Shown piece after piece: positions 1 through 33,253 of a stretch of 33,253 nucleotides of DNA (position 1 is its first letter; every line of letters starts with the position of its first letter). The notes beneath the pieces were generated by a model that saw nothing but the letters and a program-made list of their open reading frames with translations, made no database searches and was not told where the DNA came from. The DNA comes from Tubiluchus corallicola. Taxonomy: Eukaryota > Animalia > Priapulida. The position numbers and the translations under genes are program-made. The stretch spans positions 1-33,253 of the forward strand of contig JAQGDQ010002445.1 of assembly GCA_030141605.1 (NCBI GenBank), in the 5' to 3' direction.

Positions 1-834
1 TTTTTCTCCCACCTGTGTATTATTCATATACAATTTACAGGAGACGCTATTAGCGGTTAAATTTCCCGAATTTTTTAAGTCTATATTTAAAAAATTTTCA
101 TTTTTATAAGCCACTGATGGAATGCTTAAATAAAGAGAGTCCACAAAAACATTATAGGCTTTTTCCCATACAATAGGGATTAGGGTTAAATTAATTAGCG
201 TATCAGCACTTTTTTTAAGTGTTGTGGCGTTGAATTTGCTTTTTTGAAAATCTGATATAGCGTATATTTTTGTATTCTCTTTTATTTTTTGCAGTTCAAT
301 ACCTTCTTTTATTGTATTGTATATCGTTGTGAAGCCTGTGCTGCTATGTGAGTGCTTAATCTCTGTTAAAAAGTCTTTAGCTTCTTGTTTGTTTTTAAAA
401 AAGTGGCTTGTAGTGGAATTATCTGTAAATATTTTAAACTTAGTGCTATGTGGGTAGATATCTATTGTTTTATTGGCAATATTTAGTGCCTTGTCAAGCA
501 GTGATATATTACCTTTGTCTGTTTGTGACATGCTATAGCTATTGTCAATATACATGTATATATACTCTTCATTCTGAGTTGATTGACGTTCTTTTGAGTG
601 AATGATTGGTTGTGCAAAAGCAATAATTAGAAAGCAAAAAGATAGGATTCTTAATAACAATATGGCATAATATTTCAGGTTTTGATTGACAGCTCCTTCC
701 TTTTGTAATTGAGACAATAAGTTAACGTTTGAAAAAAATATTGTTGTTGTTCGCTTAAAGCTAAATAAATGAATAATTATGGGAATAAGAAGTGCAAATA
801 GGGCATATAATATATTTGGATAAAGAAACTTCAT
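1..834 (-). CDS. BatA-domain (N-terminal double-TM) and vWA-domain protein; 3' end runs off the window
   Basis: Not in the ORF track. Manual translation from the ATG at 834 gives MKFLYPNILYALFALLIPIIIHLFSFKR...FFSNVNLL...LLRILSFCFLIIAFAQP (BatA-type N-terminus), then YIDNSYSM (vWA DxSxS). Confidence 0.85.
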   Translation of the reverse strand, partial: MKFLYPNILYALFALLIPIIIHLFSFKRTTTIFFSNVNLLSQLQKEGAVNQNLKYYAILLLRILSFCFLIIAFAQPIIHSKERQSTQNEEYIYMYIDNSYSMSQTDKGNISLLDKALNIANKTIDIYPHSTKFKIFTDNSTTSHFFKNKQEAKDFLTEIKHSHSSTGFTTIYNTIKEGIELQKIKENTKIYAISDFQKSKFNATTLKKSADTLINLTLIPIVWEKAYNVFVDSLYLSIPSVAYKNENFLNIDLKNSGNLTANSVSCKLYMNNTQVGEK

Positions 835-900
835 TAAGACAAATTTGAAAAACGATAATTAAGAGGTTGTTTCTTTGGCTGTTGCCATAAAGATCTCATG

Positions 901-908
901 CAAATTTA
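901..908 (-). promoter_or_regulatory. Putative Bacteroidota sigma70 -7 element (TAAATTTG)
   Basis: Exact TAnnTTTG match about 70 nt upstream of the BatA-like start. The AT-rich background makes chance matches possible. Confidence 0.35.
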
Positions 909-1102
909 TTAAGAAAACATTTAACCAACGAATATAGATTAATTTTTTTCTCTATTGCTTCACTAATTGTAAAATATTTTTTATTTTTACTTGAAAAGCA
1001 GATAAAATAGTCAATACAATAACATAGAATCCAATAAGTGCTTTTTAGTACAGCCATTTTGGCATACAAATGCTTGGATACTTACAATCTCTTAAAATTA
1101 AT

Positions 1103-1591
1103 ATGGTTGCTTTAAAATATTATAATTCAAAAATAAGCATTGCTTTAATGCTTACATTAGGTTCTTGTGCCATCATTGCACTTCTTGTTTGGTTTTTGAT
1201 GGTAGAAAACGAATATAAATGGGTATTGTGTGCAGCATTAGGACTGTTTTCATTAGGGTTTTACACCCTACACTTTAGAAGGCTTTTAGATAATCACCCT
1301 CAAATTGTCATTAACGAAATAGGTGTTTTTTCACGGAGAAAGCACGGATTGGTTGTCTGGGAAAATATCAAAGGAGCATATTACTCAAAGGAGTTTGGGC
1401 AGGGAGCTATATATTTGATAGCGGGGCGAAATAGCCATGAAAGAAAAGAATTAAGATTATCATTGGCCTACATTAAACAAGTGCAAGGAAAGAAGTTAAC
1501 AGAAATTATTTTAAGACTAATAAATGCTGAAAAACACCAGAGAAAAAACATTATTAGTGAATTTTATAATAGCATAATAATATGCAATTGA
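1103..1591 (+). CDS. Hypothetical membrane protein (2 TM helices plus a possible bacterial PH-like domain)
   Basis: Two hydrophobic segments followed by PQIVINEIGV...VVWENI, typical of small TM+bPH proteins. The ORF opens at 1070; ATG 1103 is the more likely start. Confidence 0.6.
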   Translation: MVALKYYNSKISIALMLTLGSCAIIALLVWFLMVENEYKWVLCAALGLFSLGFYTLHFRRLLDNHPQIVINEIGVFSRRKHGLVVWENIKGAYYSKEFGQGAIYLIAGRNSHERKELRLSLAYIKQVQGKKLTEIILRLINAEKHQRKNIISEFYNSIIICN

Positions 1592-1640
1592 AGCCAACAA
1601 ACCCTCTCCACTACTTTTTAACAAACATAAACTTATAATT

Positions 1641-4346
1641 ATGAGTAATATTAATAGAAAAGAAATAGGACGACGATTAAGAAGACTCCCCAAGGAATAC
1701 ATTGTGCTTTTTTCGTGGCGATGTGCTATGAGAGCACTGCCATTTGTTGCTGCAAAGGGAAATTTTAATTTCTGGGGAGAATCTTCACGGCAACGGCACA
1801 TTTTTTCTCTTTTTAATGCATTAGATGTCGGCGTAGGCGCCGCCGGCGGCGCCTACGCCGCCAGAGCCGCCGCCTACGCCGACGCCTACGACGTCTACGC
1901 CGCCGCCAGAGCCGCCGCCTACGCCGCCGACTACGCTGCCGCCGCCGCCTGCGGCGCCTACGCCGCCAGAGCCACCGCCTACGCCGACGACGACGCCTAC
2001 TACGACGCCACCGCCTACGCCGACCCCTACGCCGCCGCCTACGACGTCTACGCCGGCGCCTCTGGCGGCGACGCCGCCGCCTACGCCGCCTACGCCGCCG
2101 CCGACGCCGCCAGAGCCGCCAGAGCCGCCGCCTACGCCGCCGCCGTCGGCGACGACGTAGGATATGCTATTGATGTAAGCCACTTTGATGAGTTAATTTA
2201 TGGAGAGTGTAGTTTTGTAGAACAAGGTTTTAAAGAGAAAAAAACTGTGCAGGAGCTTTTACAGGAGCCTATTGATGCTACTCCTATGCATGAAGGGGTA
2301 TTTAATATGTTCAAGAAAGCTCTTAAGAAAGAGAATTGCGAGTATTGGTATAATCTCTATTTTAACACCTATACTCGAGGGCTAGATATGGAGGCTTTAG
2401 AGAAACGACTAAATTTACCCCGAGAGTTTTATGATGGAGGAGCAAGCAAAATTGCTCAGCAGTTGTTGCGATATGAAAAAGAGGGCACAAAGAAAATTGG
2501 AGAATTGCGGGTTATTGTTATTGGTCCTGGGGGTTCTGGAAAAACATCATTAGTAAGAAAGCTGCAAGACCCCAAAGCTCCCCTCACAGGAGAAAGCGAC
2601 TCCACTATTGGTGTGGATAAAGAGACATGGTCACCTGACAACACAAAAGATATGCTTATTCACCTTTGGGATTTTGCGGGGCAAGTGGTTACGCATAACC
2701 TTCATAAGTTCTTTTTATCTGAGCGAGCCATCTATCTTGTAGTTTTGGATGCACGGCAAGACGCTGATCCTGATTATTGGTTGGAGCATGTTAAAAGCTT
2801 TGGCGGGAATTCTCCCGCTTTTGTTATTAACAATAAAACAGATATAAGCGGTTACAGTCATTTGGATAACAATAGGTTGAAAAGAGAGTATGGAAATATG
2901 ATTAGAGGGTTTTATGAGATTTCTTGTGAGAAATATTATGGAGTGGAGCGTCTTAAAGAAGAGCTAATAGAGGAAGCGCAAAAATTGATTAAGAACATAG
3001 ACATAGCAGAGTCTACTAAAAAGATACAGAAAGAGATAGAGAAAAAATTGAATGCAGAGAATAAATCATATATTACTAATGAAGAGTATCAGGAAATTTG
3101 TGTGGAAAATGGGATTAAAGATGAACAGGAACAGAAGAATGTGGTTAAAGACTTGCATGACTTAGGCATAGCATTCAGATATAAAAAATTGGAAGATTTT
3201 GGCACTAATATATTAAAGCCTGAATGGGTGACTAATGCTGTTTATGCTATTGTTAGGGGATTAAAAGCACAAAAAACAGATAGATTAGAATTAGGGCAAG
3301 TGAAGAAATTATTAGCAGATAGGAAATATTCTAATAAGAATTTTAAGTATTCGAACAGCGATTGTAGGTTTTTTTATAGATTAATAGAGCTTTTTAAATT
3401 GGGTTACCGATTAAGAAATCAAGAAAGAATACTGCTTCCTCTTTTAATGCCGTCGGATGAACCCGAAGCAGAAAAATTACAAAAATTTTACCATCCAGAT
3501 GCACTTCATGCTCGCTACCGCCTTTCCTTCCTTCCCCCTAATATGCCCTCAGAGCTTATTGTTTCTGTAAGTGATAGAATTTTTTCTGAAGAATTAGTTT
3601 GGCGCAATGGCGTAGTGTTAGAAATTAACAAGGAGAATAAGCCTTCGCAAGTGTTGATTATCGCTGATAGAAATAAAAGAATATTTGATGTTTACACTAA
3701 GGGAGGGGATAAAAGAGAATGCTTTGCTTATATTAAGCAAATGTTTAAATCTGTTTTTGAGAACTATAAAAACTTAGGCAAGAAAGAATTAGAAATAAAA
3801 ATAGATGAGAATGAAAATGGATCTGTTTTTGAAAAAGAAGAAGGGTTAAAAACATATTTAGAAGAAGGGTGGAATACTTATTGTTCAGGAGTAACAGGAA
3901 AAGAGTATAATGTACGTGAATTATTAGGAGATTATTATAAAACAGAACAAGAAATGAAGAAAACTACTACTGAAAAAAACATACATTTTCATGTAAGCCA
4001 AAATCAAAACACTTTTGTTAACCAAACAACGAAGGTAGATATAGAAATAATTGATGCGGCAAAGGCAGTAAAGAGTGCTGCAGAGTTGTTACAAAAGGAG
4101 CTAGAGAACTGCGATGCGAACGAAAGGGACAAGAAACAAGTATTTGATGAGCTGGAAAAAGTAAAGGATGCTGCAACAGAAATAGAAAAAGATGGCAAAA
4201 AGGCTCAAAAAGGGATTGTTTGGTTTAAGAACTTTTATAAAGATTTAAAAGAGCACAAGTCATTAATTCCTCGCTTTATTTTAACCAAGGCGGCATCTGA
4301 ACTAATACCCGTTATTAATAAATTATTATTAAGTACACTTGGGTAG
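1641..4346 (+). CDS. Roco-family protein (Roc GTPase + COR) with an Ala/Tyr-rich N-terminal module and a helical C-terminal tail; no LRRs
   Basis: G1 GPGGSGKTS (2523-2546), G2 STIGVD, G3 LWDFAGQ (~2667), G4 NKTD (~2832), G5 ISC. COR motifs LHDLG, ILKPEWVT (~3219), LFKLGY, LLPLLMP and VWRNGVVL. Confidence 0.9.
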   Translation: MSNINRKEIGRRLRRLPKEYIVLFSWRCAMRALPFVAAKGNFNFWGESSRQRHIFSLFNALDVGVGAAGGAYAARAAAYADAYDVYAAARAAAYAADYAAAAACGAYAARATAYADDDAYYDATAYADPYAAAYDVYAGASGGDAAAYAAYAAADAARAARAAAYAAAVGDDVGYAIDVSHFDELIYGECSFVEQGFKEKKTVQELLQEPIDATPMHEGVFNMFKKALKKENCEYWYNLYFNTYTRGLDMEALEKRLNLPREFYDGGASKIAQQLLRYEKEGTKKIGELRVIVIGPGGSGKTSLVRKLQDPKAPLTGESDSTIGVDKETWSPDNTKDMLIHLWDFAGQVVTHNLHKFFLSERAIYLVVLDARQDADPDYWLEHVKSFGGNSPAFVINNKTDISGYSHLDNNRLKREYGNMIRGFYEISCEKYYGVERLKEELIEEAQKLIKNIDIAESTKKIQKEIEKKLNAENKSYITNEEYQEICVENGIKDEQEQKNVVKDLHDLGIAFRYKKLEDFGTNILKPEWVTNAVYAIVRGLKAQKTDRLELGQVKKLLADRKYSNKNFKYSNSDCRFFYRLIELFKLGYRLRNQERILLPLLMPSDEPEAEKLQKFYHPDALHARYRLSFLPPNMPSELIVSVSDRIFSEELVWRNGVVLEINKENKPSQVLIIADRNKRIFDVYTKGGDKRECFAYIKQMFKSVFENYKNLGKKELEIKIDENENGSVFEKEEGLKTYLEEGWNTYCSGVTGKEYNVRELLGDYYKTEQEMKKTTTEKNIHFHVSQNQNTFVNQTTKVDIEIIDAAKAVKSAAELLQKELENCDANERDKKQVFDELEKVKDAATEIEKDGKKAQKGIVWFKNFYKDLKEHKSLIPRFILTKAASELIPVINKLLLSTLG
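1827..2156 (+). repeat. Imperfect (GCC)n-based trinucleotide mosaic, in frame within the Roco gene
   Basis: 110 codons counted by hand: 56 Ala, 17 Tyr, 13 Asp, 9 Gly, 5 Arg, 5 Val, 5 others; ~79% GC. Recurring blocks GCCGCCAGAGCC (5x) and GCCTACGACGTCTACGCC (2x). Confidence 0.95.
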
Positions 4347-4347
4347 C

Positions 4348-6261
4348 TTACCTTTTTAAAACTATCTTAAAGCTTTGTATATTAGATTGCTTAATTGCTT
4401 TTATTATGTAAATTCCTTGTGGGTATGTGCTAAAGTCTATTTCTTGTTTTCCTGAAAAAGGTATTAAGTCTTCAAATATTAGTTTGCCAGAAAAACTTAT
4501 TATCTGAAGATAATCGTACTCGCCTTCAATGTAAAAGATGCCATCGGTGCTGTTGGGATATACATGAATAAAATTTTTTGATGTTTTGTTGCCTTCGTTA
4601 TTTTGGCTTTCATTACCAGAAGAATTACCAAATATAGGTCTTATCATCAAACTACCGTTTACCAACTCATTAGGTTGCCATTTATTGCTGATATTATAAA
4701 ATATTTTTTCGGAAGTATTGTTGTTTTTGTCTAATCCAATAGCAAAGTAATCGTCTAGCTCTTGTGTGTATCCTATGTAAAAAGTATCTTGGACATATAT
4801 TGGGGCTTGTAGTTCATAATATGCAAGCATGTCTATACCTGTTTCTTCTGTTGTTGTTTCCTCTTGGGTTATCAATACTTTGTCTTTATCTACCTCATTT
4901 AAGGATATTTTTTCCCATACTTTTAGTGTAAAGGGGGCTTCTTTTGTACTCTGTTCAAATTGTGGAGTGCAAATTTTAACACCTGTCAACAATGCACGGT
5001 CTGAAATGGCATACTGCACTGCAACAGAACCACCTTTTAACTTTATACCCGCCACATATTCTGCCCCTCCGTCATCATAGCTCAAATCTTCTTTTAATGT
5101 GGTTACAACAGATATGGTGTCATTTTTTTGAAAGTTTATTTCAGGTGTATTCAAGTCGTTAGTTATTATAAAAAATTTATTTTCAAGAACAAGGTAATCT
5201 AAGTCAAAATCAAAAACATTGGCGTTGATAGGAGGAACAATTAATTTAGATCTTTTGTATGGGCAAGGATTTATAGCCCCATTGTCGTCTATAAAAATAG
5301 TTTCATTTGTAGTTCCATTCAATAATTGCGTGGTGTATTGTGCAGAAGTGATGCTATTGTCCAAGCTATATAAAAACATCTCTTCTTCTGTTGCTCTTAA
5401 ATAATATTCAGGATTTTGTTTGAATAAATGATATGGCACATTTGTATAATCTTTAAATATTGAAGGCAATGGGCTTGCTAACGTTCTATCTACCAAAGAG
5501 ATATCTATGTTAAAAACAGTTTGCTTGTCACATGAAGTGCTTTCAAAAACTACTTCATCTACAATCACTCTGTTTTTGTTAAGATATACATAGTCAATAT
5601 TCCAAGAATCGTAGCCACCTGCTTGATTGCCTATAGCCTCAAATTTGAATTGAAAGTCGTTGTGAAAATAATCTTCTTTATCAAATGAAATAATAACTTG
5701 TTTGAAGGTGTCTATCTCTGTTTCTTGAAGAGCTAAAATGCTCCATATTTTTTCCCATTCTTGTTCTTCTGTTTTAAAATACAAATTTAACGCGTCTTCG
5801 CCTTCGGGCAACTCTCCCAATCCTCCCTGTTGATAAAAGAAGCTTAAAAAGACACTATTTCTTTCATCAACAGCGACTTGTGTTGGTGACAAATCTATGG
5901 GATTGCTGGTTAATACATCTGTTACGCCCCTTACTTCTTGCATGCTAGATGAATATGGTTCGCCATTTTCATCCCACCCATTAAAAGTAGCAACATTAAT
6001 TGAAATAGAGTTAATACCTATTCCAGAATGTACTGTTGTGCCTTTATTTGTCCATAGTTCAGCACTTGGATATAAGCCAGAAGAGGAGAAATCATCCCAA
6101 AAAGGTAGTGGTAGTACGCTGCCTTGCGTTCGTTGGTTTATATCTTTTTTTTCAACGGTTGATAGGGGGTATGTTATTAGCTGAGCGTAAGCGCTACTTG
6201 TAATTAGTAGTAGCAATACAGATAATAAGTGTTTTTTATGTAAACAGATGATTTTCATCAT
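4348..6261 (-). CDS. T9SS type A sorting-domain (CTD) secreted protein
   Basis: Signal peptide, the LPFWDDFS motif of a conserved Bacteroidota family, and a C-terminal VYPN...G.F.I...G.YIIK...FKIV CTD. Confidence 0.85.
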   Translation of the reverse strand: MMKIICLHKKHLLSVLLLLITSSAYAQLITYPLSTVEKKDINQRTQGSVLPLPFWDDFSSSGLYPSAELWTNKGTTVHSGIGINSISINVATFNGWDENGEPYSSSMQEVRGVTDVLTSNPIDLSPTQVAVDERNSVFLSFFYQQGGLGELPEGEDALNLYFKTEEQEWEKIWSILALQETEIDTFKQVIISFDKEDYFHNDFQFKFEAIGNQAGGYDSWNIDYVYLNKNRVIVDEVVFESTSCDKQTVFNIDISLVDRTLASPLPSIFKDYTNVPYHLFKQNPEYYLRATEEEMFLYSLDNSITSAQYTTQLLNGTTNETIFIDDNGAINPCPYKRSKLIVPPINANVFDFDLDYLVLENKFFIITNDLNTPEINFQKNDTISVVTTLKEDLSYDDGGAEYVAGIKLKGGSVAVQYAISDRALLTGVKICTPQFEQSTKEAPFTLKVWEKISLNEVDKDKVLITQEETTTEETGIDMLAYYELQAPIYVQDTFYIGYTQELDDYFAIGLDKNNNTSEKIFYNISNKWQPNELVNGSLMIRPIFGNSSGNESQNNEGNKTSKNFIHVYPNSTDGIFYIEGEYDYLQIISFSGKLIFEDLIPFSGKQEIDFSTYPQGIYIIKAIKQSNIQSFKIVLKR

Positions 6262-6263
6262 GA

Positions 6264-7130
6264 TTAATGTCCAAATTGTGCTGCTATTCTAGCTGAGTCT
6301 TGAGGATTTTTGCAATTGACAGATAGGGAAATAATATCCCTCCTTTGCACTATTGTTTGACTGCTGGGATATTGACCTATTATTATTCCATACTCTCCAA
6401 TGCCATTGTCATCAGGGTATATTATAATATTCAAGATGTTGTAGTTTAATCCTCGCCGACGAATGTCACTTACAGCCTGTTGAACATTGTGTTTTATATA
6501 TGATGGCAAAGGAAAAGAATTTTGAGCGTTAGTAAATCCACTACCGACAACTAAATCTATTTTTTCTCCTTTGGCAACTTTTGTTCCGGAATTAATAGGC
6601 TTTCCTTTGTGAAGTTGTTTCAAAACAGCATTTTTTGCCAAATCAGGACGATAGGTAATGCGTCCTTTTTTCAATCCTAAATTTCCTAATATTAATTCAG
6701 CATTTTTTAATGAACCATCTTTTAAGTTTGGCATTATGACCATTTGGGGGCTAGACGATTTGATTACAAGGTAAATTTTTCGTTCTTTTTTGACAAATTG
6801 CCCTGCTTTAGGGTGTTGTTTTATAATATGATTAGGTTTTATTTTAGCCGTGTAAGCAGAGTCAAATATTTCGTATTGTAGCTTTTTTTCATTTAAATAT
6901 GCAGATGCATCGTTAATATGCATGCCTTTTAAGTCAGGCAATACTAACTTTTCATTGTGATTGGTGATAAATGGAAGCCATATGTAGAAGTAGAATAGCA
7001 ATAGCAATAGCCCTATGGTGCATACAAAAAGAAGATTGAGAAAGAAAGCTTTTTTTGTATTTTGCTTACGGGCATCATGCCATTGTTTTGTGAATGGAAT
7101 ATAGCTAATTATGGTTGTTTTTTTCCCCAT
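6264..7130 (-). CDS. PASTA-domain membrane protein
   Basis: One TM helix then three PASTA-like repeats (LPDLKGM, MPNLKDGSL, LPSYIKH; Q.P.AG..VK). Confidence 0.88.
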   Translation of the reverse strand: MGKKTTIISYIPFTKQWHDARKQNTKKAFFLNLLFVCTIGLLLLLFYFYIWLPFITNHNEKLVLPDLKGMHINDASAYLNEKKLQYEIFDSAYTAKIKPNHIIKQHPKAGQFVKKERKIYLVIKSSSPQMVIMPNLKDGSLKNAELILGNLGLKKGRITYRPDLAKNAVLKQLHKGKPINSGTKVAKGEKIDLVVGSGFTNAQNSFPLPSYIKHNVQQAVSDIRRRGLNYNILNIIIYPDDNGIGEYGIIIGQYPSSQTIVQRRDIISLSVNCKNPQDSARIAAQFGH

Positions 7131-7153
7131 TTATACTTGTTGTTTGTATTCTA

Positions 7154-7161
7154 CAAAATTA
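7154..7161 (-). promoter_or_regulatory. Putative -7 element (TAATTTTG)
   Basis: TAnnTTTG match 24 nt upstream of the PASTA gene start. Confidence 0.45.
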
Positions 7162-7218
7162 GTTTTTTTTTGTTTAAATAAGCAAGTTAAATTTTTTAAA
7201 ATAAAATAATAGTCCAAT

Positions 7219-9159
7219 CTAATCATTTTTTTGTTTTACCCACTTTCCATCTCGCTTTATTAAATTGATTAGTTCTTCTAATGCATTTTTCTCATCAATT
7301 CCTGTCTTTACGATATCTTTTTGCCTATAGAGTGTTATCTTTCCTTTTCCAGCGCCAACATACCCATAGTCAGCATCTGCCATTTCTCCTGTACCATTAA
7401 CTATACAGCCCATAATGGCTATTTTTAATCCTTTTAAGCATGATGTTTTGTTGCGTATTATTTTTGATGTTTCTTCTAAGTTAAACTGTGTTCTGCCACA
7501 TGATGGGCAAGAGATATACTCTGTTTTAGAGATTCTATCGCCTGTAGCTTGCAGTATGTTAAATGATGTTTTGTTAATAATATTTATTTCTTCAAGACTT
7601 GGTTTAGGTTTTATTCTTAGCATAATTCCGTTACCTAATCCGTCTATTAGCAATCCTCCGCAGTCTATAGAAGCATCCAAACAGATGTTTTCTAATAAAT
7701 TTTTGTTGTATGTACGCGACACTACAATTGGCGTGGGATTTGTTTGCTGTAGCATTTCAACAAACAGGCTTCGCATTTCTTTGAAGCTGTGTTTATGCCT
7801 ACTTTCAAGTATTATAACAATGTTATCTTTTTTTTGAGCCTTGTTAGCAACAGATAAAAAAGAGTCTGTGTTAGTCATAATAAAATTTAAAGTCGGGTGT
7901 AGAGTAGGGGAGGCATCTAAAAATGCTTCGTTTGAAAGCAAAGGATAACCTACTTGGGGTTGTTGTTGCCATAAGCTATGATCATATATTACTTTGGGAG
8001 TAGATGGAAGAGGGATGTTGATTTGTTGGTTTCCCACATACACAAAATCAGGAGTAAAATCAGTTGTTTTATAGCTCTTTTCATTTATGTCATACTGGCA
8101 ATTTATACTTGATAGGGTTTGGAAATCAATATTTTCTATTTGGCTTAAGTCTGCTACAACTATAGGAGGAAAACTACTACCTATATTTTTGATAGTTTTG
8201 GTACTTCGCTTATTATAAGTAAATGGATGAATAGGGTAGTGTTGTATAGGGAGGGTGTTGGGATTTTCATCAATTAATTTATACCTATTCACTAATGTTT
8301 TTGCAGCATGTATCTCTTTTTCAGGGTGTTCTGTCAACGATACTCGTATCGTATCTCCCAATCCTTCTTCTAATAGAGTTCCAATCCCTACCGCAGATTT
8401 AATTCTTCCATCTTCACCTTCACCAGCTTCTGTAACGCCTAAATGTAGGGGATATGGTGGAAGGTTCTCTTCTAACAATTTGTTAACTAAAAGTCTATAT
8501 GCTTCAATCATTATTGCGGTGTTACTTGCCTTTATGGATAGCACAACGTTATGAAAATTACACTCAGAACAGATACGAATGTATTCTAGGGCGGATTCTA
8601 CCATACCAGCAGGGGTATTGCCGTACTTATTTAAAATTCTTTTTGATAGTGAGCCGTGATTGCTTCCTATTCGCAAGGCAGTGCCATATTCTTTGCAAAT
8701 GTTAATAAGAGGAATAAACTTTTTGCTAATGTTTTCTATAGGGGATATTTGATTCTTTTTTCTTGAAAGGCTTTGTTTCTTTAATTCTCCATAATTACCA
8801 GGATTTATCCTTACTTTTTCTACCAATTTTGCTGCTATTTCAGCGGCATTGGGTGTGTAATGAACATCGGCAACTAAGGGAGGGGAATACCCTTTGTTAA
8901 GAAGCTCTTTTTTTATATTTTTTAAGTTTTCTGCATCCTTAATACTTGGCGTAGTAATTCTTACATATTCACAACCCGCCTCAACCATGTCAATTATTTG
9001 ATTTACAGATGCTTTGGTGTCCATTGTATTAGTTGTAATCATGGATTGAATTCTTATGGGGTTTTGTCCCCCCATGAGCACCCCACCAATGTTTGCTGTT
9101 ATTGTTTCTCTGCGTGAATAATGAACGAGACTATTGCAATATTTATTTTTAGTAACCAT
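7219..9159 (-). CDS. ispG: (E)-4-hydroxy-3-methylbut-2-enyl-diphosphate synthase, long three-domain type
   Basis: PIRIQSM, LVADVHY, RINPGN, RIGSNHGSL, PLHLGVTEAG, GDTIRVSLT, and the Fe-S motifs ISCPSCGRT and AIMGCIVNG.GE. Confidence 0.97.
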   Translation of the reverse strand: MVTKNKYCNSLVHYSRRETITANIGGVLMGGQNPIRIQSMITTNTMDTKASVNQIIDMVEAGCEYVRITTPSIKDAENLKNIKKELLNKGYSPPLVADVHYTPNAAEIAAKLVEKVRINPGNYGELKKQSLSRKKNQISPIENISKKFIPLINICKEYGTALRIGSNHGSLSKRILNKYGNTPAGMVESALEYIRICSECNFHNVVLSIKASNTAIMIEAYRLLVNKLLEENLPPYPLHLGVTEAGEGEDGRIKSAVGIGTLLEEGLGDTIRVSLTEHPEKEIHAAKTLVNRYKLIDENPNTLPIQHYPIHPFTYNKRSTKTIKNIGSSFPPIVVADLSQIENIDFQTLSSINCQYDINEKSYKTTDFTPDFVYVGNQQINIPLPSTPKVIYDHSLWQQQPQVGYPLLSNEAFLDASPTLHPTLNFIMTNTDSFLSVANKAQKKDNIVIILESRHKHSFKEMRSLFVEMLQQTNPTPIVVSRTYNKNLLENICLDASIDCGGLLIDGLGNGIMLRIKPKPSLEEINIINKTSFNILQATGDRISKTEYISCPSCGRTQFNLEETSKIIRNKTSCLKGLKIAIMGCIVNGTGEMADADYGYVGAGKGKITLYRQKDIVKTGIDEKNALEELINLIKRDGKWVKQKND

Positions 9160-9271
9160 GTAAATTTACTTCAAAATGAAATAAGAAGAGTTATTTTGTT
9201 TTTTTAACATTAGGCATCCAAATTACGTTGCACATCTGTTTTTTTACAATGGAAAATGCGACGTTTTCTGA

Positions 9272-9775
9272 TTAATATTTGTGTACTTCTAATTTGGCTT
9301 CTAACATATCTTTAAGCGTGTCAACACGCATATATTGCTTGAGTTTAAAGTTAAACTCAGTGTTTATGCTGTCAAATTTATAATCTTGAATCAATGTATC
9401 TACCACCTCTGTATACTCCCTGCCGCCCCAATTTCCCAATGGTTTACCTGTTTGATCAAATAAAGGAACACTTTTTAATATAGTGTCACCTTTGTATGAA
9501 TATTGTAAATAGATATTTCTATAAAGATAATTTAATTTAGGTTTTAAGTGAATCAATACGCAATATAAAGAAGTTGTATCGTTGGAGTGAAACTGTGCTG
9601 TGAAGCTATCACTATATATCCATTCGGCATTTGCAAATTCTTTTGCTTGTTCGTATACAGGTGCGGTGTTTTGACAGGAGTAAAATAAAACAAGGGCTAT
9701 TAATAAATGCTTTGATTTGCAAATATTTAACTTACATTTGTTTTTATAGTATAGTATCTTTTTAGTGCTTATCAT
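9272..9775 (-). CDS. gldH: Gliding motility lipoprotein GldH-like
   Basis: Lipobox (FYSC), Y.YRNIYL, LFDQTGKPLG and LKQYMRVDTL. Confidence 0.8.
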   Translation of the reverse strand: MISTKKILYYKNKCKLNICKSKHLLIALVLFYSCQNTAPVYEQAKEFANAEWIYSDSFTAQFHSNDTTSLYCVLIHLKPKLNYLYRNIYLQYSYKGDTILKSVPLFDQTGKPLGNWGGREYTEVVDTLIQDYKFDSINTEFNFKLKQYMRVDTLKDMLEAKLEVHKY

Positions 9776-9800
9776 AGTCTTTTTTACCTTTACACCAAAA

Positions 9801-9808
9801 CAAATATA
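9801..9808 (-). promoter_or_regulatory. Putative -7 element (TATATTTG)
   Basis: TAnnTTTG match 26 nt upstream of gldH. Confidence 0.45.
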
Positions 9809-10049
9809 TAAATTAAATGCGTCTACTACTTATAAATATTGATATTTTATGTTATAGAAAAATAATCTACGGATTGTAACTACCATTTGACAACTAATAC
9901 AATATGCTAAATGGATGAGTAATTGATAAAATTTATTCTAATTTGTGAAGAAAATTGAAAAAACAGACAAAAATCACTTTTCATTTCTTTATATTTTTTA
10001 TTTTGCGTTTAATTAATCTTTTAGCACCAGATCATAAAAAATTATAAAA

Positions 10050-13000
10050 ATGAAATATACGAAAAAAGTTTTAAAAATATTTCTAATAACCATCAGTTCA
10101 ATTTTTGCAATTATAATAGCTGCTGCAATCATTATACCTATTGTGTTTAAAGACGAAATACAGGAGCAGGTTCAGACAACGCTTGATGAGTCTGTAAATG
10201 CAAAGGTCTACTTTGATATAGACGACATAAGTATAAGCATGTTTAAGCACTTTCCGCACATTACGTTGTCATTGAAGAATTTTGGAGTTGCCAATCTTGA
10301 ACCATTTGAAGGAGACACCCTCCTTGCAGTTAAAAGTTTTGATGTTACAGTGGATTTGTTTAGCCTTTTTAGGGATGCGATTGTTGTAAATACCATAGAT
10401 TTGAACCAGCCTAACATTAAGGTGTCAGTACTAAAAAATGGTATAGCAAATTATGACATTGCTAAAAGCGACTCTGTGGCAGTGGAGGAGGAAAAAGAAG
10501 CCACGACTGATACTACAGCATCTGATTTTGCTATTAGCATAGAATCATGGTCTATTAGAAATGCTAATATTATTTATGATGATAGGTCTACCAACACTTA
10601 CGCCAAACTTAAGGGACTTACCCACACGGGTAAGGGAGACTTTACGCTGGATATTTTTGACTTGTCCACAAGAACAACCATAGAGGCAATGTTTGTTAAT
10701 TTTGAGGGAACAACATATTTGAATGGACAAACATTTTTTTCAGAATTGGTATTGAACATGAATATGCCTGAGATGAAGTTTGTATTTAAAAACAACCTTT
10801 TAAAGCTGAATGATTTTTCTTTTGCATTTGATGGCTTTTTTACTATGCTTGAAGATGATGGTTTTGATATGGATTTATCATTTTCTTCGCCAAATAATAG
10901 CATCAAACAGCTATACTCGTTAGTCCCAGGTGTATTTACAGAAGGGTTTGACGACATAAAAGCAGCAGGGAATTTAACATTTGGAGGGTATGCAAAAGGA
11001 GTCTATAAAGAAGAAAATTTGCCTCAATTTGAAGTAAAGTTACTTGTAGATAATGGAAAAATACAATATCCAAAATTACCTAAGTCTATTGATAACATTA
11101 GCATAGATTTTTCTGCAAAGAACACTTCGGGGGTATTGGAGAACACTATTGTGCATTTAAAAAATTTTCATGTTGATTTTGGTAGCAGTCCAGTTGATTT
11201 AAGTCTATTTGTTAAAAATTTAGAGCAATTTCCCATAGATGCTAGATTGAAGGCTAAATTAAACCTGGAAGAGTTGATGGAAATATACCCTATGGAAGAG
11301 TTAGAGGTAAAAGGAGAGTTAAGTATGGACATAAAAGCTAATGGAATTTATGACTCTGTTACAAATAAAATACCTAAAATAAATGGCTCAATTTACATGA
11401 AAAATGGGTTTGCTAAAAGCGTAGAGTTTCCAGAACCAATAGAAGATATTACATTAAATGCTACAATAAAGGGAGATGGAAAAATCAGTACAACTGTTTT
11501 TAATATGCCTACATTGACAATGAAAATGGACAAAGAGGAGTTTCGTGTTAAGTTATTGGTGGAAAATTTTGACGACTATACATGGGATATGGGGGTAAAA
11601 GGGAAATTAAATTTAGGAACTATCTCAGAAATATATAAAGTAGAAGGCATGAAGTATAAGGGGATAGCCGCATTTGATTTAGCAACGCAAGGAAGGTTTT
11701 CAGATGTGGAAGCAGAGAGGTATGATAAATTACCTACGAGAGGTAGTGTTGCTTTGAGCAATTTTGTCTTTGAAAGCGAAGATTTACCTGAGCCATTTAA
11801 TATAACGGCGGCACAATTGGTATTTGACCCAACTAAAATAGAGCTTGCCAAGTTCAACTCTTCATTAGGTGAGAGTGATTTTAATTTGTATGGGATAGTA
11901 ACAAATTATATGAACTATATATTTAAGGAGAATGAAGTAATAAAAGGAAAATTAGCCCTGAAATCTAATAATATTAATGTAAACCAGTTTTTATCGGCAG
12001 AAGAAGAAACACTTGCATCAAATGAGAAGGTAGCGGAGCCAGAAACTCCTTCTGATACAACTGCACTTGAAGCAACACAAATTCCTAGCAATATTGACGT
12101 TTTATTTACAACAGATATAAAGAAAATAAATTATGATGATTTATTGCTTACTAATGCAAAGGGCAGTATTAGTGTTAAAAACGGAGTGTTGGATATGAGC
12201 AATTTCTCTTTTGGTGTTATAGGGGGGGAAATTGTAATGACAGGAAAATATGACCCAAGAAATGTGGAAAGTCCCAACTATGTTTATGATTTAAATATGG
12301 ATAAAATGGCCATAGGAAAAGCAGTAGAAACGTTTTCTATTATAAAGCAGTATCTTCCTATCTCTTCAAGTGTTAAGGGAACGTTTTCTATGAAAATGAA
12401 AATAGGTGGAAGCTTAAACAAAAGCATGGAGCCTGTGTTTGAATCCATAAATAGCAATGGAGTGATTAAAATACATGATTTTGAAATGCAAACAAGTGAT
12501 ATGCTGCAACAAATTGGAAAACTTGCTAAAAATCAGTCTTTTGAAGGACCTATTGTGATGAAGGATCAAGATATTAGATATGAAATAGTTAATGGACGAC
12601 TGCACACAAAACCGTTTGATATTAATGTAAAGGGTAATAAAATTAACCTCACAGGAAGTGTTGGAGTAGACCAGTCGTTAGATTACGTTGCAAAGACGGA
12701 AATAAAAACAGGTGCAGCAGGGGAGGCTGCCTCCAATTTGCTTTCTCAGGTGGGAGTATCAGGCGTAAATACATCTACAGTAAAGGTGAATTTTAGAATT
12801 TCAGGCACATATGATGATATAAAGGTGGGGTTAGCTTCTGTTGAAGGAAAGCAAACGGAAGATGACAAGGCGGCTGCTAAAAAAGTGGTAGAAGACAAAG
12901 CCAAAGCAGAAGTAGAAAGGTTGAAAAAAGAGGCAGAAAAAAAGGCAAAAAAGGAAGCTGATAGATTGAAGAAGGAGGCAGAAGAAAAGGCGAAAAAAGA

Positions 13001-13109
13001 AGCTGATAGGTTGAAGAAAGAGGCAGAAGAAAAGGCGAAAAAGGAAGCTGATAGGCTGAAGAAAGAGGCAGAGAAGAAAGCAAAGGATGCTTTCAAGAAA
13101 TTATTTTAG
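10050..13109 (+). CDS. AsmA-like (bridge-type lipid transfer) family protein with a charged C-terminal repeat tail
   Basis: N-terminal TM anchor, AsmA-type N-terminus (NYDIAK), beta-rich body and AsmA-like C-terminus (GSVGVDQSLDY, ISGTYDD). Confidence 0.85.
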   Translation: MKYTKKVLKIFLITISSIFAIIIAAAIIIPIVFKDEIQEQVQTTLDESVNAKVYFDIDDISISMFKHFPHITLSLKNFGVANLEPFEGDTLLAVKSFDVTVDLFSLFRDAIVVNTIDLNQPNIKVSVLKNGIANYDIAKSDSVAVEEEKEATTDTTASDFAISIESWSIRNANIIYDDRSTNTYAKLKGLTHTGKGDFTLDIFDLSTRTTIEAMFVNFEGTTYLNGQTFFSELVLNMNMPEMKFVFKNNLLKLNDFSFAFDGFFTMLEDDGFDMDLSFSSPNNSIKQLYSLVPGVFTEGFDDIKAAGNLTFGGYAKGVYKEENLPQFEVKLLVDNGKIQYPKLPKSIDNISIDFSAKNTSGVLENTIVHLKNFHVDFGSSPVDLSLFVKNLEQFPIDARLKAKLNLEELMEIYPMEELEVKGELSMDIKANGIYDSVTNKIPKINGSIYMKNGFAKSVEFPEPIEDITLNATIKGDGKISTTVFNMPTLTMKMDKEEFRVKLLVENFDDYTWDMGVKGKLNLGTISEIYKVEGMKYKGIAAFDLATQGRFSDVEAERYDKLPTRGSVALSNFVFESEDLPEPFNITAAQLVFDPTKIELAKFNSSLGESDFNLYGIVTNYMNYIFKENEVIKGKLALKSNNINVNQFLSAEEETLASNEKVAEPETPSDTTALEATQIPSNIDVLFTTDIKKINYDDLLLTNAKGSISVKNGVLDMSNFSFGVIGGEIVMTGKYDPRNVESPNYVYDLNMDKMAIGKAVETFSIIKQYLPISSSVKGTFSMKMKIGGSLNKSMEPVFESINSNGVIKIHDFEMQTSDMLQQIGKLAKNQSFEGPIVMKDQDIRYEIVNGRLHTKPFDINVKGNKINLTGSVGVDQSLDYVAKTEIKTGAAGEAASNLLSQVGVSGVNTSTVKVNFRISGTYDDIKVGLASVEGKQTEDDKAAAKKVVEDKAKAEVERLKKEAEKKAKKEADRLKKEAEEKAKKEADRLKKEAEEKAKKEADRLKKEAEKKAKDAFKKLF
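12918..13085 (+). repeat. 45-bp tandem repeat, ~3.7 copies, encoding RLKKEAE(E/K)KAKKEAD
   Basis: Units start at 12918, 12963, 13008 and 13053 (partial) and differ mainly at synonymous sites. Confidence 0.95.
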
Positions 13110-13158
13110 AATATAAGGCTACACACCCCTCTGCTTTACACAATATAAGGTAGGAGAG

Positions 13159-13428
13159 CTACGAGTAGTTTGATCTGATGTCATTAAATAAAAGTTTGTT
13201 TTTTTTACTTAATTTGCTTTCGTCTATTTCAATATTTTTTATTATTTCCAATAAACAGTTTATTTTTCCTTCTAGTGGGTAGAACTTATTTACTACTGCT
13301 ACTTTTGTTTTTTTTAGTATGCAATATCCTGCTTTAAACTCTCCTTTTTCATATCTTAACATATATTCAGACTCAGAGAACATATCTTCCAGTTTGTTAA
13401 GAAAGTTTTTAGTATACTTTATGTCCAT
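13159..13428 (-). CDS. Conserved hypothetical Bacteroidota protein
   Basis: L.KLE......Y.LRYEKG.FKAGYCIL....V.VVNKF...EGKIN.L pattern; lies 6 nt downstream of purA. Confidence 0.8.
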   Translation of the reverse strand: MDIKYTKNFLNKLEDMFSESEYMLRYEKGEFKAGYCILKKTKVAVVNKFYPLEGKINCLLEIIKNIEIDESKLSKKNKLLFNDIRSNYS

Positions 13429-13434
13429 ACCATA

Positions 13435-14724
13435 CTACTTAATGAAAATAGTACTGTTTCTATTGGCACCTATGGATATTATTTTTATGGGTACGTTTAG
13501 CTTTTGTTCAACAAACTTCATATATCCATTAAGATTTTCACAGCTTGGAAGTGTTTGTTGAGTTGCATTTGTATCTATTGGAGGGAGATTCCATCCTTTA
13601 AGAGGTTGGTATACTACCTCTTTTATATCATTGTCTAGGCGATAAGGTACTTCTTCGGTAGAGCTTCCGTTTTGTAATTTATAATGAGTTCCAACATTTA
13701 CTTCTTCAAAACCAGATAAAACGTCTACTTTTGTAATTATTAATTTGTTAACCCCATTAATCATAATAGCATATTTGAGAGCTGGTATATCCATCCACCC
13801 ACATCGCCTACTTCGTCCTGTTGTTGCCCCGTACTCATTTCCTGCTGTTCTTATTTTTTCGCCTATATCACTGTTAAGCTCTGTGGGAAAAGGTCCTTTG
13901 CCTACTCTTGTACAATATGATTTACTGATTCCGTAGACGTCTCCCACATTGGCAGGGGCAATGCCCAACCCTGTGCATACTCCTGCAGCAGAGGTAGTTG
14001 AACTTGTTACAAATGGGTAAGTGCCAAAGTTTATATCTAACATTGTGCCTTGTGCACCTTCGGCTAACACCTTTTTCTTTTTTCGTAACAAATCATTGAT
14101 TAGGTACTCTGTGTTGATAATATTCTGTTGTCGTAAAAAATCTATAGCACTAAAAAAATCTTCTTCTAACTGTTCTAATTCTTTGTAATCATATTGATAT
14201 ATTTCTTCTAGTAGTTTTTTGTGATTGGCGACTACATGGTCGTACTTTTTTTGAAATAATTGTTTATTCAATATATCTCCCACCCTTATACTGGTTCTTG
14301 CAAACTTTTCTTGATAAGTAGGTCCAATCCCTTTAAGTGTACAGCCAACTTTATTTTCTCCTTTTTGTTGTTCAGTAGCTTTGTCTAACATTATATGGGA
14401 AGGAAGTATCAAATGTGCTCGTGCAGATATGAACATTTTTTTTTGAACATCAATGTTAAAAGGAGATAATCCTTCAATTTCTTTTTTTAATCCCACTGCA
14501 TCCACTACCACACCGTTTCCTATAATGTTAATAGTATGTTCAGAGAAAATTCCTGACGGTATTTGATGTAACACATGTTTAACATTACCAAATTCTAATG
14601 TATGTCCAGCATTTGGTCCTCCTTGAAACCTAGCTACAACATCATATTTTTTTGCCAACACGTCTACAATTTTTCCTTTCCCTTCGTCTCCCCATTGCAA
14701 TCCTAAAAGAACATCAACTTTCAT
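13435..14724 (-). CDS. purA: Adenylosuccinate synthetase
   Basis: GLQWGDEGKGK, RFQGGPNAGHT, EGAQG, GTYPFVTSS and EYGATTGR.RRCGW. Confidence 0.99.
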   Translation of the reverse strand: MKVDVLLGLQWGDEGKGKIVDVLAKKYDVVARFQGGPNAGHTLEFGNVKHVLHQIPSGIFSEHTINIIGNGVVVDAVGLKKEIEGLSPFNIDVQKKMFISARAHLILPSHIMLDKATEQQKGENKVGCTLKGIGPTYQEKFARTSIRVGDILNKQLFQKKYDHVVANHKKLLEEIYQYDYKELEQLEEDFFSAIDFLRQQNIINTEYLINDLLRKKKKVLAEGAQGTMLDINFGTYPFVTSSTTSAAGVCTGLGIAPANVGDVYGISKSYCTRVGKGPFPTELNSDIGEKIRTAGNEYGATTGRSRRCGWMDIPALKYAIMINGVNKLIITKVDVLSGFEEVNVGTHYKLQNGSSTEEVPYRLDNDIKEVVYQPLKGWNLPPIDTNATQQTLPSCENLNGYMKFVEQKLNVPIKIISIGANRNSTIFIK

Positions 14725-15071
14725 TAGAAATATTTTTTTTTAATTCATTAATAGCAATCTTTTCTGTATCAAAAGATTTAAACATTGTTTTTAATTTGGT
14801 AATTAATAATATCTCATTAACTTTTTTTGATGGGCTGACCAATGCCATTTCTCCCTCTTTATTGCGGCATTTTGTCAATATTCTCAACAACAGTCCAAGC
14901 CCCATACTATTTATTAATTGAACATTAGTAATATCTACTACAGTGAACAATATTTTTACCCAAATACTCATTTATGATATTGAGTATCTGTTCTTGTTTG
15001 TTGTCACTTAATAGAGTACTGCAGATTTTAAGCACAGCCACATTATCAATATAGTGATGGGATATTTCCAT
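14714..15071 (-). pseudogene. STAS-domain anti-sigma-factor antagonist, frameshifted near 14940
   Basis: ATG 15071 gives MEISHHYIDNVAVLKI...EYLGKNIVHC, then the STAS core VVDITNVQLINSMGLGLL...LLITKL continues in another frame. The span is 358 nt (3n+1). It may be a sequencing error rather than a true pseudogene. Confidence 0.75.
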
Positions 15072-15169
15072 ATAAATAAATTTTTAAACAAGAACTAAGG
15101 GGTTATAAAGCTCATGTTTTATGATTTTTCAAAGATTAGAATTTATAATTAAAAAAGCAAGTGTTACAA

Positions 15170-15439
15170 TTACTTTTTGTTGCACTTGTTTATAGAAGGC
15201 GGTACAGGATCATAGCCACTTCCGCCCCATGGATGACATGACAGTATGCGTTTTATAGAAAGAAAAAGCCCTGTAAACAGTCCATGTTTTTTTAATGCTT
15301 CTATGGCGTAGTGAGAGCAAGTAGGGGAATATCTACATGAAGTCCCTAATATTGGCGATAACAGGTATTGATATAGCTTTATTAATACAATGGCCAAAAT
15401 GGAAAAAATAAAACCTACCAATCGTATTATTTTCTTCAT
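15170..15439 (-). CDS. yidD: Membrane protein insertion efficiency factor
   Basis: YQ..LSP....[17 protein letters not shown]...[20 protein letters not shown]. Confidence 0.96.
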
Positions 15440-15472
15440 AATTTATTTAGCATCTTTTCTCCGTAATAAATT

Positions 15473-15505
15473 AAAAAAGATACGCTTTTTATACGTATCT
15501 TTTTT
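15473..15505. terminator. Probable intrinsic terminator (bidirectional-looking) downstream of the Hc1-like gene
   Basis: Perfect 12-bp inverted repeat AAAAAAGATACG-(9 nt)-CGTATCTTTTTT. Confidence 0.65.
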
Positions 15506-15530
15506 GTGAAAATCGTTTTCTTATAGAAAT

Positions 15531-15710
15531 CTACGAAGACTTATTTTTTGTTTCTTGTACTTCAACACGTATCTCTTGTGCTAAATTTTTTAATTGCTGC
15601 ATGCCTTTTCTTATTCGTGTGCCAGCAGACTGATTATCTTTGCTATAAAACTTTTGGAAATCACCTTCCAGAGACATAATTAGATCTCTTACTTGATCAA
15701 ATCTTTTCAT
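15531..15710 (-). CDS. Small histone H1-like (Hc1-type) protein, 59 aa
   Basis: Not in the ORF track. Manual translation: MKRFDQVRDLIMSLEGDFQKFYSKDNQSAGTRIRKGMQQLKNLAQEIRVEVQETKNKSS, with the family N..AGTR.RK....LK..AQ..R motif. Confidence 0.9.
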   Translation of the reverse strand: MKRFDQVRDLIMSLEGDFQKFYSKDNQSAGTRIRKGMQQLKNLAQEIRVEVQETKNKSS

Positions 15711-15755
15711 AATATTTCTTCTTTTAGTTTGTTTTAATTATTTATTTAAAGTAAT

Positions 15756-17002
15756 CTATACAATAGATAATTCTTTTCCTTGATAGGCACCCTTTTTTAG
15801 CTTATCGCTTATGGATATAAAGGCGTCTATAGTTTTTTCTACATCTTTTTGTGTGTGAACTGCAGTAGGGATCAACCGCAGCATTATAACTCCTTTAGGT
15901 ATAACAGGATAAATTACTCCTGAACAAAAGATGTTGTGATTTTCTCTTATGTCGCGTATCATGCGAGCTGTTTCTATTGGCAACCCATTCATAAACACAG
16001 GAGTTACGGGTGATTCTGTTGTACTTAATGTTGAATCCACTTTGTTTTAACCCTTTTTGTAGGCTTTTAACTATTTCCCACAAATTATCTTTTAACTCTG
16101 GCAGCGTTTGTAACAACTCTAACCTTTTTAATGCTCCTATAACCATTGGTAGCGGAAGAGTTTTTGCGAATATTTGAGACCGCATATCAAACCTCAAATA
16201 TTTGATTATCTCCTTATTGCCCCCTACAAAAGCGCCTATGCCTGCCATAGATTTAGCAAAAGTTGAAAAATACAAGTCAATGTCGTTTTGTACGTTTTGA
16301 AGCTCGCCTACACCAGCACCTGTTGCCCCCATTGTGCCAAAGCCGTGGGCGTCGTCTACGAGTAGTCTGAAATTGTATTTACGCTTTAACTCTGTAATTT
16401 TTTTTATATTTCCGACGTTGCCAGACATGCCAAAAACGCCTTCTGTTATTACTAAAATCCCTCCTTTATTTTCATTGTCTTTAAGGTATTTAGTAGCACG
16501 AATGAGCTGTTTTTCTAAGTTTTCTATGTTGTTATGCGCAAAAACAAATTTTTTACACAATTGCATGCGTAAACCGTCAATAATGCAAGCATGTGATTCT
16601 GCATCGTATATCACTGCATCATGTCGATCAAGCATACTGTCAACAATGGAAACAATTTATGATACCCATAGTTCCATAACGTACACTCTCTTTTTTGATA
16701 AAAGCGGCTAATTTTTCTTCTAACTCTTCGTGATATTTGCTATTGCCTGACATTATTCGCGCCCCCATAGGGTATGCTAATCCCCATTTTTTTGTGGCTT
16801 CGCTATCTGCTTTTTTTACCTCAGGGTGGTTAGCTAAACCTAAATAATTATTTAAACTCCAAGTAAGAACTTCTTTGCCATTAAACATCATTTTTGGCTT
16901 AATATCTCCTGTAAGCTTAGGAAACATGAAATAGCCCTCTAGCACATCTGCATATGCCCCTAACGGAGTTTTTGATACGGAACGTTTACCAAATATATCC
17001 AC
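15756..17002 (-). pseudogene. PLP-dependent alpha-oxoamine synthase, probably cysteate acyltransferase (SulA/CapB, sulfonolipid synthesis); frameshifted
   Basis: Three collinear ORF pieces: GYFMFPKL, WSLNNYLGLANHP, YDAESHACIIDG, EGVFGM, VDDAHGFG, TFAKS (PLP Lys), RSQIFAK, SPVTPV, LRLIPTA.H. Breaks at ~16655-16690 and ~16027. Confidence 0.8.
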
Positions 17003-17031
17003 AGTTTGATTGAATTTTAGTCATTAATAAA

Positions 17032-17039
17032 CAAATATA
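17032..17039 (-). promoter_or_regulatory. Putative -7 element (TATATTTG)
   Basis: TAnnTTTG match 30 nt upstream of the GTG start at 17002. Confidence 0.45.
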
Positions 17040-17229
17040 ATGTTAATAATTTAATTTTCAAAATATTAATTAATTTTATTTGTGACTTATTTATTGTAAA
17101 TAAAGTAACTATAATTAATTGTATTTTAATATTAAATTAAAGATATTTTTTCTAAATTTGTTAGAAGCAAATCTAATTATTGTAAATGAATTATCCAAAA
17201 AAATAAAAAGAAAAAATTATTATTTACCT

Positions 17230-18927
17230 GTGAAAAACCAAGTTTTTTCTATTCTGTTATTTGTTTTCTTCTCGTCTAATATTAATGCGCAAGTGCTACC
17301 GCTTCAAGAAAATGACGTGGAACATAAAAGTGTTGAGAAGCATTATAAACGTGCTGATTTGCTTAGTGGTGGGCGCTCAAAAAATAGGGGCACTTTTGAT
17401 GTTAAGTTTTATCATTTAGATATAGACGTTGATATTGATAACAAGTTTATTAGAGGATATAATAAAATAGGATTTTTGGCTGTGCAGCAAGTAGACAAAA
17501 TACAATTAGATTTATTTGCCAACATGCAAATATATAAGGTTTTTTTTCAAGATAGTATAGAATTAGAGTTTGAAAGAGACTTTAATACTTTTTGGGTCTT
17601 TTTTAAAGAGGTATTAAAGAAAAATGAATTTTATGACATAAAAGTACTTTTTGGTGGAACTCCAATTGAAGCAGAAAGCCCTCCATGGGATGGTGGATTT
17701 GTATGGAAAAAAGACCAACTTGAAAACCATTGGATTGGGGTAACAACAGAAGGTATTGGAGCATCAGTTTGGTTTCCTAATAAAGATCATTGGGCATATA
17801 AGGCTGATAGTGCAAGAATAAGTGTTTCTGTGCCATACGATTATGTATGTGTATCTAATGGACAATTTGTTGGAGAAGAAAAACAAGAAGAAAAAACCAA
17901 ATATCATTGGTTGGTAACTTATCCCATTAATAATTACAACATTACACTAAACATAGGAAAATATGTTAGAATAGATGATACAATTCTTGTGGAAGGTCAA
18001 GAACGTAAATTAATTTACTATGTAATGCCTTATAATGAGAAAAAGGCTATAAAATATTTTAAGAAAGAAGTCCAGCCCATGTTTTATTGTTTTGAAAAAC
18101 ATTTTGGACATTATCCATTTTATAATGATGGATATAAAATAGTAGAGACTTACTACCTAGGAATGGAGCATCAAAGTGCCATTGCCTATGGCAATAACTT
18201 TGAGAATGGATATAGAGGCAAATCACATTCGCCCATAGGGTTGAGGTTTGATTTATTATTGCTTCATGAATCAGGCCATGAATGGTGGGGTAATAGTGTT
18301 ACTGCATCAAATATTACTGATATGTGGATACATGAAAGTTTCACAACATATTCCGAAGCTATCTATGTAGAGTATAGATGGGGCTATGATGATGCAATGA
18401 AGTATGCTGATGCGTGGAAAGAACTGGTGCAAAATCAAGAGCCAATTGTGGGGACATATAACATGCGAGAAAAAAAACTTTCTACAGATATGTATTATAA
18501 GGGGGCGTTGGTGCTTAACATGTTAAGATATGTTTTAGATAATGATGATATGTGGTTTGGCATGTTAAAAAATATGCAGAGCCAGTTTCAATATCAAACT
18601 GTCGATTATGATGATGTAGTAAATTTTGTTAATGAACAGACTCAACAAGACTTTAATGCTGTTTTTGAGCAATATCTTAAACATAGCACCTTGCCTAAAT
18701 TGAAGTTGAAATTAAAAAAACAAAAAAAAGATGTAGAAATGGAATATTTTTGGGAAGCAGAAACAAAAAAATTCAATCTTCCTATTAGGATATATGTATC
18801 AAAAAGCAAGTTTGTTGAAATTCTGCCAAGTACTTTGGAGTGGCAGAAAGTGGTATTGAAAGATACAAAAATTGAAGAAATAAATATACCTAAGCAATAT
18901 TACATAGATGTAAATATTGAAAAATGA
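17230..18927 (+). CDS. M1 family zinc aminopeptidase, secreted
   Basis: GMEHQS exopeptidase motif, HESGHEWWGN followed by WIHESF, and catalytic MYYKGA. The in-frame GTG at 17230 precedes a signal peptide; the ORF opens at 17119. Confidence 0.92.
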   Translation: MKNQVFSILLFVFFSSNINAQVLPLQENDVEHKSVEKHYKRADLLSGGRSKNRGTFDVKFYHLDIDVDIDNKFIRGYNKIGFLAVQQVDKIQLDLFANMQIYKVFFQDSIELEFERDFNTFWVFFKEVLKKNEFYDIKVLFGGTPIEAESPPWDGGFVWKKDQLENHWIGVTTEGIGASVWFPNKDHWAYKADSARISVSVPYDYVCVSNGQFVGEEKQEEKTKYHWLVTYPINNYNITLNIGKYVRIDDTILVEGQERKLIYYVMPYNEKKAIKYFKKEVQPMFYCFEKHFGHYPFYNDGYKIVETYYLGMEHQSAIAYGNNFENGYRGKSHSPIGLRFDLLLLHESGHEWWGNSVTASNITDMWIHESFTTYSEAIYVEYRWGYDDAMKYADAWKELVQNQEPIVGTYNMREKKLSTDMYYKGALVLNMLRYVLDNDDMWFGMLKNMQSQFQYQTVDYDDVVNFVNEQTQQDFNAVFEQYLKHSTLPKLKLKLKKQKKDVEMEYFWEAETKKFNLPIRIYVSKSKFVEILPSTLEWQKVVLKDTKIEEINIPKQYYIDVNIEK

Positions 18928-18965
18928 TTTTTTGATTTTATTGAGTTATATTCTTAGTAGATGGT

Positions 18966-18973
18966 TATTTTTG
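18966..18973 (+). promoter_or_regulatory. Putative -7 element (TATTTTTG), with TTG about 22 nt upstream
   Basis: Bacteroidota promoter consensus about 55 nt before yebC. Confidence 0.5.
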
Positions 18974-19027
18974 CATATTAATTAAATTATAGTAAAATTT
19001 TATTCAAGATTAAAAATTAGACAAACT

Positions 19028-19774
19028 ATGTCCGGACACAGCAAATGGTCTACTATTAAACGAAAAAAAGGAGCTACAGACCTCAAACGAGGTAAACAAT
19101 TTACTAAATTGTTAAAAGAAATAGCTATTGCCGCCAAGCTGGGAGGGGGGAACCCCGAAGGAAACCCAAGGCTAAAATTAGCTATCGCCAGCGCTAAAAG
19201 TAACAACTTGCCCAAAGATAACATTGAACGGGCAATAAAAAAAGCAACAGGAGAGAATGCAACAAACTACTTTGAAGCCTCTTTTGAAGGGTATGCTACC
19301 AATGGTGTTGCAGTGTTTGTTGAGTGTACCACAGACAATAACAACAGAACGACTTCTAATGTGAGAGCTTTGTTTACTAAATATGGTGGGAGTTTGGGAA
19401 CCAATGGCTCATTGGAATTTATTTTTGAACGTAAAGGAAACTTTACCGTGCCTGTAGGCGTGATTAATGAAGAGGAGCTAACATTGGAAATGATTGATGC
19501 AGGAGCAGATAATATAGAAAATGAAGAAGGCTATTATATTATTACCTGTCCTTTGAACGAATTTGGGAATGTGCAAAAAAAATTAGAAAGCATGAACATA
19601 ACCCCTGATACCGCTGAGTTAGTTCGCATTCCTAACACCTTGGTTGCTCTAGACGATAATGCCTTGGCAAAAGTTTATAAATTTATTGAAGCCTTAGAAG
19701 ATGACGATGATGTGCAAAAAGTGTTTCATAACATAGACGTATCACCTGAGCAAATGGATGTATTGTTGGGATAG
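19028..19774 (+). CDS. yebC: YebC/PmpR family protein
   Basis: MSGHSKWSTIKRKKG, NPRL, TDNNNRT and LEDDDDVQKVFHN. Confidence 0.97.
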   Translation: MSGHSKWSTIKRKKGATDLKRGKQFTKLLKEIAIAAKLGGGNPEGNPRLKLAIASAKSNNLPKDNIERAIKKATGENATNYFEASFEGYATNGVAVFVECTTDNNNRTTSNVRALFTKYGGSLGTNGSLEFIFERKGNFTVPVGVINEEELTLEMIDAGADNIENEEGYYIITCPLNEFGNVQKKLESMNITPDTAELVRIPNTLVALDDNALAKVYKFIEALEDDDDVQKVFHNIDVSPEQMDVLLG

Positions 19775-19862
19775 GAGGGAGGTATAGCCATCATAAAAAA
19801 TGTTTTAAATTTTTATTAAATAACAAAATTATTTACCTTTACGCAAAATAGTTTTTTGAAAA

Positions 19863-20570
19863 ATGAAATATAAACGAATCCTACTTAAATTAAGCGGAGA
19901 AGCATTGATGGGAGATCAAAAGCACGGTATAAGTGCTGAGCAGTTAAATAAATATGCTAATGAAATTTTTAATGTTCATAAATTAGGAGTGGAAATAGCC
20001 GTTGTTATAGGTGCTGGCAATATTTTTCGTGGTACCCATGCTAAAGAAATGGGAATAGAGCGAGTTCAAGGTGATTATATGGGCATGGTGGCAACTATAA
20101 TAAATGCTATCGCCTTGCAAAGTGCATTAGAAAATAGAGGCTTAGAAACGCGACTAATGTCTGGTATTAAGATGGACCAAGTGTGTGAGTCTTTTATACG
20201 CAGAAGAGCCATACGCCACTTGGAACACAAAAGAATAGTGATTTTTGGAGGAGGCACGGGAAGTCCATATTTTACAACAGACACCGCAGCAAGCCTTAGA
20301 GCGATAGAAATAAATGCTAATATAGTATTAAAAGGCACCCGCGTAGATGGAATTTATACAACAGATCCAGAAAAAGACACAAATGCAAAAAAGTATACAA
20401 ATATTCATTTTTCTGAAGTGCTTAAAAAAGAATTAAATGTCATGGATATGACAGCATTTACACTGTGTCATGAAAACAAATTACCTGTTATTGTTTTTGA
20501 TATAAACAAAGCCAATAATTTAGTTGATATATTAGAAGGGAAACCTGTAGGAACAATTGTAGAAGGTTAA
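19863..20570 (+). CDS. pyrH: UMP kinase
   Basis: [40 protein letters not shown] and VMDMTA. Confidence 0.99.
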
Positions 20571-20585
20571 ATTTGATTATTTGCA

Positions 20586-21254
20586 ATGACAAGAGTAAAA
20601 TTGAAGCTGTGTTTTATAACTACTTTAATTATAATAATTAACGGTTGTTCGTTTTTAAAAAAACAAGACAAAAATTTATCCGAAGAGGCGAAAGAAAACA
20701 AATATGCGGTAAGCATTTGGGATAATGTGTTAGTGAGGGAAAAACCTAACAAAAATGGAAAATTTGTATCGTCACTTAGTTTAGGTGAAATAGTTACTTA
20801 TGTTGAAGAAGAAGTTAAAGACAATAGTGTTGAATACATTAAAATAAAACTTTCTGATGGAAATGAAGGATGGTGTTTAAAATCACTTTTAGTGCTTAAC
20901 TCCTATCCTGCAATAGTTATTGCTCCATCTCTTATATATGAACACCCTAATAAACACGACTCTACTAATGTTGTGCTTGACGTTATGAGTATGGTTGCAG
21001 TGTTAGAAGAGAGTGATGGGTTTGTTTATGCTATTGGAGAAAAAAATAAGAAAAACGGCTGGATAGATGCAGAATCCATTTCTAAACTATTAGAAGATAT
21101 TGGGTTTGCTGTTATGGCTAAAAGAGAGCTTTATGATAGTGCGGGACTGTTTTTGCCTGATAGGGTAGAGGGATTTTTTCAAAATGTTCCCTTTAAATCA
21201 GAGATATTTTATAAGTATATTTTGGAAAGGCGTCAAAATAAAAAAACTAATTAG
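20586..21254 (+). CDS. SH3b-like domain lipoprotein
   Basis: Lipobox IINGC; VREKP...SLSLGE.V...YIKIKLSDGNEGW (SH3b-like); second copy ending KNGWI. Confidence 0.7.
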   Translation: MTRVKLKLCFITTLIIIINGCSFLKKQDKNLSEEAKENKYAVSIWDNVLVREKPNKNGKFVSSLSLGEIVTYVEEEVKDNSVEYIKIKLSDGNEGWCLKSLLVLNSYPAIVIAPSLIYEHPNKHDSTNVVLDVMSMVAVLEESDGFVYAIGEKNKKNGWIDAESISKLLEDIGFAVMAKRELYDSAGLFLPDRVEGFFQNVPFKSEIFYKYILERRQNKKTN

Positions 21255-21293
21255 ACAATTTAATTTTATGAACATATATTTAATTTAAAAATT

Positions 21294-21851
21294 ATGGCAG
21301 TACAAGAACATTTAGATAGTGCAATCGAGAAAATGAAAAAAACGGTGCAACATACCCATGAGGTTTTTTCTAAAATTAGAGCAGGAAGAGCAATGCCAAA
21401 TATGTTAGGGGATATTAAAGTAGAATATTATGGCACTCCCACTCCACTTTCACAGGTTGCCTCAGTATCTACCTCTGATGCAAGAACATTAAATGTAAAG
21501 CCTTGGGAAAAAACAATGCTGAAGGCGATAGAAAAAGCTATTATTAATAGCGATTTGGGCTTAGCGCCACAAAATGATGGAGAGCTTATTAGGTTGAACA
21601 TTCCTCCACTAACAGAAGAACGAAGAAAAGAACTTGTAAAGCAAGTGAAACATGAAGCAGAAAATGGAAAAATAAGTGTAAGGAGTATTAGAAAAGAAGC
21701 AAACGAGCATATTAAAAAACTATTGAAAGAACACATTTCGGAAGATGAAATCAAAGATGCAGAACAAGAAATACAAGAGCTTACAGATAAGCATATTAGC
21801 AATATAAATGACCTTGCAGAAAACAAAGAGAAAGAAATAATGACGGTGTAG
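21294..21851 (+). CDS. frr: Ribosome recycling factor
   Basis: IRAGRA, VEYYG.PTPL.QVA, PQNDG, PPLTEERRKELVK and KEKEIMTV. Confidence 0.99.
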   Translation: MAVQEHLDSAIEKMKKTVQHTHEVFSKIRAGRAMPNMLGDIKVEYYGTPTPLSQVASVSTSDARTLNVKPWEKTMLKAIEKAIINSDLGLAPQNDGELIRLNIPPLTEERRKELVKQVKHEAENGKISVRSIRKEANEHIKKLLKEHISEDEIKDAEQEIQELTDKHISNINDLAENKEKEIMTV

Positions 21852-21892
21852 GTTGATTAAAATAATTTATTAAATTCCAATATATTTTAGTT

Positions 21893-23287
21893 ATGGTTTT
21901 AAATGTTTTTCTTTATATTCAAACAGTTTTACTTGCGGATATAGTAGTGCCGCCCCTTTGGGCAATAGCTCCCTTTGTACTGTTGCTTTTAATGATAGCA
22001 ACAGGTCCTTTGTTATACAAACATTTTTGGCATAAAAATTATCCAAAAATAGCTGTTATTTTGGCTCTACTTGTAGTGCTGTATTATCTGTTTTCGTTGC
22101 AAAATGTTCACTCACCTGTACATGCTTTTTTCGAATACTTTCAGTTTATCTCTTTATTGACAGGGTTGTTTATAATTTCGGGAGGGATTAACATTGATAT
22201 ACAAAGAAAACATACCCCAATGCTTAATGTTGTAATATTAGCTTTTGGTGCTATAATAGCTAACATTATAGGTACTACAGGAGCTTCAATGTTGCTAATT
22301 CGTCCATTCATTAACATTAATAAAAAGTATATTCGAACATATCACATTGTATTTTTTATTTTTATTGTAAGTAATTTAGGAGGGGCATTAACACCAGTAG
22401 GAGACCCACCTCTATTTTTGGGATATTTAAAAGGTGTTCCATTTTTTTGGACATTGGAGCATAACGTTTTAGCATGGGTTTTAGGAGTCTCATTATTGTT
22501 ATTAGTATTTTATATATTTGATTTGAAAAATAAGAACAAAAGTTCTTATTTTGATGCTAAATCAGTTCAAGAAAATGGCAATAAGTTCTCTAATAAAATT
22601 AGAGTAAGTGGCAAAATAAACTTTTTAGGATTGGCAATAGTAGTAGGTTCTGTTTTCTTAGATCCAAACATTATAGATGGTTTACCTGCAATTGAGTATC
22701 ATGGGGTTAAATTTTCTTTCATTAGAGAATTAATAATGCTATCAGCAACGGTAGTATTCTATCTTATAACCTACCATAAATATAGAAACGTATTAAAAGA
22801 AAATGAATTTAGCTTTGAACCCATAAAAGAAGTTGCTTTTATATTTGTAGGTATTTTTGGCACTATGATGCCAGCATTAGATATTATATCTGCATTTGCA
22901 GGCTCCCCAGAAGGACAAGCACTTTTAGGAGTAGACACCTTATATTGGGGAACAGGAATACTATCAGCATTTTTGGATAATGCACCTACTTACATTAATT
23001 TTTTGGCAGCATCTATGGCATCTACAGGAGCTAATATACAAAGTATGAGCGAGGTAGTGGGCTTTGCTAGTGGAGAAGAATCAGCAATTTTCTTAAAGGC
23101 AATATCAATATCTGCTGTGTTTTTTGGGGCTTTTACCTATATAGGTAATGGACCAAATTTCATGGTACGCTCCATTGCAGAGCAGTTAGGTATAGACATG
23201 CCCTCCTTTTTCGGGTATGTATTAAAGTACTCTATACCCATACTGCTACCCGTGCTATTTGTTACATGGTATCTGTTCTTTTATTAG
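21893..23287 (+). CDS. Ion-transporter superfamily permease (putative Na+/H+ antiporter)
   Basis: Multiple TM segments; IGTTGASMLLIRP, SNLGGALTPVGDPPLFLG, SAFLDNAPTY and TYIGNGPNFMV. Confidence 0.85.
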   Translation: MVLNVFLYIQTVLLADIVVPPLWAIAPFVLLLLMIATGPLLYKHFWHKNYPKIAVILALLVVLYYLFSLQNVHSPVHAFFEYFQFISLLTGLFIISGGINIDIQRKHTPMLNVVILAFGAIIANIIGTTGASMLLIRPFININKKYIRTYHIVFFIFIVSNLGGALTPVGDPPLFLGYLKGVPFFWTLEHNVLAWVLGVSLLLLVFYIFDLKNKNKSSYFDAKSVQENGNKFSNKIRVSGKINFLGLAIVVGSVFLDPNIIDGLPAIEYHGVKFSFIRELIMLSATVVFYLITYHKYRNVLKENEFSFEPIKEVAFIFVGIFGTMMPALDIISAFAGSPEGQALLGVDTLYWGTGILSAFLDNAPTYINFLAASMASTGANIQSMSEVVGFASGEESAIFLKAISISAVFFGAFTYIGNGPNFMVRSIAEQLGIDMPSFFGYVLKYSIPILLPVLFVTWYLFFY

Positions 23288-23351
23288 TTTAGCCCCATTC
23301 AAATATACTTACAAAGGGTTTTAAGTTAAAAAAATTAGAGGTTACACATTA

Positions 23352-25019
23352 TTATAACCCCTCTTTTACAGTACCACATGACATCATTTTGTTTCCAAAA
23401 TAAGGGTTTTTAATGACTTTTTCATTGCTTATCCAATCAGCTCCTTCATTCTCAAATGTCATTGAACAATGTTGAATAAACCAATTACCAGAGCTCTCTT
23501 CTTGCTTAACCAACTCTATTAGATACTTTGACACATCTTTAAAGCTTCTTCTTGCATTTTCAATATCGTTATTTCCTACTATTTTTTTTACTTCTGCGCT
23601 TAATTGCATTGTTTGTATTTTGGAGTTTTTTGCCAACTCTTGAATAGCCCTCACAAGATGCGTAGCGTGCTCTGAAGCTTTGTTCATATCGCTCTCAACA
23701 AAAGCATCTTTTAGCAATAAATATTGTGTTATTACATTTGTTACATATTGCTGAGATTGTTGTTGAGAATGTTCATTTTTGTGTTTTCTTATAGGGTTGA
23801 CCATATTGTGCTTGCCCCTTAATTGGGATTCGGCATCAAGTGAAAAAGCCCCATTTACCACTATTTGCTCCCCTTCTGATAAACCATTAACTACTATGTA
23901 CCCTTTTGGAGTGGCATCACCTAACACCACTTCTTTGTATTGAAAAATATTTTTTTCCCCTTTATTGTCTGGTATTTTCACATAGACTACAGATCGCTTT
24001 CCTGTCCACAATACTGCTGTTTTAGGTATAATTATAACATTATTTTGTTGTAAGGTTAGCTCTCCTTCCACAAGCATTTCGGGTTTTAAAATGTTATTTT
24101 TATTTTCTACTTCAGTGCGCACAATAGCAACCCGTTTTAGAGGGTGGATAATAGGGTCTATAAAAGTTACTTCCGATTTAAATTTTTTATTTGGAAGAAG
24201 TGAAGAGACAGAAAATCTTATCGTCTCTCCTAATTTTATAAAATCAAGATTACTTTCGTATGCATCAAACTCTACCCATAAGGTATCTAAATTTGTCACT
24301 TCTAATATTCTTTGTTCCATTTGAACGTAGTCTCCTAACTTCATATTTAGGGAGGAAACATTTCCTGTTACCTCTGATAGTATATCTAAATTTGTTTGTA
24401 TTTTTTTAGTTTGAATTATATTTTCAATTTGCTCTTTTGATAATTGCCAATTTTCAAGCTTACTTTTGGCGGCATTCACAAGTTGTGGGTTGTTTGGCTT
24501 AAAGTTGAGTGCTTCAAACAATTCTTTTTGTGCTGTTATCAGTTCTGGAGAATAAATACTTGCAATTATATCTCCTTTTTGAACAAAATCATTGGTAAAA
24601 TTGACATATAATTTTTCAATTCGCCCCGAATAATTGGCAGATTGACTATATAGCCTTCGCTCATCTGCTTTTATTTTCCCTCTAAGGGTTAACGTAGTGT
24701 TGGCATTTCCTCTTTTCACCTCGGCTGTTTGTATGTTAGATAATTTTACCGCGTTGCTACTTATTTCTACCTCAAAATTGCTAAGCTTTATTTTGCTTGT
24801 ATTGGCTTTTATTAGGTCCATTCCACAAATTGGGCATTTCCCTTTTTCTGGTAGGCGAATTTGAGGGTGCATTGCACATGTCCACTCTTCAGACTTTTTG
24901 TTTTCTTCAATAAGTTTTACTTTTTCTGTTGTTTTTATGTTAGATATTAATAAACTCAATACCACTCCTAGAGAAAATGCTATAATGATAGCGACGATTA
25001 ATTTTTTGTTTTTTTTCAT
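23352..25019 (-). CDS. cusB: CusB-like RND periplasmic adaptor with an N-terminal heavy-metal-binding domain and a C-terminal DUF3347-like domain
   Basis: WTCAMHPQI...CPICGMDL, GRIEKL, YSPEL..AQ.E, LKPEM; C-terminal YL.LKDAFV...C.M...W.S....NPYFG..M.SCG. Confidence 0.9.
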   Translation of the reverse strand: MKKNKKLIVAIIIAFSLGVVLSLLISNIKTTEKVKLIEENKKSEEWTCAMHPQIRLPEKGKCPICGMDLIKANTSKIKLSNFEVEISSNAVKLSNIQTAEVKRGNANTTLTLRGKIKADERRLYSQSANYSGRIEKLYVNFTNDFVQKGDIIASIYSPELITAQKELFEALNFKPNNPQLVNAAKSKLENWQLSKEQIENIIQTKKIQTNLDILSEVTGNVSSLNMKLGDYVQMEQRILEVTNLDTLWVEFDAYESNLDFIKLGETIRFSVSSLLPNKKFKSEVTFIDPIIHPLKRVAIVRTEVENKNNILKPEMLVEGELTLQQNNVIIIPKTAVLWTGKRSVVYVKIPDNKGEKNIFQYKEVVLGDATPKGYIVVNGLSEGEQIVVNGAFSLDAESQLRGKHNMVNPIRKHKNEHSQQQSQQYVTNVITQYLLLKDAFVESDMNKASEHATHLVRAIQELAKNSKIQTMQLSAEVKKIVGNNDIENARRSFKDVSKYLIELVKQEESSGNWFIQHCSMTFENEGADWISNEKVIKNPYFGNKMMSCGTVKEGL

Positions 25020-25031
25020 TTTCTTATTGCT

Positions 25032-26282
25032 TTATTGATTGAGTAAATAATTATATTTTGCAACGCTAATGTAGCCATCTTTATATGCTTTTAGTTGTTT
25101 TAACTTACACTGCAATATTAGCTGCTGTGCATCTAATAACTCCTCAAATGTGGCAGAGTTAGAGGAGTATGATGAAGCCAATATGTTTATCATTTGTTCT
25201 AATGTTTTGATTTGTGTGGTATATAGTTTTATATATTTTTCTGCTTCATTAAAACTATACATAACCATATCATACTCACTTCTTAATATATTTTCTTCAT
25301 TTTCTTTTTTGAACGAAATTTCAGTTTTCTTTATTTCCGCTTCTTTTTTTAGTGATTTGTACTTTTTTCTGTAAATGGGAACACTCATTGTCAACATTGG
25401 CATAAAGGCGTCTTTTCCGTTATTTTCTAAAGTAGAATTGTCGTATTTTTGTATAAAAATATAGTCTAATCCTATTCCAATATTGGGTCTTCCTTTTTTT
25501 CTTGATAATTTTTCCCTCTCTTCTTGTGCTTGCAATTCATAGTAAAGTTTAGAAATCAAAGGGTTGTTCTGCAAGCTATCTAAAGGAACATGATGTATGA
25601 TTGGCTCTATTGTAGCTGTGTCAATTAATACTTTTTCTTCAGGAGTTATGTTCAAAAGGGCATTGAAATGTGATTCTAAAGGTGCTTTTTTCTCTATCAA
25701 AGCTTGTAAGTCTGTTTCTGCTGTTTCTATACTTAACTGAATCCTCAACACATCAACAAGTGAGGCCGTACCAGTTTCATACTTGTTAATAGAGAGAGCT
25801 TGAAATGACTTCAATATCGCTATGTTATTTGCATTAACGCTAATGCTTTTTTCCAATTCCCATAAATTATAATATACTTGTTCTATATCGAAAATCAGCT
25901 TATTTTTTTCATATAGAAACTCTTCATATTTTTTTGAAACTTCTAATGTAGAAATTTTCTTTTGCGTTGATAAAGTCCCAAACCACGGAAACATTTGAGA
26001 GATAGACACTTTAAATGTCTGTTGACCAGTACGGGTTTCAACAGGGGAAATGAAATACCCAAATGCTACTTGTGGGTCGGGCAGTGTTCCTGATTGGTTT
26101 ACCTTTTCAAGCGCTATGTAATACTCTTCAAATTTACTTTTTAACAGTGGGTTGTTTTCCAATGCTATTTGTTTGTAGCTTTCTATTGATTGCCCTAAAC
26201 ATAACCCCATATTAGCAATTATAACAAATATGGAGATAAAAGCTTTTTTGTATTTGTATATATGTTTCATTTGTAATATCAT
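25032..26282 (-). CDS. TolC-family outer membrane efflux protein
   Basis: ALENNP.LK, LPDPQ, SQMFPWFG and two helical repeats; lies between cusA and cusB. Confidence 0.9.
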   Translation of the reverse strand: MILQMKHIYKYKKAFISIFVIIANMGLCLGQSIESYKQIALENNPLLKSKFEEYYIALEKVNQSGTLPDPQVAFGYFISPVETRTGQQTFKVSISQMFPWFGTLSTQKKISTLEVSKKYEEFLYEKNKLIFDIEQVYYNLWELEKSISVNANNIAILKSFQALSINKYETGTASLVDVLRIQLSIETAETDLQALIEKKAPLESHFNALLNITPEEKVLIDTATIEPIIHHVPLDSLQNNPLISKLYYELQAQEEREKLSRKKGRPNIGIGLDYIFIQKYDNSTLENNGKDAFMPMLTMSVPIYRKKYKSLKKEAEIKKTEISFKKENEENILRSEYDMVMYSFNEAEKYIKLYTTQIKTLEQMINILASSYSSNSATFEELLDAQQLILQCKLKQLKAYKDGYISVAKYNYLLNQ

Positions 26283-26283
26283 G

Positions 26284-29200
26284 TTATTTATTCAACCTAA
26301 GTTCTTGATACCAACTGTATAACACAGGAACAACAAATAGCGTGATTAATGCTACTAGCATTCCACCTGTTAATGGTATTGCCATTGGCAACATAATATC
26401 AGAGCCTTTACCCGATGAAGTTAGAATAGGCAGCAATGCCAGTAATGTTGTTGCTGTAGTCATTAAACATGGTCTAATTCTTTTTAATCCTGCATTAACT
26501 ACAGCATTGTGAATATTTTGTTTTGTCTTGTTTTTTGTTTTTGCAAAAGAGGATTGTAGGTAGCTCATTATTATTACTCCGTCATCTGTAGCAATGCCAA
26601 ATAGAGCTAAAAAACCGACCCAAACTGCTACATTTAGGTTTATAGTGGTAACTTGAAAGATCTCTCGTAGATTTTTTCCAAATAGGCTAAAATTTAAAAA
26701 CCAATCTTGTCCATAAAACCATATTAGCATAAACGCTCCTGAAAAAGCTACCAGTATGCCTATAAATACTATAAACACAAAAGCGGTTTTCTTTATTAGT
26801 AAGTAGAGAATGAGAAATATTATCAGCAATGATATGGGTAAGATAAACATAAGTCGGTTTTGTGCTCTAACTTGATTTTCATAGTTGCCCGAAAACTTAA
26901 AACTAATACCGGGTGGTACAATAATTTCTCCTGTTTGAATTTTGCTGTTAATGTGCTGTTGAACTTCTTCTACAACATCCACTTCTGCATGGTTTGGTTT
27001 TTTGTCAAACAATAAATAGCCAATTAAAAAAGTATCCTCACTTTTTATTGTTTGAGTTCCTATTGTATAGCGAATACTAGCTAGTTCTTTTAAAGGAATT
27101 TGAAATCCAGAATGTGTAGGCACCAGTACTCTCTCCATTTCTTGGGCATTGTTCCTCAATTCTCTTGGGTATCGAACACGAATGTTATATCTTTCTCTTC
27201 CTTCTACTGTATAGGTAAGCGGTACACCCCCTATTGCTGTTTCTATTATTTGTTGCACATCGTTGATTGTCAAACCATAACCGCTTATTTTTTCCCTGTT
27301 AATGTCAATAAGTATATAGGGCTTTCCAGTGATTTTATCTGCAAAAACAGAAGGTTTTTTTACAGAAGGAACTTCTTTAACTATTTTTTCTAGTTGTAGT
27401 CCAAATTGTTCAATGGTCTTCAAATTGTCTCCTTTAATTTTTATTCCCATAGGTGCTCGCATTCCTGTTTGTAGCATTACAATTCTTGCTTCAATAGGGT
27501 GTAGTTTTGGAGCAGAAGTTACTCCCAATAAGCTAGTAGCATTGATGATTTCTTGCCAAATATCGTCACTGTTTTTTATTTTTTTTCGCCATTGTCTAAA
27601 ATATTTTCCTTTGCTGTCGTATATAAGTTTGCTAGTGTCCAAATTATTACTTACTGCATCGTCATTGGAAATAATATCACCATTTTTTAATATGAAATTG
27701 CCATTGTTGTCTGTTTTAAATGTTAATTTTTCTTCTTTTTCGTTTTCCAAATATTCAGATTTGTATTGAATAATATTTTCGTACATGGAGATAGGGGCGG
27801 GATCTAAAGCACTTTCAACTCGTCCTAATTTCCCTAATATTCCTTCTATTTCTGGTATTTGAGAAATAGACACGTCTAAATATGTTAGTGTTTTGTGATT
27901 TTCATCAATGCCCGCATGTGGCATAGATGTGGGCATTAGTAGAAAAGAGCCTTCGTCAAAGGAGGGCATAAACTCCTTGCCAGTACCAGGAAAAGCATGG
28001 TGTAAAGCACTCCAAACAGTGGTTGTTTGCAGCTTTTGTTTGAGTTTTGTTGAGCCCAATGCTATAAAACTAAATGTATTGTCAAAGCCTATCCACACTG
28101 TAAGTCCAAATACCAATAATAGAGCAGGGATAAGAAGAAATTTGGCTTTATTTTTAAGACACCACATTAATATATACTTATAGTAGTAGATAAAAAGCTT
28201 AAATCCTCCCATTATTACGCTAATAATAGATGCGACAAAGAGTAAGTTGATAAATAAATTTTTGTCATTTCCTAGTGGTTTCCAATACAGTGTTAAAAAA
28301 TAAGTGGATAGCAGTGCGACAATGATAATGTCTGTATAGTGAGGAAATTTTATTATGTTAGAAAAGTGAGTTTTAGCAATGTAAAATATTCCTAGCAATA
28401 TAATAAATACTCCCAACCAAAAGTTACTGATTATGGCTAATGTCAATCCCATAAGAACACACAAAGCGTTTAGAAAAGTTAAAACTTTTTGCTTGTTGAC
28501 TTTCAGTCCAAATATCCAATATGCGGCGGCTGGAAGAACAATTGCAGTAAGAATGAGAGAAGCTGACAAAGTGAATGTTTTCGTGTAGGCTAATGGAATA
28601 AAAAGCTTACCTTCTGCATTAGTAAGCATAAATATAGGAAGAAAACTTACAATAGTGGTAAGTACGGCTGTAACGACTGCCGGAAGTATTTCTATGGTTG
28701 CTTGATAAATAGATTGAATAGTGAGGGTATTGTCTCTCTCCTTGTATTTAATAATGTTTTCGGTAAGAACAATTCCCATATCAACAATAGTGCCTATGGC
28801 GATAGCAATTCCTGATAGCGATACAATATTGGCATCTATGCGAAAGAGATACATCATCATGAAAACTATCAAAACAACTAAGGGAAGTAGAGAGGATATG
28901 AGTATAGAGGCTTGGATGTTTAATATCATAATTATCACAACAAGTATTGTAATAAGTATTTCAAGGCTTAGTGTTTTGTTAAGTGTGTTTAAGGTTTCGT
29001 TAATGAGCTTGGTTCTATCATAAAAGGGAACTATTGTAACTTTAGAAACGGTTCCGTCTTCTAGGTTTTTTTGTGGCAGCCCTAATTCAATTTCTTTAAT
29101 TTTTTCTTTAACTGCATTTATAACTTGTAGCGGATTTTCGCCATATCTTATAGTAACCACGCCTCCTACTGTTTCTATGCCGTTTTTGTCCATTATTCCT

Positions 29201-30066
29201 CTACGTTCAGCAGGCCCAATATTTACCTTGGCAATATTTTTAACTTTTATGGGTGTGTTGTCATAGACGTCTACTACAGCATTTTCTATGTCCTCTATAC
29301 TTTTTACATATCCTAATCCTCTTATAAAATATTCTGCTTGGTTAATTTCAATACTTTTTGCTCCTACATCCTTATTAGAATTTTTTATTGCCTTCAGCAC
29401 CTTATCTATTCCAATATTATAGTTTTGTAAAGCAGTGGGATTTAGGTTTACTTGATACTCCTTGACATATCCTCCTATGGAGGCTACTTCAGAAACCCCA
29501 CTAACAGACATTAGAGCATATTTTACATAATAGTCTTGTATGGTGCGAAGTCTGTGCAAGTCCCAATCATTGCGAGTATTTCCTTCTTGGTCTCTGCTCT
29601 CTAAGGTATACCAAAACACTTGCCCCAATCCTGTTGCATCAGGCCCCAAAATAGGACGAGCATTTTCAGGAAGCATTACAGGAGGGATGGATATGAGTTT
29701 TTCTGATATTCTTGACCTGCTCCAGTAGAACTCTATATTTTCTTCAAAAATTATGTATATACTTGAAAAACCAAACATAGAACTGCTTCTAATCGTTTTC
29801 ACTCCCGGAATGCCCATCAAAAATGTAGTGAGAGGGTAAGTAATTTGATCTTCTACATCTTGAGGAGAACGCCCAGGCCATTCGGTAAAGACAATTTGCT
29901 GGTTTTCTCCAATATCTGGAATGGCATCTACTGCTACGGGATTGCGTGGAAGTATGTTAATGTTCCAATCAAAAGGAGCTGTGATAATTCCTCCAAGTAC
30001 AATACTTATAATCAGTAGTGCTGTAATAAATCTATTATATAGAAAGAATTTTGCAATGGTATTCAT
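26284..30066 (-). CDS. cusA: CusA/SilA-type heavy-metal (Cu/Ag) RND efflux permease, long Bacteroidota form
   Basis: VDAIPDIGENQQIV, GRSPQDVEDQITYP, YWSRSR, LGPDATGLG, GIAIAIG..VD, DPAPISM.E and RIRPCLMT. Confidence 0.93.
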   Translation of the reverse strand: MNTIAKFFLYNRFITALLIISIVLGGIITAPFDWNINILPRNPVAVDAIPDIGENQQIVFTEWPGRSPQDVEDQITYPLTTFLMGIPGVKTIRSSSMFGFSSIYIIFEENIEFYWSRSRISEKLISIPPVMLPENARPILGPDATGLGQVFWYTLESRDQEGNTRNDWDLHRLRTIQDYYVKYALMSVSGVSEVASIGGYVKEYQVNLNPTALQNYNIGIDKVLKAIKNSNKDVGAKSIEINQAEYFIRGLGYVKSIEDIENAVVDVYDNTPIKVKNIAKVNIGPAERRGIMDKNGIETVGGVVTIRYGENPLQVINAVKEKIKEIELGLPQKNLEDGTVSKVTIVPFYDRTKLINETLNTLNKTLSLEILITILVVIIMILNIQASILISSLLPLVVLIVFMMMYLFRIDANIVSLSGIAIAIGTIVDMGIVLTENIIKYKERDNTLTIQSIYQATIEILPAVVTAVLTTIVSFLPIFMLTNAEGKLFIPLAYTKTFTLSASLILTAIVLPAAAYWIFGLKVNKQKVLTFLNALCVLMGLTLAIISNFWLGVFIILLGIFYIAKTHFSNIIKFPHYTDIIIVALLSTYFLTLYWKPLGNDKNLFINLLFVASIISVIMGGFKLFIYYYKYILMWCLKNKAKFLLIPALLLVFGLTVWIGFDNTFSFIALGSTKLKQKLQTTTVWSALHHAFPGTGKEFMPSFDEGSFLLMPTSMPHAGIDENHKTLTYLDVSISQIPEIEGILGKLGRVESALDPAPISMYENIIQYKSEYLENEKEEKLTFKTDNNGNFILKNGDIISNDDAVSNNLDTSKLIYDSKGKYFRQWRKKIKNSDDIWQEIINATSLLGVTSAPKLHPIEARIVMLQTGMRAPMGIKIKGDNLKTIEQFGLQLEKIVKEVPSVKKPSVFADKITGKPYILIDINREKISGYGLTINDVQQIIETAIGGVPLTYTVEGRERYNIRVRYPRELRNNAQEMERVLVPTHSGFQIPLKELASIRYTIGTQTIKSEDTFLIGYLLFDKKPNHAEVDVVEEVQQHINSKIQTGEIIVPPGISFKFSGNYENQVRAQNRLMFILPISLLIIFLILYLLIKKTAFVFIVFIGILVAFSGAFMLIWFYGQDWFLNFSLFGKNLREIFQVTTINLNVAVWVGFLALFGIATDDGVIIMSYLQSSFAKTKNKTKQNIHNAVVNAGLKRIRPCLMTTATTLLALLPILTSSGKGSDIMLPMAIPLTGGMLVALITLFVVPVLYSWYQELRLNK

Positions 30067-30109
30067 GTTGATTCAATAGTTTTTTGTTTTTTATATAATG
30101 AAAACATAC

Positions 30110-30134
30110 GTTTCTATTTTGTGCAAATAGAAAC
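30110..30134. promoter_or_regulatory. Stem-loop between the HYC_CC_PP gene and cusA
   Basis: GTTTCTATTT-tgtgc-AAATAGAAAC, a perfect 10-bp inverted repeat nested in an outer complementary pair. Confidence 0.55.
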
Positions 30135-30157
30135 CGCACACTAAAAAACTATCAAAC

Positions 30158-30538
30158 CTACAATAAAAATGAAGAGGTAAACTTAGAACTGCTTTGCAGG
30201 GCTAATGGCGGACTCTCTTTGATATTATAAGTTACTGTAAGTTTATTATGATTTACAATGAAATGTATTAGTTTTTGATAGGGTAGGGCATTGTCTGGAG
30301 TATTGAGAGCAAAATTAGATAATAGATATTCATCTTCTAATGATAAAATTTCTGTTTTGTCATGGCAACACTCTTCTGCGCATCTGTTGGCATTATACTC
30401 ATCATTGCAGCAACACGAGTTACTTACGTATATTATGTTGAGTAAATATTTGTTACCACAATAGTGTTTGTTTAGCATCAAATTGCATGATAGCAGCAAT
30501 AGATAGATAGAAATAATATGTGTGAATCCTTTTTTCAT
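30158..30538 (-). CDS. HYC_CC_PP family Cys-rich protein
   Basis: Signal-like N-terminus, KHYCG, SCCC, ECCHD and C-terminal ESPPL; directly upstream of the metal efflux genes. Confidence 0.85.
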   Translation of the reverse strand: MKKGFTHIISIYLLLLSCNLMLNKHYCGNKYLLNIIYVSNSCCCNDEYNANRCAEECCHDKTEILSLEDEYLLSNFALNTPDNALPYQKLIHFIVNHNKLTVTYNIKESPPLALQSSSKFTSSFLL

Positions 30539-30627
30539 AGAATTTACACATTATAATATTTTTTATTTTTAAAAGCAAATATTTTTTAATTTAATTTTCA
30601 TTTTTAAAATTTCACAAAATATGGTAT

Positions 30628-30635
30628 TATTTTTG
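30628..30635 (+). promoter_or_regulatory. Putative -7 element (TATTTTTG)
   Basis: TAnnTTTG match 16 nt before the ATG at 30652. Confidence 0.45.
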
Positions 30636-30651
30636 TATCAGATACATTGTT

Positions 30652-31843
30652 ATGCTTTATAGAAGTATGTATATACTGCTGTTTGCTTGTTTTTCTTTGG
30701 TGGCTTTTAGCCAAAGTAAAGATAGCGTAATTCGAGACACTTCGTTACTTAATAAAGATATTAGTGAGTTTGACGATGTGTTGCCCAATATTACTATTAA
30801 GGTATTGGATTCATTAAATATAGAGCAAAAAGATATACTTCAGACTTGGTTGGAAGCCAACCCTACTTATTATTTAGAGCCGTTGGAAATTTCTGTTGAA
30901 GAAGACTTGTCTGTGCTTAACACCTATTTTTCTGAAAGCAGTTTGGATGAATTTTATGATATTGTTAATGAATCTTTTCCAGGTAAAATTACTAAACAAG
31001 AAGCAGGTTATTTGCTAAAAATTATTAAAATAGAGCAACAGTTTACAACATATCAAGACGTAGAGAGCTTACAAAAAATTCTATTTAAATTACACCCAAA
31101 TTTGGAGGCTACCTTAAACAAAAACGGAGGAATAGATAGCAAATATGGGTATGCTACGCGAGAGTCTGTAAAAAGAATAACAATAACAATAGAGGGAATA
31201 ATGCAGGAAAAGATAGATGATGAGTATGTTAAATTGTATCTGGACAGATATGAAGCTTTTCATACTGTCTTTATACTGATAGATGTAAGTGGGAGCAATA
31301 ATAAGAATAAGAAGTTTCCTTTTCAGCTTACCAAATATATGAAAAGATATTTAGAGCGAAACTATAGTGTATATATCCGTGAATATGGAGAGGATGGAAT
31401 GGAAAGAGGAATACTTACAAGTGCGTTGATTTTAAAACAGTTAAGTGAAGGAAAAATTCTATTAGAACCTGATACCCGCTTATTGATAGAACTACATACA
31501 GATGAGCCAGATGCATCAGGCATGGTAGGTAGAAAATTTAGCATGGTTAATATGGTAAAAATTCTTCAAGCATTAAAGAAGTATAGCCTTTATCTTTCAG
31601 AAAAAGGTAATGAAGTAACTATGGGTTTTGTGTTTTATCAATTAGAAGGAAAGCCAGACACAGGAATAATAAAGTTGGTTGAATTTTCATTATCTGATAT
31701 AGAAAGAATGCCCCAAGATTTAAGGAGTAAAAATCCTAATAAGCCTATCAATATGATTCTTAGAAAAAAACTCAACTGTGCAAAAACGTTGGTGGTTTTC
31801 ACTTCCTATGGAGTCTCAGTTTGTGTTGGATTTGATGTATTGA
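30652..31843 (+). CDS. Secreted hypothetical protein with a peptidoglycan-binding-like motif and a degenerate vWA domain; probable frameshift near 31770 (ORF as given runs to 32088)
   Basis: Signal peptide; DVESLQKIL...GGIDSKYGYATRESV; VFILIDVSGS...LHTDE. An alternative frame after the A7 run ends with TGA TAA at 31843, just before the rmuC stop. Confidence 0.6.
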
Positions 31844-31850
31844 TAAGGCA

Positions 31851-33050
31851 CTATGAAGTTGCTGTTTTGTCAATGAGCTTGGCGTCAAGTTCTTTATTTG
31901 ACTTAACCCCAAGTTTTTTTAATTTTTCGGCTCTTTTAATTAAGTTTCCTCTTCCTTCTGTAAGCTTGTTCATTGCACTGTCATATTCCGTTGTAGTGCT
32001 TTGTAGCTTTTCGCCTATCTTTTTCAAATTTTCTATAAAAGCTACAAACTTATCATATAAAGCTCCGCCTTGTTTGGCTATTTCTTGAGCATTTTGACTT
32101 TGTTGTTCTTGTTTCCAAATGTGAGCTATTGTTCGTAGTATTCCTATTAGCGTAGAGGGAGTAACAATAATAATGTTCTTTTCAAATGCCTTATTATATA
32201 TGTTAAGGTCATGTTGGACAGCTAAAATGAATGCGGATTCTATGGGGATAAATAGCAAAACAAAATCAGGTGAGTTATCAACAAGATTTTGGTAGTTTTT
32301 TTTACTCAAGTCATTAATATGGTTATTTATGGAGTTTAAGTGCTGAGTTATGTATGTTGCTTTATCGACATCATTAGAAGCACTTATGTACCCTTCATAA
32401 TGGGTTAAAGAGACTTTGGAGTCAATGACAATATTTTTGTTATCTGGTAGCTTGATAGTGACATCTGGGCGCAAATTTTTCCCATATTCATCTTTAAATG
32501 ACGGCTGTATTTCATAATGAATATATTTTTGTAATCCCGTAAATTCTAATATTTTTTCTAATTGCAACTCACCCCAATCGCCTTGTACTTTGCTATCGCC
32601 TTTCAATGCTTTAGTAAGGTTTTCTGCTTCTTGAGTCATTTGTTGATTAAGCGATAGTAGGTTCTTAATTTGTTCTTTTAATTCTCCATGCTTTTCTCTT
32701 CCCTCTTTGTTGGTGACCTCTATTTTTTGCTCAAAATTCTGTATTTGTTCTTTTAGGGGAGTGAGCAGTACTGATAAGTTGGTTTGATTTTGCTCTGTAA
32801 ACTTTTTGCTTTTTTCCTCTAATATTTCGTTAGCCAAATTTTTAAAATATATACTCAGAGTTTTTTTGTCCTCGTCTTGTTTCTTTTGCAGATATTCACA
32901 CTCTTTTTCTTTTCCAATAAATTGCTTAGAAATATCGTTGTATTTTCCTTTTACTGCTTCTATTTCTTTTGTCTTATCTTTAAGTAAGACGTAGTAGAAG
33001 AATATAGCAGTAATGACTGCTCCAACAATAAATCCTATAATTAACATCAT
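31851..33050 (-). CDS. rmuC: DNA recombination protein RmuC
   Basis: TM plus coiled coil, LTKALKG..K.QGDWGE..LE, LRPDV...LP...VIDSKVSL, PDFVLLFIPIE and GRGNL. Confidence 0.96.
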   Translation of the reverse strand: MMLIIGFIVGAVITAIFFYYVLLKDKTKEIEAVKGKYNDISKQFIGKEKECEYLQKKQDEDKKTLSIYFKNLANEILEEKSKKFTEQNQTNLSVLLTPLKEQIQNFEQKIEVTNKEGREKHGELKEQIKNLLSLNQQMTQEAENLTKALKGDSKVQGDWGELQLEKILEFTGLQKYIHYEIQPSFKDEYGKNLRPDVTIKLPDNKNIVIDSKVSLTHYEGYISASNDVDKATYITQHLNSINNHINDLSKKNYQNLVDNSPDFVLLFIPIESAFILAVQHDLNIYNKAFEKNIIIVTPSTLIGILRTIAHIWKQEQQSQNAQEIAKQGGALYDKFVAFIENLKKIGEKLQSTTTEYDSAMNKLTEGRGNLIKRAEKLKKLGVKSNKELDAKLIDKTATS

Positions 33051-33065
33051 TGTAAGAAATAACGC

Positions 33066-33253
33066 TTAGTCTCTTTTGCAATATGCAACGATAGAAGATT
33101 TTTCTATGGTTGCTGCATTTAGTTGAAATCCTACTAATGCAGGGTTTGAGTTTTTATCCAAACCTAACGTGTCTACGTTTAATGCATGTATGGTGATGAT
33201 ATATTGATGAAAACCGTGTCCTTGTGGGGGGCATGGTCCTCCATATCCTTGTT
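33066..33253 (-). CDS. YbhB/YbcL (PEBP/RKIP-like) protein, 3' fragment
   Basis: Manual translation: QGYGGPCPPQGHGFHQYIITIHALNVDTLGLDKNSNPALVGFQLNAATIEKSSIVAYCKRD*. Confidence 0.9.
   Translation of the reverse strand, partial: QGYGGPCPPQGHGFHQYIITIHALNVDTLGLDKNSNPALVGFQLNAATIEKSSIVAYCKRD

Follow-up and report, generated by a model that had tools for sequence, protein, structure and literature searches.

Background

The closest described counterparts of the protein reported here are the AP-GTPase+COR proteins of Kaur 2021, counter-invader systems that combine fast-evolving LRRs with at least 24 kinds of C-terminal domain; TIR and EADs are among the domains found at the C-terminus of these LRR-AP-GTPase-COR systems (PMC8195603). 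The prokaryotic Roco proteins identified by 2019 were all LRR-Roc-COR proteins, according to a review of that year (PMC6337361). In the Roco protein of C. tepidum, the alpha0 helix acts as a hinge, and the LRR swings by approximately 135 degrees upon GTP binding (PMC11052575).

Here we describe a gene in a window of 33,253 nucleotides (positions 1 to 33,253 of contig JAQGDQ010002445.1) from the assembly of the priapulid Tubiluchus corallicola (GCA_030141605.1). Genes in the window that encode a T9SS sorting domain and GldH point to the Bacteroidota. The protein resembles the AP-GTPase+COR systems in its Roc-COR core, in its fast-evolving N-terminal part, in a variable C-terminal position (EAD11, PNP and NACHT in relatives) and in the presence of paralogues in some genomes. 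Those systems, a class that is itself a prediction, are described with N-terminal LRRs, whereas the protein from the window has none. It begins instead with a helical domain, here called the module, that is interrupted by a hypervariable insert.

Results and discussion

Architecture of the gene

The original prediction was of a complete Roc domain (G1-G5) and COR behind an N-terminus of about 290 residues free of LxxLxL repeats, and both parts of that description hold. Pfam recognizes Roc (aa 290-401, E 1e-23), COR-A and COR-B, with COR following Roc directly (Table 1), and all of the G motifs are present: G1 GPGGSGKTS (295-303), switch I T322, G3 WDFAGQ (343-348), G4 NKTD (398-401) and S428 at the G5 position. 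Residues G295, G300, K301, T302, T322, W343-F345, G347 and N398 are invariant in all 54 family rows. A scan of aa 1-290 for LxxLxL and LxxLxLxxN motifs came back empty, as did the search for a Pfam LRR match. Judged by its defining domains, the 901-aa product is a Roco protein and not an LRR-Roco. The motifs first quoted from its N-terminal region are where they were said to be (FSWRCAMRALP at 24-34, LLQEP at 206, FKKAL at 224, EYWYNLY at 234), and the tract of about 110 residues proves to be 112 residues long, with 56 Ala (50%), 17 Tyr (15%) and 14 Asp (12%).

Table 1. Features of the module-Roc-COR gene in the window
Feature	Position	Strand	Remarks
Module-Roc-COR-tail gene (P0001)	1641..4346	+	901-aa ORF
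Module N-flank, aa 1-61	1641..1823	+	Three helices; F-[AS]-W-x-C-A-x-R-A-L-P-F motif; alignments A1, A3
Hypervariable Ala/Tyr/Asp insert, aa 62-173	1824..2159	+	Predicted helices, low confidence
Module C-flank, aa 174-283	2160..2489	+	C-x-Y-W-x-x-L-Y motif
Roc (AP-GTPase) domain, ~aa 290-450	2508..2990	+	G1-G5
COR-A, aa 465-602	3033..3446	+	PF16095, E 2e-24
COR-B, aa 622-763	3504..3929	+	PF25497, E 2e-15
Asn/Gln/His/Thr-rich low-confidence linker	3975..4031	+	pLDDT < 50 at aa 775-801
C-terminal helical bundle	4032..4343	+	AF2 model; no family match

The module-Roc ORF is neither a chance reading frame nor an assembly artefact, because 53 of the 54 homologues of aa 1-290 share the same module-Roc design and because public contigs agree with both joins of the tract. 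Contigs from one sample match the tract with its left flank (900-1858) and the tract with Roc-COR (1957-3834), in both cases with zero differing letters; no single contig across the whole tract was found in that sample, which is possibly the window's own source.

The AF2 model of the full protein has a pTM of 0.73, and its top Foldseek matches are C. tepidum Roco structures (3dpu, E 7e-27, with a TM of 0.81 on target at 22% identity; 6hlu, 2e-26). The protein shares with C. tepidum Roco (3dpu, 6hlu, 8r4b) and LRRK2 the Roc-COR fold, the G motifs and the linker/alpha0 helix before Roc. It differs from them in that the all-helical module takes the place of the LRR, a kinase is absent, and a further helical bundle follows at the C-terminus.

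An unnamed helical domain with a patchy distribution

The N-terminal 283 residues are modelled as an all-helical domain in which two conserved flanks surround the insert. The pLDDT is 74-89 in the N-flank (ten-residue blocks) and 67-96 by block in the C-flank; block values for the insert are 31-51 (aa 71-150) when the whole protein is modelled and 45-72 (aa 71-180) when the domain is modelled by itself. The module is not unique to this protein: at E<=1e-10, its profile gathers 659 clusters at 50% identity. The 58 loci surveyed span many bacterial phyla as well as archaea, and the spread is patchy across taxa. Broken copies of the gene occur (L008, L017, L049, L051), and none of 300 other genomes in the order of one host, G001, carries it.

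Neither profile nor structure comparisons gave a match between the module and a named domain, and none to a characterised non-sensor domain was found among them. The literature searched, mostly at listing level and including parts of PMC7159879 and PMC3482391, yielded no description of the module, which is, within that literature, an undescribed domain. LRR-less members with an unnamed N-terminal domain already appear in the source data of Kaur 2021 (PMC8195603), and these entries, matched by organism and length, are probable members of the module family.

Two known families invite comparison. DUF416/YjaG (PDB 2q9r, 3f7c) is also an all-helical domain of about 200 residues; its first pair of helices resembles that of the module and closes with R-x-x-P. 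Imm5_like (PF21805) is likewise an all-helical domain of about 200 residues, with an Ala-rich helical middle in proteins of the Imm5_like type such as P0221. Profile-profile comparison (hhalign) gave a probability of at most 13% for DUF416 and at most 4% for Imm5_like, the latter from a nine-sequence alignment of low diversity, as against 93-99.9% for distant subtypes of the module itself and at most 1.2% for controls. One Imm5_like protein was matched at E 4e-6, possibly through composition. These links are not significant, and homology is not established. A shorter subtype (VAFAARCARRVQPLF...WP; P0211, P0218, P0219, P0223, P0224) carries the same Ala/Tyr insert before a different C-terminal domain, and P0221 is an Imm5_like protein with two Ala/Tyr inserts; judged by sequence, these proteins form a possible bridge to Imm5-like proteins.

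Exchange between the module and the LRR

The last 25 or so residues of the C-flank (P260 onward) match the post-LRR linker/alpha0 helix of LRR-Roco proteins from the same genomes; the junction consensus is RRL.VP.EI..QG...V..YL in module-Roc proteins and N.L..PP.EI..QG..AI..YF in LRR-Roc proteins. By this alignment, the module occupies the LRR position with the linker helix kept.

A Roc-COR tree was built from 72 rows with the module, subsampled from 137, together with 26 rows with an LRR and one other; one fragment was left out and five rows were relabelled by eye. The module rows form one group (96) except for two of the 72, P0063 and P0138, which nest among the LRR-Rocos; P0138 is a long branch and P0063 is not. 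The tree forces at least three changes between module and LRR, and the AU test, run on 41 rows picked after the first tree had been seen, rejects a single module clade (p-AU 1.6e-5). From the placement of the two proteins and the AU rejection, we conclude that, on more than one occasion, module and LRR were swapped on a Roc-COR core; the tree, being unrooted, leaves the first swap undirected. One module-Roco gene is immediately preceded, on its own strand, by a stand-alone LRR gene (L033, 10367-11179, -).

The original prediction had gone further, taking the module for a variable input domain in place of the LRR. Its position, the shared linker helix, the exchange with the LRR and the variability of the insert all favour that proposal, which they support in part: the replacement is borne out, and the role as input is an interpretation.

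Variability and shape of the insert

None of the 147 module-Roc proteins measured lacks an insert, whose length between conserved anchors is 24-161 aa (median 81). Among protein pairs whose Roc domains are 86-93% identical, the insert is 23-66% and the flanks 46-89% identical, the insert being lower in 11 of 11 pair rows, some of which share a near-duplicate member. Pairs with identical Roc domains are identical throughout in 11 of 12 cases and are probably the same records; the remaining pair differs by a tandem duplication of seven residues or, alternatively, by an assembly difference. No alleles of the insert were seen in the one sample. By these comparisons, the N-terminal region is rapidly evolving, with the insert diverging faster than the flanks and Roc. 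Its mixture of Ala with Tyr, Asp and Ser is reminiscent of minimalist synthetic antibody codes.

Across 224 distinct inserts, the autocorrelation of aromatic residues peaks at lags 3, 4, 7 and 10 (1.18-1.27x shuffled) and dips at lags 1, 2 and 5 (0.60-0.73x), the spacing of Tyr and Phe expected of residues placed on one helix face. Together with the helical model, this spacing indicates that the module is structured. It also bears on a rather unlikely alternative, in which the flanks would hold the fused GTPase or TIR in check as an autoinhibitory or immunity-like scaffold, and the insert would be a tolerated spacer, expanded by slippage and devoid of specificity. Several TIR fusions have an eroded insert (Ala 12-46%), which fits weak constraint too. 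A mere spacer would not be expected to keep the helical spacing of Tyr/Phe and Asp/Asn across 224 inserts, nor to be retained, at 24 aa or longer, in every module-Roc protein measured; the non-significant DUF416 and Imm5-like links tell further against such a scaffold.

Less probable again is that the insert serves as bait or tripwire, with an invader protease or modifier hitting exposed Tyr, Asp, Arg or Ala, so that the N-terminal half is released and Roc-COR or TIR becomes active. The insert is indeed modelled with low confidence, differs in length among members and separates the two halves of a single fold; common protease P1 residues occur among its residues, and activation by release would suit TIR and GTPase fusions equally. 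The helical periodicity and an Ala content of 36-52% agree better with a packed hairpin than with an extended substrate.

The DNA of the insert

Beyond the original prediction, the tract is distinctive as DNA. It has 78% GC in a window of roughly 33% GC, ends 102 of 112 codons in C, as against 79 of 789 in the remainder of the gene, and encodes Ala by GCC at 55 of 56 codons, as against one of 41 elsewhere in the gene (Fisher p 6e-25). It starts with a perfect palindrome of 32 nt (1829-1860), and local duplications and further reverse-complement words lie inside; inverted matches of at least 14 nt were found in only three other inserts.

In a survey of 40 genes with inserts of at least 30 codons and products of 600-1500 aa, four-fold third positions are richer in C within the insert in 39 genes, and two-fold positions in 33. 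The pooled four-fold counts are C1153/T457/A126/G28 inside and 1940/2248/2083/1577 outside. No link to host GC3 was found among these 40 genes (rho -0.15, p 0.35). Some inserts are purely C-ending within genes of 30% GC3 and others have drifted to T, which we read as fresh repeats decaying by transitions. Five-codon words are duplicated above shuffles in 24 of 46 inserts and show no excess in the other 22. The plainest account of the insert DNA is that GCC-type repeats undergo slippage and template switching.

The variable repeats of DGRs are similar in that first and second codon positions vary while the third is nearly fixed as C. The insert, however, is N-terminal, variable in length and dominated by GCC, and no GCC-framed second copy (a candidate DGR template) was found in five genomes. 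The one RT found in G001, a genome with a purely C-ending insert, looks retron-like by its motifs; RTs of DGR-like appearance, likewise typed by motif, were found only in G005, beside FGE-type targets. That genome, a Bacteroidia MAG, has three of them (L090, L096, L098), two adjoining FGE-type target genes and, as far as seen, bearing no relation to the insert. Elsewhere, a long RT fused to TPR-like and primase-like parts lies beside a CARF-like gene, as judged by eye (L094, in G003).

Fusions and copy number

The best 150 profile matches comprise 73 module-Roc proteins, 22 with another tail and 55 that stop just past the module, either as stand-alone proteins or cut by a contig end. The original prediction suggested that such modules occur fused to other conflict-type domains, and Pfam analysis of 30 hand-picked non-standard module proteins agrees. 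Eight of them continue from the module into TIR_2, SEFIR or CAP12-TIR; TIR-module-Roc and EAD11-TRADD-N-module orders were also seen; two are phosphoesterase-module proteins, one running on into NACHT and pentapeptide repeats; four have an AAA_21 ATPase and a methyltransferase; and DUF4062, FRG and module-Roc-COR proteins with NACHT or PNP tails also occur. A Pfam match is absent in seven of the 30. EAD11 stands at the C-terminal position in three of 54 homologues. The association with TIR and other domains of the immunity type, seen in microbes that are not related to one another, marks the module as a likely candidate for a new kind of invader sensor.

Module-NTPase and module-effector fusions both exist, a combination described for EADs (PMC8195603), and tandem copies are known from L057 (three) and L035 (two). 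Such features would suit an EAD-like homotypic adaptor, through which a GTPase copy recruits an effector-fused copy with the insert as pairing code. We nevertheless regard this arrangement as very improbable, since module copies are mostly single and the extras are of kinds that argue against pairing. One copy is present in 23 of 26 genomes (mostly MAGs, which may be incomplete), and the extra copies classified in these and five further genomes, L202 left out, are Roco genes, tandem copies within a gene or contig-end pieces. Several module-Roco paralogues occur in some genomes, and among 168 nearby ORFs no neighbouring second copy recurs.

In two giant proteins, two or three modules are found together with WD40 propellers and a PPDK_N domain. 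In a Bathyarchaeia MAG, three modules follow WD40 and PPDK_N with no Roc (L057, 131-7543; 2471 aa), and in an Oscillospiraceae MAG two modules are joined to Roc-COR (L035, 2038-12171; 3378 aa). The likeness of the two proteins and the two downstream genes that they have in common suggest a transfer between archaea and bacteria. In L011 (9932-14179) and P0077, the module precedes two tandem Roc-COR units.

Genomic context

The gene sits among housekeeping genes. Of 61 genomes in the order to which G001 belongs, 54 carry the downstream neighbour gene, and in 20 of 20 relatives examined no Roco gene was found within 1.5 kb of that neighbour; the Roco gene is therefore probably an accessory insertion. 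No recurring partner was found among 168 nearby ORFs. The defence-island enrichment that the original prediction had put forward for checking did not appear: the 92 immediate neighbours of relatives, in an uncontrolled comparison, are mostly housekeeping or unknown and display neither a conserved partner nor a defence-island pattern, with toxin-antitoxin, nuclease or mobile-element types making up 10 of the 92 (an uncontrolled count). PADLOC returned weak matches only, over the P-loop region (best E 0.005).

On the same strand, 49 nt upstream of the Roco gene, lies a gene for a 173-aa membrane protein (1070-1591, +) that weakly matches NF041635 (STM3941 family) at E 1.5e-6, below the cut-off. 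It was not seen within the 1.5-kb flanks at 20 relative loci, and may have arrived together with the Roco gene. Elsewhere in the window, an aminotransferase class I/II gene (15895-17002, -) appears to be split into ORFs of 120 and 246 aa, for which a frameshift or an error in sequencing may be responsible, and a 45-nt tandem repeat (12879-13081; Lys/Glu/Ala-rich) lies at the end of an AsmA-family gene.

The solitary position among housekeeping genes would agree with a signalling GTPase outside defence, for example a sensor of GTP level or, in symbionts, of host contact; a role as GTP sensors has been suggested for Roco proteins, about whose prokaryotic function little is known (PMC6337361). 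Patchy spread, broken copies, hypervariability and the TIR, NACHT and EAD fusions fit conflict better, and we give a non-defence role hardly any credence.

The C-terminal tail

Behind COR, 79 of 113 tails belong to one unnamed helical family, and a segment rich in Asn, Gln, Gly and Thr comes before it. The tail from the window is divergent and groups with P0046 only. Its C-terminal bundle matched no known effector or family in comparisons with Pfam and with shorter proteins; the best Atlas score was 0.77, and a DUF4404 row at 0.76 is a lead only. The bundle stands where AP-GTPase systems carry effectors or adaptors. The linker before it is beta-prone and rich in Asn, Gln, Gly, Thr and His, and most relatives have a comparable stretch after COR; by eye, linker and bundle look like an amyloid signalling motif with a possible membrane-acting bundle.

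A model for the module-Roc-COR protein

We lean, somewhat beyond an even chance, towards regarding the module-Roc-COR protein as an invader sensor that is encoded by a single gene and belongs to the AP-GTPase class of conflict systems, with the insert as its variable input. The two conserved flanks would form a scaffold from which the insert projects as a helical hairpin, Ala packing the helices and Tyr, Asp, Arg and Asn providing a variable binding face. Binding of a phage or other foreign ligand to the insert would release the linker helix, and the released helix would shift the nucleotide and monomer-dimer cycle of Roc-COR, much as the LRR moves in C. tepidum Roco. The C-terminal linker and bundle, once exposed, could then act as an effector or recruit one; the bundle has no effector match, and this output step is thus conjecture. 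Slippage within (GCC)n-type DNA, together with template switching, would renew the insert, while older inserts would decay by C-to-T changes under selection for frame and helix.

More tentative is the general proposition that the module is a variable receptor, made of a helical scaffold and a hairpin that derives from a self-renewing (GCC/TAC/GAC)n repeat. Such a receptor would employ a minimal Ala/Tyr/Asp/Ser/Asn/Thr code without a retroelement, and would serve, in bacteria and archaea alike, as an interchangeable input to Roc-COR, TIR, NACHT and further immune outputs.

Conclusions

Bacterial Roco proteins serve as the chief models of LRRK2. A natural LRR-free Roco protein with the same hinge helix makes the share of the N-terminal domain in the GTPase cycle addressable, and the module-TIR fusions offer a direct read-out, NAD cleavage, for ligand finding. 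If the insert sets specificity, the module would be a new sensor domain for bacterial and archaeal immunity, diversified by a turnover of repeats that is distinct from both LRR shuffling and DGRs.
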